Shown here: positions 1 through 64,000 of the stretch, piece after piece
Numbering within the stretch: the first letter of the stretch is position 1
How the letters are laid out: every line of letters starts with the position of its first letter
IMG/VR virus record: IMGVR_UViG_3300035498_000877
Span: 192,001-256,000 of that record
Direction: 5' to 3' (one strand)
Source of the DNA: a virus
Taxonomy: Duplodnaviria > Caudoviricetes
Length of the DNA: 64,000 nucleotides
Notes under the pieces: model-generated
What the model saw: only the letters and a program-made list of their open reading frames with translations
Database searches by the model: none
What the model was told of the DNA's origin: nothing
Position numbers and translations under genes: made by a program

Positions 1-20
1 AAAGAGGAGCAAAATCAGCA

Positions 21-302
21 ATGGAGAATAAGATCATTAATCTTAAAGATGAATGTAAACCTATCATTGATGAGCTAAAAAAGGAAATGAATATAATTGA
101 TGTCATTTCCAATTTGACACCGGAACAGCTTAAGGCAATGCAGACAGCAATTAAGCTTGCAAAGAAAACATCTGATGATGCTATTGATCTTATCGCTGAG
201 TTAGAGTGGAGAATCCAGGAGATTGACGAAACACACGAAATGGTACAAGAAATCAAAGAGCAGAATGAAGAAATATTAAGATTGCTCAGATCAAAAGAAT
301 AA
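21..302 (+). CDS. hypothetical coiled-coil protein
   Basis: 93-aa ORF with GAGG RBS upstream and a terminator hairpin downstream. Confidence 0.7.
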   Translation: MENKIINLKDECKPIIDELKKEMNIIDVISNLTPEQLKAMQTAIKLAKKTSDDAIDLIAELEWRIQEIDETHEMVQEIKEQNEEILRLLRSKE

Positions 303-310
303 AAAATATT

Positions 311-338
311 GGGAGATGAAAATCTCCCTTTATTTTTT
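311..338. terminator. bidirectional intrinsic terminator
   Basis: GGGAGAT/ATCTCCC stem with A-run before and T-run after, between convergent genes. Confidence 0.75.
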
Positions 339-867
339 ATATGATTGATAATATTTTTATTACTGCAAATCCATAATTTTTTCCATCTAATTCAAATGGA
401 AAATACTTCTTAATTGATACAGCCAAATTATTTGAATATTTAAATGTAATATAATTCAAATTATTCAACTCAGCTTTTCTCAATCTAACTGGAAACAAAT
501 TCTTATTAATCATAATTTGATATGCTAATTCATCACTCAATTTGATTTCTATATTCTTCCCTTGATTAAATAGATCTGGATCTATATCAATCCAATTATC
601 ATATGTATTCATGATATCAATTATCTTAAATAGATAATAATTTTCATCATTAATTGTAGCTTCTTTAATACTTCCCTTTAGTTCTTCATCATTCAATATT
701 AGATTCCATAATTCAATATCTGGAATAATCACTACATTGTTAGATTTTTTATCTTTAGAAATTATATTCCTATTAACATAAATATAATTTGTAAGTGATG
801 CTCTATGCATCACCTCTTTAAATATATTTAATGAATCATCAATGCTTTTGATTTTCTTTCCGGCCAT
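337..867 (-). CDS. hypothetical protein
   Basis: 176-aa ORF, GGAGG RBS inside the upstream HD gene, overlapping operon arrangement. Confidence 0.7.
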   Translation of the reverse strand: MAGKKIKSIDDSLNIFKEVMHRASLTNYIYVNRNIISKDKKSNNVVIIPDIELWNLILNDEELKGSIKEATINDENYYLFKIIDIMNTYDNWIDIDPDLFNQGKNIEIKLSDELAYQIMINKNLFPVRLRKAELNNLNYITFKYSNNLAVSIKKYFPFELDGKNYGFAVIKILSII

Positions 868-1643
868 GCCTTATTCCCTCCTAGGTCTTTAATACTTGAT
901 ACCTCTGAAACTATTGGATTATCAACTTTCAGTCTATTAAAATAATATTGTACTGATTCTAATCCATATTTTTCTTCAGATTTTCCATTGCCTATTACAC
1001 GAGCTAAATATAATCCTAAACTATAATTTAGCTCCCTACCTGAAGATCCAAATACAACTTGATCAAGATCAACTCTTACTTCTGAATGTAAATGATTGAT
1101 CTTTAAATAATTGGATGATAATTTATCAGCTAATACAATTATATCGATCATACGTTGTAACTTTAATGGTAGTGTTTCATAAATAGGTATAATTGGGCAA
1201 GCATGAAAAGCAACTGGATAAATTATATAAGGATCTTCAATACCAAATTCTTTGTTCAAAAATATTGCCCCTGATAATGGATGATACTGAATTGATGTAT
1301 TAAAATAATCATCTAATTTAAATTTCTCAAGTGTATCAAGATTAGATCTTACATACCTAGTAGTATCTTGTGGAATAACATGACCTCTCCAGATAACTTG
1401 ATTTTCAAGTTTTGGATCTAAAGATTTTTCTTTAAGTATGTCATGTGCCAATGCACAGTATACAAGTTTCTTCCTGTCAAGATGAAAATGCATTCTATCA
1501 TTTAATAATAATGCATAATCTCTGACAAGTTGAATATGTTTCATTTTGTATTCCCATGTAGGAATATTTTTACAGATGAAATAATTCAAATCAAGTAATA
1601 ATGCTTGGTCTGGATCTAAATATCTAAATTTATTATTCATCAT
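828..1643 (-). CDS. HD-domain phosphohydrolase (YqeK-like)
   Basis: HD-superfamily ligand pattern H(IQLV)...AHD(ILKE)...H(PLSGA)...FH...LADK. Confidence 0.75.
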   Translation of the reverse strand: MMNNKFRYLDPDQALLLDLNYFICKNIPTWEYKMKHIQLVRDYALLLNDRMHFHLDRKKLVYCALAHDILKEKSLDPKLENQVIWRGHVIPQDTTRYVRSNLDTLEKFKLDDYFNTSIQYHPLSGAIFLNKEFGIEDPYIIYPVAFHACPIIPIYETLPLKLQRMIDIIVLADKLSSNYLKINHLHSEVRVDLDQVVFGSSGRELNYSLGLYLARVIGNGKSEEKYGLESVQYYFNRLKVDNPIVSEVSSIKDLGGNKAWPERKSKALMIH

Positions 1644-1683
1644 AATTAGAACTCCTTTATTATTTATTTTTATATCTATATAT

Positions 1684-1730
1684 AGAATATATAATTTAGA
1701 AGCGAAGTATATATTTTGATGATATATTAT
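1684..1730. promoter_or_regulatory. back-to-back putative phage early promoters
   Basis: ATATATTCT on minus (1684-1692) and ATATATTAT on plus (1722-1730) between divergent genes; same motif recurs window-wide. Confidence 0.6.
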
Positions 1731-1784
1731 GTAATCAGTAATAAATATATACTATCATTTTTAAAGCAAGAAAGGAAAACCAAA

Positions 1785-2693
1785 ATGAAAAAGTACACAA
1801 CACGCAACTGTGACAGGAGAAATCCTTACACAAATGCAGTAACACCAAAACTATATCATCGCGGGAAAATCAATTATGGACGAAGAGCAATGTATTTATT
1901 ATTATTGCTAGTTATTATTTTGACATTATCAATTTCAGCTATAATTTATTCTAATCGAGAAGAAACACCAAATGAAGAAATTATAACTGAGAAAGCGATG
2001 GCAACAATTGAAGTCAGTGATATGTATAACTTCTGTGGAATTACAGGACTTGGCGGAACATATGGAACATCAAATGCACAAGGAGTATACCTTGATATGA
2101 CTTCACCGTTAGTACGAAAGAAACTAAGTAACACATATGACGTATCTACTATTAATATGCTAGTAGGTGCTGATACACTTAATCTTGGAACATCTATATT
2201 GACAAATCAAATATTGCCAACTAAATATTATGGTAATATAGATTTCTCATCATTCCAACCTTATATGTCATACAAAAAGATTACTTCTAAATCATCTCCA
2301 GCATATAAGATATCACATTCTGAAAATGCATATACAGATGAATATGGATTTAGAAGATATAAAACGAATTCAGAAAATCAAATTACAATTAATGAACAAG
2401 ATGATTATATTGTAGCAATGGGTACATTTTATAAAGAGAAAGGGACAGCAGGAGAACGATTTTTAGTAACGACAACAACAGGAGCATTTACAGTAATAAC
2501 TGGAGATGAAAAGGCTGATCAAGATACAGATTCAATGAATATGTTTACTACTCATAAAGGATCGGCAGCAATATTAGAATGGGTAGTAGATGAAGATAAA
2601 TTAGAATCAGAAGTAAAACAATCAGGTACAGTTACTAGTTCATCAATGGAAGCATTGCATGGAACTATAACTTCAATATATAAAATTAATTAA
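1785..2693 (+). CDS. membrane-anchored protein, possible 3D/double-psi-barrel cell-wall domain
   Basis: ATG 1785 follows AAGGA; hydrophobic run LLLLLVIILTLSISAII; C-terminal YMSY..IT, YIVAMG, GDEKADQDTD motifs; fold call is inference. Confidence 0.55.
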   Translation: MKKYTTRNCDRRNPYTNAVTPKLYHRGKINYGRRAMYLLLLLVIILTLSISAIIYSNREETPNEEIITEKAMATIEVSDMYNFCGITGLGGTYGTSNAQGVYLDMTSPLVRKKLSNTYDVSTINMLVGADTLNLGTSILTNQILPTKYYGNIDFSSFQPYMSYKKITSKSSPAYKISHSENAYTDEYGFRRYKTNSENQITINEQDDYIVAMGTFYKEKGTAGERFLVTTTTGAFTVITGDEKADQDTDSMNMFTTHKGSAAILEWVVDEDKLESEVKQSGTVTSSSMEALHGTITSIYKIN

Positions 2694-2819
2694 GTAATAA
2701 ATAAGAAGAGAGGGAGAAGTCCCTCTCTTTATTTTTTATCGCATATTTGATAATAATGATAATATATTTTAATAATGTAATAAAATAAAATAATATTTTA
2801 TATTAAGGAGGAAATATAT

Positions 2820-2987
2820 ATGACAGTAAAAGAATATCGTGACTGGATGTATAATCCAGATAATCAACTTAACTGTGATGAATGCCCTGAAAATCTAGAT
2901 ACCACTAATTCACAGTGGAAATATCCATGTGGCCAACAAACATGTTGGGTCACTGTACATTGCAATAGAAAGGAGGAAGAATTATGA
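2820..2987 (+). CDS. small Cys-rich protein, 55 aa (not in ORF track)
   Basis: AGGAGG RBS; MTVKEYRDWMYNPDNQLNCDECPE...PCGQQTCWVTVHC...; TGA overlaps next ATG (ATGA). Confidence 0.7.
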   Translation: MTVKEYRDWMYNPDNQLNCDECPENLDTTNSQWKYPCGQQTCWVTVHCNRKEEEL

Positions 2988-3169
2988 TAGTAGATCTTAC
3001 AGATACGAGCTGGTGGTGGTTAGGTTATATTATATTCTTCATATTTATGATTGGATTATTCCGTGTAGGAATTATTCTAGATCGTGTTATCTGTGCTTTC
3101 ATCGATGCAGTCCAACAGGAACTTGCAGAGAGAAGAGCAGATAACAGTAATAAAAATAAGAGATGTTAG
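2984..3169 (+). CDS. small membrane protein
   Basis: AGGAGG RBS, hydrophobic stretch WWWLGYIIFFIFMIGLF. Confidence 0.7.
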   Translation: MIVDLTDTSWWWLGYIIFFIFMIGLFRVGIILDRVICAFIDAVQQELAERRADNSNKNKRC

Positions 3170-3245
3170 CATCTCTTATTTTTTTCTCATGATGATTTTC
3201 CACCACCTTCTAAATAATATTTTGAAGGGATAAGGCGGTGAAGAC

Positions 3246-6200
3246 ATGAGTGCTTCTATAAGTACAAAAAAGGAAAAGAGCTCTTCTATTACTAAGTTGG
3301 CTCCAATCGGATCCATGTTAAAAGAAGTAGGCATAGATTATATCAAAGAAGTTGCTCCGACTTCTTCATCTATAGCAGGGGAAGTAAATAGAGCTGGAAC
3401 AGAAGTTGCAAAAACAATAGCTATTACTAATAAAGATATTCAGCAAAAAGTTAAAAATTTTAAATTGCAAAATGTATATAAAAGTATACGAGGTTGGTTT
3501 GACAATGAACTTGATCAATATCGGGCTGCAGATGAAATGAATAATTTTGACGATTATAATTTTGATTTTGATGATGGAGAATCATCAAATTCAAATATAT
3601 CTATGGCTGAAGTTGAAGTTGATACAGCTACCCAAAATGCAAATAAAATATCTAGAGCTATAACTGAAACATCTTCTCATTTGATGGAAGCTCAAATAGC
3701 TTCTGTTGCAAATGTGAATACTGCTATTGATAATCAGACCAAAATTATTACAGCTGGTTTTGATAAATTAAATGGCAATGTTGAAAAGTTAATGGAGATC
3801 ATGACTACAAATACAGCTGCTACTATTGAATCAACTTTAGCTGCAGCTGTTGCAGCTACTGAATCTGAAAGCAAGAATATTGATGGAACAGATATGCTTT
3901 CAAATGGAAAATTCAATGCATCTGAATATGTCAAAATGGTTACCCAGAACATAGAAAATACTACACCAGTAATCATGTTTAATACATTTAAGAATTTGAT
4001 GAAAAATAATATGGTTGGTGTATCCGATGTATTATCTATGGGACTAAAAAAGGTAATGGATGAAACCAAGATTGGTAGTGGAATTCAAGAAGGCATTAAA
4101 GCATTAGATGAATCATTGAATGATACATTATTATCAGCAGCTGTAACTCTTGGTAATGATACTGGATATGGTATTGGGTCTCAATTTAAGAAATTATTTG
4201 GTATTGATACTTCTCGTAAAAATGTCAGTATGGTTAAAGAGCCATTGAAACTTCAATCAGTTGCTTGGGATTCAATATCTAAGGAAGCTTTAGTAAATAC
4301 TATTCCAGGATATTTAAGAAAAATTCTTAAAGCAGTAGGTGGAGAAGATGTTATCTATGATTATAAGGGCAGAGGATTCAAAACTGAAAAGCAAGTGCAG
4401 CAACAGTTTGATAGAATCGTAAATAGAACTGGTAATTTATATAGTGCCAGTGATAATATTAGGAAGGCATTTGGAAATTCTACAGATTCATTTACATTAA
4501 TGGCATATGATATGATGATAAATGATCTTGGAGAAAGATCAGGTAAGTATGGAAAATCAATGAATGATACTATCATGTCATTCAGTGATAAAAATAAAGC
4601 AGAAAATTATGTACTTAATGATCTATTCCAAGGACAATTAACTGAAGCTGATGCAGATAAAGCAAAGAAGTTTGCTGAGTCTCTTTCTAAGATGGAAAAA
4701 GGATATGGCTGGGAAGAGCTTCAAATGCAAGCTGCTAAGCAGAATGTAAATAGAAATAGAACTGTTGCTGAATATAAGAGAAATGCTAATTTATATAATC
4801 TCGATATGAGTGCAGTTAGTGATGATTTTAAAAATCAGCAACGATATATTCAAGATCAGTATAATATACTTCCAGAAAAATCTAAGATACAGAATGAATC
4901 TGCAACTATAGTTTCAGCAGATCTATTTACATCTGGAGTTGATTATACAAATAAAGCATTATATGAAATATTCAGAAGACTTGATACTGGTATAAATGTA
5001 TTTAAAGTTGGTGAATCAAATATTCAAACAGAAAAGTTTGAAGAATTTGGAGATGATAAATTACCACCTCCAAAGAATTATATCCCTAAACATCTAATAC
5101 CTAATACTTCAATTGGTACTACTGCATCAACAATTGCTGGTTCAATACCTCCAAGATCTGAAGAAGATAATCTTCTCAAAAATAATGTTGATGAAGAAAC
5201 TGGTGAAACTGAAAATCTTACAAGAGGTGAACGTTTTAAGAGATGGGCACATAAACGTGGTGGTGATTTCAAATCAGCTGTATTTGCTGGTGATAAAAAT
5301 CAAATAAGACAAGTAGTACGTGATACAGTTGGAGATATGTCTGATATTGCTACTGATTATGTTAAAAAAGGCGCTGGTAAAGTAAATGATGCTTTTGGTA
5401 ATGTATCAGGATATCTTAAACACAAGATGTTTGGTACAGGATATTCATATACATCCAGAGATGAAAATGGTAATCCTAAGACAGTTAATATTGGAAAGAA
5501 CGAAAAAGGTGGTATATTAGGATTTGTTACCGATAATATCAAAGAGTCATTTAGTAATATAAAAGCTAAAGGTTCTAAATGGTTGAATGATGTCAAAGGT
5601 TACTTTGATTATGGTCCCACTAATTCAAATGATCCAGAAGACAAGAAGATTGCCACCAAACGTAAAGCATTTATGGGAACAACTATCGGTGCAATGGCTG
5701 GCGGTGGAATATTGGGTGGTCCTATTGGAATGTTAATGGGAGCAATTGGCGGAGCAGCATTATCAGTTGGCGGAGTTGATATTAAGAGTAAACTATTTGG
5801 TATTGATAAAAAGACTGGCAAACCCACTGGATTTGTTTCCAAGATAGCTGATAAGATAGTTAGCCCATTTCAATATCAAATGGAAAAGACATTCAATTTC
5901 ATTGGCGGAAGTTTAAAGAAGAATCTTATTGGACCAATATCAGATATTGGATATACCATTAAACGAAAATTCGTTGATAAAGTTGAAGAGAAAGCTAAAG
6001 GATTTGGAGCATTTATTAAGCGAGAAGTCAAAGCTGGTATCAAAGGTATATTCGGACTGATATCGTTACCATTTAAAGGATTAAGTTTCTTGGGTAAAAA
6101 AGCTAAAGAAGGTATTGGTTCATTAGGTGAAAAGATATCTGGAGCAACAGAAGATTCAACATCAATAAAGGGTAAAGTTGCTAATAAGGTTGGTCAAGGA

Positions 6201-9200
6201 TTGCAATATGTTGGTAATAGATCTGTTGGCGGAATGTTATCAGATGCTATTGTTGGCGTAACTGGTAAAACTTCTGAATTGACTAGTCAACTTGCTGGTG
6301 GTGGTATTAGAGCAGTTCTAGGCACAAAAGGATTTGTTACAAGACATGGATTGGAAAGCATATCAAATGTTATTGCTGGTGATACTGTTATCAGAAATGA
6401 GTTAAAAGATAGACGTAAAGCTAGAGATGCACAAGTAGATCAAGAACGTGAAGGATATAAATGGGGAAGCTTTAAAGATTGGAAAGATCAAAAATATGCT
6501 AACCGTGCTAAGAAGATGGGAGAACTTAGTGATTATCTAGCTGAGCAACAAGTTGATATGTCAGCCAATATAGCTGAGTCTAATGCAGAAATTTCTGAAC
6601 AGATAAAAGATACAAATGAAAAGATGGATTCAGTTGAAGATAATGTACAGACACTTACTGATTTAGGATCTGAAATAGGTTCTATTTATGTACATGATCA
6701 AGGAATACATGATCGTCTTGATACAATTATCAGTATAATATCTAAACATTTTGGAGTTGATGTTGAAAATAATGAAGAAATACCAGATATTATTGATATT
6801 GATGAAACAAGTGGATTTAAAGAACTTCCTGAGTTACCAGAAAGCAATACATCAATAATACCTACTGATGATGGAAATCCTAAAGATGATGTTGTTGGTT
6901 CAGCAATTACAGCTGCTTCAACACTTGCAATATCAGGTGATACAATTGAAACAGATGAATTACATGACGCAACATCAATTATTGATGAAGCAAATAAAAC
7001 TGATCCTTCAGAAGAAAAGATTACTGATGATTTGAAAGATATGATGTCAATTCAGCAGGATAAGAAGGAAGAAGAAAAAGAAGATGATGATGAGAATGAA
7101 AGTATATTCAGTAAAATACTTTCTGGAGTTAGTGGAATCGGATCTTCACTTCTAAGTGTAATTGGTAATATACCTTCAATACTTACGGCAGCTCTTGGTA
7201 TCTATGCATTAATTACTAATATTGATACAGTTGTATCAAATATATCTAGTTGGTTTAAAAAAGATACTGATGAAGATGCCCAGACAAAAGGTGCTAATGC
7301 GGTAACAGCAGTTGTTGATACACAAGCTGATAGTTTATGGGATTATGCTATTCCAGGAGCTGATTTATATCATAATGATAAAGATGCCACTGGTGAATAT
7401 ATCAGAAATGATGCAGCAACAAATCTCAAAGATGATCTACTATATGAAACTAACTTAAAGACATCATTAGCAAACTCAGCATGGAATAATCCTTCAATGA
7501 ATTCATTGAGATCTGAGATATCATTAGATAATGCAGTAAAATATGCTGAGAAAGCTGAATCAGCTAAATCTAGTATAGGTAAGAAGTATTATGAGTATAA
7601 ATCAGAGAAAGCTTTAAACAATGCTGAAAAGTATGAAGGAATGGCTAACTCTAATGAGATAAATACTGATAATCTTACTCAGAAAAAACTACAAAATCAA
7701 GCTGACAAAGCACAAGCTAAAGCTGATAAATATCAAGAAAAAGCTGATAATGCTACATCAGAGAAACAAGCTGAGAAATACCAGAAGAAAGCAGATAGTG
7801 CACAAGCTGAAGCTTCAAATCTTGAGAGTGAAAAAGAGAAGTTCTCTAATTCTACAATTGGTGGAGTTGCAACACAAGCAACAAAAGTTGGAATAACATA
7901 TCTTGGATCTAGTGCAGCTGGAGGAATCGCCAGTACGATTGCATCTAAAGCTGGTGCAAGTGAAGAAACTGCATCTACTATTGGTAATGTTACAACATCA
8001 GCTGTTACAGCAGGTGTAGTTGCTGCAGAAGGACTTGCCACAATGAAAGGCAAGACTACTGCATTGGATAAACTTGCAACAGCATTGGTAGATGGTCTTG
8101 CTAGTATATGTTCTACAATTGGAACAAAACTTGCATCTTCATCATTGGGTAAAAAATTAGGAGCTGATAAAATTAGTGATTGGATAAAAGAATTTAGTAG
8201 CAATCTTACTACTGGATTTGCATCTAAATTAACAGATACTATTCTGAAGAAGATAAATAGTGGTTTGGAAGCTGTTTCTGCAAAATTGGGTCTTGGAACA
8301 ACATTAACATTATCAACAGCCGGATTAGCTGTACTAGCTGGTGGTGCAGTAGGATTACTTAGTGGAGCTTGTACAACCCCACATCTTTTTGGTGTTGCAC
8401 CAGATGATGCTGATATATGGATGAAATTAATTTCATCTGCATTGGGAGCTGCATTTGGAGCTGCTGAAATGACACCTGCAGGATGGATATTCTGTATCAT
8501 AGATATCATCGATGAAGTTGTAAAGATGATTCCTGGTGGATTCTTTAAGTATGGTCTAAAGGGAGCACTTGCACAAGGATTATATAGCTTATGTGGTGGA
8601 TCTGAGAAACTTGAAGAGAAACAAGAGCGTATGTCAGAAATACGTGAAAATTACAATAGTACATATGGAACTAATTTGGATGAAGCAACATTCAATGATT
8701 ATGTAAACTCTTCAGGATTGTTAGACACAATATGGAATGGTACTGCCAAAATTACAGATGATAATGAATTAGTAACTGATGAAGGTGGTAAAGTTAAAAA
8801 GTCATGGGGTCTTAAGAACATCTTTGTCGGCAATGATACTGAATATGAAAAAGATGAAAATGGTAATCTTATTAAAGATTCCAATGGCAATTCTATTGTT
8901 AAGACTGATGCATATGGAAATGTACAGAAGAAGAATGCTAAAATTGTTGATACAATAAAAGATGATGCCAATTCTATTAAACGATTCTTTACTGGTGGTA
9001 CTGAATATGAGACTGATGAAAATGGTAATGTAGTTTATGATGAAAATGGTAATGCTGTTGTTGCAAAAGAAGAAAAAGGATTAGTTGGACGTATTAAAGA
9101 AAATGGTCTTAGTGCAAGTTCAATTCTTGGTGATAAGGCAATGAATAAAGCCAAAGCGAAAGCAGAAAATATGGCAGAAACCATTTCAACTATCAAAGAG

Positions 9201-12200
9201 AAAGCATCCAATGTACTTGATAATATATCAACAGGGTTATCATCTATAGGTACATCAATTTCAGATACAGCATCAAGTATAGCCGATAAAGCAACTACTG
9301 GTTTGAAAAATGTTAAAGATTCATTAGATAAGAAAACTTCTGAGATAGCTGATAAAGCATCTGAATTAGGAGATAAAGCTGTATCAGGATTAAAGAGTGC
9401 TGGTAGCAGTGTATTAAGTTTCTTTGGATTTGGAAATAAAGACTCAGAAGAAGATACTGATGAAGATGGTACTAAATTATCTGATAATGTTTCTGCATCA
9501 GCTAATACTGGTAAAGCATTTAAATCAACACTCAGTGGTTTGAATAAGATTAAATCAAAACTTCTTGGTGACTTAACTGATACTCTCGATGAATGGGAAA
9601 ATGAAGAATACGAATTAGATGAAGATGGAAATCCATTACTTGATGCTGATGGAAACAAGATAAAGAAAGGCGGTATATCTACAGCTATTAAATCATCAGC
9701 AGCTAAGATTACAAAATCAACATTATCTAAAGCAACAGATGCACTTGATAGTGTCAAGAGTGGTCTTGGAAGCTTATGGAACTCTATCAAAGATAAAGTA
9801 TTCAATACATCTAAAGATAGCAATGATACTACTGATGTAGCAATTGGTGGTCCAGAGGTATCTAATTATGATGATTCAGATGAAGCTGGTGCTGAAGCAT
9901 TTAGAGAATATCAGGATAAAAAACAAAGACAGAAGTATTATGAGAATAAAAATAAAAGTACTAACTATGATGATTCTGATGAAGCATTATTTGAATATCA
10001 ACAGGAACAACGAGCTGAAAATTATGCTAATTCTAAAGTTGCTGGTGGTAATCCATTATCACAAAACTATGATATTACTAGTGGATATGGTCAAAGAAAT
10101 ATCTCAGGTATTGAAGGAATGGGATCAATGCATTATGGAGTTGATTTACAACCAGTTGATTCATCACAAATTACTTGGGTTAAATCAACATATCCTGGAA
10201 CTATCATTGATGTTAAATCAGATGTACCAGATACTGATACAGCTGAAAAGACAGATAGTGGATGGAAATATAGTGGTAACAATAGCAGTGGTAACTATGT
10301 TAAGTATCAAACTGAAGATGGACAAATAATTGAAAATATGCATCTTAAACAAGGATCTATTCCTGGAAGTATATTTAAGGGTATGCATATTAATGCTGGC
10401 ACTGATCTTGGACAAGTTGGTTCTACTGGATTTTCAACTGCACCACATTTACATTATGCAATTAAAGATGAGAATGGTACATATAAAGATCCTACATCAT
10501 CATTGAACTCATCTAATCCAGTCGATAATTCAGTAAAGAATGAGGTACTAAATGATAGTACATCATCAGCTCAAGAGTATAATTCACAATATTCATCTGG
10601 CGATTATTCTTCATCAAGTAGTGATAGTAGTTCTAGTGGTATTAGTGGATTTATATCAAAACTACTTAGTCTTGGAAAACAATTTATATCAAAACTTACT
10701 GGTGGACTTATTGGTAGTGATGATAGTGACAGTAATAGTAGTATTGATTCTTCATCAAGTTATTCATCAGATAATGGTAATTATACATCATATGATTCAG
10801 TAGAATTAACAACAACTCCAAATACTAAGTGGGTAGAAATAGTTAGAGATGTAAAGAAAGCTGTAGCAGCATATCAACCAACATATTATACAGATGCAGG
10901 TTCTGAAAAATACGTTAATGTTACTGCGAACAATAAGACATACAAAACACGTGTTGACTGCTCAGGTATTATTGCAACAATGCTTAAGATTTATGGTGTG
11001 TTGGGAGACAGTGTTAATGTTACTTCAAGTTCATTATTAAGTAATAATTGCATACCAAGTGGATTTACACAGGTATCTTGGCCAGGTTGGGATAAGCTAG
11101 TTGAGGGTGATATAATGGCTAGATCTGGACATACAGAAATATTTGCTTATAATGATGGATCTAAACATTATGTTTATAATGGTGGATCTACAAAAGCTCT
11201 TAGAGCTGCTGGAGCTACAGTAAGTGGAGGTAGCCCATTTACAGTTATATGGAGATGTAATGAGGTTGGCTCATCAATTGGAACCGATGGATCATCATTA
11301 GTATCATCTGATGCTGTTAATAATAATCTAAGCGGTGGTGGAACAGTTTCATCTGCTTCAGAACAGCAAGTATGGTCAGAACTTGATAAGCTTGGTTATA
11401 ATGATACAGCTAAAGCCGGTATTATGGGCGTATGGTCATCTGAAACAAATAACAGAAATGATAGAATTGAAGGTGATTATCTTAAATCATTCCCTGGCTT
11501 CGATACAGTTACTACAGATAATACAGCTCTTAATGATTATACTCAGAATAAATTATTTGGAGCATATGCAAAATCAGGATTATCAATTAATAAATCAGCA
11601 TATAAAGGATCTGATGGAAACTTATATCCTGGATTCGGTATTGCACAATGGACTGGACCTAGAGCTGAGAATTTATTTAAATATACAAGCAATAAAGGAG
11701 AAAGCTGGAAGAGTCTAAAAGGTCAGATGGATTTCTTCAATAATGAAATGTCAACTAATGTTCGTGGGGTTACACAATCTGATATGAATTCACAAAAATC
11801 ACCATCAGATGCAGCTAAATTATTTGCCAATAAATTTGAGGGTACAAGCAAGAGTGATTGGATTTCACAACGTCAAGCAAATGCTAATCGTATTTATAAT
11901 AGTTTGGCAGGTTCAACATCTAATGGAGATAGTACAACAGCACTTGGTGGACCTATCCAGAATAATGCACCAATTGAAATTACTGAAGATAGTGGAATCC
12001 AGATTTCAGCTCCTGATGCTAAGAAATCTAGAAAAAAGAAGATTGATGATAACAAGATAATTGACATGAATAGAGTTTTACAAAATAGGAATAAATCATC
12101 TAAACAAGATGAAGGTTCTAGTTCTGATGGAACTACTTCTAAACGTGGAGTTGGTGGACCAAAGATTGATACAAATGCTATACCAGATAAATCTGAACTT

Positions 12201-12620
12201 AAACTAGACAAAATTTGTATAGGAGGTCCTTCAAGTAATATTGGAAATACATCAACATATACTAAATCAACTACTACATCAGCAAATAAGAAGACAACAT
12301 CAAGTAACTCTAATATTGTAAACTTTAGTAATAGATCAACAAACAATACATCATCTTCTAATAATACATCTTCAGATAATATTAATATTAATACAACTGA
12401 AATTGTTGAAGTATTACAAAAGATGATTGTTGTATTACAGTCTATTGATGGTAATACATCTAAATCAAATACTTTGTTGAACAATTTAGGAACTGGAACT
12501 AATGGAACAACTTCTTCTAGTACTAGTTCTAGAACTGTAAAGAATTCATCAAAAGCATATAGTTCAATAAAGAACTCATCTAACAATAGTAGAATGATAA
12601 CTTCAATGGCAAGACCTTAA
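3246..12620 (+). CDS. giant tail-associated (tape-measure-like) protein with M23 peptidase, NlpC/P60-like and phage-tail-lysozyme domains
   Basis: 3124 aa; HYGVDL...HLHY (M23, ~10050-10500), DCSG...GHTEI (NlpC/P60-like, ~10830-11260), AGIMG...GIAQWT...FE (lysozyme, ~11360-11900); glycine-zipper hydrophobic segments. Confidence 0.8.
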   Translation: MSASISTKKEKSSSITKLAPIGSMLKEVGIDYIKEVAPTSSSIAGEVNRAGTEVAKTIAITNKDIQQKVKNFKLQNVYKSIRGWFDNELDQYRAADEMNNFDDYNFDFDDGESSNSNISMAEVEVDTATQNANKISRAITETSSHLMEAQIASVANVNTAIDNQTKIITAGFDKLNGNVEKLMEIMTTNTAATIESTLAAAVAATESESKNIDGTDMLSNGKFNASEYVKMVTQNIENTTPVIMFNTFKNLMKNNMVGVSDVLSMGLKKVMDETKIGSGIQEGIKALDESLNDTLLSAAVTLGNDTGYGIGSQFKKLFGIDTSRKNVSMVKEPLKLQSVAWDSISKEALVNTIPGYLRKILKAVGGEDVIYDYKGRGFKTEKQVQQQFDRIVNRTGNLYSASDNIRKAFGNSTDSFTLMAYDMMINDLGERSGKYGKSMNDTIMSFSDKNKAENYVLNDLFQGQLTEADADKAKKFAESLSKMEKGYGWEELQMQAAKQNVNRNRTVAEYKRNANLYNLDMSAVSDDFKNQQRYIQDQYNILPEKSKIQNESATIVSADLFTSGVDYTNKALYEIFRRLDTGINVFKVGESNIQTEKFEEFGDDKLPPPKNYIPKHLIPNTSIGTTASTIAGSIPPRSEEDNLLKNNVDEETGETENLTRGERFKRWAHKRGGDFKSAVFAGDKNQIRQVVRDTVGDMSDIATDYVKKGAGKVNDAFGNVSGYLKHKMFGTGYSYTSRDENGNPKTVNIGKNEKGGILGFVTDNIKESFSNIKAKGSKWLNDVKGYFDYGPTNSNDPEDKKIATKRKAFMGTTIGAMAGGGILGGPIGMLMGAIGGAALSVGGVDIKSKLFGIDKKTGKPTGFVSKIADKIVSPFQYQMEKTFNFIGGSLKKNLIGPISDIGYTIKRKFVDKVEEKAKGFGAFIKREVKAGIKGIFGLISLPFKGLSFLGKKAKEGIGSLGEKISGATEDSTSIKGKVANKVGQGLQYVGNRSVGGMLSDAIVGVTGKTSELTSQLAGGGIRAVLGTKGFVTRHGLESISNVIAGDTVIRNELKDRRKARDAQVDQEREGYKWGSFKDWKDQKYANRAKKMGELSDYLAEQQVDMSANIAESNAEISEQIKDTNEKMDSVEDNVQTLTDLGSEIGSIYVHDQGIHDRLDTIISIISKHFGVDVENNEEIPDIIDIDETSGFKELPELPESNTSIIPTDDGNPKDDVVGSAITAASTLAISGDTIETDELHDATSIIDEANKTDPSEEKITDDLKDMMSIQQDKKEEEKEDDDENESIFSKILSGVSGIGSSLLSVIGNIPSILTAALGIYALITNIDTVVSNISSWFKKDTDEDAQTKGANAVTAVVDTQADSLWDYAIPGADLYHNDKDATGEYIRNDAATNLKDDLLYETNLKTSLANSAWNNPSMNSLRSEISLDNAVKYAEKAESAKSSIGKKYYEYKSEKALNNAEKYEGMANSNEINTDNLTQKKLQNQADKAQAKADKYQEKADNATSEKQAEKYQKKADSAQAEASNLESEKEKFSNSTIGGVATQATKVGITYLGSSAAGGIASTIASKAGASEETASTIGNVTTSAVTAGVVAAEGLATMKGKTTALDKLATALVDGLASICSTIGTKLASSSLGKKLGADKISDWIKEFSSNLTTGFASKLTDTILKKINSGLEAVSAKLGLGTTLTLSTAGLAVLAGGAVGLLSGACTTPHLFGVAPDDADIWMKLISSALGAAFGAAEMTPAGWIFCIIDIIDEVVKMIPGGFFKYGLKGALAQGLYSLCGGSEKLEEKQERMSEIRENYNSTYGTNLDEATFNDYVNSSGLLDTIWNGTAKITDDNELVTDEGGKVKKSWGLKNIFVGNDTEYEKDENGNLIKDSNGNSIVKTDAYGNVQKKNAKIVDTIKDDANSIKRFFTGGTEYETDENGNVVYDENGNAVVAKEEKGLVGRIKENGLSASSILGDKAMNKAKAKAENMAETISTIKEKASNVLDNISTGLSSIGTSISDTASSIADKATTGLKNVKDSLDKKTSEIADKASELGDKAVSGLKSAGSSVLSFFGFGNKDSEEDTDEDGTKLSDNVSASANTGKAFKSTLSGLNKIKSKLLGDLTDTLDEWENEEYELDEDGNPLLDADGNKIKKGGISTAIKSSAAKITKSTLSKATDALDSVKSGLGSLWNSIKDKVFNTSKDSNDTTDVAIGGPEVSNYDDSDEAGAEAFREYQDKKQRQKYYENKNKSTNYDDSDEALFEYQQEQRAENYANSKVAGGNPLSQNYDITSGYGQRNISGIEGMGSMHYGVDLQPVDSSQITWVKSTYPGTIIDVKSDVPDTDTAEKTDSGWKYSGNNSSGNYVKYQTEDGQIIENMHLKQGSIPGSIFKGMHINAGTDLGQVGSTGFSTAPHLHYAIKDENGTYKDPTSSLNSSNPVDNSVKNEVLNDSTSSAQEYNSQYSSGDYSSSSSDSSSSGISGFISKLLSLGKQFISKLTGGLIGSDDSDSNSSIDSSSSYSSDNGNYTSYDSVELTTTPNTKWVEIVRDVKKAVAAYQPTYYTDAGSEKYVNVTANNKTYKTRVDCSGIIATMLKIYGVLGDSVNVTSSSLLSNNCIPSGFTQVSWPGWDKLVEGDIMARSGHTEIFAYNDGSKHYVYNGGSTKALRAAGATVSGGSPFTVIWRCNEVGSSIGTDGSSLVSSDAVNNNLSGGGTVSSASEQQVWSELDKLGYNDTAKAGIMGVWSSETNNRNDRIEGDYLKSFPGFDTVTTDNTALNDYTQNKLFGAYAKSGLSINKSAYKGSDGNLYPGFGIAQWTGPRAENLFKYTSNKGESWKSLKGQMDFFNNEMSTNVRGVTQSDMNSQKSPSDAAKLFANKFEGTSKSDWISQRQANANRIYNSLAGSTSNGDSTTALGGPIQNNAPIEITEDSGIQISAPDAKKSRKKKIDDNKIIDMNRVLQNRNKSSKQDEGSSSDGTTSKRGVGGPKIDTNAIPDKSELKLDKICIGGPSSNIGNTSTYTKSTTTSANKKTTSSNSNIVNFSNRSTNNTSSSNNTSSDNININTTEIVEVLQKMIVVLQSIDGNTSKSNTLLNNLGTGTNGTTSSSTSSRTVKNSSKAYSSIKNSSNNSRMITSMARP

Positions 12621-12628
12621 TACAAATA

Positions 12629-12668
12629 AGAGGGAGAGGATAGTCCTCTCCCTCTATATTTTATTTTT
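12629..12668 (+). terminator. intrinsic terminator
   Basis: 12-bp stem AGAGGGAGAGGA/TCCTCTCCCTCT followed by T-rich run. Confidence 0.8.
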
Positions 12669-12672
12669 AATT

Positions 12673-12681
12673 ATATATTAT
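12673..12681 (+). promoter_or_regulatory. putative phage early promoter
   Basis: ATATATTAT; context TTTTTAATTATATATTATAAATATAAT is repeated at ~55509-55535. Confidence 0.6.
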
Positions 12682-12941
12682 AAATATAATATGATAAATG
12701 ATTTTTAAGTTAAAAGTAATGATATTAATTCCAAGTTTGATGGTATTGAGAAAACCGATATATTTCTCCTACAATAACCAATAGTGGTGTAGTAAATCTC
12801 GTGACAGCGGCTAATCTGTATATATCATTATACCGAAATATTTTTGTAACTTGATAACAATACTTATTGAACGGAATAATTACATAACCTGCAATATGTG
12901 ATTATCAAAAAATATTATAATATAAGGAGATTATAAAGAGA

Positions 12942-14141
12942 ATGATTTTAGTATTCGACCAGCAGTGTATGGATAAACATCATACAACTAAAGAAGAACT
13001 AACATCAATGTGTAAATCTGGTGTAAGAAATATTCCAAGAGAATTTTATGACAGAACAGGATTTACTCGAGATGAATTGATTATGTATCATCATATGATA
13101 ATGGCTAAGAATATTGCTGAAGAAAAAGCTAGAGAGAAAGCTGCTAAAGAAGTAAAACGTAAAGAGAAAGAAATTGCTAAAGAAAATGAGGAAAAGCGTA
13201 AAGAAAAAGAGAGATTAGAATCAGAGTATAGGGAATATAAAATAAGGCATGCTAATAAACCACCTCAGCCTTTTACTCTTGAAGAATATCGTAAGTGGAA
13301 CCCGAATCCACAAATACCAAAACCAATTCCAATGTCTCAATCTAGGATACCAGAAATAAGAGCATTAGCAGCTCAACTTGCTGAAGAAGATGATGAGGAT
13401 CAGGATGATTTGATCAAGCATAATTTCTTTGATGAAGATGATGAGGATGAAGATGATGAAATAACAATTGACTTATCAGAAAATACTGAAATATTTGGTG
13501 ATGGATATGATTTTGAAATCATTGATGATGAGCCAAAATCTAAGAAGAAAAAGAAACATAAGAAAGAATCTAATATAAAGAAGTCATCTAAGAAGTCAAA
13601 GACTGAAAAAGTACAGAAACAATCAGAATTAAAGAAATTTGATATATTGCAGAAAATGGAGAGTACAAACATATTTGAGAAGAAAGCTGTAAAAGTTGAT
13701 AAGGTTGAGGAGTCAGTAGAGCAGCCAAAGTATCGTGAAAGTGATAAGAGATTATTAGAAGCTGGAATGAAAATGAATATAAGAAAGAAGGAGAAATTGT
13801 ATAAGAAGCTTCGAGATCTGGATCCAATTGATAAGAAAGATGTTCATAAGATTAATGATATATCAAAGAAGATATCTAAATGTAACAATAATATTGAAGT
13901 TATCGAAAATGAAATTGGAACTTCCGAGAAATCAATGAAAGAAGAACTCGATTATGAATTACATGGAAGCAGATGGGATCGATTCAAGAAAGAGTTCAAG
14001 AAAACTGCAAAAGCAGTTGGAAAATCAGTTTATAAATTCACTAAGAGATGGGGCGGTGTTTTGATACAAGCAGCTGCAACTATTGTTTCAGCTATAGCAA
14101 TATGCAAAGGTGGTGCTGCATTAGTACCGCAAGGATCATGA
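12942..14141 (+). CDS. hypothetical charged low-complexity protein with C-terminal hydrophobic anchor
   Basis: acidic and poly-Lys tracts, C-terminal GGVLIQAAATIVSAIAI; AAGGAG RBS. Confidence 0.7.
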   Translation: MILVFDQQCMDKHHTTKEELTSMCKSGVRNIPREFYDRTGFTRDELIMYHHMIMAKNIAEEKAREKAAKEVKRKEKEIAKENEEKRKEKERLESEYREYKIRHANKPPQPFTLEEYRKWNPNPQIPKPIPMSQSRIPEIRALAAQLAEEDDEDQDDLIKHNFFDEDDEDEDDEITIDLSENTEIFGDGYDFEIIDDEPKSKKKKKHKKESNIKKSSKKSKTEKVQKQSELKKFDILQKMESTNIFEKKAVKVDKVEESVEQPKYRESDKRLLEAGMKMNIRKKEKLYKKLRDLDPIDKKDVHKINDISKKISKCNNNIEVIENEIGTSEKSMKEELDYELHGSRWDRFKKEFKKTAKAVGKSVYKFTKRWGGVLIQAAATIVSAIAICKGGAALVPQGS

Positions 14142-14212
14142 TAAAGGTAGAAGATATGAATACGGAATGATTTGCAGGGCATCTGTATCACGTATCTTCT
14201 ACCAATACTCAC

Positions 14213-15469
14213 TTATTTAAAAATTTTTCTAGCTAATATAATCATTTCTTTAAACATGAAATCTATAATCTCATCGTTTATTTTACCAATATAAGCTTCG
14301 ATATTATTATAGTTAATAGATATTATACATCGCGAAGTATATAAAGATGGGAGTAATGAAAACTGTAATGTTTGATCAACATTTTCTTTATTTTTTGATA
14401 ATAATGAAATTGTATTTAGTGTAGCTTGATTACATTCAGCAATGCGAGTTCTATATCCATCAATTCTATTCAAATCATTTTGATTTCCCTCTACATCATC
14501 TTCATCATGATATGGGAAAGTAAAATCATTAAATCTAATTCCATCAGATATAATAGTACTAATGGATGAATTATAAGATATATGAAGTTCATCATCACTA
14601 TAAATATTCTGAAGTACTTGCATATATTCAATTGGAAGTCTTACTGCAAAATCTACATACAATGGACTATTGATAGATTTTATCATTTTAATTCCACTTT
14701 CTATTGATTCCTTTTTAGAATTGAATAATACAAATCTTCTTTCTCCATGTGATACTGGATCATATTTGTGCCATCCAACTAATCCAATCTGATACAATGT
14801 AGGTGAAGTCTCTTGAGTTGGTAATGGAGAAAACTTAACAATGTTTAGATATTGATCATATTTAGGACTGTAATTGATCACAGTAGTTACTTTATAGAAT
14901 AATAACTCTAATACCCTAATTAATTCTGGAGTTTCCTCAGTAGATATCATATTCAATGAATTAGGATAATTAGAATTGAATAATTTTGCATCTTCACCTT
15001 CACCTAATGATGTAACAATATCGACAAATGAAACAGGTATCTGAACAATAAACTTTCTACTTATCATAGGTAAAAATAAACGCAATGATGATGGATTAAT
15101 AATGTCATCATCTGTCTTCATTTGTAATGTCAAATTAATAAAACTTTCAATAGCTGTTTCTGCAGCTTCGTATCCTTTACATATTAATTCATCTTTATCA
15201 TCATAAAGATCAACATTAAATGCATTCATGAGTTCTTTTCTGGTAGGTATAGATGCTTGTGTAGAATTAACTATTCTAAGCTTTTCTCTATAAGTTTGAG
15301 TTAATCTAAATAGCTCGAAGAAATTTACGTCTGAATATTCTACTTCATAACATAAGTCATCATTGATAATTGCTTGAAGTTGTGGCTCTGATTTGATATC
15401 AGCACCAGCATTAATGGCCCACATTAATATATTATGTGTGCCAGTTTCAGTAACTTTTTGTATTTTCAT
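14213..15469 (-). CDS. hypothetical protein, possibly degenerate tandem ThyX-like fold
   Basis: 418 aa, AGGAGG RBS; two LP-containing segments (LRLFLPM, FSLLPSL) resembling ThyX AR.xLP; fold call weak. Confidence 0.55.
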   Translation of the reverse strand: MKIQKVTETGTHNILMWAINAGADIKSEPQLQAIINDDLCYEVEYSDVNFFELFRLTQTYREKLRIVNSTQASIPTRKELMNAFNVDLYDDKDELICKGYEAAETAIESFINLTLQMKTDDDIINPSSLRLFLPMISRKFIVQIPVSFVDIVTSLGEGEDAKLFNSNYPNSLNMISTEETPELIRVLELLFYKVTTVINYSPKYDQYLNIVKFSPLPTQETSPTLYQIGLVGWHKYDPVSHGERRFVLFNSKKESIESGIKMIKSINSPLYVDFAVRLPIEYMQVLQNIYSDDELHISYNSSISTIISDGIRFNDFTFPYHDEDDVEGNQNDLNRIDGYRTRIAECNQATLNTISLLSKNKENVDQTLQFSLLPSLYTSRCIISINYNNIEAYIGKINDEIIDFMFKEMIILARKIFK

Positions 15470-15550
15470 TTAATATCCTCCTATTTTAAGTTATATATTA
15501 TTTATATATCGAGAGGAAATAATGATTTTATTCTAGGAGGTGATCATATC

Positions 15551-15808
15551 ATGAAAGGATATGGATTAGATAATGATGTATTTTCAGTTGATAATGTAAC
15601 AAAAGCAGATATGAAGATATTAGCTGAAAGTATAGCAGAATATTTGGATATATTCCAAAATGTCATGGTAATTCCTGAAGATTTAAAAGATGAATATGAA
15701 GATAAAATAAAGGAGGGCATAAAAAGAACAGAGAAACTTATAAAGAAACTTGAAAAAGGTGATAAGTCTGTATTTAAAGATCCAGATGATGTTGAGCCAA
15801 TATGGTAA
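15551..15808 (+). CDS. hypothetical protein
   Basis: AGGAGGTG RBS before ATG 15551; promoter motif at 15493-15501. Confidence 0.7.
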   Translation: MKGYGLDNDVFSVDNVTKADMKILAESIAEYLDIFQNVMVIPEDLKDEYEDKIKEGIKRTEKLIKKLEKGDKSVFKDPDDVEPIW

Positions 15809-15841
15809 TTAAAAATAATTATAAAGGAGGATTGCTTTAAA

Positions 15842-16774
15842 ATGGCAACTATAACAAATTTAGCTTTTACAGTATTTCCTGATGAGGAAGTGAAGAATGG
15901 TATTGATCCAAAGAAATATCCACCTAGTATGTTTGGATCACGTATATCATCTCTTGAGAAGGTGAGAGTGAATAGTATTAGTGGTGGATACACAATAATA
16001 TTCACTTATTCTATGATAGCAAAGTGTAACCCAGAAGCTGTTGCTAACATTTTGAGAAATCTTATGTTAAAAATGGAGCCAAATGGAACTAGGAATTTAA
16101 TATACCAATTGGTGACATTTAGTAATCAGAGATATAGTTTTGAATTCATGACTAAAATGTATGCAATATATTTAAGAACATCAAAGTTTAACGATATCAA
16201 TGTGCAGCTTGGTAAAATGATGCGTGAATTATTTGAGAATCATGATGATGAATATTTATATGATGAAGATGATTCAGTTGGAATTGATATGAATTTATAT
16301 TCAAGAGCAAATAAGAAAGATAATTCTGATTTATGGTTAGAAAATGCTAATCTTCTTAATATGGAATTAAATGTTAAAGGCAAGAAGAAAAAGAAGAAAT
16401 CTTCTAAAGATAAAGACAAGGATAAAGATGATATTGCAATCAAGAAATCCGCAATATATAAAAGTTCAGATCATCCTAAGAGAGATGTCAAAAAGTATGG
16501 TCTAATTCGTATTGAAGATAAAGATGATATTAAGAAGGATTATAAACAGCTATTAGCTGTGACTAAAGATTTCATTCCAGGAAATGAAAAATGGAAGAAA
16601 GAATTTAGACAGAACTTAGCAGCTAGATGGTTAATGTCATATGCAGTTACTAAGAAGAAACTTAAGAAACTTCAATCTGCAAGAAATAAAGATAATAGTA
16701 AATCAGAAACAGTTAAGAAGATATCAAAGTCTTTATATAATACTTCATCAATATGGACTAATCCAAAAAGATAA
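15842..16774 (+). CDS. hypothetical Lys-rich protein
   Basis: 310 aa, AGGAGG RBS. Confidence 0.7.
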   Translation: MATITNLAFTVFPDEEVKNGIDPKKYPPSMFGSRISSLEKVRVNSISGGYTIIFTYSMIAKCNPEAVANILRNLMLKMEPNGTRNLIYQLVTFSNQRYSFEFMTKMYAIYLRTSKFNDINVQLGKMMRELFENHDDEYLYDEDDSVGIDMNLYSRANKKDNSDLWLENANLLNMELNVKGKKKKKKSSKDKDKDKDDIAIKKSAIYKSSDHPKRDVKKYGLIRIEDKDDIKKDYKQLLAVTKDFIPGNEKWKKEFRQNLAARWLMSYAVTKKKLKKLQSARNKDNSKSETVKKISKSLYNTSSIWTNPKR

Positions 16775-16832
16775 TGTATTTTAATGATATATTCTTCATA
16801 TGTATAATAATATAAAAGGAGGGCTTATTTAA

Positions 16833-17165
16833 ATGGCTGATCAAACAACTGAAATTGCTGTAATACCATCAGTAGTTTCTAATAAGAAAGAATCCATGAC
16901 ATTAATGGAGAAGATTCAAGTAGGCAAGGAAGTTCAGAAGATGGTTCTTGGTTCAAAGAAGAATGGTGAACCAGTTTCTCTATTGGATGGATTAAAAGAT
17001 CTATATGAGATTGATGATTCTGACAAGAAGAAAAAGAAGAAAAAGAAAAAGAAAAGTAACAATGGACTATATGGAATGGACATATCACTGTATGCCGGTA
17101 AGAAAAAGAAGAAAAAAGGCAAGAAGAAACATAAAAAGAATTTAATGAAGTATTATGGGTTTTAA
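16833..17165 (+). CDS. small poly-lysine basic protein
   Basis: two long Lys runs; AGGAGG RBS; promoter motif 16787-16795; terminator after. Confidence 0.7.
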   Translation: MADQTTEIAVIPSVVSNKKESMTLMEKIQVGKEVQKMVLGSKKNGEPVSLLDGLKDLYEIDDSDKKKKKKKKKKSNNGLYGMDISLYAGKKKKKKGKKKHKKNLMKYYGF

Positions 17166-17230
17166 AATTAAGATAAAGAATGGTAATATAAATTTACCAT
17201 TCTTTATTTTTGCAAGGGAAGTGATTAAAT

Positions 17231-19108
17231 ATGATAGTGGGCTCTAAGCCAGCACTGATAAATGTTACTTATATTCAACCATCAAAAGATGAAAATGGTA
17301 AAAAAATAGATGCTCACTTTGAGGTTATATATAAAGATGATAATGGTAATGTTAGAAAATCTGATGAACCTGCATTGGTAGATATTTATTTTGTAAAGCC
17401 TGAATTTAGAAACTTTAATTACAATAAACCAGAAGAAAGAATAGAACATCTTGAAAAAAGAACAGTTCCATATCCAGACATTAAAACAGCAATTGCTAAA
17501 GAAATTGGACCTGATGCTGTTGCATATCTTAATCAATGTAAAACTAGTGGAAAATATTCAGATAGTAACAGTTTATTTGGATGGCCATATGCATTCAAAT
17601 GTGATTTCCAACCAGAGTTTTATTTCATTCAACGTTGGTTTGAAAAATATCCAATGACTGATCCAGATCTTGATTTGGCATTCCTTGATATAGAGACTGA
17701 TTTAATAGATGGACAGACTAATCTTGACAATCTTAAGGATACTGCAATAGCACCTGTAAATGTTTCAACATTGATATTTGAGAAACAAAAAGAAGCATTT
17801 ACATTTATATTGAGACCAAAGAAGCCATCTAAATTTGGAAGAAGTTCAGAAGAATATGAAGAGCGATATAAATTATATGAATATCAGTTAGCCGAATATA
17901 TTGATTTATTTGAACATAAACAGGAATTCATAAATGAACTTCATAAAGAATTTGATTCAACGTATGGATTTATAAAATATCATTTAAGATTCTATGAAGA
18001 TGAATTAGAAATGATAACGGATATGTTCAGATGTATTCATTCCAGAAAACCAAACTTTCTGTACTGCTGGAATATGCGTTTCGATATTCAGTATCTATAT
18101 TATAGAATTATAATGCTGGGTGGTGATCCAAATCAGATAATGACTGAGATGGATTTTAAATATCCAAGGTGCTATTTCAAAGTTGATAAATCAACATTTG
18201 AGATTGGTAAGCAGATGGATACATTCTATTGTTCATCATATACCGTATATCTTTGTCAAATGAGAACTTATGCAGCATTAAGAAAGTCTCAGCATAAACC
18301 AAGATCTCTGAAATTGAATGCAATTGCAGATAAGGAATTAGGAGATAAGAAAGTTGAATATCCAGATAATTCATCAATAGTAAATTTTGCATATAAAGAT
18401 TATAAGAAATTTATTAAATATAATATCAAGGATGTTTTACTTCAGGTTGGTATTGAGAGAAGAACAAAAGATTCTAAGTCATTATATCATAGAATGGCAT
18501 CTAATAGAACTCATTATTATAAGGCATTTAAAGAAACACATCTGCTGAGAAATGTTAGAGAAATCTATTTTGAACCAGAAGGATGGATTCAATGTAATAA
18601 TGTAAATGTATTAGGCAATGATAATAAGTCAAAAGATGATGGAACTGCTAGGTTCTATATGAGAACTGGTGATGATGACGATAGTGATAGCGATGAAGAA
18701 TCATCATTTAAAGGAGCCATTAATGCAGATCCATTTTGGAATGATAAAGTTGGTGTTGAAATCAATGGAGTTCCAAGTAATAATATTTTCAATAATGCAA
18801 TTGATTATGATATGGCTTCATTCTATCCATCTATAAAGATTGTATGCAATATGGACGGAATTACTCTGATATTTAAGGCTTCATTTGATAATGAAGAATT
18901 TATGAGTGGTGAGTTCAGTAATAAGTCTCTCAATACAAAATATTTCGAGAAAGATAAATATGGAAATATCAGAAAGCTTGATATAACAGGTGAAGCTGTA
19001 AATACTTATGTTAGTAAGAATATATTGACTACTGCTTATAATTATTTAGGTCAACCTGATATCACAAGTGTATTAAAGTATATATTTGAAAATATTGCTG
19101 CATTATAG
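17231..19108 (+). CDS. split family-B DNA polymerase: 3'-5' exonuclease plus motif A part
   Basis: ExoI FLDIETD, ExoII WNMRFD, ExoIII YNIKDV, motif A DYDMASFYPS; no motif B or YGDTDS motif C before the stop. Confidence 0.8.
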   Translation: MIVGSKPALINVTYIQPSKDENGKKIDAHFEVIYKDDNGNVRKSDEPALVDIYFVKPEFRNFNYNKPEERIEHLEKRTVPYPDIKTAIAKEIGPDAVAYLNQCKTSGKYSDSNSLFGWPYAFKCDFQPEFYFIQRWFEKYPMTDPDLDLAFLDIETDLIDGQTNLDNLKDTAIAPVNVSTLIFEKQKEAFTFILRPKKPSKFGRSSEEYEERYKLYEYQLAEYIDLFEHKQEFINELHKEFDSTYGFIKYHLRFYEDELEMITDMFRCIHSRKPNFLYCWNMRFDIQYLYYRIIMLGGDPNQIMTEMDFKYPRCYFKVDKSTFEIGKQMDTFYCSSYTVYLCQMRTYAALRKSQHKPRSLKLNAIADKELGDKKVEYPDNSSIVNFAYKDYKKFIKYNIKDVLLQVGIERRTKDSKSLYHRMASNRTHYYKAFKETHLLRNVREIYFEPEGWIQCNNVNVLGNDNKSKDDGTARFYMRTGDDDDSDSDEESSFKGAINADPFWNDKVGVEINGVPSNNIFNNAIDYDMASFYPSIKIVCNMDGITLIFKASFDNEEFMSGEFSNKSLNTKYFEKDKYGNIRKLDITGEAVNTYVSKNILTTAYNYLGQPDITSVLKYIFENIAAL

Positions 19109-19258
19109 AATAATTAAAAGAGGGATTATCAGATCCCTCTTTTTTGTTTTGAAATGTCAAATAAATATGCCTGAGTAGTTACTCAGGTAATATTTTTAAA
19201 TTATATATTCTACTTATATAGCAATACAAAATTTACAATAAGAAAGGAGATAATTAAA

Positions 19259-22107
19259 ATGGCTAAATATGTTGATGACCATTTTGATCATCTAGTCAGT
19301 GACATAGAAAAGATAAGAGTCAGACATAGACAATATATATCTTATTCTAATGAAGCTGGTGCAAAATCAGTAGTCGATGAGATATTAAATAACTCATTGG
19401 ATGAATGTAGAAACCCACGTTCACCAGGTAAGAATATTCACATCGAATTTGATGAAAGGACTGGATTTATTACAGTTGAGGATGATGGAAGAGGAATTCC
19501 AACTGATAAATTGGAAGAAATTTATACATCATTGAACATGGGTTCCAATATTAATACATCAAATAAAGCTAATCTTAAAGCAGAAACATTAGGTCAAAAT
19601 GGTACTGGTACACTTGCTATATGTGGATTAGCAGAACATGTTGAAATTGTTTCAAATAGAGGAGGTACTGAAGATATCTCAAAGACATTAATCTTTGAAG
19701 AAGGTAAAAAAGTTGCTGAGAAAATATCACCTAAATGTACTAAACATGGTATGTATGTTAAATATAAACCATCTAAAGTAATGGGTAAAAATACAAAGAT
19801 TATTTGGCAAGATGTAAGAAATGAATTATTGAATCTTCAGTTCTTAAATAAACAAAAGATTCATATGGATTCTATTTATTATGATAAGAATGGAAAGAAA
19901 ACTATAGAAAAATATATAGCATATCCATTTGTAGAAATTCTATCAAGGAATAATAAAGAGAATTTAATAAGTAATAAGTATTTTGTTACAGCTAGTGATA
20001 ATAATCAGGTTGAAGAATTAGATGGAATTAATGTAAAACGATTTATAGAAATTGATGTAGCATTTGCATATACGAATTCTTTAAATCCATACATTGATTC
20101 ATTTAGTAATTCAAATAATACTGTGGATAATGGAGATCATTTAGATGGTGCATTAGAAGCATTATGTAGATATCTTCAAATAGCTGTTAAGAATTCATTA
20201 TCTGAAAAAGAAAAATCATCTTTGGATATTAAATGGGATGATGTAAAATCTGGACTATCTATATGTGTGGCATTAAGAACTAATTTTGAACGATTGTATA
20301 CAGGTCAGACTAAACACAAAGTAGTATCATCTGAAATTAAGAGAGCAATAGTTCAATTGGTTCAAGATAACTTAAATCTATATTTCCAAAAGAATCAATC
20401 CCAATTAAGAGAATTAATTAATATAGTAAAGATGAATGCTAAAGCTCGTAGAGAAGGTGATCGAGTTAAAACGGCTGTAGTAAAAAATACTCTGAATAAC
20501 TGGTCTTCATATAAGATCAAAAACTATGATCCATGTGCAAGAACGGGAGTTAAAGAGTATAAAGAGTTATACATCATAGAGGGCGACTCGGCAAAAGGTA
20601 GCTTAAAGAAGGCTAGAGATCCTATGTTTCAAGCACTATTTGCAATCAGAGGCGTATCACTTAACGTTTTTGGGGTTCAACTGGATGAAATAATAGGACA
20701 AAATGGAAATAGAGAATTTACAGACTTAGTAACAGTTATGGGCTGTAATGTAGGCGCTAAATTTGATATAAATAAAATGCAGTTCAATAAAATAATCATA
20801 TCATCAGATGCGGATAAACAAACTATGTCCGCTTAAAACTTCTTTAATTGCTGGGAGTTCCTTAGAGCTTTAATTACTATTAATAGTAATAATATTAAAG
20901 ATTGGATAATCAGCAGTTAAGCCAAAGTGGAAAATTCATCGACTATCGACCAGCTATGGTATTCGAGAAATACGGTACCAATATAGTCAGTAGAGTACAC
21001 CCAAAGTGAATGTGGGCCATAAACCATGGAATGGAGTGGGGTAACTGGAAACGGGAAGTAGTTGTACATCGGTAATAGATGTACACTAAAGATATAGTCA
21101 CAACGATCAATAGATCACTCAACCTTGAGATAGGTTGTTGTCCTATGAGAGTAGGAGAAGCATTAAGTTGCTGCTAGTATGTTGCGAGTACTAGTGTAAG
21201 ATAATTGATAGACGGATTATTTATTAGAAGTTTACTATTAGCATTCTTCTTTAAAATGTTTCCGGAACTTATTTATGATGGTAGGATTTATATAAGTGAA
21301 CCACCTCTGTATAGAGTAGATGATAAAAAGAATCCATTTGTAATTAATAAAGCCGATTACTTGGATAGATATGTAAAGTCAGTTACTAAAGATTATAAAG
21401 TTGGACATTATATATCAAAACACAATATAGAATATTTTGATAAGAAAGATTTAATAGAATTTCTATCAGATACATCTACATATGTAGATGATATGAGTAT
21501 GCTTCAAAAACATTATCAGATTAATGATAGACTATTAGAAATTATATTAGAAGAATTTTCTATGTTGTTAGATAGCGAGAAAACTACACCAGAAGAAATT
21601 ATTATGAGAACAAATATACAGCATCTGATGGATCGAATTGGTGAGGAATTCAAAGAACTTCAATATGATGACACTCATCATGAGATTAAAGGAAGTATAG
21701 ATGCAAAGATGCAGCTTATAGAAATATCAACTAATCTTGTTAAGCGTTCAATGTCTATAATAAAGATAATGAATAAATATCATGTTGGAAAAAATAAATT
21801 TGTATTGCTAGATATCAGAACTAAATCTGAATATGATTTATCATTATTAGGAATATTAAAGATGTTAAAGAAATATCAACCAACAATACTTCATAGATTT
21901 AAAGGTCTTGGAGAGAATGATGATGAGGATATTAAAGAAACAATTATGGATCCAAATACCAGAACTTTGATCAGAGTAAATATTGAAGATATTGAAAATG
22001 ATGCTAAGATATTCCAATTATTAAGAGGAAAGACAACAGCTGATAAGTTGGGACGTAAAACAATGATGCGTGAATATCAGATTGATCCAGCATTGATTGA
22101 TACGTGA
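19259..22107 (+). CDS. gyrB: type II topoisomerase / DNA gyrase subunit B, spliced (exons 19259-20815 and 21208-22107; 818 aa)
   Basis: EILNNSLDE, DDGRGIP, IEGDSA, RFKGLGE; intron removal restores Toprim motif DAD|IDG in frame. Confidence 0.9.
20816..21207 (+). mobile_element. group I intron in gyrB (392 nt, no ORF)
   Basis: P1: exon GCGGAU pairs GUCCGC with U-G at splice site; P10 CUAU/AUAG; core AATTGCTGGGA, AATCAGCAG, CGACTATCG, AAGATATAGTC; ends in G. Confidence 0.92.
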
Positions 22108-22163
22108 TTTAAAAGTATATATTCTATAACTGTAAATAAAAAATGTTTTAGGAGGAAATAGTT

Positions 22164-22940
22164 ATGCCAAGAGTAAAGAAAACTGAAAAAGAAGAAGAGT
22201 TAGATATCAAGAAACCCGTACGAGATTCTGTTGTAACTCGGTGGTTTAAAGAGAATGCTGGAGACTCAGCACATGATCTAAAGATTGTATCTGAACTAAC
22301 TGCACGTAGTTGTTGGGATCAGTTCAATTTAAGCCCTACAGTATCTGGAGAAGTTTATGCAGTAATATTCTATGCAACATTTATGACAATAATTGATTTC
22401 TTGATGTCACAGAGAAAGAAGTATTCTCAATATACTATGGAAATCGGACAGTGCATCAATATTGGGTATATGAATAATACAAATGATGATAATGAGAAAG
22501 TAGGATCATTTGATCCAATCATTGAGTACATTGGCACAAATACACGTGTGCAGAAAGATAATGAAACAAGTATCACAGCAAATCTTAATAAATGGAAAGG
22601 TGCAAATGTTAAAACAGAAGATGAAATTAGGGAAAAGATTGAGAAAGCAACACTTGCTAGACTTAATTCAGATGAGTTTAAGATTGATACTAGAACTGAT
22701 CAGATGATCTTTCCAATATTTGGTACATTCATGGATAATCTTGTTGCATATGTAAAAGTTAAATACAAAGAAGCAATGGGTACAAATGTATCTACAGTAT
22801 CAATAGATGTATTCAGGATATTCAGAATCAAGTATTCATTCAATGAAGAAGAGAATATGGAATGTATTGAATATGAGCCATTAACATTGATGAAGTGTCC
22901 TATGAAATCAGATGATATTTCTAAGACATATGTAGATTAA
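22164..22940 (+). CDS. hypothetical protein
   Basis: 258 aa, AGGAGG RBS, promoter motif at 22117-22125. Confidence 0.7.
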   Translation: MPRVKKTEKEEELDIKKPVRDSVVTRWFKENAGDSAHDLKIVSELTARSCWDQFNLSPTVSGEVYAVIFYATFMTIIDFLMSQRKKYSQYTMEIGQCINIGYMNNTNDDNEKVGSFDPIIEYIGTNTRVQKDNETSITANLNKWKGANVKTEDEIREKIEKATLARLNSDEFKIDTRTDQMIFPIFGTFMDNLVAYVKVKYKEAMGTNVSTVSIDVFRIFRIKYSFNEEENMECIEYEPLTLMKCPMKSDDISKTYVD

Positions 22941-22944
22941 AAAT

Positions 22945-22971
22945 AAAGGAGGAGATAATCTCCTCCTTTTT
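22945..22971. terminator. bidirectional intrinsic terminator
   Basis: AAAGGAGGAGAT/ATCTCCTCCTTT stem between convergent genes. Confidence 0.8.
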
Positions 22972-23714
22972 TACATGAAATTAAGCCACTCAGTACGATC
23001 TACATGATACTTATCTCTCCATTCATTGAGAAGAGATGTTCTATCTGAATCAGCAGATTGATAATCTTCAATTTTCAAATTTATATTACCAAATGCTGAT
23101 GCAATATTATCATACATTTTCAAATTATTATATAAGAAAGATTTAACATCCAATTTAGCAAGTTCCATAAAAGAATCATAACATCCATCAGGAATAGTCT
23201 CACCATTGTCTAAATGCTCACAAGCAACTTCAAATGATAAAATTGTTCTAGGATACCCATATAATCGAATCTTATTCTCTCCAAGATATTCAAATGTTGG
23301 CTCTGCTCTCATTTGTGAAGTCATCATCAAGTATGCATTCGCTGTAATAACTCCAGTAGGTGATAAATCCATTCCATATCCATATGGGATATCTCCATAT
23401 GCTCCTGTTGCATTATATGCAGGAGTGACACTAGCTACATACATTACTGGTGTCATTGTTAGAAAAGGTGGAAGCATATATACTCTTCTAGATTTATCTA
23501 TGACTTTTAAATTATCTACATGACAATCACCATTACGAATCCATGGTTGAAATTGAGAATACTCAGGGATTGTTATCGTTGATAATATATTGGATAGAAT
23601 ATTTTCAGTTGGTATGGGTTTACCAGTAGTTTCATCTTTGAAAGGTAATGTTATCGCATATAAATTCAAACTTAATTTCAATGCTGAAATTACTCTAGAC
23701 ATATTCATTATCAA
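22971..23714 (-). CDS. putative virion structural (neck-like) protein
   Basis: 247 aa, AAGGAG RBS; structural role inferred from general resemblance only. Confidence 0.4.
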   Translation of the reverse strand: MIMNMSRVISALKLSLNLYAITLPFKDETTGKPIPTENILSNILSTITIPEYSQFQPWIRNGDCHVDNLKVIDKSRRVYMLPPFLTMTPVMYVASVTPAYNATGAYGDIPYGYGMDLSPTGVITANAYLMMTSQMRAEPTFEYLGENKIRLYGYPRTILSFEVACEHLDNGETIPDGCYDSFMELAKLDVKSFLYNNLKMYDNIASAFGNINLKIEDYQSADSDRTSLLNEWRDKYHVDRTEWLNFM

Positions 23715-23795
23715 TCATCTCCTTTATTTAATTTTAATATTTTGTCACATAATCCAATATTTTACATAAACTAATTATAGAGAGGAAAAATTAAA

Positions 23796-24185
23796 ATGGA
23801 AACAGAAATTGAAACATGTGCAAGAATACCAACACCAGCTATTGATAAAAATGGAAATGAATATATCATTTGTGTTAAATTAGGTGGAACTTATCAGCCA
23901 CCTCATTTCTATGTATTTAAAGATCCTACTAGTTGTTCAGAATGGAAAAGTGGATATGCTATAACATTTCAAGGAAACTTACTAACAGAGAGAGGAATGT
24001 CTATAGTAGATCCAAGTCAAGATATGCTAGATGCTGTTAAATCTAAATTATCAGATATGAATGAAACTGGAGAAATACAGAATTGGCAAATATTATTAAT
24101 GCTATGGAATTATTCTAATCCGAAAGTACAACTTACATATCGAAATATGCCCGAAGATTTATTTAAAACAATAAAACGATTTTAA
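23796..24185 (+). CDS. hypothetical protein with PPHF motif (DUF4160-like?)
   Basis: 129 aa, QPPHFYVF motif and terminal WN..NP. Confidence 0.5.
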   Translation: METEIETCARIPTPAIDKNGNEYIICVKLGGTYQPPHFYVFKDPTSCSEWKSGYAITFQGNLLTERGMSIVDPSQDMLDAVKSKLSDMNETGEIQNWQILLMLWNYSNPKVQLTYRNMPEDLFKTIKRF

Positions 24186-24223
24186 AATAAAGAGAGGGAA
24201 TCAAATCCCTCTCTTTATTTTTA

Positions 24224-24778
24224 TTAAATAAATTGAGTACATTCTTTTTTCTGTTTACCAAGTTTCTCAAATCTCTTTTTAGTTTTATATCCAGAGGCTC
24301 CTAATATCTTATCCATACATGGTTCAAATGCTTCATTCATTTTTTCCATAAACTTATCTGCATATCTATTTACATTTGCAGATTCCTGTTGAAATCCTTC
24401 CATTACTAAATCTTCTTTTACTTTATTAATGGTATTTGTCAATGACTTAATTCCTTCAGTATATGATTTAACAAATGACGGCAATTCAGAATATTTTAAT
24501 TTACATTCTGAAAATAGTTGAGTATTAATAAATGTATCAACGCTTTCATTTATTGTTTCATCAGATGATCTATTATCATTATTTACATTTTTAATAATGT
24601 AATCACAATAGCCCTCAAGATATTTGCTAAATGTATCAAATGATTCTTGGATATTAAATCCTGGAAGTGTTTGTCCAGTTATATTTAAACCAAAATCTTT
24701 TGATATATCATCAATAAATTTCATCGACTCTTCATCATATTTTTCTAAGAAATCTTTAATTGCATTATCTATTATCAT
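24224..24778 (-). CDS. hypothetical protein, possible head protein
   Basis: 184 aa; several xxE-S/G motifs (IQES, INES, VMEG, QQES). Confidence 0.55.
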   Translation of the reverse strand: MIIDNAIKDFLEKYDEESMKFIDDISKDFGLNITGQTLPGFNIQESFDTFSKYLEGYCDYIIKNVNNDNRSSDETINESVDTFINTQLFSECKLKYSELPSFVKSYTEGIKSLTNTINKVKEDLVMEGFQQESANVNRYADKFMEKMNEAFEPCMDKILGASGYKTKKRFEKLGKQKKECTQFI

Positions 24779-24919
24779 GAGATATAACTCCTTTCTAAAA
24801 ATTTTAATAATTTTATTTAAACGTTGTTACATATATATTTAAATAGTTGACAATATTTCATTCTTTGCTTATTTCCCCATTCACGGAGAATGCAATATTT
24901 TCAATTATATATTATTATA

Positions 24920-25252
24920 ATGAATGAAGATAAGTATTCAGTTTGTTATGTATTAAAATAATTATCGATGTCAAAAATGAATTACCAATTAGAATCCAGC
25001 TCCTTAGATATGAATTCTGTACCTCTTAGATAGAAAATATATTTTATGGATATAAATTGGGATTTGTTTATTATGACTATTTCCTCTAAAGTAAAAAGGT
25101 TTTAATGTGAGCACTTCCTTTCACGATTCATTATCTTCATTCATGCATTCACCTATGGGCAGATATCTTACTCGTATCTGCCACTCCAAAGTATTCCGCA
25201 TTAACTGTGACGCTAGATATTAGATCGCGCGTCATGGTTAAGCGGGATTTTT
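24920..25252 (+). ncRNA. candidate structured ncRNA: 225-nt rod with central bubble (6S-like), then two hairpins
   Basis: starts just after promoter motif 24907-24915; perfect 14-bp closing helix 24920-24933/25131-25144 and nested collinear helices; ends at GC-rich hairpin plus T5; no sizeable ORF. Confidence 0.65.
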
Positions 25253-25314
25253 AATCGTTAATTTGACACATTGTGTCTTATTATAAAATAAAAACATTTA
25301 GGAGGTAACAGATT

Positions 25315-25560
25315 ATGAAGTATCCAGAGAAATATCTTTTGGAAGAAGGAGTAAGCCAACCAGAGAACACTACTATAGTGGAGTGTGAGATTTGTCACAG
25401 AAAGTTTGCAATTCCCAATGATGAATTGGAAAAGATGACCGCAAAAATATGTGAGAATGAGGCTTGTATTAAGGCAGCAAATGAGCAGGCAGCTGCTCAA
25501 ATTAAAAATCTGATGAAAGCAAATACATCGGATGATGTTAAGACAGCATTAGGAAATTAA
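25315..25560 (+). CDS. small zinc-finger-like protein
   Basis: AGGAGG RBS; CEIC...CENEAC. Confidence 0.7.
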   Translation: MKYPEKYLLEEGVSQPENTTIVECEICHRKFAIPNDELEKMTAKICENEACIKAANEQAAAQIKNLMKANTSDDVKTALGN

Positions 25561-25621
25561 TCCAAGAGAATAAAGGCAGTTATTATAACTGCCTTTATTT
25601 TTATATTAATGGAGGACAGTT

Positions 25622-25954
25622 ATGATTATCATTTATTTAATTATAGAATTGATATATGAATTAAAATCACTTATATGGTTAATAGGAATGCAACCAATTC
25701 TAATTTTTGCATCAGTAGTAACTTCTGAAATATGGTGGGATGGTGATACTATTGATGAAAAGATTGATGAAACCTGTCAATTTTTAGATTGATTGGATAA
25801 ATCAATAGATAGATGTAGAGAGGTGAAAGCAATAACAGGAAGTTGGGCCGTATCGATTTCGATAATTGAATGGGAAGCAATCATAAACAATTACAGAGAA
25901 AATTTATATTACTATGATATGATAGGAGGCAATATAGAAGATGAAGATATATAA
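25622..25954 (+). pseudogene. 110-codon ORF interrupted by one in-frame TGA (25790-25792)
   Basis: GGAGG RBS; frame stays open past the TGA to a TAA overlapping the next gene start. Confidence 0.55.
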
Positions 25955-26294
25955 ATCTGATAGAAATAGTTATTGTACATTTATTATTACTTGTGAAAAG
26001 AAACAACTAAAGAGTATTTTAGAAAAACTAGTAAATATTAGTATTAAGACTAGAGAGATTGAATCATTTAATCTAACAGATAAAATAGTCTGTTTAAATA
26101 AAGGAAACATATTTAAATTTATAACATTGAAGGAATATAATAAACTTAAATCGTCAAATGATGTATCTGATTCAATAACACGTAAAGTTTATGTTCATGG
26201 ATGGGCATTAGATCAAATATTAGACCATTACAGTGATTATCCAAAATTTAACATCATTGATGAAATATTTGAATACTGTGAAGGAGATAAATAG
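25941..26294 (+). CDS. hypothetical protein
   Basis: AGGAGG RBS, abuts next gene. Confidence 0.65.
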   Translation: MKIYKSDRNSYCTFIITCEKKQLKSILEKLVNISIKTREIESFNLTDKIVCLNKGNIFKFITLKEYNKLKSSNDVSDSITRKVYVHGWALDQILDHYSDYPKFNIIDEIFEYCEGDK

Positions 26295-26876
26295 ATGCAA
26301 GGTTTAGTTTATGATATTTATAATGAAATCACAGATTTTGTTAATAAGAATAATATAACAGATTTTCCATATCATCATAAAGGAATAATTGCAGGTACTA
26401 AATATACTCCATATTTTATTATAGAAAGTATTCGTAAGTATAAGAAAATCTTCAGGAATGATGATTCCGGTAGATATGCAGATGGATGTTTTTATAATAT
26501 ATTTGAAGAGTTACAATCAATAATACAATCTGGAGATGATGAATTAATGTATCTATGTGATTCAAAAGATCTTTTAGATCACCCATTATATGGAGATTAT
26601 TCTTATTACATGGGGAAGCTAGATAATGGGGTTCCATTTGTATTTATTGATTCATCACATTTGTATTCATATCCATGTAGATTATATATTTATGGAGATT
26701 ATACAATTCAGATATTTGAAGAGAATGCATTTCCTATAATATTGGAGAAAAATGAAACAATGCAACAATTATTAATCAGCCATAATATTAAGTTGATAGG
26801 AATGATATTACAGGATATTCAATTGCCAAAAATTTTAGAAGTTGAAGAAGAAATAAAAAATAAAGAGAGGTTTTAA
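26295..26876 (+). CDS. hypothetical protein
   Basis: AAGGAG RBS, terminator after. Confidence 0.65.
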   Translation: MQGLVYDIYNEITDFVNKNNITDFPYHHKGIIAGTKYTPYFIIESIRKYKKIFRNDDSGRYADGCFYNIFEELQSIIQSGDDELMYLCDSKDLLDHPLYGDYSYYMGKLDNGVPFVFIDSSHLYSYPCRLYIYGDYTIQIFEENAFPIILEKNETMQQLLISHNIKLIGMILQDIQLPKILEVEEEIKNKERF

Positions 26877-26911
26877 TTTCCTCTCTTTATTTTTATGATT
26901 TTTTGATACAT

Positions 26912-27091
26912 TTAAATTTTTCCTAATTTTCTGTTTATTTCACCGATCTGATAGTTAACCGAGGCTTGCATATCACACAATCTTATATTCTGCATGTAAG
27001 CATTTATTTGCTCTTTTATCCACTGTTGCTCTTCTGGTGTAAATGTAGTACTTCCGAATTGTACCATAGGATCATTGGTAATTGTTGCCAT
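26912..27091 (-). CDS. small hypothetical protein, 59 aa (not in ORF track)
   Basis: AAAGGAGG RBS; MATITNDPMVQFG...RKLGKI; promoter motif on minus at 27162-27170. Confidence 0.65.
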   Translation of the reverse strand: MATITNDPMVQFGSTTFTPEEQQWIKEQINAYMQNIRLCDMQASVNYQIGEINRKLGKI

Positions 27092-27183
27092 AACTAATAC
27101 CCTCCTTTTTAAAAATACATTAATTATCTATCCACGCGAATTTATCTTATTGCTTACATTCATAATATATAATCAAAATATAG

Positions 27184-28149
27184 TTACACCAATTTCAATA
27201 GTTCACCTCTAAAGTTTTTAATTCCTTTAGCTTCTTTAACTATATCAGATGCTGCTATTGAAATAATATTATTTCCTGAAAGTAAAGTTAAAACCATGAA
27301 TATCAAATAATCAATTGTATCAGTAGCCAACATTGACGGAACATAGTAATAGTTGATCCAATCAGATATAAATGATGGCCATGCAATTGTTTTAAGTCTA
27401 GGAGAAAACTCCTTTAATGTATTCAGCATTTCCATTACAGTAGTTGGATTTATTTGATCATAAATTCCTTTAATACGCATTATCTCTGTTTGATCAATTG
27501 ATTTAGTAGTTGATACAGCTAATTTCTCAATTGTATCAGGATCATCCTTAGTTCCAAATATATGTATTAAGAAGAATTTATTGATTACATATCTAATATC
27601 ATCAAGCACTAACTTATCAGACATTATGGAGAATTCTCTATTAATAATCCTTAAAACAAATTGACAATATATATCCATTAATAATCTCTGTAAGAAAACA
27701 TTTGATACAAGATTATCATAATTATTTCTCAATCCATTTGATATTGTTGCACCTATTAGAAGATCTCGTAATATTGGAGCAGATAAATTCATTACTCCAT
27801 CTCTTCCAATCTTAATCCACTTATCCATGAATACATATGTAACATATCCTCTGCTAGTCTTAACTGTCATAAATGGAAGTGCTTGACTAGTAGATAGTGA
27901 AGCTACATTATTGTATAATAATACAACTTTTCCTTCATTGAATGCTTTAACTGCAGCCATAGTCAATGTATCAGTAATCATTTTAACTTGTATATATGCT
28001 GCTTCAATATCAGTATTAGATAATTTTTGAGCATTCTTTATTAAATCGATTGCTTTATCTTGTGCACTTTTTCCAGTTGAAGTTTCATTAATTCCTTTAT
28101 ATACTGCTGAAGTTCCCAATGATGATTCAGTATAATAACTCATTCCCAT
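27184..28149 (-). CDS. hypothetical protein, probable virion component
   Basis: 321 aa; N-terminal YYTE-S resembles a prohead-protease site. Confidence 0.55.
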   Translation of the reverse strand: MGMSYYTESSLGTSAVYKGINETSTGKSAQDKAIDLIKNAQKLSNTDIEAAYIQVKMITDTLTMAAVKAFNEGKVVLLYNNVASLSTSQALPFMTVKTSRGYVTYVFMDKWIKIGRDGVMNLSAPILRDLLIGATISNGLRNNYDNLVSNVFLQRLLMDIYCQFVLRIINREFSIMSDKLVLDDIRYVINKFFLIHIFGTKDDPDTIEKLAVSTTKSIDQTEIMRIKGIYDQINPTTVMEMLNTLKEFSPRLKTIAWPSFISDWINYYYVPSMLATDTIDYLIFMVLTLLSGNNIISIAASDIVKEAKGIKNFRGELLKLV

Positions 28150-28151
28150 TT

Positions 28152-28382
28152 CTATTCATCTCCTTTATTTAAATTAATTGGATCATTTGCAATTTTAACT
28201 AAACATGCATATCTTATTACTGTAGCATAAGAATATTTATCGTTAAAATGATCTATTCCAATAATAGTATATGTATTTCTTGAATTCTGAAGTTCATCAA
28301 TAAAACTATTGATTTTATTCTCAAGATCATCAAGATCGGAATCATATAATATTTTTACTCTTTCTTTTGGTCCATTAATCAT
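28152..28382 (-). CDS. Cse60/DUF2758-like small protein
   Basis: AGGAGG RBS before ATG 28382; RVKIL...DLENKINSFI...IDH...YSYATVIRY pattern. Confidence 0.5.
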   Translation of the reverse strand: MINGPKERVKILYDSDLDDLENKINSFIDELQNSRNTYTIIGIDHFNDKYSYATVIRYACLVKIANDPINLNKGDE

Positions 28383-28407
28383 ATTTATATTTCCTCCTAA
28401 TATCATT

Positions 28408-29292
28408 TTAAATTGTGGTCATCGATTTACTATTAAGCAAATCATCAACAACATAGTACAATGAGAACAATTCATTCTCTTTAATCTCGTTATATATATC
28501 TTCCTTATTACCCCTTATACATTTTATATCATCTAATGTTAGGTTTATTTTTGTATAATCAGTAATAATAGTTACAAGTTCTCGAGTGAGTGGTAATACA
28601 TTTTTATTGTTTATTAATATTTCTCTTGGTTTTGGTTTAATCTTTGTCAAATTATTATATATTCCATCAATAGATCCAAATTGCTGCATTAGTTGTAATG
28701 CAGTTACTTCACCTATTCCTGGAATACCTGGAATATTATCTGATCTATCACCTTGTAACATTTTTAATTCAATCCACTGTTCTGGGGTTAGATGATATCT
28801 TTCCATTAAAACATCATTGTCAATAATTTCTTTATTTCGATGATTGTATATATAAGTATTTTCATTTATTAATTGATATAAATCTCTATCGGTTGAAACT
28901 ATAATACAAATCATATCATTCTCATTTGATAACTTTGCTATCATTCCTAATATATCATCAGCCTCATATAACTCATTATTATTAAATTGATATCCCATCA
29001 TTACTGCTATTGACGATGCTATTCTCATCTGAGTAGATATATCTGTGTCTTGTGGTTTTCTCTGAGCCTTATAGGGTTTATATAATTTACGTCTAAATGT
29101 CTTTGTTCTACTGAGATCATTTGCAAATACTACATAATCTGGATCAAATATATCATTTAATGATCTGAGTTTTAAAAAGAATCCTTTAACAGCATTTACA
29201 TTAATCCCATTGCTGTTGATCAATTTCTCCCCATAATAACTTCCAAATAGAAAGTTATTAAAATCTATTGCTAAAACAATTTTCTTTTCCAT
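28408..29292 (-). CDS. 5'-3' exonuclease / flap endonuclease (PolI N-terminal, T5 D15 family)
   Basis: IDFNN, FRRKLYKPYKAQR, YEADD, STDRDLYQL, GDRSDNIPGIPGIGEVTA. Confidence 0.9.
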   Translation of the reverse strand: MEKKIVLAIDFNNFLFGSYYGEKLINSNGINVNAVKGFFLKLRSLNDIFDPDYVVFANDLSRTKTFRRKLYKPYKAQRKPQDTDISTQMRIASSIAVMMGYQFNNNELYEADDILGMIAKLSNENDMICIIVSTDRDLYQLINENTYIYNHRNKEIIDNDVLMERYHLTPEQWIELKMLQGDRSDNIPGIPGIGEVTALQLMQQFGSIDGIYNNLTKIKPKPREILINNKNVLPLTRELVTIITDYTKINLTLDDIKCIRGNKEDIYNEIKENELFSLYYVVDDLLNSKSMTTI

Positions 29293-29425
29293 AACAATTT
29301 CTCCTTTTCGAATTGATAATATATAATTGACAAAAAATAATTAGAGAAGAGCCTACTCTTCTTTTTATTTATATATTATTATAGTAGAAATAAAATATTA
29401 TTTAAATATGAAAGGAAGTTTAACC

Positions 29426-30115
29426 ATGAATAGTATAATTGAAACTATGAAAACCAAACATGCATTAGGAAGGTTATTTTGTTATTATATTGAGGATTAT
29501 TATGTATTCATAACTGCCTCAACTAAAGAACAAGAACTGGTATATCAGTATATAATTAATGAATTTAATTATATGAAATATTTTCCCAATATTCCCAATG
29601 CTGATATTATAGTGAAAGAGATTATCAATCGTTATGCTAAATGCAGATGGAATGAAAATACCATCGCAAATAATTTAAATAAAAAATATAGTTGGCTTAA
29701 TTTAAATTTTGATGAAGATGATATAGATTTTATAATTGAAAGATTTACTGAAAGTGTTTTACTGAAGCCTTATTTCAGAGAGTTAATTAATTCTGGCTTC
29801 CATGGAATATATGAGGAATATGTAGATGCTTGTATGATGATTGGTAAAAAGATGATCAAACTTAAAAACAATCATGAATTATCAAAATTATCTATTTATG
29901 ATATAGGGCTACAGCAATTATCTATATATCGATTAGAGAAGATTGGTGTAAAAATAGTAGGTGATATACTGAGATGTATTAAAGATAATAATTTGATAGA
30001 AAAAGCTAAATTAAGTAAAAATAGTTATGATGATATAATTTCAACTTTAATAAAGATTGGATATACAGATTCATATCTTAAAGATCTTAGAGAGCTTTCA
30101 GAAGGAGAAGACTAG
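29426..30115 (+). CDS. protein with C-terminal RNA polymerase alpha-CTD-like domain
   Basis: SIYDIGLQQLSIYRLEKIGVKIVGDI...LSKNSYDDIISTLIKIG parallels alpha-CTD IEELDLSVRSYNCLKRAGI.TVGDL...LGRKSLEEI. Confidence 0.6.
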   Translation: MNSIIETMKTKHALGRLFCYYIEDYYVFITASTKEQELVYQYIINEFNYMKYFPNIPNADIIVKEIINRYAKCRWNENTIANNLNKKYSWLNLNFDEDDIDFIIERFTESVLLKPYFRELINSGFHGIYEEYVDACMMIGKKMIKLKNNHELSKLSIYDIGLQQLSIYRLEKIGVKIVGDILRCIKDNNLIEKAKLSKNSYDDIISTLIKIGYTDSYLKDLRELSEGED

Positions 30116-30116
30116 T

Positions 30117-30830
30117 ATGTATGACCCAAAGCAATCATTATGGTTTAATCCAGACATACAATACATATTCAATCAAGAAATTATAGAGTATGATTTAAGA
30201 GATGCTGGATTTAATTTAATTAAACAATATAATTTATTACCATTATCGGAAATAAATAGATTAGAGCAAATTGGTAAAGGTTTAGCTAGACATATTGAAA
30301 TTGGTAAACTTGAAAGAGATAATAAAAAATTATCTCAAGAGTTAGGATATAGATTTGCTGATATACGAAAGATATTTATTACTACAAATAATATTTCTAA
30401 CAACAATATACTTGCAGTAAAAAAAGATGCATTATTTGTAATAGGAAGTGTAGACAGAACTAAATTTGGTTTACTAGAATTTGCTAGAAAGAATGTCTAT
30501 TCATCATATATTAGATTTATTAATATAAACAATCTAGAGTTATATTATAATAATGAAGGAATAGATATCAAAGGTATGAGTGATTCTGCAATTAATCGTC
30601 ATCGTTTATATATGTATGATTTCTTAATACAAATGATCGGTCTTATAGAATCAAATAATAAGAAAGCTAAAAGAGTATTAGTTGAATTTATTGATAATTA
30701 TAAAACAGGGAAATTAGATGCAGAATATTATTATGAATTCAATAATATGAGTAGTAATACTAATATGGCTTTTAATTATCAGAATATACTTATACCATTG
30801 ACGCAAATCGTATTAAAAGAGGTCAATTAA
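30117..30830 (+). CDS. minimal DNA-polymerase-like palm protein
   Basis: IEYDLRDAG (motif A-like), LAVKKDALF (motif C-like), DIKG; GAAGGAG RBS before ATG 30117. Confidence 0.5.
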   Translation: MYDPKQSLWFNPDIQYIFNQEIIEYDLRDAGFNLIKQYNLLPLSEINRLEQIGKGLARHIEIGKLERDNKKLSQELGYRFADIRKIFITTNNISNNNILAVKKDALFVIGSVDRTKFGLLEFARKNVYSSYIRFININNLELYYNNEGIDIKGMSDSAINRHRLYMYDFLIQMIGLIESNNKKAKRVLVEFIDNYKTGKLDAEYYYEFNNMSSNTNMAFNYQNILIPLTQIVLKEVN

Positions 30831-31502
30831 ATGAAAGATGACATATATCTTATATTTAGGAAGTACAAGAAAAATGAAAGAATTAATGCAGAACGTCATT
30901 CATTGTATGGGTGGTCCAAATCTTCTAGTGCCATAGCAGCTTTCTTAGCTCAAAGAGATAATAAGAAATATAAAGTTGTTAAATATGATTATGAAGATCT
31001 TAAACTGGAAGTACCATATGTATCTAATGAATTACTGACTCCTGAAACAATGATTGATTATGTAGAATTAACTTCTGCTCAAGATGGTTCTAAAACATAT
31101 CTATTCACAACGTCTAATGAAATGATGGAAACTGAGAAGAAAATTCAAAGATTATTCCATGATTTATCTTCAACTGCGAAAATAAATGGTAAAGGTGATT
31201 ATCTGAATATGATAATTAACTTAAATCCATATTACAGAATTCCATTATTTTATATAGGGTATAGACCAGAGGAAATAGATATATTATATCCATCTGCAGA
31301 TGAGTCAGATAATATTGCACCACTCAGTTATATTGAGCAATGCATTGATGATGCATATGAAGATGTGAATGATTTTACTGATGATAATCTTGAGCGATAT
31401 CACTATCTTCCGGGACAAATGGGTCTTGATGAAGCAAATATATCGGCTAAGGTAATATACTCATTAGAATCATTTATAAAGGTGATGGTTGATGATATGT
31501 AA
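30831..31502 (+). CDS. hypothetical protein (possible paralogue of 32509-33024)
   Basis: N-terminal LYGWSKS..AIAAF. Confidence 0.65.
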   Translation: MKDDIYLIFRKYKKNERINAERHSLYGWSKSSSAIAAFLAQRDNKKYKVVKYDYEDLKLEVPYVSNELLTPETMIDYVELTSAQDGSKTYLFTTSNEMMETEKKIQRLFHDLSSTAKINGKGDYLNMIINLNPYYRIPLFYIGYRPEEIDILYPSADESDNIAPLSYIEQCIDDAYEDVNDFTDDNLERYHYLPGQMGLDEANISAKVIYSLESFIKVMVDDM

Positions 31503-31516
31503 AAGGAGGATTTAAA

Positions 31517-31831
31517 ATGAAGAAAGATATAACTTTAGATCAAGTTGAGGTTGAAAGGGTAAGAAAAAACCATTATGAAGGTATAAGTATGTTGATAGCT
31601 ATGGCTGCAGTAGCTATAGGTATGATTTTCTATGTTCTTTCTACAATTAGAAGCAATGCCTATAGATATGCATATATCACTCTTCCAACTGGACAAGTTA
31701 TAGAAGGTGATATAGAAAGTCTTCGTGAATATGATGATGGTAAGGTTGAAATTACTATTGATGGAACTAAATACACAACTAGTATTATGAATGCAGTAAT
31801 AGTTAATAAAGGAGGAAATGAAAATGATTAA
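31517..31831 (+). CDS. small membrane-anchored protein
   Basis: TM segment LIAMAAVAIGMIFYVL; AGGAGG RBS. Confidence 0.7.
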   Translation: MKKDITLDQVEVERVRKNHYEGISMLIAMAAVAIGMIFYVLSTIRSNAYRYAYITLPTGQVIEGDIESLREYDDGKVEITIDGTKYTTSIMNAVIVNKGGNEND

Positions 31832-32519
31832 AATTGAAAATGCTGAAATATTTGGATGGAATGCTGCTCTTAGAGGTATGAGAAACCCACATAATAGTTG
31901 GGATAAATCAGATTCATTTGTAAAGACAATTGATTATTGTGCTTATCATCATGAAGAATGTTTTAATTGTGAGCACTATGATGATTGTGGTGATTGGGAT
32001 ATTATGATGGGACCTAATGATTTGGATTTAGCTAAAAGATTATGTAATGCTGGTACTGACCACCGCAAATTTATGCGAATGATTGCAGTATATCTTGATA
32101 TAACTGCAGGACATACATTCTGGGCTGAATTCGATACTTATAAAGTTGGAACAGTTAGAGATAGTTGTTCTAAAATGCATTCAATACATGTCAAAGAATT
32201 TACTAAAGATGACTTTGATCATGAAGGAATTGATCAGGTTGATTCAACCAGACTATTATTTGATGTGATTATTGAAGAGCTTGAAACTTTGAGAATCAGA
32301 TTTAATAAAACTAAAGAGAAAAAGTATTGGAGAGCTATCATAGAATTACTTCCAATGGGTTATCACCTCAAAGCAACTGTAGAATTGAACTATGAAGTGC
32401 TTTCAAATATATATTCTTCTAGAAGAAATCATAAGATGGACGAGTGGATCGAATTTTGTAAATGGATTGAAACTCTTCCATATTCAGAACTAATCACAGG
32501 AGGTAATAATGAAAAGTGA
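31818..32519 (+). CDS. divergent FAD-dependent thymidylate synthase (ThyX-like)
   Basis: ALRGMRNP..SW..SDS, HRKFMRMI, EFDTYKVGT..DSCS, LLP, RRNHKMDEW. Confidence 0.65.
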   Translation: MKMIKIENAEIFGWNAALRGMRNPHNSWDKSDSFVKTIDYCAYHHEECFNCEHYDDCGDWDIMMGPNDLDLAKRLCNAGTDHRKFMRMIAVYLDITAGHTFWAEFDTYKVGTVRDSCSKMHSIHVKEFTKDDFDHEGIDQVDSTRLLFDVIIEELETLRIRFNKTKEKKYWRAIIELLPMGYHLKATVELNYEVLSNIYSSRRNHKMDEWIEFCKWIETLPYSELITGGNNEK

Positions 32520-33024
32520 TGAAATAGTTTATTACACAATAATATCGAATGAGGCTGATGAAAATTATATAAAAGCATGGTCACGAAATAAGAAAATTGC
32601 TGAAGTATATATGAAATTTCATAATTGCAAACATGATAAACTTAAAGTATCTTATGTGATAGATAAAGCTGCAGTTTCATTTGAAAATGAACATTCATAT
32701 TCAGAAATAAGTTTGGCTGTTCTAAATACTGCTGATAAAAAAGGTGGATTAAAAACAATAGTTGTTCCAGTTACTGAAACTGATATCAACTTTATAACCA
32801 CTGATACTAATACTTTCTTCTCTAGTAGAATTAAATATGATACTCTTAATATGGTATTTCCTTATTTCAAAGATAAATATCAGAAAGGATTACGTTGGAT
32901 ATTCTTGAGTGATGTGATAGAAAAAGTTGTTCACAATAAAGAAAATAATCCTATTGCAAATTCTATAGATTTTGATGATCTGAGAACTCTGATAAAGATA
33001 CGGAATATTGATTTTGGTAAATAA
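32509..33024 (+). CDS. hypothetical protein (possible paralogue of 30831-31502)
   Basis: N-terminal IKAWSRNKKIAEVY. Confidence 0.65.
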   Translation: MKSDEIVYYTIISNEADENYIKAWSRNKKIAEVYMKFHNCKHDKLKVSYVIDKAAVSFENEHSYSEISLAVLNTADKKGGLKTIVVPVTETDINFITTDTNTFFSSRIKYDTLNMVFPYFKDKYQKGLRWIFLSDVIEKVVHNKENNPIANSIDFDDLRTLIKIRNIDFGK

Positions 33025-33097
33025 AATCAATTATATATTATATTTATATAATAATATAGAAAGGAAGGTATATGCACATGAAAGAAGGACTAATAAC

Positions 33098-35974
33098 ATG
33101 AGGAAAGTACTAAGATCATTAATACAAGAAAAGCTACCGTTCGATTTCAGACTTAAGTTAGAAATATTAGCAGATAGATCTGATATAGTAAATTCCCAAA
33201 AACAAGATGAGCTGTTCAATCTAATAAGGGAGTTTAATATCGAAGGAGTAGTTCCTTTAGGAGCGGGAACTAACAGGTATGCATTCAAGTTAAATGGTTT
33301 TGTAATCAAAGTAGCAACTAATAGTGAAGGGAAGCTTGATAATCTAAAAGAATTCAAAATGTGTAAGACATTATCAGCATTTGGGAATTGGGTCATTAGA
33401 TGTTATGAAGTTTCTCAAAATGGAACATTGCTAGTCACTGAATATGTCCAACCATTTGAATCATATTCAGAGATGATGCAGTATAAAAATGAGATAAGAG
33501 AAATTTTATCAAAAGTCTCTGATGAATATTTTATTGGGGATATTGGAATTACTTCAAAGAATTATGCAAACTGGGGATTGCGAGTAGGAACTAATGAACC
33601 AGTTTGCCTTGACTTTGCATATGTGTTTGATGTTAATTCAGATATATTGACATGTAAAGTGTGCAAGGAGAATGCAATTTTATCTCCAGATGAAGATTTT
33701 AATTATCTTATTTGCACAAATCCAGCATGTAGGCATAAATATGATTTCAGTATGTTGAGATCACGAATAAGTGAATCAAGATTAAGAGCTGAGATTGGAA
33801 ACTTAGAAGATGTTGGATATAAAATTAATGCTCCACAATTAGAAGTAGAACTAGATGAAACTAGATCTGCATATCTTCAAACAAAGAAGATTAAACCAAA
33901 ACATGAACAAAAATTGGTGGAAGAAATACCACCTGAATACAAGGAGGAAATAGAAATGACAGCAGGAATAGAAAATAAAACAAATGAAGCAGAAGTAATA
34001 ATAAATGCAACAGCACGTATTGATGAAGATGAAATACAACAAGAGCAGGTTGAAAAAGGATCAATATTTGATATAAATATTGATTTAGCTGCTAGAGTAT
34101 TACCAGAAGATGAAGAAGATGAGAATGAGGATGAAGAAGATTATTCTGATGATGTTGAAATAGACGAAAGTTTATTAGTTTCTGAGGAAGAGTTTGAGAA
34201 ACAGATTCATGAAGCAATAGCTGAAGTAGATAATGAAGAGGCTGAAGAAGTTACAGCTAAAACTGATCCAACAATTGATGAAATAATAAACTTGGTATCT
34301 GATTCATTCTTAGATAACCAACTAACAGTAATATCCCGTTTATCAAATTATATGGAACAGAGTGTTACTATGAGATATGATCTGTTCAATATGATAAGGA
34401 AGCATCTTAAATTTAAGATGACTGAAAATGAGTTTATGAAAGCATTTCAGAATGCAATATTCAGATCATTAATTCAGTATCTTGGAATTGAAGAGACTAA
34501 GATTACAAATGCTGATAATAAACAACAAACCAAATTCATTCCAGTATTGAATAAGGAGAATAAGTATGAAAAAGGTAGAGAATTGGCAGATGTTATGTTA
34601 ACATATGCATTTATCTCTAATCTCTGGGAATACAGATTCTTACCAAAAGTCGATATGAATCCTAACTATGATATAGTAGCATCATATAGTGAACAAGACA
34701 ATGATGGATTTGCAATCCAAAGAGAGTGGGTTGAAGTATTCATAAATCGTCTCAGTTCTAAGGTGACTATAGCTCAAGATGGATTGGATATAATTTCTAG
34801 TATCATGATGAAATTATTCTGTCCTGTATATGCTCCACAGGATAATTTCATGAATCCACCTGTTGAAGATAATGAGGAAGATAATGGAATAGAAATAATT
34901 GATAATCCAGTAGAGCCAGAACCAGAGGTTTCTGATGATACGATTTTACGTGCAGCAACTGGTGAAATTGATGAACCATCTGATCCAGTTGATATTTATG
35001 ATGAAACTGTAAATAGTTTTAATTCAAGTGAAGCTGTTGAGCCAGGATATGATGAAGATCATTTGTTAATCAATACAGATGGGAATGGAATAACAGTAAT
35101 CGTTAATCCTGTAGATGATGAGGACAATTATGATCGTATCTATATTAAGTGCAATTGTCATCAGGATGAATTAGCTGCAGCTATTATTCCAATCTATGAG
35201 AAGATAGGAGAATTTGATGAGGACCAAGAAATTCCTATGGAAGGTGATCCTTCAAATTTATATCTGTCATGGTTAACTGCATTTGAACCAATTAAAGTTC
35301 ATTATACTTCAAATCCAGATGCAGAAATGAGAATAAATTATTCATATGGACAAGATGAGGAAAATCAAGTTTATATGATAAATCTTGGATATGATGAGAA
35401 TAAACAGCAGTATCTGATGGGTACTTATCTAGTTAATGATATCTTCGTTGTGAATGCTGATGGAGAACCAGTTACGGCATTCGAAGAAGATTTAATGGTA
35501 AAATTAGATCTGATTATCAGAAAGAATATTGCAGGTACAGCTATATCTCATTATAAGAGAACATGGGAAGAAATTGATAGGTTATCAATGATAACAAATG
35601 AAGAACTCAATGATGAGGCTTTGGATTCAATTGTGGATATGGTTCTTGGACATGATGGTGATCAAAATTCTAATGAAAATATTGCTGAATCAGCTGAAGA
35701 GAATTCTACTCCAGATGTTAATCCACATTGTGTAACACCTGAACAAGTAGGTTTAGACATTGATGATAGACCAGAGAATCCCAATGTAAAATCATATACT
35801 GAACCGGGAGCAGCAATTGATTATGATGGAGATATGAAACCTGTTGAAGGATTATGGGATCCATCAACTCCTATTACTGTTACCCAGCAAAAACCAAAAA
35901 CAATTGAAGAAGAAGTTGATGAGATAGAGAAACAAATCAATGAAGGTGTAATAATACATCCAATTAGAAAATAA
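33098..35974 (+). CDS. protein-kinase-like domain, Cys4 zinc ribbon and long acidic region
   Basis: Gly loop LGAGTNR, VIKVA Lys, helix-C KEF, catalytic-loop-like GDIG...NWG, LDFAY; CKVC...CTNPAC. Confidence 0.7.
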   Translation: MRKVLRSLIQEKLPFDFRLKLEILADRSDIVNSQKQDELFNLIREFNIEGVVPLGAGTNRYAFKLNGFVIKVATNSEGKLDNLKEFKMCKTLSAFGNWVIRCYEVSQNGTLLVTEYVQPFESYSEMMQYKNEIREILSKVSDEYFIGDIGITSKNYANWGLRVGTNEPVCLDFAYVFDVNSDILTCKVCKENAILSPDEDFNYLICTNPACRHKYDFSMLRSRISESRLRAEIGNLEDVGYKINAPQLEVELDETRSAYLQTKKIKPKHEQKLVEEIPPEYKEEIEMTAGIENKTNEAEVIINATARIDEDEIQQEQVEKGSIFDINIDLAARVLPEDEEDENEDEEDYSDDVEIDESLLVSEEEFEKQIHEAIAEVDNEEAEEVTAKTDPTIDEIINLVSDSFLDNQLTVISRLSNYMEQSVTMRYDLFNMIRKHLKFKMTENEFMKAFQNAIFRSLIQYLGIEETKITNADNKQQTKFIPVLNKENKYEKGRELADVMLTYAFISNLWEYRFLPKVDMNPNYDIVASYSEQDNDGFAIQREWVEVFINRLSSKVTIAQDGLDIISSIMMKLFCPVYAPQDNFMNPPVEDNEEDNGIEIIDNPVEPEPEVSDDTILRAATGEIDEPSDPVDIYDETVNSFNSSEAVEPGYDEDHLLINTDGNGITVIVNPVDDEDNYDRIYIKCNCHQDELAAAIIPIYEKIGEFDEDQEIPMEGDPSNLYLSWLTAFEPIKVHYTSNPDAEMRINYSYGQDEENQVYMINLGYDENKQQYLMGTYLVNDIFVVNADGEPVTAFEEDLMVKLDLIIRKNIAGTAISHYKRTWEEIDRLSMITNEELNDEALDSIVDMVLGHDGDQNSNENIAESAEENSTPDVNPHCVTPEQVGLDIDDRPENPNVKSYTEPGAAIDYDGDMKPVEGLWDPSTPITVTQQKPKTIEEEVDEIEKQINEGVIIHPIRK

Positions 35975-36026
35975 AATAATATGGTCCCAGTAAAAATACT
36001 GGGACTATTTATTTTTGGAGGTTAGC

Positions 36027-36746
36027 ATGTTATATCGAATAGATAAACAACATTTCCTAATGCATATGATTGATTACTTTACTAAAGATGAATTACTTCA
36101 TTTTCAATATCTAGTATTATCGGCAAAAGTAATTTCACTTGATGGTGGAACATCTGAAAAATTAGGTGATTGGGAGGAAGTAACAAATAGGGGTAAGGTT
36201 ATGAATGTACAGAAGTTATCATCAGTATTTTATCCAACTTCAGATACAATTATTGAATATGCAGAGACAGGAAATAAAGAAGTATTTGAAAAAATGTATA
36301 TGAATGAATTATTTCCAAAAGATAATAATGATTGTCTACTGACCATGTATCGATCAATAATAGATCCAGTTGTAAAACATAATGATGTGATAATCATAAA
36401 TGATATGCATGAGAATGATATCATAGATGTATTCTGTAAAGCTATTAAGAAGAAATTTTCATTAGATACAATTGATCTCAATGAACTATTTTCAAAAGGA
36501 TCTATTGAGGAAATGATAATTGATATTAATAAAGTTAAAGATAAATCTGTTGATATCAGAATTATGTCAGCAAAAGAAAAAGAAAAGTTACTAGAGCAAA
36601 CTGCAGACGGTAGATTAGAATTATTGAATATGATGAATAGTTTTGACAAGAAACGTAAATTAAAAAAGCTAGGAATTAAATTCAATAAGAATGATGATCT
36701 TGATGTATTATTAACAGAAGCATGGGTAAATGATATAGGTAATTGA
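36027..36746 (+). CDS. hypothetical protein
   Basis: GGAGG RBS before ATG 36027. Confidence 0.7.
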   Translation: MLYRIDKQHFLMHMIDYFTKDELLHFQYLVLSAKVISLDGGTSEKLGDWEEVTNRGKVMNVQKLSSVFYPTSDTIIEYAETGNKEVFEKMYMNELFPKDNNDCLLTMYRSIIDPVVKHNDVIIINDMHENDIIDVFCKAIKKKFSLDTIDLNELFSKGSIEEMIIDINKVKDKSVDIRIMSAKEKEKLLEQTADGRLELLNMMNSFDKKRKLKKLGIKFNKNDDLDVLLTEAWVNDIGN

Positions 36747-36847
36747 AAGGAGTGTATCAACATTCCTTTTATTTTTTCTCTCTCCAGCATTCAAACAGAA
36801 GCATAATAGAATAATCCAAAAATTAAATAGTAAAGGAGATATAGATC

Positions 36848-38779
36848 ATGATTATAATTAATGACGATCAAAATGATATCATGGTAGAGGGTTTTATAAA
36901 AGATACTCTCAATAATGCAGGCTTAGATACAGATGCGATAGCTAATGATATGTCAAATGCAAAAGGTGCAAAAGAACATCTAAAGGTAGCTGCAGATACT
37001 ACTAAATCCGTGAAATCAGTAAGTGATAAAATAATTGCTGACAACGGAGTATCTAATACATCACTTGTATCACGTGCAAGAAATTCAGTACTTCAATTCC
37101 CAATTTATATTACACAATCAATGAGAGTTAATGAGGCTCAGATAATCTCTAATTTTTTTGCTAGAGCATACACAACTCTTGTACAAACAGTATTATCACA
37201 GAATCCAATGATTGACGAAGATGATGTTAATAATATGAAATTCTTAAAGAATTTCCATACTAACTTGAAAGAATCATCAGATATTTTCATAAATGAATTT
37301 TATGAACCTATTGATGAAATTGATTCAATGTTGAAAGATAGTGTATTCTATTCAGCTCAGATTAATGAAAGTATCAGTGTTGACTTTAGTGTTATGCCTT
37401 CAATTGATAATGATTTAATATTAGAAGATGCTAGATTGTCAAATGAGCCATTAACTGGATTTAATTATTTAAGAGAATCAGAAGATAAATATGCTAAGAA
37501 ATCAGATGCTAAAGAAACACCTGCAAGAAATATTACAGCAGAAACTGGGTATGCTAAAATGACTCCTAGCGATATGGATGCATTAGCTATTGAAGAACTT
37601 AATAGCGAAAGAGCAAAAAATGGAGATAAACCATATCCATCTGATATTGCTACTGGTAATAAAATTAAAGAAGTTGCTCTTGATGAAGTTAATAGAGAAA
37701 GAAAAGCTGCTGGTAAATCTACGTTACCAGATAATTATAGTAATTCACTATCAAGTATTGCACTTGATGAGATTAATGATGAGAGAGAAGCAAATGGTGA
37801 ATCTCCATATACACAAGATGATATTAAAAATGATGATGATAGATCTATACGAAAAGAGATTAATAGTAAAAAACAAGAAATTACTAATCAAATAAAAGAT
37901 AGAGAGAATGAGATCACAAATGAAATTAACAATAAGAAGTCTGAGATAAAAAAAGAAATTACAAGAGCTAGTATTAAGGGTGATAGATGGCATAATATGT
38001 ACGTAAAGAAAGGAACTGAGTTCTATAGAGTTGATAGCAGAACTACTAAAGCAACTAATGTTGCACCAGTTGAAGTTCCAACTTTATTAAGAGATGCTGA
38101 TATTAAGAGAATTAATAATCTTACTCCATATACAATGAGAGCTACTTTCAGAGTAAAACATAAAGATGGTTCAGTTTCAGATCTTTCATATATCATTGGA
38201 GTAAAGAGTATGCTTCATCTAATTCATTCGGATGATTTAGCAGATGATCTTGAAGAGCTGGTAACCGGAAAAGTTCACAAGCTTCAGAAAGTACGTTATA
38301 AGACAGGAGAAATTAGTACTATTGATTATCTATTTAATATTAAAGGACTTAAAGCAGATGCATTGAAGAAGACTCAGTCAAATAAGAAGTGGATTTCTTC
38401 ATTGAAGAGATTATCTGATTATAGCCATCAAAATCAATCAATGCTTAAGAAACCTATGCAATTAGCAGCTGAGATTACAAATGGTGGTGTGAGACCAATT
38501 CCTAATGGTACATTGGTATTATCAAATATAGATGTTGTTGCTTTAAAGAGTTCAACAGGTATTGATTTAAACAGTGTTAGTGCAGTTAAAAGTTTAGCAC
38601 GTAATTTATTTTTGATTGCTGTATGTATTGTAGATGAATCAGCAGGAACCCTAAAAGTATTATTCCCTGATGCTGATAATGAATGGGATACGCAATCACT
38701 TTCTTCTATTGATGCAGAGTTATCAAAGACTGACAATAGTGCATTGATGAAAGAATTAAATAAGGCAGTAAATAGATAA
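36848..38779 (+). CDS. probable virion head protein with internal triple repeat
   Basis: operon with prohead protease; xxE-S/G motifs; three A(I/L)xE(L/V/I)NxERxxxG repeats. Confidence 0.55.
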   Translation: MIIINDDQNDIMVEGFIKDTLNNAGLDTDAIANDMSNAKGAKEHLKVAADTTKSVKSVSDKIIADNGVSNTSLVSRARNSVLQFPIYITQSMRVNEAQIISNFFARAYTTLVQTVLSQNPMIDEDDVNNMKFLKNFHTNLKESSDIFINEFYEPIDEIDSMLKDSVFYSAQINESISVDFSVMPSIDNDLILEDARLSNEPLTGFNYLRESEDKYAKKSDAKETPARNITAETGYAKMTPSDMDALAIEELNSERAKNGDKPYPSDIATGNKIKEVALDEVNRERKAAGKSTLPDNYSNSLSSIALDEINDEREANGESPYTQDDIKNDDDRSIRKEINSKKQEITNQIKDRENEITNEINNKKSEIKKEITRASIKGDRWHNMYVKKGTEFYRVDSRTTKATNVAPVEVPTLLRDADIKRINNLTPYTMRATFRVKHKDGSVSDLSYIIGVKSMLHLIHSDDLADDLEELVTGKVHKLQKVRYKTGEISTIDYLFNIKGLKADALKKTQSNKKWISSLKRLSDYSHQNQSMLKKPMQLAAEITNGGVRPIPNGTLVLSNIDVVALKSSTGIDLNSVSAVKSLARNLFLIAVCIVDESAGTLKVLFPDADNEWDTQSLSSIDAELSKTDNSALMKELNKAVNR

Positions 38780-38794
38780 GGAGGTAAATTAAAC

Positions 38795-39889
38795 ATGGGA
38801 TATTATGATATAACTAATGACTATCTAGAGATAATATCTGGATCATCTAGTAAGTATTCTAGACCATATACAGAAGCAGCTAATAAAACTAAGAATGTCA
38901 AATATGCTGAGAAAGCTCTAAAAGCATTTACTAAATCAATAAAGAAAGTAAAGAATAATAAAAAGTCTGATAAGGCAATAGATGATTCAAGAGGAAATAT
39001 TAAACAATTTAGTGGATATGATGATATTGAAAAAACATTTGCATTCTTGAAAATGCATTCATTTAGCTCACCATTACTAACTGATCTTCAGGGTTTATAT
39101 GATTCAATTGTAAAATATACATCTGAATATGTTAAAGGATATGAGAAACAAGTATTCTTGATTATCTATGAATACCATCAGGCTGTATATTTATTATCTA
39201 CTGGATTATTGATTGTACTTTCAAGAGATATTGATATAGTAGATAGTGATAAGGATCTTAAGATCAAATTTGTTAAGAAGGTTAATACCGATAAGCGAGT
39301 GGGTCAATATACTGATATCATTAATAAATATAATGGTCAACTAAAGATGGCTAAGCATCAGGAATATTTAAGAGATCTTATTCAGAATAAAGAAGTTGCT
39401 GGTATAGATACAAATATTACTGAAGGTACTGTTGCAGATGTTGTTTCTTCAATTGGTTCATTAGCTGATATTGGATTTACTGCAGCAGTGACTGGAATTA
39501 ATGCTATGAAATATATAAAGAATACAGCATTCGGAATTATTCCATTAATAAGATCTATTATATATTTAAAATATAAAAGTAAAGCTGATGCAATAAATTC
39601 ACTCCATAGCCAGATTTCATATCTTGAGCAGAATATAAATAGGCTTGAGAATAAAACAGCAATGGATCCAAAGAAGAAAGAAGTAATTATTAAGAAGCAA
39701 AGAGCCTATATTGAGGCTTATAAAAAGAGAGCTGATAAATTAATTGCAGAACTCAGTGAGAGTGAGAAAGATGCAGCAGTTGCTCTAACAGCTGATAATA
39801 AAGTAATTGAGCAAGAAATGAAAGATGACGATATTGTTATAGAGCATACTGAGATAAATGAGTATATTAATAATTATAGAGAGGAATGA
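38795..39889 (+). CDS. probable virion head protein
   Basis: immediately upstream of the protease; YTE-A, ITE-G motifs. Confidence 0.5.
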   Translation: MGYYDITNDYLEIISGSSSKYSRPYTEAANKTKNVKYAEKALKAFTKSIKKVKNNKKSDKAIDDSRGNIKQFSGYDDIEKTFAFLKMHSFSSPLLTDLQGLYDSIVKYTSEYVKGYEKQVFLIIYEYHQAVYLLSTGLLIVLSRDIDIVDSDKDLKIKFVKKVNTDKRVGQYTDIINKYNGQLKMAKHQEYLRDLIQNKEVAGIDTNITEGTVADVVSSIGSLADIGFTAAVTGINAMKYIKNTAFGIIPLIRSIIYLKYKSKADAINSLHSQISYLEQNINRLENKTAMDPKKKEVIIKKQRAYIEAYKKRADKLIAELSESEKDAAVALTADNKVIEQEMKDDDIVIEHTEINEYINNYREE

Positions 39890-39894
39890 TATAA

Positions 39895-40755
39895 ATGGAT
39901 AATAGTTTAGATACATTATGCTATATTCATGAGCAGACTTCTTATATGGAAGACTATAAAGATAGTTTCGGATATGAAGTACATGAAACTGGTCCTAATA
40001 GATTTTATGTAACATTCCCAGCTGTATTGCAATCATTTGATGTTATGAATAGAAATGGTAGATCCTATGATGCCAATAATATTATGGAATGTATTAATAC
40101 AGATGATCAGATTCAGTCTATGTTAAGACAGAATTCATGGATGGGTGAGATTGATCATCCGGCAGCTGAGAAAAAAGGTGAGGAATTAACAGTTAATAGA
40201 ATTGCTAATCCCGATCTTAAAAAGACATCTCATTATATTAGAAAACCAGTGTTAAATGGAAATCTTTTGGAAGCAAATATCCAGACAGATTCTTCTAATG
40301 AGAATGGAATGAATATGGCAATTAAAATTGTTGATGGTAAAATAGTACCGTGTTTTAGTGCACGTATATTAGGATCATTAAGAAATGTAATGGGTAAACC
40401 AGTAGTACATGTAAACAAATTGGTTACATATGATTGGGTTCTATATCCATCACATAAAGAAGCAATGGCTAAGATACATCAACCATTGATGGAATCAGTT
40501 AATACTATAAAAGATTATGCTGGCAAGCAAATTATATTCTTGAAAGAATTAGCACACATGGCTGCTAATAATTCTAAAGAGACAGAATGGTTATGTGAGT
40601 CTTTTAATTTAACTATTGATGATGTGGTTGGGCTAACATCAACTGGTGATTCAGTAGTTATTCAAGAATCAGGAAATGTGTATATTCAGCCTATTACAGA
40701 TAAGGCAGTTAGAACAAAAACACAACGTGGATTGAGTGATTGGTTAAACCAGTAA
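39895..40755 (+). CDS. prohead core protease (T4 gp21 / peptidase S77 family)
   Basis: NRNGRSY, GEIDHP, FSAR, TYDWV.YPS. Confidence 0.85.
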   Translation: MDNSLDTLCYIHEQTSYMEDYKDSFGYEVHETGPNRFYVTFPAVLQSFDVMNRNGRSYDANNIMECINTDDQIQSMLRQNSWMGEIDHPAAEKKGEELTVNRIANPDLKKTSHYIRKPVLNGNLLEANIQTDSSNENGMNMAIKIVDGKIVPCFSARILGSLRNVMGKPVVHVNKLVTYDWVLYPSHKEAMAKIHQPLMESVNTIKDYAGKQIIFLKELAHMAANNSKETEWLCESFNLTIDDVVGLTSTGDSVVIQESGNVYIQPITDKAVRTKTQRGLSDWLNQ

Positions 40756-40901
40756 AATGATTGGGAGGATTGATTCCTCCCAATCGTATGTTTCCATTTT
40801 TCATTAATATATTCTAATAATGTAATAAGATAAGAGTAAGTTATCATTATTATATAAAAACTGAATATAATATATTAAAATTATCTAAGGAGGATATTAA
40901 A

Positions 40902-41501
40902 ATGAGTAAGAAAATTATTAATCAGGTAGAAACAAACTTAGTGGTAGATGCAAATGAAATGCTGAATGGTGATGGAAATCGTCTTGTTAGTGTTACTGGA
41001 ACATTAGCAGTTGATGCTTTCCTTACTCCAGGAGGATATGCAACATTATCTAGCATAATTTACACATCAGAAAAAGGATCAATAGTTGATTTAGCAATCG
41101 CTAATAATATTGATCTAAATGTATTATCTGATAAAATTGTTAATGTATGGATGGCAGCAAACTATGAGCAATGCAATGATAATTGTAATATTACCAGTCA
41201 TGGATATACATTTAAGCAGGATGATGTAGTAATAAACATCGGTAGATTCCTGGATCTTAAATGGGTACCAGCTAAAATCTTTGAAGGGAAAGTTGAAGGA
41301 GATCATATACAAATGAAAGTCCATAATAATAATTCTATTCTTAGATTTTATAAAGAATCAGATTTAGAAAGGACACATTGGAATGAGAAACCATGCAAGA
41401 TTGATATCACTATTGATATGTTATTACATCAGCGTGATTACCGATATGCAGAACTTGGAAACTTTGAAGATGCTTTCAATATGGCATGCCATATTGAATA
41501 A
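40902..41501 (+). CDS. hypothetical early protein
   Basis: promoter motif 40807-40815; AAGGAGG RBS. Confidence 0.7.
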   Translation: MSKKIINQVETNLVVDANEMLNGDGNRLVSVTGTLAVDAFLTPGGYATLSSIIYTSEKGSIVDLAIANNIDLNVLSDKIVNVWMAANYEQCNDNCNITSHGYTFKQDDVVINIGRFLDLKWVPAKIFEGKVEGDHIQMKVHNNNSILRFYKESDLERTHWNEKPCKIDITIDMLLHQRDYRYAELGNFEDAFNMACHIE

Positions 41502-41514
41502 TGAAGGAGGTATA

Positions 41515-42021
41515 ATGATGTATAAGGATGGACCAAATACCAATATTGAGATAATTGAAAGTATTGCATCTTTTACACCAGATATCTATGACAAATTATC
41601 ATACCCTACTACTGGAGAAATAGAATTGTTATATCCAGCATTATATGATCATGTTATATATGACAGATTTGGAATTACAAATGACAATGAATGCATGTTG
41701 TATTATAATTATAAAACTATAAAGATTGTGATGAATGATCGATATAGAATATTTAATCATTATCAGTGTGCATTTATAAATCAGCTAATCTCCCAAGATT
41801 GCGGAGATGATGGTTTGTTATCAGATATAGGAAATCTTTCTGCAGAAGCAGATATTGATAGGATGGGACTCGAAATGAAAATCAAATATTTATTTAATCA
41901 AATGAAAGATCATAAGATATCATTTCAAGTTGTAACATATAAATTATATACCATTTATAATTATCTATATGATGGCAGCGATAAGATCTTATATGATAAG
42001 CTGCCATTATATAAAAATTAA
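41515..42021 (+). CDS. YPT/NHYQC family paralogue 1
   Basis: LSYPT..EI..LYPALYDH, NHYQCAF, DGLL, HKISF. Confidence 0.75.
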   Translation: MMYKDGPNTNIEIIESIASFTPDIYDKLSYPTTGEIELLYPALYDHVIYDRFGITNDNECMLYYNYKTIKIVMNDRYRIFNHYQCAFINQLISQDCGDDGLLSDIGNLSAEADIDRMGLEMKIKYLFNQMKDHKISFQVVTYKLYTIYNYLYDGSDKILYDKLPLYKN

Positions 42022-42034
42022 GGAGGAAAACAAA

Positions 42035-42226
42035 ATGAAGAAAACATTGGAAAATATTAAAAATGCAGTTGCGATAGTAATTATTATAGGATGCTTTATG
42101 AAAGGTTTATATGAGTTCGAGAAAACCATAATGTATGCAGGATTTACAATGATTAACAAGACCGAACAAATGTTCACTAGAACATGGAACAATATAAGAC
42201 TAAGGAAAGATAGGAAGAGAGCATAA
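42035..42226 (+). CDS. small membrane protein
   Basis: AGGAGG RBS; AVAIVIIIGCF. Confidence 0.65.
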   Translation: MKKTLENIKNAVAIVIIIGCFMKGLYEFEKTIMYAGFTMINKTEQMFTRTWNNIRLRKDRKRA

Positions 42227-42246
42227 CAGCTCTCTTCCTTTTCTTA

Positions 42247-42537
42247 TTATGCTAATAAGATATCAATTTTATTTTTTGATATTTCATATCCATTATAATT
42301 CCACATATATGCATTATCACGAAATGCTTCTGGAACATACTCTTCTGTAATTCTATTTTTTATTGCATCTACTTTTTTAGTTATTTCAACTAAATTCTTT
42401 TCAGCTAAATCATATTTATCTGTACCAATCAAATTAGTGGCAATTGATTGACGTACTGATTGTGTTGTCAATAAATCTGATAATTCTTTAGCTAATTCAT
42501 CTGGTATTTCAAAATCAGATATAATATTATTTCCCAT
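42247..42537 (-). CDS. hypothetical protein
   Basis: AGGAGG RBS. Confidence 0.7.
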   Translation of the reverse strand: MGNNIISDFEIPDELAKELSDLLTTQSVRQSIATNLIGTDKYDLAEKNLVEITKKVDAIKNRITEEYVPEAFRDNAYMWNYNGYEISKNKIDILLA

Positions 42538-42591
42538 ATAAATAATTCCTCCTAAAAATAAATTTTATTGATTATAGTTTATCTGTAGTAT

Positions 42592-45500
42592 TTATTTAAA
42601 TTTTATTTCATCTTTTATTTTTCTTTTAAGCTCTATCATTACTTTCATTGCAGCACTAATTGCTAAAGAACTTCCAGTCATGCGGCGCGCTATGGTTCCA
42701 GGCGAAGTGAGAACGCTGATTTCTTCATCTGGTCTAAATTCAGAATATGGTTCATATCCTTTTGGTATTACTTCAGATATGATTTGTTTATTCGGACCAT
42801 ATAAAGCAACTTTATCTCCAACACCCATAACATCAGAATGTTCAATATAAATTTCAATTAGTACATCAATTCCTTTATTGCCTTTAATTGAATTATATTT
42901 ATCTTTAACTGGCTCAGTAGAATCTTTGATAAAGTATCCTGCTTTATAAACATCACTATCTCCACTATCAAACTGAGATAGATATTCTTTTTTTGCGGTT
43001 CCCTTATCAAAGTATGATTGTACTATATTACCCAATGATGGTGACAATTGCTCTGGTTGTAATAATGAATATACTTTAATATCTATTACTTTACCAGCAT
43101 GATGGGCTTTAATATCATTACGTGTTTCTTCTTTAAGTAACTCTGCATTCTGGTCATTCAATTTATTTAAATAATCATTTAAAGCATCATCTTGCACAGA
43201 AGCATCAAACTTAATTAAAGAATCACCTATGTTAACATGATCACCTATCTTCACCATATCAAGTATATTATTATGTCTCTTAAATTTACCTAATTCTTGA
43301 TATACTATAAGAGTAGACATTCTTTCTGATAATTGCTCTGTACATATACCAGCATCTTCATATGTATTATATGTAGACATAAATGCTACTTTACATATTG
43401 GACCTATTGCATATCTTAAACCATTCATCTTAGAATATTTAAAATATTTATCATGATAAGCTAAAGGTTCATCCTTTTTAAATGTTTGACCTACCTTAGT
43501 ATTTACTAATGTAAGATTATTAGCTAAAAAGAAAGCACTGCTAGAGTTCTTTACTATTTCTGGATTAGTAGTAATAGCTTGTGTCTTACCGGATTTATAT
43601 TGTACTACTATAAATCCCATGTCTTTATTTACATCTATTACTTTACCATCTTCCTCAGCATTAATTACAAAGTCTGAAGATAAATTAAATTGAACAGCTT
43701 CATCATATCCATTAGAAATTAATGCTGGAGCTGCATCTTTAACAGGTACCACATGGGCGCTTTGCTTACACGCTCGTATATATTGCTATACGACATATAT
43801 GTTTAATATATGACTGACTATATCTTTATATCATATTCTGTTACCAAATATGATATACTGTACGTTTCGCTATTTAAGCTACTCTACTCACTTCTTCATA
43901 TAGATATTTCTTCTATACTATGTTTTCGATAGTCGATGGATGTTAATCTGATATCAGATTAATAACTGCGGATTGACCATATATCTTTAACCTTTTTACC
44001 ATACATGAGTAGTTACTTCATCCGCTATCTATGTCACCATGATAGTTTGGTAGTTAAAGCTCTTAGGCACCCAGTATTATCTAGATCACACATTTGTTTT
44101 GATTCGCATATTGTGTGCTTCCCCGCATTATGTACAGTTTAACGTCGACAACAGTAAGCAATTTTAATTTATCGACGTGCGAATTGGATCATCGTTACGT
44201 GCAGTTCCTGGGGTTAGAAGTTCTACTGGTGAAAATATATTTATATCCTGTAATGAATCAATATCATCTACAGGATCTCTATATCCCATTGCATTTGTTA
44301 TTGTAGGTTCTACTACAAGACTTCTATTAACTCCAACATTAGCATCAGCCGATGTCGATATTGCTAATTTACCAACTGCAGATGGATCATAAGATCTCTT
44401 CTCTTTATCATATGAATAATCTGAGTTACTTCCTTTATAACCCTTAGTAGATATTGTACTTACTTTAGAAACTTCTACTACAGGATTTAATGTTGAATAT
44501 GCTTCTACTGTCTTCTCTTTTATTAATGTACTGATAACACAATTTTGTTTTAGTGTCATTGGTATCCTGCCACCACTGTTAACATGTGCCTTATATTGAT
44601 TAGCAATACATGAATATAGAATAGCAGGAATCATCTCTATACTACGAAGACGATATGAATTATCACAAGCTTTAGATACATATTTATTATCTGATAATAA
44701 CTTAACAGCATGAATCATTAATCCAACTGAATCATCAGGAAGATTTGTATCCTTACATACTTTCTTTGTTATTGGATCAACTAAGAATTCATAGAAACAT
44801 TTAATCTCAGAAATAATTTTATATGTACCATATTCGCTGAATATGAAATCATCATAACTTTCTTCTGTATCAAACTGTTCAAAAGTGAATCTTTCTGGTT
44901 TAACTTTCTTTAATCCATTCAATATTAATTCAGCAAATGTTTGCGCTTGATATTCTAGTATGCCATTACTGAATCTAATATACTTGATAGCAGAAGTATC
45001 CTGAGGAGCTCGTTTCATATCAGGATGGAATTTCCAACTAATATTCATTCTATCCAATGTCTTACTGAGCCCTTGCCATATCATAAATATTACAACAATT
45101 GGAACTTCTTGGCCTGCCATCTTTGCTTGTACATACATAGCTTGTTTGCTTCCTTTGATGGAATTAAATAATTTCTGATCTTCATCTGATAAATTCTCTA
45201 CAATAATATCAACTATTGTTCTACCATTTCTGTCCAATCCAGTATCTTCATTCATCAATATAGGAATCTTTCCATCTGTTCCAATAAAGAACTCATTACC
45301 TTTAATCTCTTTAGGTATTTGATCTGATAAATTATCATTGATATAGTCTCTAGAGAAATATAATTCACAATCATTATTTTTGAATTTAAATATTCTCTTA
45401 GATAATTCATCATATTCAATAGTAGAAATATATTTCATATTTCCTTTAGTAGAATCTCCACTAGTAAACATATTAGCAGTTGCTGATTTCTTCATCAATG

Positions 45501-47466
45501 ATAATACTCTTTCAATAGAAGAAAGTGATTTAGTAGCTACTCTAGTAACAGTTACTTTGTTATAGTTGGTTGTGACTATTACTGTATCAGGAGTATCCTT
45601 TACTAATGGATTATAAAAATTCTGTTTCAATATAATCCACTTAGTTCCATTAATATACATAAATCTATTATCTTGGAACTTAGGAATATCTACTTTCATA
45701 TTATATTTCTTCTTTTCATTGTTAGTGATTGTAACTGTCCATGTTTCTTTTAGATTAAGAGAATCAGAAGAATCTTTAATATCAATATTAGTAATATAGA
45801 AAGAATTCTCTTTATCTTTGAGCATATCAAAACATTCAACTAGTTGCGGCACATATAATTCATCAAGATATGTTTTTTCAAAGTTAGCAAATTTAGTAGT
45901 AGTCATATTCTTATTAGAAGTATGCATTACTTTAGATTTATCACTAGTCTGTATTGGAACTCTGGTAGTATCCATTGATAATATCTCTTCTACTGTAGAA
46001 TTTTTAACTACTACTTTCTTTTGCTCTTCTCTTAACTTCTGATCTCTTTCACTATTAGCTGATATTATCTTATTATCTTTCTTAGGAGCATTATTAGATT
46101 GAATCTCATCTAATATTTCTTCTTTTACTTCATCATCATTTAATAGTACATCTTCAGCACCATTACTAATAGCATCTTCTTCGTCTTCCAATTCCTCTTT
46201 AGTAATAAGATCATCTTCTTCATCTATATCATTATCTTGATCATCATCAATCATAATGCTAGTACGCTGTTGTAATGGTTCATATCCAGATATAGCTTTG
46301 AATAATCTCTTCTGTTTATCAGTTATATTATCACTAGCAGGATTAATTCTAGTAATTGGTTTATCCAAATTCTTAGTAAATATATTATCATCTTTCTTTT
46401 TATCAGGAGTAAAACTTCTTCCTGATATTTGTTTCTGAGTATCTTTAATCTCATCATCAATTTTATCAATCTTAGATATCTTCTCTTTTAATTTATTCTC
46501 AACAGCATTTGCTACAGTAACTTTTACATTCGGAGATGATAGTTTTGTATATGGAGCTACTGTATCTTTTACTATTGAAGATATAGTTATATCTTTTGAT
46601 GTTGGATCAATTTCTTCTTGCTCTTCTTTAGATAATGATTTTGTATAATCATCAAGATTAGCATTCATTATTCTAAATAAAGCAATCTTAAATTTATTCC
46701 ATTGACTTGCATCAGTAATCTTAGCAGGATTAAATTTCATAAACATTCTACTTGAATAAACAAGCATATCCATATCTACCTGTAATGTAGCTAATGATCT
46801 AGTTCTCATATATGCTAAGTACATTAGATACAAAGGATTTGTTTTATTGTCTTTCAATGATGAATCCTGACTAAATGCAAATCTATCACTGTCTATAATC
46901 ATAATACGGTGATTATCATCATTACCTTTATACTTATCTAATGGCTCTGGTGTATACTCAGATAATATTGAATTTAATTCTTTCCAGAATGATGTATAAT
47001 TTATTTTGGCAGAAAATTTATTCATAATAGGCTGAGCTTTACTATATATATCCGATAGACAGAAAAATACATTTTCTCCTGTATTTGGTATTGTCTTAGT
47101 AGCTACAGGTTTCGTTGTAGTACGTGACTTAATTTCTTTTGATCTTGATGATGATTCTTTCTTCACATTAAAGAATAATCTTCTACCCATAAATCTTCTA
47201 CTTACAATCCATGGATAATAAAATCTTCGATATGATGGTGGTGATACAAATTTCTTATTTGCTATCATACTTAATGCTGAATCGAATGTATCAGTTAATA
47301 GATATATGATATTTCCTTTCCCATCAGGTAATCTGACTTGATTTGCATAAAGTTTATTGAAATCCGTTTTACCATATCTGAAAGCTTCATTATAATATGA
47401 ACCTTCAATTGAATTGAGATAATAAACTCCATAATCTAAATTTTCAAATAATACTTCATCAGTCAT
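42592..47466 (-). CDS. phage multisubunit RNA polymerase beta-like subunit (probably virion RNAP), spliced (exons 47466-44171 and 43774-42592; 1492 aa)
   Basis: beta motifs FMYINGTK, RSYDPSAVGK...ANVG, DDPIRTSI|ACKQSAHVVP (cf. DDANRALMGSNMQRQAVP), YNTYEDA, GDKVALYGPNK, PGTIARRM; long N-terminal extension. Confidence 0.88.
43775..44170 (-). mobile_element. group I intron in RNAP beta gene (396 nt, no ORF)
   Basis: P1: exon ACGUCGAU pairs GUCGACGU with U-G; P3 CUGUAC/GUACAG; AAUGCGGGGA, AAUCCGCAG, CGACUAUCG, AAGAUAUAGUC; terminal G; splicing joins AT+A = Ile in frame. Confidence 0.92.
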
Positions 47467-47639
47467 CTATTCATCGTTCCTTTCTTATAATTTTGAAATT
47501 ACATTTAAGAGCTTGTGAGTCAGTTATGATTAAACTATTTTATAATGTAATATAAAGTAACATTTTTATCTGAACTAATTATAGATATATTACAAAATTT
47601 CATATTTAAAAAATTTCAATATTGAAAGGAGAAATTATT

Positions 47640-48638
47640 ATGGCAAAAAAGTATACTGGCTCCCAAGCCTTGTTAACATTTATGCAGATTGTCCAGGCAG
47701 AACTTGGTAAAAAAGTTTCTATTGCTGATTTGTTAACATCACTTGAGAATTATGATTCAACTAATGATGCGAACAAAGCAGTTGCAGCTTCAGTTATAGT
47801 AGAATTGAAGACAACTCTTGATTCATTCGTGGATGAAGATGGAAAAGTAACTGCTGACTTTATTGGAGATCTTACTGTTGACGATATTGTTAAGACAGCT
47901 GATGTTGTTGGTTCACTTGATGATATCACCGATGACAATAAGGACACAGCTATAGTATCTGGATCTGTAGCAAAAGAACTCGATGGCAAGATTGATGATA
48001 TTTTATCTACTATTTCTGGTATCACAGGTGATGAAGGTAAAGTTGCAACATCTGAAGATGCTGAGAAGTTAGGTGGTCAGGAAGCATCTTACTATGCATC
48101 AGCCGAATCTGTAACTGCAGTTTCAGATAAGGTAGATGAGCTTTCTAAGACAGTTGAAGAAACATACGAAACAAAAGATGAAGCGAAAGCTATTGCTGAT
48201 GATGTTGCTGAAATTAAGAAAGATTATGCTACTTCAGCTGCTGTTGCAGAGACATATGCTACAAAGCAATCTGTATCTGATCTCTCTGATACTGTTGATT
48301 CAGTTAAAGATAATTATGTAACAAAATCTTCAATCCTTGATTCAAATGGACTAATTGATTCTACAGTACTTCCTTCATATGTAGATGATGTTGTTGAAGG
48401 TTACCTTGTAACTGGTGATGACAGCTCTCTTACATTCTATGAAGATGCAGAGCACACAACTGCTATTACTGGCGAGCGTGGAAAGATCTATATTGATATC
48501 ACTGAAGGATCTAATAGATCTTATAGATTCTCAGGATCTACTTATGTTGAAATTACATCAACAGATATGGTAGAGCTTACCTCTGATGAAATTCAGGCTA
48601 TTTGGGATGAAGTTGCAGCTGAAGATAGTGATTCTTAA
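47640..48638 (+). CDS. probable virion fibre / decoration protein
   Basis: DAEKLGG and LPSYVDDVVEGY...GERGKIYID...YRFSGSTYVEI motifs typical of phage fibre proteins. Confidence 0.6.
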   Translation: MAKKYTGSQALLTFMQIVQAELGKKVSIADLLTSLENYDSTNDANKAVAASVIVELKTTLDSFVDEDGKVTADFIGDLTVDDIVKTADVVGSLDDITDDNKDTAIVSGSVAKELDGKIDDILSTISGITGDEGKVATSEDAEKLGGQEASYYASAESVTAVSDKVDELSKTVEETYETKDEAKAIADDVAEIKKDYATSAAVAETYATKQSVSDLSDTVDSVKDNYVTKSSILDSNGLIDSTVLPSYVDDVVEGYLVTGDDSSLTFYEDAEHTTAITGERGKIYIDITEGSNRSYRFSGSTYVEITSTDMVELTSDEIQAIWDEVAAEDSDS

Positions 48639-48827
48639 TAGATTACTTGATTCAACTAATTTATCTTATGTAACGTATTAATTAGAACAAATAAAAAATT
48701 ACTCTTATGCCTATTATAGAAGAGAGGGTTACCCACCCTCTCTTCATTTTTCTTTTGTATTTTAAATATATATTATTTATATAAGAAGCAACAATTAAAA
48801 TATTAAAAGAAAGGAAGTTAAAAATAT

Positions 48828-50252
48828 ATGGCAAAAAATTATGGTAGTCTTGAATCACTGTACAAAGAATTCTTAGATAATGATGACAACCATGATTCGT
48901 ATTTAATGAATAATGGTAGTGATTGGAGGAATGATGAGGACGCTGTATCTTTTATGACTGAAGAAGATTTAGCCAAGATACATAATAAAGAAGAAGAACT
49001 TGGATTGAAGCCAGATAACAAATCTAAGGTTACTGGTACTGGTAATGAATCACATTTTAAGATTTATAATAAAAGAAGAGTTCATAAGTATACAGATGCA
49101 GAAATGGAAGCAATGAAAAAATCATGTGAGGCTACAATTGTAAATGATTATGGTGAAAATGATTTCTTCCATATGTCTGATGAGGAACGTGAACGTATTG
49201 ATATAATGTCAGAGATTGCAAATGAACTTGCACAGGTTAGAACTATATATAGAAAACCTGATAAGTATGTAACAGCAATGAGATCTGTAATGAGAGCATG
49301 GTCTATTCTAGAAAAAGGAAATTATCTTCATTCAAAGAAAGAATTCTATGAATTAGTATCATCTGGTAATATATATTCAAATAGAATTATTATGCCCAAG
49401 CTAAAGAATATTGATGGTTTCAATACAGATGTAATAGCTGAGTATATCTACAACACTGATTTAGACCCAGATGATCTTGTTAAAGATGAAGCTAAAAATG
49501 ATTTTGATTCATGGTTTAATGATTTTGAAAATGAGGAGGAAGAAACGCCGGAAGAGAAGTTGGAACGATTATTATCTCCAGAAGAGATTGAGTATATTGA
49601 TGGTAAACTCAATACTGAAGAAAATGAGAAAATGGTTCCAGTGCAAAATCTAGAAAAGAAATATATTAAGAATTATGATCAGAAATCTTTTAGATTCAAT
49701 ATTAAGAAAAAGAAGAAAAATACTGATTCAAAATTTGAGAAACGTATTAAAGATGTCAATCATAAGATGCTTAATAGATTACAAAGTGAAACAATTAGAC
49801 TTGCTAATTCATATGATCTCAATAGAAGTTATTTATTATCAAATAGCATATTTGATGCAGAGAAGAAGAAAGAATCTAATCTTGATAAAGTCAGGTTTAA
49901 TGGTGACTGGACAAAAGATGATGATGTTGAATTATATGAATTACAACTTCTTGGTGCATGGCTTGATGATAGAAGCCAAGAAAATAAATTTAAATTGAAT
50001 TCTGATATCATGCTTGATAATTTCTTCAAAGATATGGAGAACCAAGGAATGAATGTTATTAAACTCAGAAGAGCTATGGGACATGATGATGATTCATTAA
50101 CTAATGAAACTAAATTAAGAAAGATTAAGACCAATAAGAAATTAGAGGCAGCAATTATACAAAGGATTACAAAGCTTAATAATAATGATAAGTTTAAGAA
50201 GCTTGTAAAGAAAGTAGAAAAGGGAATTAATAAAGGATATGAAGATGACTAA
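48828..50252 (+). CDS. hypothetical protein
   Basis: 474 aa; promoter motif 48768-48776. Confidence 0.7.
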   Translation: MAKNYGSLESLYKEFLDNDDNHDSYLMNNGSDWRNDEDAVSFMTEEDLAKIHNKEEELGLKPDNKSKVTGTGNESHFKIYNKRRVHKYTDAEMEAMKKSCEATIVNDYGENDFFHMSDEERERIDIMSEIANELAQVRTIYRKPDKYVTAMRSVMRAWSILEKGNYLHSKKEFYELVSSGNIYSNRIIMPKLKNIDGFNTDVIAEYIYNTDLDPDDLVKDEAKNDFDSWFNDFENEEEETPEEKLERLLSPEEIEYIDGKLNTEENEKMVPVQNLEKKYIKNYDQKSFRFNIKKKKKNTDSKFEKRIKDVNHKMLNRLQSETIRLANSYDLNRSYLLSNSIFDAEKKKESNLDKVRFNGDWTKDDDVELYELQLLGAWLDDRSQENKFKLNSDIMLDNFFKDMENQGMNVIKLRRAMGHDDDSLTNETKLRKIKTNKKLEAAIIQRITKLNNNDKFKKLVKKVEKGINKGYEDD

Positions 50253-50287
50253 ATAAAATAATATTAAAAAGAAAGGAAAAATAAAAT

Positions 50288-50881
50288 ATGAAAATAACAA
50301 TGCCGGTAGAAATATATACTGATGGATCATGTCTAAGAAATCCAGGTGGTGTAGGTGGACTAGCTTATATCATTCGGTATTACGAGGATTGTGGAGTAGA
50401 TCAGATGCCAAAAGAACATACTATTGAATTTAACCAGGGATATCGATCTACTACTAATAATAGAATGGAAGTAATGGCTTTTATTCTAGCTTGTAAGTGC
50501 CTCATTAATAAAGTTGAAACAAAAGAGTTTGAGAATGTTAGACAAATAAATGCTTGGTCTGATTCAGAGTACTTTGTTAATCCTATAAATAAGAAATGGA
50601 TCAATAAATGGGAAGAAAATAACTGGATGACTTCAGGATTCAAAGGAAGCAAACCTACTGATATAAAGAATAAAGATTTATGGGTACAGATTATAGATCT
50701 TCAGAAACAACTTAAGGCAATGGGCATTATATTAAACATATCTCATGTTAAAGGACATAATGGAGATGAGTTTAATGAAAAATGTGATAAATTAGCTGTA
50801 GCTGCATCCAATGGAACAACATTTGTAATAGATGAAATGTATGAGAAGACAACTAATATTGCAAATGTTAGAAATTGGTAA
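50288..50881 (+). CDS. rnhA: ribonuclease HI
   Basis: IYTDGS..NPG, TTNNRME, SDSEY, KNKDLW, HVKGH...NEKCDKLA. Confidence 0.92.
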   Translation: MKITMPVEIYTDGSCLRNPGGVGGLAYIIRYYEDCGVDQMPKEHTIEFNQGYRSTTNNRMEVMAFILACKCLINKVETKEFENVRQINAWSDSEYFVNPINKKWINKWEENNWMTSGFKGSKPTDIKNKDLWVQIIDLQKQLKAMGIILNISHVKGHNGDEFNEKCDKLAVAASNGTTFVIDEMYEKTTNIANVRNW

Positions 50882-50895
50882 AAGGAGTGATTTAT

Positions 50896-51042
50896 ATGAG
50901 TTATGATGATCTAACTTTATTACCATGCATAAATGGAGTAACTGTATATGGTGATAAAAAGTTTGAAGATTATGGATTAATTCCATTAAACTCAGATGAA
51001 ATTACAGCATTAGAATTAGAAGTATTTGGTTATGTACTATAA
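50896..51042 (+). CDS. small protein, 48 aa (not in ORF track)
   Basis: AAAGGAG RBS; MSYDDLTLLPCINGVTVYGDKKFEDYGL...; terminator directly after. Confidence 0.65.
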   Translation: MSYDDLTLLPCINGVTVYGDKKFEDYGLIPLNSDEITALELEVFGYVL

Positions 51043-51044
51043 CA

Positions 51045-51090
51045 GTATATCCCTAGGAATTTTCCTAGGGATATACATTTTTATTTTTCT
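51045..51090 (+). terminator. intrinsic terminator
   Basis: 15-bp inverted repeat GTATATCCCTAGGAA/TTCCTAGGGATATAC then T-run. Confidence 0.8.
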
Positions 51091-51167
51091 ATGTTCGAGA
51101 AAATTTAAAAATATTTTTTTCGTGTCAATATAATAAATCTAAAAAATTTGAAAGGAGTAATAATTTA

Positions 51168-51680
51168 ATGAACTACCATAATATTACAAAAAATGACATG
51201 AAGAATGGACCTGGATTAAGAGTAGTTCTATGGTTAGCTGGATGTGATCATCATTGTAAAGGATGTCATAATAAAGTAACATGGGATCCAAATGATGGTA
51301 TTTTATTTGATGAAGCAGCTAAAGAAGAATTATTCAAATATCTAGATCAAGATCATATATCAGGATTAACATTGTCTGGAGGAGATCCTTTACACATAGC
51401 AAATGCAGTCGACGTATTAAATCTATTATCTGAAGTAAAAGAAAAATTTCCAAATAAAACAATTTGGCTTTATACTGGATATACTATTGAATATATTCAA
51501 CAAAATAAATTATTATCTGATGTATTGCAGTATATAGATGTATTAGTAGATGGAGAATTTGTAGAAGAATTAAAAGATGTAAATTATCACTGGGCTGGCT
51601 CAACAAATCAGCGAGTGATTAATATAAAAGAAACTTTAAAGAAAGGAAGTATAATTGTATATGAAAACACAAATATTTGA
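51168..51680 (+). CDS. nrdG: anaerobic ribonucleotide reductase activating protein (radical SAM)
   Basis: NGPGLRVVLW, CDHHCKGC, SGGDP, DVLVDG.F, GSTNQR. Confidence 0.93.
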   Translation: MNYHNITKNDMKNGPGLRVVLWLAGCDHHCKGCHNKVTWDPNDGILFDEAAKEELFKYLDQDHISGLTLSGGDPLHIANAVDVLNLLSEVKEKFPNKTIWLYTGYTIEYIQQNKLLSDVLQYIDVLVDGEFVEELKDVNYHWAGSTNQRVINIKETLKKGSIIVYENTNI

Positions 51681-54600
51681 TAAAATATTCATGGATGAAG
51701 ATACATACTATTTGAATGATGAAAAAATAAAAGTAATCAAGAAAGATGGTACTATACAAAACTTCAATCCCGAGAAAATAATTATTGCAGTAGATAAATC
51801 AGCAAGTAGAATGATGAAGAAATTAACTGCTGAGCAGAATAATAATCTAGTTCTAATGGTATTAAATGAGATTCAAGAAATGAATCAATCACAAATACAG
51901 ATTGCTGATATGCATAAAATAATGGAAAAAGTATTGGAGCAGTTTGATCCAGTGATTGCTAAATCATATAAAGACTATAGAAACTATAAAGTTGACTTTA
52001 TTAATATGATGGATGCAAGTTATCGTAAGAGTCAATCTATTAGATTCATTGGTGATAAGGATAATGCCAATACTGACTCAGCATTAGTAGCAACTAAACG
52101 TTGTTTGATATTCAATGATTTCAATAAACGATTATACAGAAAATTCTTTATGACAGTAGATGAACTCCAAGCATGTAATGATGGATACATTTATGTACAT
52201 GATCAATCTGCACGACTTGATACGATGAACTGTCTATCACGATCAACCAAATTTATTACGGATCAAGGAATTAAATCATTTTATGATTTTGATGATGGCG
52301 ATACAGTCTGCGTAATATCTCATAAAGGAATATGGAGAAATGCAACAGTACATTCATATGGAGAACAACAGGTCCATACTGTAGTATTTGAAAGATGTGA
52401 TGAAGGTTTAACTATACCAGTAGAAGTAACTCCAAATCATAGATGGATATTGCAAGATGGATCTGTAACTACAGATTTGAAAGTTGGAGATATAACATGG
52501 CCTACTCCAGAAAATCCATTTACTCCTAGTGAGGGTCATGGTTTAGGATGGAAAGTAATATGTATTACTTCTGAATCAACTAAGAATAAAGTATGGTGTC
52601 TTGATGTTGAAGAAGATCATAGTTTCTTATTAGAATATGGAATTCCAACTGGAAATTGCTGCCTCTTTGATGCAGAAAATGTGATGAAAAATGGATTTGA
52701 AATGGGTAATATATGGTATAATGAACCTAACTATCTTGATACTGCATTTGATGTATTGGGTGATATTATATTATCAGCAGCATCCCAACAGTATGGTGGA
52801 TTTACTGTACCTGAAGTAGATAAATTATTATCACCATATGCATCTAAATCATACTATAGATATTATGATGAGTATATAGAACAGATAAATGATTTAGTAG
52901 ATGATGATACTGTTGAAGTAAAAGTTCCATATGGAAGAATATACAATAAAGCTGATGTATATGCAATGAAGAAAGTAACAAGAGAATTTGAACAAGGATT
53001 CCAAGGAATAGAAATGAAACTAAATACTGTTGGTAGTAGTAGAGGTGATTATCCATTTATAACTATGACATTTGGATTAGCCACTGATAAGTTTGGTAAG
53101 TTAGCAAGTTCTACTTTCTTAAAGGTACATATGAATGGTCAAGGAAAACCAGGATTCAAGAAACCTGTTCTATTTCCTAAACTTGTATTCTTATATGATG
53201 AAAATTTACATGGAGAAGGAAAAGAGAATGAAGACATTTATGAGTTAGCAATTGAATGTTCTTCTAAAACAATGTATCCTGATTGGTTATCATTGACTGG
53301 AGAAGGATATGTTCCATCTATGTATAAGAAGTATGGAAGAGTTATATCGCCTATGGGTAAGTGCATATTAGCCCATGTAAAACATCTTCAAACCAATTGC
53401 TTGTTGGGTGTGGCTTAATAAAGCTGCTAACAGATAGGTCTTAGGGAGAAGAGATTTGATGATCTGAGATGAAGCTGTGCCAAGCCTCTATAAAGAGGAA
53501 AGGTCAATCGACTAAACGTGATGAGTGTAGCGTTGTAGGGTTGGAGATAAGCACCAACTCCAAAAGGAGATGCCCGTTGATGGATTTGGCAAATCTGGAG
53601 GGAAGAGATAGTCAGTATATATGGTGACATATAATAATACGTGTAGAGCATTTCTATCACCTTGGTATGAGAGAGGTGGAATGAAACCTGCTGACGATGA
53701 CGATAAACCAGTATTTGTTGGTAGGTTTAATATTGGAGCAGTATCATTACATTTACCAATGATATTAGCAAAATCAAGAAAAGAGAATAAAGACTTCTAT
53801 GAGGTACTAGATTATTATCTAGAGATGATTAGAGGAATACATAAACGTACATATGATTATTTGGGAGAGATGAAAGCTAGTACAAATCCTCTAGGATACT
53901 GTGAAGGTGGTTTCTATGGTGGACATCTAAATCCTCATGATAAGATTAAACCAATATTGAAACCAATGACTGCATCATTTGGTATTACAGCATTAAATGA
54001 ATTACAGCAGCTATACAATGGAAAATCAATTACAGAAGATGGAGAATTTGCATTAGAAGTAATGAATTACATAAATTACAAAGTTAATAAGTTTAAAGAG
54101 GAAGATGGATATCTATATGCATTATATGGAACACCAGCTGAATCATTATGTTTTACTGGTGATACATTAGTAAATACTGAAAATGGAACTACTAAGATAT
54201 CTGAACTTAAAGAGGGAGATAAAGTATATTCATATAATAATGAAACTAAAGAGATAGAATTAAAACCTGTTGGAGCAGCTAGAGAAACTAGAAAGGAAGC
54301 AGTTGTAATTAATTTAACTTTCCAGAATGGAACTATAGTTGAATGTACGCCTGATCATCCTTTTGGAGCTATAAATGCATATGGTGAACTTAAATGGGTT
54401 AAAGCAGAAGACTTAAGAAGATTCCACAAAGTAAAAACCATTAATGGATTCACAAAGATACATGATATACAAAGAGTATTAAAATTGCAGACTGTATACA
54501 ATATAGAAGTAGAAGATAATAATAACTACTTTGTCGGTGGTGATGATGCAATATTAGTACATAATTGTGGACTACAAATAAAACAATTCAGACAGTTATA

Positions 54601-55462
54601 TGGTATAGTAGAAAATGTTTCTGATAGACCATATGTATCTAATTCATTCCATTGTCATGTATCAGAAGATATAGATCCAATAGAGAAACAAGATCTTGAG
54701 GGAAGATTCTGGAATCTATTTAATGGTGGTAAAATACAATATGTCAGATACCCTATAAGCTATAATAAAGATGCTATAAAGACATTAGTTAATAGGGCTA
54801 TGAAGAAAGGATATTATGAAGGAGTAAATCTTGCATTGGGATATTGCGATGATTGTGGGCATCAAGAACTTGAAATGGATGTATGCCCTAAGTGCGGAAG
54901 TAAGAACCTTACTCTTATATCAAGAATGAATGGTGAAGGAAATTATGTTATGACATATTGCCATTCTAAAATTAATTGAATTGCTGGGAGTTCCTTAGAG
55001 CCTAAATAACCGCAGCTAGTAGTGATACATAGTGTAGCAGATAGTATAACGACTATCGGATGGTAAAATCATTTAGGATTGGATAATCATAAGCAGCGAA
55101 GATACTGAATACAGTATAACGTTCAACGACTATCGACCAGCTATAGTGTTCGAGAAATACGGCACCAATATAGTCAGTAGAGTACACCCTAAGCTAATGA
55201 GGGATCTAGAAGTGGAATGTCTAGATGGTGAACTGGAAGTGGTTAACTAAGAAGATATAGTCTCAACTGTGTAATTTTTATATTACACACCTCATGTTTG
55301 AGATAACATGTTGTCCTATGAGAGTAGGAGCTGCATTAAGTTGCGATATACATTTTGCGAATGTATATGAAGAAATTGTATTTGTCATATTCAAGAGTTC
55401 ATGGAGATACTAGATTGAATGATGCTAAGATGGCTGAGATAGCTGATAGAAAAAGCATGTAA
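51661..55462 (+). CDS. nrdD: class III ribonucleotide reductase; exons 51661-53358, 53642-54934, 55379-55462; 1024-aa precursor, 743 aa after two inteins
   Basis: ATP cone; MN|CC, SPMG|CRAFL, PAESL|CG, CxxC..CPKC, RMNG|YLSYSRVHGDTRLNDAKMAEIADRKSM all restored in frame. Confidence 0.92.
52231..52656 (+). mobile_element. mini-intein 1 in NrdD (142 aa)
   Basis: starts CLSRST, block B TPNHRW, block F VWCLDVEEDHSF, ends TGN followed by Cys; no endonuclease domain. Confidence 0.9.
53359..53641 (+). mobile_element. group I intron 1 in nrdD (283 nt, no ORF)
   Basis: P1 AUGGGU/GCCCAU with U-G; P3 CAUCUUC/GGAGAUG; UCGACUA and AAGAGAUAGUC; terminal G. Confidence 0.9.
54149..54565 (+). mobile_element. 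mini-intein 2 in NrdD (139 aa)
   Basis: starts CFTGDTLV, block B CTPDHPF, VYNIEV..NNNYFV, ends VHN followed by Cys. Confidence 0.92.
54935..55378 (+). mobile_element. group I intron 2 in nrdD (444 nt, no ORF)
   Basis: P1 GAAUGGU/GCCAUUC with U-G; P10 UAUGACA/UGUCAUA; core nearly identical to the gyrB intron; terminal G. Confidence 0.92.
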
Positions 55463-55473
55463 TTTTATTTTTG

Positions 55474-55510
55474 ATAGAGGGGGAGCTTAGTACTCCCCTC
55501 TATTTTATTT
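55474..55510 (+). terminator. intrinsic terminator after nrdD exon 3
   Basis: ATAGAGGGG...CCCCTCTAT stem plus T-run. Confidence 0.75.
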
Positions 55511-55560
55511 TTTAATTATATATTATAAATATAATAAAGAATATTAGGAGGTACTATTAT

Positions 55561-56016
55561 ATGCATAAAAATCTAGAAGTTGAGAATAAAGCTATATATG
55601 GGGAATATTGTGATAAGATGTATGGTCAGAAATATTGCATATGCTTGATTAGAGAATTTCGGAAAATAAGAAGAAGGAAGTGCAAAGAAGTTCATGAATT
55701 ACATGAGATATTAGAATATCAGAAAATATATCCTATAACAGAATCTAAATATGAATTAATACGTAAACAAGGATTAGATTACTATTTTAATTCATTCAGT
55801 AATTATCATAATCATGGTGTTCATAATATTTTTGAGAATAAAGAAGAAGATATGATGCATCCATTATTAAATCTCAATATGGATTATGCTAAGAAAAAAC
55901 TACATACCTTAGAGGTAGAATTGTGTTATATAAATGCAAATATTAAATCAATAAGTAAAATTCTAAGAGGTAAAAAAGAATTTACTAATAAAAAATTAAA
56001 GGAGGAAACAAAATGA
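55561..56016 (+). CDS. hypothetical early protein
   Basis: promoter motif 55518-55526; AGGAGG RBS. Confidence 0.7.
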   Translation: MHKNLEVENKAIYGEYCDKMYGQKYCICLIREFRKIRRRKCKEVHELHEILEYQKIYPITESKYELIRKQGLDYYFNSFSNYHNHGVHNIFENKEEDMMHPLLNLNMDYAKKKLHTLEVELCYINANIKSISKILRGKKEFTNKKLKEETK

Positions 56017-56972
56017 TTTTGCATGATAAAATCAAACTAAAAAATCAAAAGAGATTCACTGAACAATTCAAAAATCCAGTTCAACGTATTATTGATCGAT
56101 GTGATGAAATTGATGAAATAATTAGAGGAGTTGATAACTCACTAATGAATGATGATCCAGATAATGTGGATTATTATAAAACATCTATACAGGTACAAAA
56201 TGCATTAGCAGTATATGATAAGGCCTTGGTATCAGTAATATATGATGCTGGATATCTGGCTAATAATATTAAGATATTACAAAAAAGATTCTTAAAACTT
56301 CATATATCTAAAGAAAAGAGTGGAGAGATAATTGGACCTATGGTTGATTTCCATAATCAATTATTGGAATGCAGATCTATAATATCTTCATATATAGTGA
56401 ATGCTAAAAATCTATATTCACATGCATTATCTGCAATGCCACTGCAAACCTATAAAGATTTAGTACATTATAATGATGATGAACATGATGAGTTTGATGA
56501 AGATCAGGATTGCAATGATGAACAACTGGCAGAAATGAAAGTACAACAGTTTGGGACTAAGAATAAGAATGGTTGTGTATATAATGGAGAAACATTAGTT
56601 GGTGAAGCTACAATAGATCCAACTCCAAATAATACACATACAGTTCGTCTCAGAACAGATTTTGGAACTATTGAAAGTTATTGTAAAAATATAATAGATC
56701 CAATAAATGAATTGGTACATGCAATGACAGATGGTAATACTTCTCACAATAAACAAAATGACATCTTTAAAGAATCTATAGATGATGAAGATGAAGATGA
56801 GGATGATGAATATGATAAATTTATGTTAAAATATATTGATAAATCTGTGGCTGAATGTAGGAATATGGATAGATATAATAAAGATAATGTTCATGATGAT
56901 AGTAGGTATTTTAGTAAATCTGCATATGAAGCATATCTTGAGAGTCGTTCATTAGAAGACGAGGAGGAATAA
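56013..56972 (+). CDS. hypothetical protein
   Basis: AGGAGG RBS, ATGA overlap. Confidence 0.7.
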   Translation: MILHDKIKLKNQKRFTEQFKNPVQRIIDRCDEIDEIIRGVDNSLMNDDPDNVDYYKTSIQVQNALAVYDKALVSVIYDAGYLANNIKILQKRFLKLHISKEKSGEIIGPMVDFHNQLLECRSIISSYIVNAKNLYSHALSAMPLQTYKDLVHYNDDEHDEFDEDQDCNDEQLAEMKVQQFGTKNKNGCVYNGETLVGEATIDPTPNNTHTVRLRTDFGTIESYCKNIIDPINELVHAMTDGNTSHNKQNDIFKESIDDEDEDEDDEYDKFMLKYIDKSVAECRNMDRYNKDNVHDDSRYFSKSAYEAYLESRSLEDEEE

Positions 56973-56994
56973 TATTCAATAAAGGAGGTAATAT

Positions 56995-57588
56995 ATGTTC
57001 AATCCGTTAATACCAGAATTACTTAATAATACACCACCAAATTATGGTCCTAATAGCAAGATTCAAATAATTGAAAAAATTGCAAGTGGTGATACGAAAG
57101 TATGGGATAACTTAAATTATCCCACTTTATCAGATATTGAAAAATTATATCCTGATTTATATAAACATATAATATCGGGGCCAGTACCAAATAATATATT
57201 TATAATAGAATCAATTTTATATGAACATGAATTTGGTATAAAAATTCGTATGAAGAATAATAGTGGAATTAATCATTACCAGTGTGAATTTCTTCAACAA
57301 ATGTATAGTGGAAATGATAGATTTCCAGATGGCCTATTAACTATGATTGATACTGAACTAAATAAAATATATGAAGCTAGCCCAACAGCTGCTGATTCAG
57401 TATACCAAAAAATTCGCAATAAATTTCGAATAACAATATTATCTATGCTAGCTCATAATACTACCTTTACTAAAACTGAGGTCAATTTCTATATTATATT
57501 AGATTATTTGAAAACATTAATTCCTCCAGACTATAATGCAATTCCTCCATTTTCTACCAGTATTAAGGAATATTATATGGATGAATAA
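56995..57588 (+). CDS. YPT/NHYQC family paralogue 2
   Basis: LNYPT..DI..LYPDLYKH, NHYQCEF, DGLL, HNTTF. Confidence 0.75.
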   Translation: MFNPLIPELLNNTPPNYGPNSKIQIIEKIASGDTKVWDNLNYPTLSDIEKLYPDLYKHIISGPVPNNIFIIESILYEHEFGIKIRMKNNSGINHYQCEFLQQMYSGNDRFPDGLLTMIDTELNKIYEASPTAADSVYQKIRNKFRITILSMLAHNTTFTKTEVNFYIILDYLKTLIPPDYNAIPPFSTSIKEYYMDE

Positions 57589-57709
57589 GACACATGAAAT
57601 TGAAGATGGATGATTCATCCATCTTCTTTTATCGTATTTATTTTACTATGTATTATATATTCTATATATATGTAGCTAATAAATAATAAATTATCTAAGG
57701 AGGTAAAAC

Positions 57710-58216
57710 ATGAATAACTATAATAATATGCCAAATACAAATGAGGAGATCATAAATGCAATCAATAATAAATTTGATGATATTTATAATAATCTTTCGT
57801 ATCCCACGGTTTCTGAAATAACATTACGTTATCCAGCTTTATACAAACATATCAAAATTGAAAATGAATTGAGATGGGATATTATATGGCCTGCATTTAT
57901 TTATTGTAATGAAGTTAGATGTTGGAATCATTATCAATGTGAATTCCTAAATGATAATATTGCAGGTGATGCTACTGATGATAATCATAATGGTATAATC
58001 ACAAAGATTGAACAGGCAATATCAGAAGCATGTTGGGCTTCTGATGAGTTCAACAAAGATAAAGAGGCTAATGATAAGCTAACAGGATATCTAACTCAGG
58101 CAAAATCAATATTAGCTTCAATGAGAGAACATGAGATATCATTCAAAGAGACAGAAAATAGATTAAATAAGTTTCTTGAAGATTTTAATAACCGTAAAAA
58201 GGAAAGAGAGGAATAA
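57710..58216 (+). CDS. YPT/NHYQC family paralogue 3
   Basis: LSYPT..EI..RYPALYKH, NHYQCEF, NGII, HEISF; promoter motif 57655-57663. Confidence 0.75.
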   Translation: MNNYNNMPNTNEEIINAINNKFDDIYNNLSYPTVSEITLRYPALYKHIKIENELRWDIIWPAFIYCNEVRCWNHYQCEFLNDNIAGDATDDNHNGIITKIEQAISEACWASDEFNKDKEANDKLTGYLTQAKSILASMREHEISFKETENRLNKFLEDFNNRKKEREE

Positions 58217-58231
58217 ATCCTCCCTTTCTTT

Positions 58232-59578
58232 TTATACATTTTTAACCCAAGTTACATATTTTTCATTTATTGAGATCCATCCAGCACCACTCTTAAGCTT
58301 TCCAAATCCATTCTTTTCTTCAGTAATTGTATATTGAACATTCTTGGTTACCGATCCATTTGCAGTATATGATGTTCCAGCACCAGTTCTAATACGTAAT
58401 CCATCAACTATTACCTTTACTATATATGGAACTCTCTTTGTATTAGTTGTATCTGCTGTAGCTTTTGTATCAGTATGATGTCTATTATAGATTTCAGTTC
58501 CATATCCAGCTCTTCTAGTTTTTACTGTATCACTTTGATCAGCTGGTTTCTCAAATTGAGTAAGTACAGCATCAGAAGCAACTTTAATAGAAGTAGCTGT
58601 CTTTAATGTTTCCATAAGAACTTTATAACCTTGAAGTTCTAACCATAGATAATCACACTGCATATCAAAGTCACCAATTGACTTATTGGCAGAATTTGCA
58701 TATGATAACAATTTCTGTTTTCTAGTATAATATGTCCATTGAGCTAATCCATATCCAGCTGAATCTTTCACAAAGTTTGTGTATGTTCCGTTGTCTACTG
58801 CATTAGTATATTCGTCATCTGTATAACCCAATTTCTTTTCATATGAATTCTGGAGGTTATTAGATTTAATACCAGACTCAGCATAAATATTACCCATTAA
58901 TCCAGCAGTTGCATATTCATTTAATCCTTTACCAATAAGGAAATTCCACATTTTTAATTCATTATTAGCATCATCTGATACAGTATTCTCTGCAGATACA
59001 GTATCATCATTATTAACAGGATTAGTTGCTTTAACTGTCGTAGCAGTTGGGGTTGCTAAGAATGCATTTACTGTTTCAGCAATTGTTCCCATATTATCAT
59101 AGAAGAAACCACCAGGGCAAGCTTTATTTTTAAACCATCTATGTGCAGTCATATTCTGTTTATCCACTTGGCCGATTAATGATTTATCGCCTTGCCATAA
59201 TAATTTAGGAATACCATTTCTCTTACATATATCTACAATCAAGTTGATTAATGAAGTATATGCTTCACTTGATGGCATATAATCAGGTGAACTTGTTATA
59301 GATGCTACTTCAATAGTTACAGCCCTATTATCATTTGATCTACTAGAAGAACACCAAGATCTATTTGCTTCATCTACATATAGTGCAATACGACCATCAG
59401 ATCCTATTCCATAGTTAGAAGATGCTCCTCTATTTGGATCTATAAAGATATTACCTAATGTTTCTACTGTACAGTTACCTGCCATAGTATGTATAGTAAT
59501 TGTATCTATTGTATGATTTCTAGGCTTATCACAATTTGGACTTAATTTTGTATAACTAATCAAACTACTATTACTCAT
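58232..59578 (-). CDS. endolysin: Amidase_2, phage-tail-lysozyme and SH3-like cell-wall-binding domains
   Basis: ITIHTMAG, ASSNYGIG, TIEVA, HRWF..KACPG; AGLMGNIYAES..GYGLAQWT; C-terminal GKLKSGAGWI; AAGGAG RBS favours ATG 59578. Confidence 0.88.
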   Translation of the reverse strand: MSNSSLISYTKLSPNCDKPRNHTIDTITIHTMAGNCTVETLGNIFIDPNRGASSNYGIGSDGRIALYVDEANRSWCSSSRSNDNRAVTIEVASITSSPDYMPSSEAYTSLINLIVDICKRNGIPKLLWQGDKSLIGQVDKQNMTAHRWFKNKACPGGFFYDNMGTIAETVNAFLATPTATTVKATNPVNNDDTVSAENTVSDDANNELKMWNFLIGKGLNEYATAGLMGNIYAESGIKSNNLQNSYEKKLGYTDDEYTNAVDNGTYTNFVKDSAGYGLAQWTYYTRKQKLLSYANSANKSIGDFDMQCDYLWLELQGYKVLMETLKTATSIKVASDAVLTQFEKPADQSDTVKTRRAGYGTEIYNRHHTDTKATADTTNTKRVPYIVKVIVDGLRIRTGAGTSYTANGSVTKNVQYTITEEKNGFGKLKSGAGWISINEKYVTWVKNV

Positions 59579-59684
59579 CTTTTTCGTCATCTCCTTTGTT
59601 ATTACTAATCTCATTTATAAAGTTCTCATCATATTCTTCAGTCTTTCCAGCATCAATATTTTCAATATCTGTCATGTTGATCAT
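59571..59684 (-). CDS. tiny acidic ORF, 37 aa, overlapping endolysin start (not in ORF track)
   Basis: AAAGGAGGTG RBS; MINMTDIENIDAGKTEEYDENFINEISNNKGDDEKDE. Confidence 0.55.
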   Translation of the reverse strand: MINMTDIENIDAGKTEEYDENFINEISNNKGDDEKDE

Positions 59685-59796
59685 CACGATCACCTCCTTT
59701 TAAATAAACGTACCTATTAAATAGAATATCAACCGACTTACTAATAACTTATCTATTGAGAAAATATTTAAAAATAATATGTAAAGGAGTGTAATT

Positions 59797-61098
59797 ATGT
59801 TAAACAGTATAAAAGAAATGATCAAGCAAAAACAAAGTCTTATGGAAGCATCTTCTTTGATATTTGATGATGCAAATGGACTTAATATTGAAGATCTTAT
59901 TGTATTAGGTGAAGAGACTACAGAAGAGCCTGTTACAGAAGAAGAGATGGAAGATGATAATGACAAAGAAAAAGATAAACCTGAAGAGAAGGAACCAGAA
60001 GCAGAGCCAGAGTCAGAACCAGAAACAAATATGATGGATGAGCCAGTAGAAGATGATTTACCTGCTCCTGAACCTGATGAAGTACCAGCTGGTGATAATA
60101 TGCTTGATGAGCCAATCGATGGACCTGTTGATGGAACAGGAGAAGTATCACCCGAAGGAGATCCATCTATAGATCCAATTGATGATATACTTAGTGTATC
60201 AATAGATCTTAGAACTAATACATTGAATGATACATTACCAATACCTCCAGCAAATGCAGCTGATGCATTGCCATCTGAAGATGATGATTCATTATTATCT
60301 CAAAAAGTTGATAGTGGATTTGGTGGAGAAGATGATGATACATCTACATTAGTTCCTGAGCAGGAAGGAGAACTCGATACTACTGAATCAGAATCTGAAG
60401 AAGAATTAAGTATTGAATCAAAAATAGCTAAATTGAATAATACTACAAGATTGCTTCAAGAGTTTAGAGGATTTAGGGATGTTGGAAATCCAGAAAGACA
60501 TATTGAAGATATGGATAGAAGACCCGATGGTAGATTTGCTAATTCTCCATTAGGACAAGCAGCTATAAGTAAAGATGCTATGGATAAATATCACAGATTA
60601 ATGGGTGATCTACCTGATGAAATCGTCGATAATGATGGAACAGATTCATTGCCTGATGAAATAACAGATAAATCTGAATATGATAAGCCTTTGACTGCAG
60701 TGCAGCGATTAAGAAATCGATATGGAAAAGAATGTGATGATATATTAGGTGAGGAATGTGGTGAATCTGATAGTGTAATTGAATCTATTGAAAATATATT
60801 CAATGACGATATCTTCACCGAAGAGATTTCATTAGGTGATGGAGATAATAGTCAGAATCAAGATACTCCTCCAGATGCAAACAACAATGGAGAAAATTCT
60901 GTTACAGCTGCTGTACGTGATAAGGTGAGTGAATCTCAACCTGATGAAAGTACCGGAGATGATGATCTATCAGATGGATTAGAAGACGATCTCAGTGGTG
61001 CTGATGAAACTGTTAATAAGAGTGATATATTCAGTAAATTGAGTAATCTCACAAAGAACCTTGAAGATATCAAGAAAGATATAATTTCAAATAAATAA
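59797..61098 (+). CDS. very acidic Pro-rich protein (possible scaffold or inner-head protein)
   Basis: 433 aa D/E/P-rich; LME-A and FTE-E motifs. Confidence 0.55.
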   Translation: MLNSIKEMIKQKQSLMEASSLIFDDANGLNIEDLIVLGEETTEEPVTEEEMEDDNDKEKDKPEEKEPEAEPESEPETNMMDEPVEDDLPAPEPDEVPAGDNMLDEPIDGPVDGTGEVSPEGDPSIDPIDDILSVSIDLRTNTLNDTLPIPPANAADALPSEDDDSLLSQKVDSGFGGEDDDTSTLVPEQEGELDTTESESEEELSIESKIAKLNNTTRLLQEFRGFRDVGNPERHIEDMDRRPDGRFANSPLGQAAISKDAMDKYHRLMGDLPDEIVDNDGTDSLPDEITDKSEYDKPLTAVQRLRNRYGKECDDILGEECGESDSVIESIENIFNDDIFTEEISLGDGDNSQNQDTPPDANNNGENSVTAAVRDKVSESQPDESTGDDDLSDGLEDDLSGADETVNKSDIFSKLSNLTKNLEDIKKDIISNK

Positions 61099-61103
61099 CA
61101 TGT

Positions 61104-61171
61104 AAAGAAGAAGGAGAATTATCTCCTTCTTCTTTTTTATCGTATATTTTATGTATTAATTTATATATTCT
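61104..61171 (+). promoter_or_regulatory. terminator, TTTTATCGTAT element and early promoter cassette
   Basis: AAAGAAGAAGGAGA/TCTCCTTCTTCTTT stem, TTTTATCGTAT 61135-61145, ATATATTCT 61163-61171. Confidence 0.6.
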
Positions 61172-61218
61172 ATATATAGTAAGATAGAAACAATAACTTT
61201 CAAAAGGAGGAAAATAAA

Positions 61219-62916
61219 ATGAAAGTAGTATTAAAAGAATGGCTCAAAGATAAAACTGCATGTGGATTAATGGTGATATGGTTTATTGCTCAAGTTATAG
61301 CAACATACATCAGTGTATTTACAATATCAATTGTATCAGATACAATTGCTGACATTGATAATATGTCTTATCACATGCCACGATTGATAGCATTTCTTAC
61401 AGCCTCAATAATCATACAAGTGATAACTACTTATTGCAGGCCAAGAGCTATAAATCATTTGTACTCATTTTTGTATGATCAGTATAATGGCAAAATCTTG
61501 GATTCAGATTATGATTTGTATTCCAAGTATTCAGCTGTAAAGATTGATACAATATCTGATTTCATATGGAAGATTACAAATGTTGGGAGATCTACATTGA
61601 ATCAAATCATTAGTGCTATAAGTATTGTAGTAACATTGATTGCAATGTGGAAAATCGCTGGTGAAGTAGTTTTCCCTATACTTGGAATTTATTTACTAGC
61701 AGCATTGCTTCTTAAAGTATTATTCAAGAAATATGATGAAATGCATCAAAAAGCTACAAAGATTATGCATAAGAGAAATCAGGAATTCGAGAATATGATT
61801 AATGGATTCCAAGAAGTTAGATCATTCAATCTCAGCAATAAATATCGTAAGAATATTCATGAAATGAATATGGAAACAATGAGATTGATGAACAAGAAAA
61901 ATTTACTTAATATTCCTATTGATTTTAGTATAGAAGTAATTGATACTGTTGCATTAATCATTATAATATTCTATGCAGCAAAATTAATGGGAATGAATGT
62001 ACTAACTCAGTCAGCAGCAATGAGTTTGGTAATGTATGTATGGAGGATAATTAATCCGATAATTAATATCGTTGATTATTTCGACCAACTATCTGATGAT
62101 CTATCATTGAAGAAAGATTATGAAGAGATTATGAGTTACCAAAATAAGACAATAGATTCTGGTACAATAAATCTTCAATCTTTCGAAGATAAGATCGAGC
62201 TGAAACACGTTGGTTTTGCATATAATGATTCATCGACTATTCTTAATGATGTTTCTATGGTCATTAAGAAAGGTCAGAGGATTGGTATATGTGGAGTATC
62301 TGGAGGTGGCAAGACAACTTTGTTCAAATTATTGAACAAGTTCTATCAAGTTACCAAAGGAGAAATTGCCATTGATGGTATTAATTTAAATGATATCAGC
62401 AGTGAGAGTTATCGTAAGTTTGTTGGTACTGTCCATCAAGATAATACTATATTCCCTGGTACAATAAAAGAGAATATTGCATATGGTGTATCTTCATATA
62501 CTGAGTACGAACTCATAGAAGCTTGCAAGAAAGCAAATATCTATGAATTCATAATGGGATTAGAGAAGAAGTTCGACACTGAAGTAGGACCGAGAGGTGT
62601 TAAACTATCAGGTGGTCAGAGACAACGTATAGCACTTGCCAGGGTGTTTATGGTAAACCCAGAAATCATTTTATTAGATGAAGCTACATCTGCTTTAGAT
62701 TCAGAATCAGAAACTATGATACAAGATGCAATAGACAATACTAAAGACAAAACTATTATAACCATAGCCCATAGGCTCGATACGATCAAGAACTGTGATT
62801 GTATTTATGTAATGGGAAATCATAAGATAGTAGAGTCAGGCACTTATGATGAACTGATTAATCAACATGGAATATTCTATTCCATGGTCAATACAAAAAA
62901 TAAAGAGAGACAATAA
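61219..62916 (+). CDS. ABC exporter, fused permease and ATPase (MsbA/MdlB-like)
   Basis: multiple TM helices; Walker A GVSGGGKTT, LSGGQRQR, ILLDEATSALD, IAHRL. Confidence 0.9.
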   Translation: MKVVLKEWLKDKTACGLMVIWFIAQVIATYISVFTISIVSDTIADIDNMSYHMPRLIAFLTASIIIQVITTYCRPRAINHLYSFLYDQYNGKILDSDYDLYSKYSAVKIDTISDFIWKITNVGRSTLNQIISAISIVVTLIAMWKIAGEVVFPILGIYLLAALLLKVLFKKYDEMHQKATKIMHKRNQEFENMINGFQEVRSFNLSNKYRKNIHEMNMETMRLMNKKNLLNIPIDFSIEVIDTVALIIIIFYAAKLMGMNVLTQSAAMSLVMYVWRIINPIINIVDYFDQLSDDLSLKKDYEEIMSYQNKTIDSGTINLQSFEDKIELKHVGFAYNDSSTILNDVSMVIKKGQRIGICGVSGGGKTTLFKLLNKFYQVTKGEIAIDGINLNDISSESYRKFVGTVHQDNTIFPGTIKENIAYGVSSYTEYELIEACKKANIYEFIMGLEKKFDTEVGPRGVKLSGGQRQRIALARVFMVNPEIILLDEATSALDSESETMIQDAIDNTKDKTIITIAHRLDTIKNCDCIYVMGNHKIVESGTYDELINQHGIFYSMVNTKNKERQ

Positions 62917-62930
62917 GCCTCTCTTTATTT

Positions 62931-64000
62931 TTAATAATCGAACATTCTTTCATCAAATTTTTGTTCTGCTGGTTCCATAAATGGAAGATGCCTATTCAGA
63001 TCTGGTACTATGTATTTCTTTATATTTTCCCATATAGGTTTCTCATCTTTTTCTTTATAGATCTCTTTGAATGAGAATGTGAATGATGGATCATCCCTAA
63101 ACTTCATTCTTGATTTGTTTCCTTCAATCAATCCATTATCTTTTCCATACATGATCATAGAACGTAGTGGATCAAATCCATCTCTAAATGCAAATACCAT
63201 TAAGAATGATATTCCCTTACTATTATTACCTGATTGATTTGATGAACTCTTTATAGGTTCTACCATTACCATATGTCCTGCAAATCCATCTGATTCCTCA
63301 GTAAAATCATCTGATGGTTTAGCTGTTAATTTGACTATGTTATATGGAGAGTAAAGCATCATTCTTCCACCAGGAATTGATTCATCCTGTTTTAAGAAAT
63401 TCTGTTGTTTAGCTACAGGTATAAATGCATTCATACTCATATTGAAGTTAATATGACTAATTCCATATACAATGATATTCGCTTCCTTACATAATGGAAT
63501 TATATCCTTTAGAAATCCTTTTAATGTTTTAGCATCTCTTGCTCCTTCAGTATTACCTCTTATCTTCTCTGCTTCACTAGCTTCTTTATTACTCTCAGCA
63601 TTAAAGGTATCATTCATTACAGTAGTTAAAGAATCTATAATCACAACGGTAGGTTGATATATCATTACATCTTTTCCAAATTCATTCTTGAATCCAGATT
63701 TAACCATCAACTGCTCTTTCAGTCTTACTTTAGTTACATATAATTTTACTATCATCTCTTGAATAGTATCAAGACCAACACCAGCTCCAGACTTCAATGT
63801 ATATCTACTATTTCCTTCACCATCATCAAAATAACTAGCAGGAAGTTTAGTAATATTTTCACATCTAGAAATATCAGTTCTGTTTTCACAATCATAATGA
63901 ATTACATTTGCATATGGATATTGCCTAATGATATTTCCAGCAATTTGTACTGCTAATGTTGTTTTACCTGATCCTGTATTTCCTATTATCAAGTTAAATG
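62931..64000 (-). CDS. RecA/UvsX-like recombinase (5' end outside the window)
   Basis: GNTGSGKTT, YDCE, VIIDSL, IPGG; frame open to window edge. Confidence 0.75.
   Translation of the reverse strand, partial: FNLIIGNTGSGKTTLAVQIAGNIIRQYPYANVIHYDCENRTDISRCENITKLPASYFDDGEGNSRYTLKSGAGVGLDTIQEMIVKLYVTKVRLKEQLMVKSGFKNEFGKDVMIYQPTVVIIDSLTTVMNDTFNAESNKEASEAEKIRGNTEGARDAKTLKGFLKDIIPLCKEANIIVYGISHINFNMSMNAFIPVAKQQNFLKQDESIPGGRMMLYSPYNIVKLTAKPSDDFTEESDGFAGHMVMVEPIKSSSNQSGNNSKGISFLMVFAFRDGFDPLRSMIMYGKDNGLIEGNKSRMKFRDDPSFTFSFKEIYKEKDEKPIWENIKKYIVPDLNRHLPFMEPAEQKFDERMFDY

Follow-up and report, generated by a model that had tools for sequence, protein, structure and literature searches.

What kind of element occupies the 536-nt divergent intergenic gap (24779–25314) between a 184-aa gene and an 81-aa gene in the window, the 64,000-nt stretch of DNA that we analysed (bases 192001–256000 of a phage record)? 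The record spanning it is a 289,234-bp IMG/VR virus, rated complete, with around 30% G+C. An earlier note on this DNA had folded the sequence behind a promoter motif into one unbranched rod with a central bubble and had proposed an analogue of 6S RNA, an RNA that is bound by the housekeeping holoenzyme of RNA polymerase and serves as the template for short product RNAs. We found that one part of this interpretation, a non-coding structured RNA behind a promoter-like motif that is conserved in relatives, holds up, whereas the 6S analogy does not. There is good evidence, from comparative and folding analyses, that the locus encodes a conserved, folded, plus-strand non-coding RNA of around 335 nt (from about 24916–24920 to about 25253; Table 1), a statement tempered because the comparison comprises only three distinct sequences (the window, L002/L014 and L013). 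From the features described below we infer that the RNA is transcribed, where it ends and that it has a regulatory effect.

Table 1. Features of the RNA locus and its flanks, in window positions
Feature	Positions	Strand	Details
184-aa gene	24224–24778	−	One flank of the gap
Phage promoter-like motif	24896–24915	+	TATTTTCAATTATATATTAT; core TTATATATTAT at 24905–24915
P1 closing stem, 5′ strand	24920–24933	+	AUGAAUGAAGAUAA; perfect 14 bp with 25131–25144, probability 0.97
Apical hairpin	24985–25060	+	Pair probabilities 0.90–0.95
Motif a	25000–25010	+	CUCCUUAGAUA; mostly in internal loop; invariant between window and L013
Anti-start-region segment	25013–25031	+	AAUUCUGUACCUCUUAGAU; 5′ arm of top helix plus apical loop
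Motif c	25076–25086	+	ACUAUUUCCUC; invariant 11-mer
P8 hairpin	25107–25124	+	Loop shows ACUUCCUU
P1 closing stem, 3′ strand	25131–25144	+	UUAUCUUCAUUCAU; pairs with 24920–24933
P9 hairpin	25158–25182	+	GGCAGAUAU/GUAUCUGCC; 9-bp stem, invariant loop CUUACUC
P10 long hairpin	25194–25253	+	−29.7 kcal/mol; followed by U-run at 25248–25252
P11 small hairpin	25259–25283	+	GACAC/GUGUC; between terminator and ribosome site
Start region of 81-aa gene	25296–25317	+	AUUUAGGAGGUAACAGAUUAUG; proposed target
81-aa gene	25315–25560	+	Other flank of the gap
Invariant blocks			CUCCUUAGAUA (internal loop); CCUCU (apical loop); ACUAUUUCCUC; ACUUCCUUUC (P8 loop); UCUUACUC (P9 loop)

Neither flanking protein has an informative family in Pfam or PHROGs, and the same holds for the neighbouring 56-, 117- and 193-aa proteins. 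BLAST searches with the gap and with the surrounding 10 kb returned nothing from 50,697 phage records, nor did exact-peptide locus searches with both flanking proteins; the contigs of relatives were found through homologues of the 184-aa and 81-aa proteins.

The motif ahead of the element is a recurrent phage promoter-like sequence, in agreement with the earlier reading. Genome-wide there are 36 exact copies of TTATATATT[A/C]T, TTATATATTAT among them, and 27 of these sit 22–72 nt 5′ of a predicted start codon. The copy at 24905, which matches the extended consensus ttttcaaTTATATATTAT, is an outlier, with 399 gene-free nt before the next start, and it alone among the 36 combines 399 nt lacking an ORF with strongly structured downstream sequence (mononucleotide-shuffle z −4.7). 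When the first 26 transcribed bases predicted for each copy were paired with the sequence downstream, the copy at 24905 gave the strongest duplex of the 36 (−19.1; mean −10.9, s.d. 2.9). The motif is almost invariant in L002, L014 and L013, with a single C/T difference in L013, and it also occurs at the syntenic position in L004, L006, L008 and L010. A possible leaderless mini-ORF lies at 24920.

We then considered the rod itself. All of its proposed pairs are chemically possible (65 of 65 pairs in the nine listed helices are standard or G–U), the closing helix 24920–24933/25131–25144 is indeed a perfect 14-bp inverted repeat, and the 5′/3′ stem closes a domain of around 225 nt behind a phage promoter-like motif, which speaks for the 6S idea. 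The repeat by itself is not significant, because Markov shuffles lead one to expect around 3.5 such repeats (14 bp, within 300 nt) per genome. The predicted fold is branched, because the helices that make the rod unbranched, TGTT/AGCA and 24949–24959/25099–25109, have mean pair probabilities of 0.00 and 0.02; with these helices, which were also to flank it, the central bubble is lost. A single unbranched rod reaches −36.3 kcal/mol, which is 6.7 kcal/mol worse than the branched minimum-free-energy structure (−43.0 kcal/mol), and the 238-nt stretch delimited as the rod is no more stable than shuffled sequence (z −1.37, with 16 of 200 shuffles folding equally well; z −1.62 on the minus strand). 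By the refuting condition that the earlier note itself set, a branched fold whose stability does not exceed that of shuffles, the rod in its stated limits fails. Searches against Rfam pointed the same way: at gathering scores, cmscan found 0 matches anywhere in the window, none of the 4,227 models, 6S (RF00013 and related) included, matches the element, and relaxing the threshold to E ≤ 10 for the region 24700–25400 produced five chance-level matches, none of them 6S. The sequences from L013, L014, L012 and L010 likewise had 0 matches.

The relatives add a further argument. L013 lacks the 5′ strand of the lower rod (around 24962–24984) and keeps the 3′ side as the blocks TTGTTTATTAT, ACTATTTCCTC, TAAAAAGGTT and ACTTCCTTTC, which form small hairpins of their own; P1 therefore closes a multi-branched domain and not a bubbled rod. 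The contents that this stem encloses in L004 and L012 are unrelated, and what the family has in common is the closing stem, not the bubble. The likeness to 6S RNA extends to being non-coding, a few hundred nucleotides long and paired at the ends; against it stand the missing covariance-model match, the branched fold, a central bubble that is neither predicted nor conserved, and conserved features that point to ribosome-binding sites. We regard it as extremely improbable that the RNA is a 6S-like decoy, in which a bubbled rod would mimic an open promoter and sequester host or phage polymerase. Giant-phage RNA polymerases are strongly divergent from PF04997-type profiles, too much so for the negative PF04997 search of this phage genome to be meaningful. 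More generally, drawing a rod by eye through AT-rich DNA does not amount to evidence for a 6S-like RNA.

The extent first proposed (24907–25144) was right in marking a non-coding structured element but wrong in its end, because the element continues to about 25253 through two G+C-rich hairpins and a U-run. Consistent with this, 25140–25262, 3′ of the earlier boundary, folds with a z of −5.36, and 24916–25254 gives −4.86 on the plus strand and −3.40 on the minus strand. The L013 RNA behaves similarly (z −4.74), its plus strand again being the more stable. In the window the folding energies of the RNA are −86.6 on the plus strand and −75.7 on the minus strand, the plus strand folding better because of G–U pairs. 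Within the domain closed by P1, the apical hairpin is built from the helices CCAAUU/AAUUGG, AUCCA/UGGAU, AGAUAUG/UAUAUUU and UUCUGU/AUAGAA and carries a 9-nt loop, ACCUCUUAG (25021–25029). Downstream of this domain, P10 is a probable intrinsic terminator and would form the 3′ end of the RNA. One gut metatranscriptome run (X1) and one DNA run (X2) contain small shares of the stretch; the RNA contigs from X1 cover 24586–24813 and 25275–25479 only, and none falls in 24907–25253, at a depth that cannot show absence.

Comparison with the relatives supports this longer RNA. L002 and L014 are around 93% identical to the window across the gap, and L013 has diverged, with about one quarter of alignable positions differing and many indels. 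Between the window and L002 there are around six changes in 24896–25144, compared with differences at around 15% of positions in the 117 nt of 24779–24895. Two of the L002 changes fall at paired positions on the plus strand and retain pairing: 24920 A>G (A–U to G–U) and 25066 G>A (U–G to U–A). P9 shows one compensatory double change against L002 (A–U to G–C), and against L013 seven of its nine stem pairs have changed on both sides and still pair, with the loop CUUACUC kept. P11 (25265–25277) has two compensatory pairs in L013 (GAUGC/GCAUC), P8 is kept there through a register shift, and P10 is conserved in both L002 and L013, with a G–U to A–U change and shifted pairing. The apical hairpin also forms in L013, where AUCCA/UGGAU (P5) becomes GUAUUCACA/UGUGAAUAU through a C–G to U–A change. 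P1 is kept with different sequences in L013, L004 and L012; in L013 it is rebuilt from other letters (GUAGAUGGAGAAGAAA against UUUCUUCUUCAUC.G.UGC, −19.3 kcal/mol).

These counts were made helix by helix; the RNAalifold consensus and alignment A6 were excluded because MAFFT misplaces P9 and the rod. Given that only three distinct sequences are available (the window, L002/L014 and L013), the support from covariation comprises very few independent events. The expectation of covariation in relatives was thus borne out for the longer plus-strand RNA, through compensatory changes, but not for the helices that define the bubble, which are not conserved. A coding function can be excluded, because the 38-aa frame at 25107–25223, behind AAAAAGG, is broken by 1-nt indels in L002 and its conserved blocks change frame in L013. 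A pattern scan of IMG/VR with motif c, AAAAGGTT and motif d in this order returned a sole match, L015, which we rejected as a homologue and attribute to chance, as it falls in coding sequence, on the opposite strand. The RNA, as judged from these sequences, is a small, conserved and undescribed family of phage non-coding RNA, represented by three distinct sequences and absent from Rfam; no description of it was found in the literature searched.

The same changes bear on the idea that the conserved unit is DNA, namely an operator, a pair of looping sites, an origin or a small mobile element bounded by terminal inverted repeats. The gap does contain two divergent promoter-like regions and another 25-nt inverted repeat (24840–24911), and the arms of P1 lie 211 bp apart, start to start. 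Several changes, however, keep pairing only via G–U, which has meaning in plus-strand RNA and none in DNA; co-variation affects the stems of the hairpins and spares the loops, the unit finishes in a terminator-like hairpin with a U-run, and no skew inflection occurs at this position. We therefore consider a purely DNA-level element highly improbable. A mobile element was also rejected on its own terms, with no target-site duplication and a single copy in the genome. Two minus-strand readings were set aside. The sequence ACATAACAAACTGAATAC (24953–24936) resembles a second promoter or leader cassette found before around six genes, but it is absent in L013, L004 and L012, and its 9-mer occurs at chance frequency. 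A CsrA-type GGA sponge was rejected because the terminator and the G–U pairs are specific to the plus strand.

To our knowledge, few regulatory RNAs have been described in virulent phages, and almost none in giant phages of anaerobic or low-GC hosts. What, then, might this RNA do? The blocks that are invariant between the window and L013 are mostly pyrimidine-rich, mostly unpaired and anti-Shine–Dalgarno-like. The blocks CTCCTTAGATA, ACTATTTCCTC, ACTTCCTTTC and TCTTACTC have unpaired probabilities of 0.54–1.0, against a whole-RNA mean of 0.39, the P8 block ACTTCCTTTC standing at 0.8. Five pyrimidine-rich motifs are the most conserved blocks of the RNA, with mean unpaired probabilities of 0.54–0.98 in the window and 0.65–1.0 in L013 (overall means 0.39 and 0.38); for motif a the values are 0.54 and 0.67. 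Because these conserved, unpaired, pyrimidine-rich motifs are complementary to ribosome-binding sites, they direct attention to translation and not to RNA polymerase.

The most specific match lies next door. At 25296–25314 the 81-aa gene has a ribosome site and spacer to which the segment 25013–25031 is complementary (−19.8 kcal/mol); when scored against 248 predicted start regions, the segment ranks its own second (z −3.5). In L013 the equivalent segment pairs with its own start region at −22.6 kcal/mol, beating all 248 (z −4.9). Swapping the partners between the two phages weakens both duplexes (−15.5 and −12.1), and the spacer change from UAACAGAUU to CAUGGAAAU in L013 is mirrored by changes in the hairpin arm that fit it. 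Between the two phages, the apical segment thus co-varies with the start region that we predict it to bind. As a control, we searched the upstream 360 nt of every gene; just three others hold an equally good partner for their own start. On these comparisons, the 81-aa gene is the best-supported candidate target, and the apical loop and the neighbouring start region form a pair that can be tested by mutation, with natural compensatory variants in two phages.

Other motifs have exact complements elsewhere. The complement of motif a, TATCTAAGGAG, occurs at six other genome sites, all directly 5′ of a start codon and five of them within the 248-gene set; that of motif c, GAGGAAATAGT, occurs in two start regions, including the one at 22164 of the window; and that of the P8 motif (motif d), GAAAGGAAGT, in seven. 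Outside start regions, exact 10–11-nt complements of these three motifs are nearly absent from the genome. Because start regions in this genome resemble each other, chance matches of pyrimidine-rich loops are expected, and the Monte Carlo probability of at least one exact match is 0.17 for motif a, 0.06 for c and 0.61 for d. The RNA shows no significant excess of anti-Shine–Dalgarno-like 4- and 5-mers, as 5–21% of genome windows of equal length hold as many. Folding the whole RNA against start regions yielded unrealistic long-loop duplexes and was discarded. No start region of the set contains a complement of the blocks TTGTTTATTAT or TAAAAAGGTT, and both arms of P10 are conserved in sequence beyond the needs of a simple terminator; part of the RNA therefore has another role.

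We propose, with about as much confidence as doubt, that the RNA is a base-pairing translational repressor, acting as a trans sRNA, as a cis leader or as both. Transcription would begin at the phage promoter-like motif on the plus strand. The 5′ end of the RNA would pair with 25131–25144 and close a multi-hairpin domain, to be followed by two more hairpins, the last of them a putative terminator. The loops would display several conserved pyrimidine-rich motifs complementary to Shine–Dalgarno and start regions, and the 5′ arm and loop of the apical hairpin would base-pair with the 81-aa message across its ribosome-binding site and spacer, repressing it. In trans, the RNA would be released after termination at P10, in the manner of the CU-rich-loop sRNAs of low-GC Gram-positive bacteria; in cis, read-through of P10 would produce a long leader that masks the start region, as in the early transcripts of T4 e and I-TevI. 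Additional phage genes whose start regions match, such as TATCTAAGGAGG and GGAGGAAAUAGU, may be targets of the other loops.

Both modes have precedents. CU-rich-loop sRNAs include LhrC1–5 of Listeria, RNAIII, RsaE and SprD of S. aureus and FsrA/RoxS of B. subtilis; LhrC binds the Shine–Dalgarno region through three redundant motifs, located in a loop, a single strand and the terminator, and the LhrC4–lapB duplex is formed by a loop together with the 5′ arm of its stem (PMC4132741). The RNA described here resembles LhrC and RNAIII in its redundant pyrimidine-rich loop and single-strand motifs complementary to the Shine–Dalgarno sequence, in its own promoter-like motif and in its predicted terminator. 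The apical hairpin must open, because the predicted duplex, like that of LhrC4 with lapB, takes in the loop and the 5′ arm of the stem. It differs from LhrC-type RNAs in its motifs (CUCCUU, CCUCU, UUCCUC, UUCCUUUC and CUUACUC instead of UCCC), its length of around 335 nt, its 5′/3′ closing stem, its phage origin and in having the adjacent gene as its best target; it has no sequence or Rfam relationship to them, and the likeness is a computed one. For the cis mode, genes e, soc, 49 and I-TevI of T4 have their ribosome sites masked in long early transcripts (PMC3014915), and here too a segment farther up the transcript shows complementarity to the following gene's start region. The T4 masking strand directly adjoins the site, whereas here it lies around 280 nt upstream, within an elaborate, conserved RNA and with a terminator intervening; T4-like control of timing would need a second transcription start, downstream of the masking strand and ahead of the ribosome site.

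The T4 precedent (PMC3014915) also favours the view that the sequence acts purely in cis, as a leader or attenuator of the 81-aa operon with P10 as a regulated terminator, and that it is never a free RNA; the upstream structures would then hide the ribosome site or determine whether transcription stops at P10 or continues, one version being a temporal switch of the T4 kind. Between P10 and the start codon at 25315 there is no TTATATATTAT-type promoter, and the TTGACA at 25263 lacks conservation, L013 having TTGATG. Full-length folds pair the ribosome site with 25184–25187 in the window (0.93) and with the apical loop in L013 (around 1.0), and conservation in the interval from the terminator to the ribosome site extends to P11 and the blocks CGTTAATTTGA and TCTTATTATAAA. 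The last of these blocks can be read the other way, however: TCTTATTATAAA (25276–25287), which lies between P10 and the gene, resembles sequences 5′ of other genes, and TTATTATAAA-like sequences precede other genes by 10–30 nt and could be a second promoter here. Furthermore, no antiterminator alternative to P10 was found, and a 330-nt multi-hairpin structure with five conserved loops far exceeds what masking needs. L012 has an RNA that shares this promoter, 5′ end and closing stem and that stops at a strong terminator, with a convergent gene on the far side; such a locus can therefore be a free-standing RNA gene. On balance, we judge an exclusively cis-acting element rather unlikely.

The main rival to translational repression is a role in binding a protein or as a decoy. 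The closing stem and the repeated pyrimidine-rich loops would then be a scaffold or sponge for a protein of host or phage, or mimics of the 16S rRNA 3′ tail, making the RNA a Y-RNA-like particle or a translation decoy and not an antisense regulator; we hold this to be unlikely, although antisense pairing does leave TTGTTTATTAT, TAAAAAGGTT and the P10 arms unexplained. The idea draws its strength from the relatives. In L004, L006 and L008/9 the syntenic slot, with the same promoter and the same 184-aa neighbour, precedes a DUF2828+DUF7788 gene, and L004 also shares the RUGAAUGA 5′ end with a closing stem. A profile of 43 family members has as its best PDB sequence match Ro60, in the vWA region (E 0.03), and the AlphaFold model of the DUF2828+DUF7788 protein (pLDDT 88.6) matches Ro60/TROVE over the full length. 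The top 12 PDB structure matches are all Ro60/TROVE (E 1.8e-7 to 1.6e-5) and include Xenopus and human Ro60, Deinococcus Rsr and the Ro60 of Thermus phage phiLo. Phage Ro60 with Y-like RNAs upstream of its gene has been documented (PMC12135203, PMC4201824).

The RNA of the window shares with Y RNAs a stem between its 5′ and 3′ ends (P1, 0.97) that closes a variable body with pyrimidine-rich loops; the position directly 5′ of a Ro60-fold gene is a likeness of the slots in L004, L006, L008 and L009 only. Those of L004, L006 and L008 carry ACAGCAAU hairpin modules, which the window RNA does not. Unlike the DUF2828-partner RNAs, it belongs to a complete phage genome that has no match to PF11443 or to the L004 protein and thus no Ro60-like gene, and 24916–25253 contains neither the ACAGCAA handle nor a CGAA/GNCGAA Ro-binding motif (PMC4201824, PMC12135203). 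For these reasons we do not class it as a Y RNA. No partner protein was identified either: the confident predicted model of the 184-aa neighbour is all-helical and has no fold match in the PDB. Protein binding would also leave the co-variation between apical loop and start region unexplained.

One version of the decoy idea deserves separate mention. The P8 loop CACUUCCUUUC is one base off the 16S tail of low-GC bacteria (CACCUCCUUUC), and the RNA might be a multi-headed mimic of the ribosome's anti-Shine–Dalgarno tail, a phage translation decoy that arose in a Ro60-partner slot. It would then titrate the ribosome-binding sites of many mRNAs or divert a factor that recognizes the 16S 3′ end. 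We consider this quite improbable; if true, it would be the translational counterpart of the role of 6S RNA in transcription.

Whichever function applies, the slot itself varies. L004 and L012 share its promoter and first bases (RUGAAUGA) and likewise have a closing stem, which surrounds quite different contents: in L004 a G+C-rich structured RNA of around 440 nt (z −5.8), and in L012 two copies of a repeated two-hairpin module. A single promoter and closing-stem slot thus holds Ro60-partner RNAs, a tandem hairpin array in one relative and, as we predict, an anti-ribosome-site RNA here. Because one conserved slot carries such different RNAs in related phages, these sequences suggest modular exchange of non-coding RNA cargo. 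A fourth lineage is represented by P0002, which is 77% identical to the L013 neighbour.

In the related phage contig L004, the gap that lies directly upstream of a gene for a Ro60-fold protein (DUF2828+DUF7788) has a G+C content of 43% and holds a structured RNA that shares its promoter and GUGAAUGA start with the main non-coding RNA of the window (see table). About 440 nt of this RNA are enclosed by a closing stem that pairs its 5' and 3' ends, and it contains two hairpins of the form AAGACNC...ACAGCAAU...GNGUCUU; it had no match in Rfam. Tandem hairpin modules are found upstream of the Ro60-like gene in L008 and L009, in a gap with a G+C content of 21%. The clamp stems of these modules co-vary, occurring as AAGACUC/GAGUCUU, AAGAUAC/GUAUCUU, AAGACAU/AUGUCUU and GGACAC/GUGUCC.

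The L012 array comes after the promoter and GUGAAUGA start and is built from four to five copies of a module of around 62 nt (CUACC-N-AUAAACU-N-UGGUUCUUCAGRAC..UGAGCAUG..CUGAAGUAAA), the first two of which are enclosed by a closing stem. It ends in a strong terminator that faces a convergent 1509-aa gene. This array also had no Rfam match; a type III antitoxin-like array and a decoy are both possibilities.

Structured RNAs and putative control elements in the window and in related phages
Feature	Location	Strand	Details
Structured RNA, ~590 nt	L004:5300-5890	- (of the locus)	z -5.8
Five tandem hairpin modules	L008:5291-6000; L009:5282-6000	-	Common loop motif YNACAGCAAU
Array of two-hairpin modules	L012:863-1345		251-kb phage; promoter and GUGAAUGA start as in the window RNA
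Inverted repeat, 25 nt	Window 24840-24911		84% complementary; between two divergent promoter regions
ACGTT-containing box	Window 24816-24835	- (reading)	AAACGTTGTTAC; CACGTTCTAAC in relatives
Second promoter/leader cassette	Window 40859-40901; genome 191938, 179950(-), 137616(-), 38720(-), 35931(-)		TTATTACATA[A/C]AAACTGAATAT

Two further elements lie in the divergent gap around the window RNA. The inverted repeat overlaps the + promoter at its upstream edge and may act as an operator or as a bidirectional stop; the diverged relative L013 has an inverted repeat of different sequence at the matching position. The ACGTT box, which precedes the 184-aa gene by 25-50 nt, is kept in the window, L013, L006, L008 and L010, and is probably a promoter or operator of that gene.

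The second repeated cassette precedes six genes, most of which start with MSN or MSK, and probably represents a separate temporal promoter class. A ribosome site comes about 20 nt after each copy, and four of these six sites read TATCTAAGGAGG. Outside the window, at genome 67796 (- strand), there is a copy of the window RNA's promoter with no predicted gene in the more than 2 kb downstream of it; this stretch (genome 65400-67800) contains repeated TTATATAATAT motifs and shows moderate structure (z -2.7). The phage terminators are related in sequence, being versions of AATAGAAGAGGGAT...ATCCCTCTTCTATT; this family occurs genome-wide, for example at window 24184-24208, and accounts for most of the 14-bp inverted repeats of the genome. 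In the window, gyrB is split over two frames separated by around 370 nt, the first (19259-20836) running from the ATPase to Toprim and the second (21205-22107) encoding the GyrB C terminus; GyrB in L004 is an unsplit protein of 833 aa.
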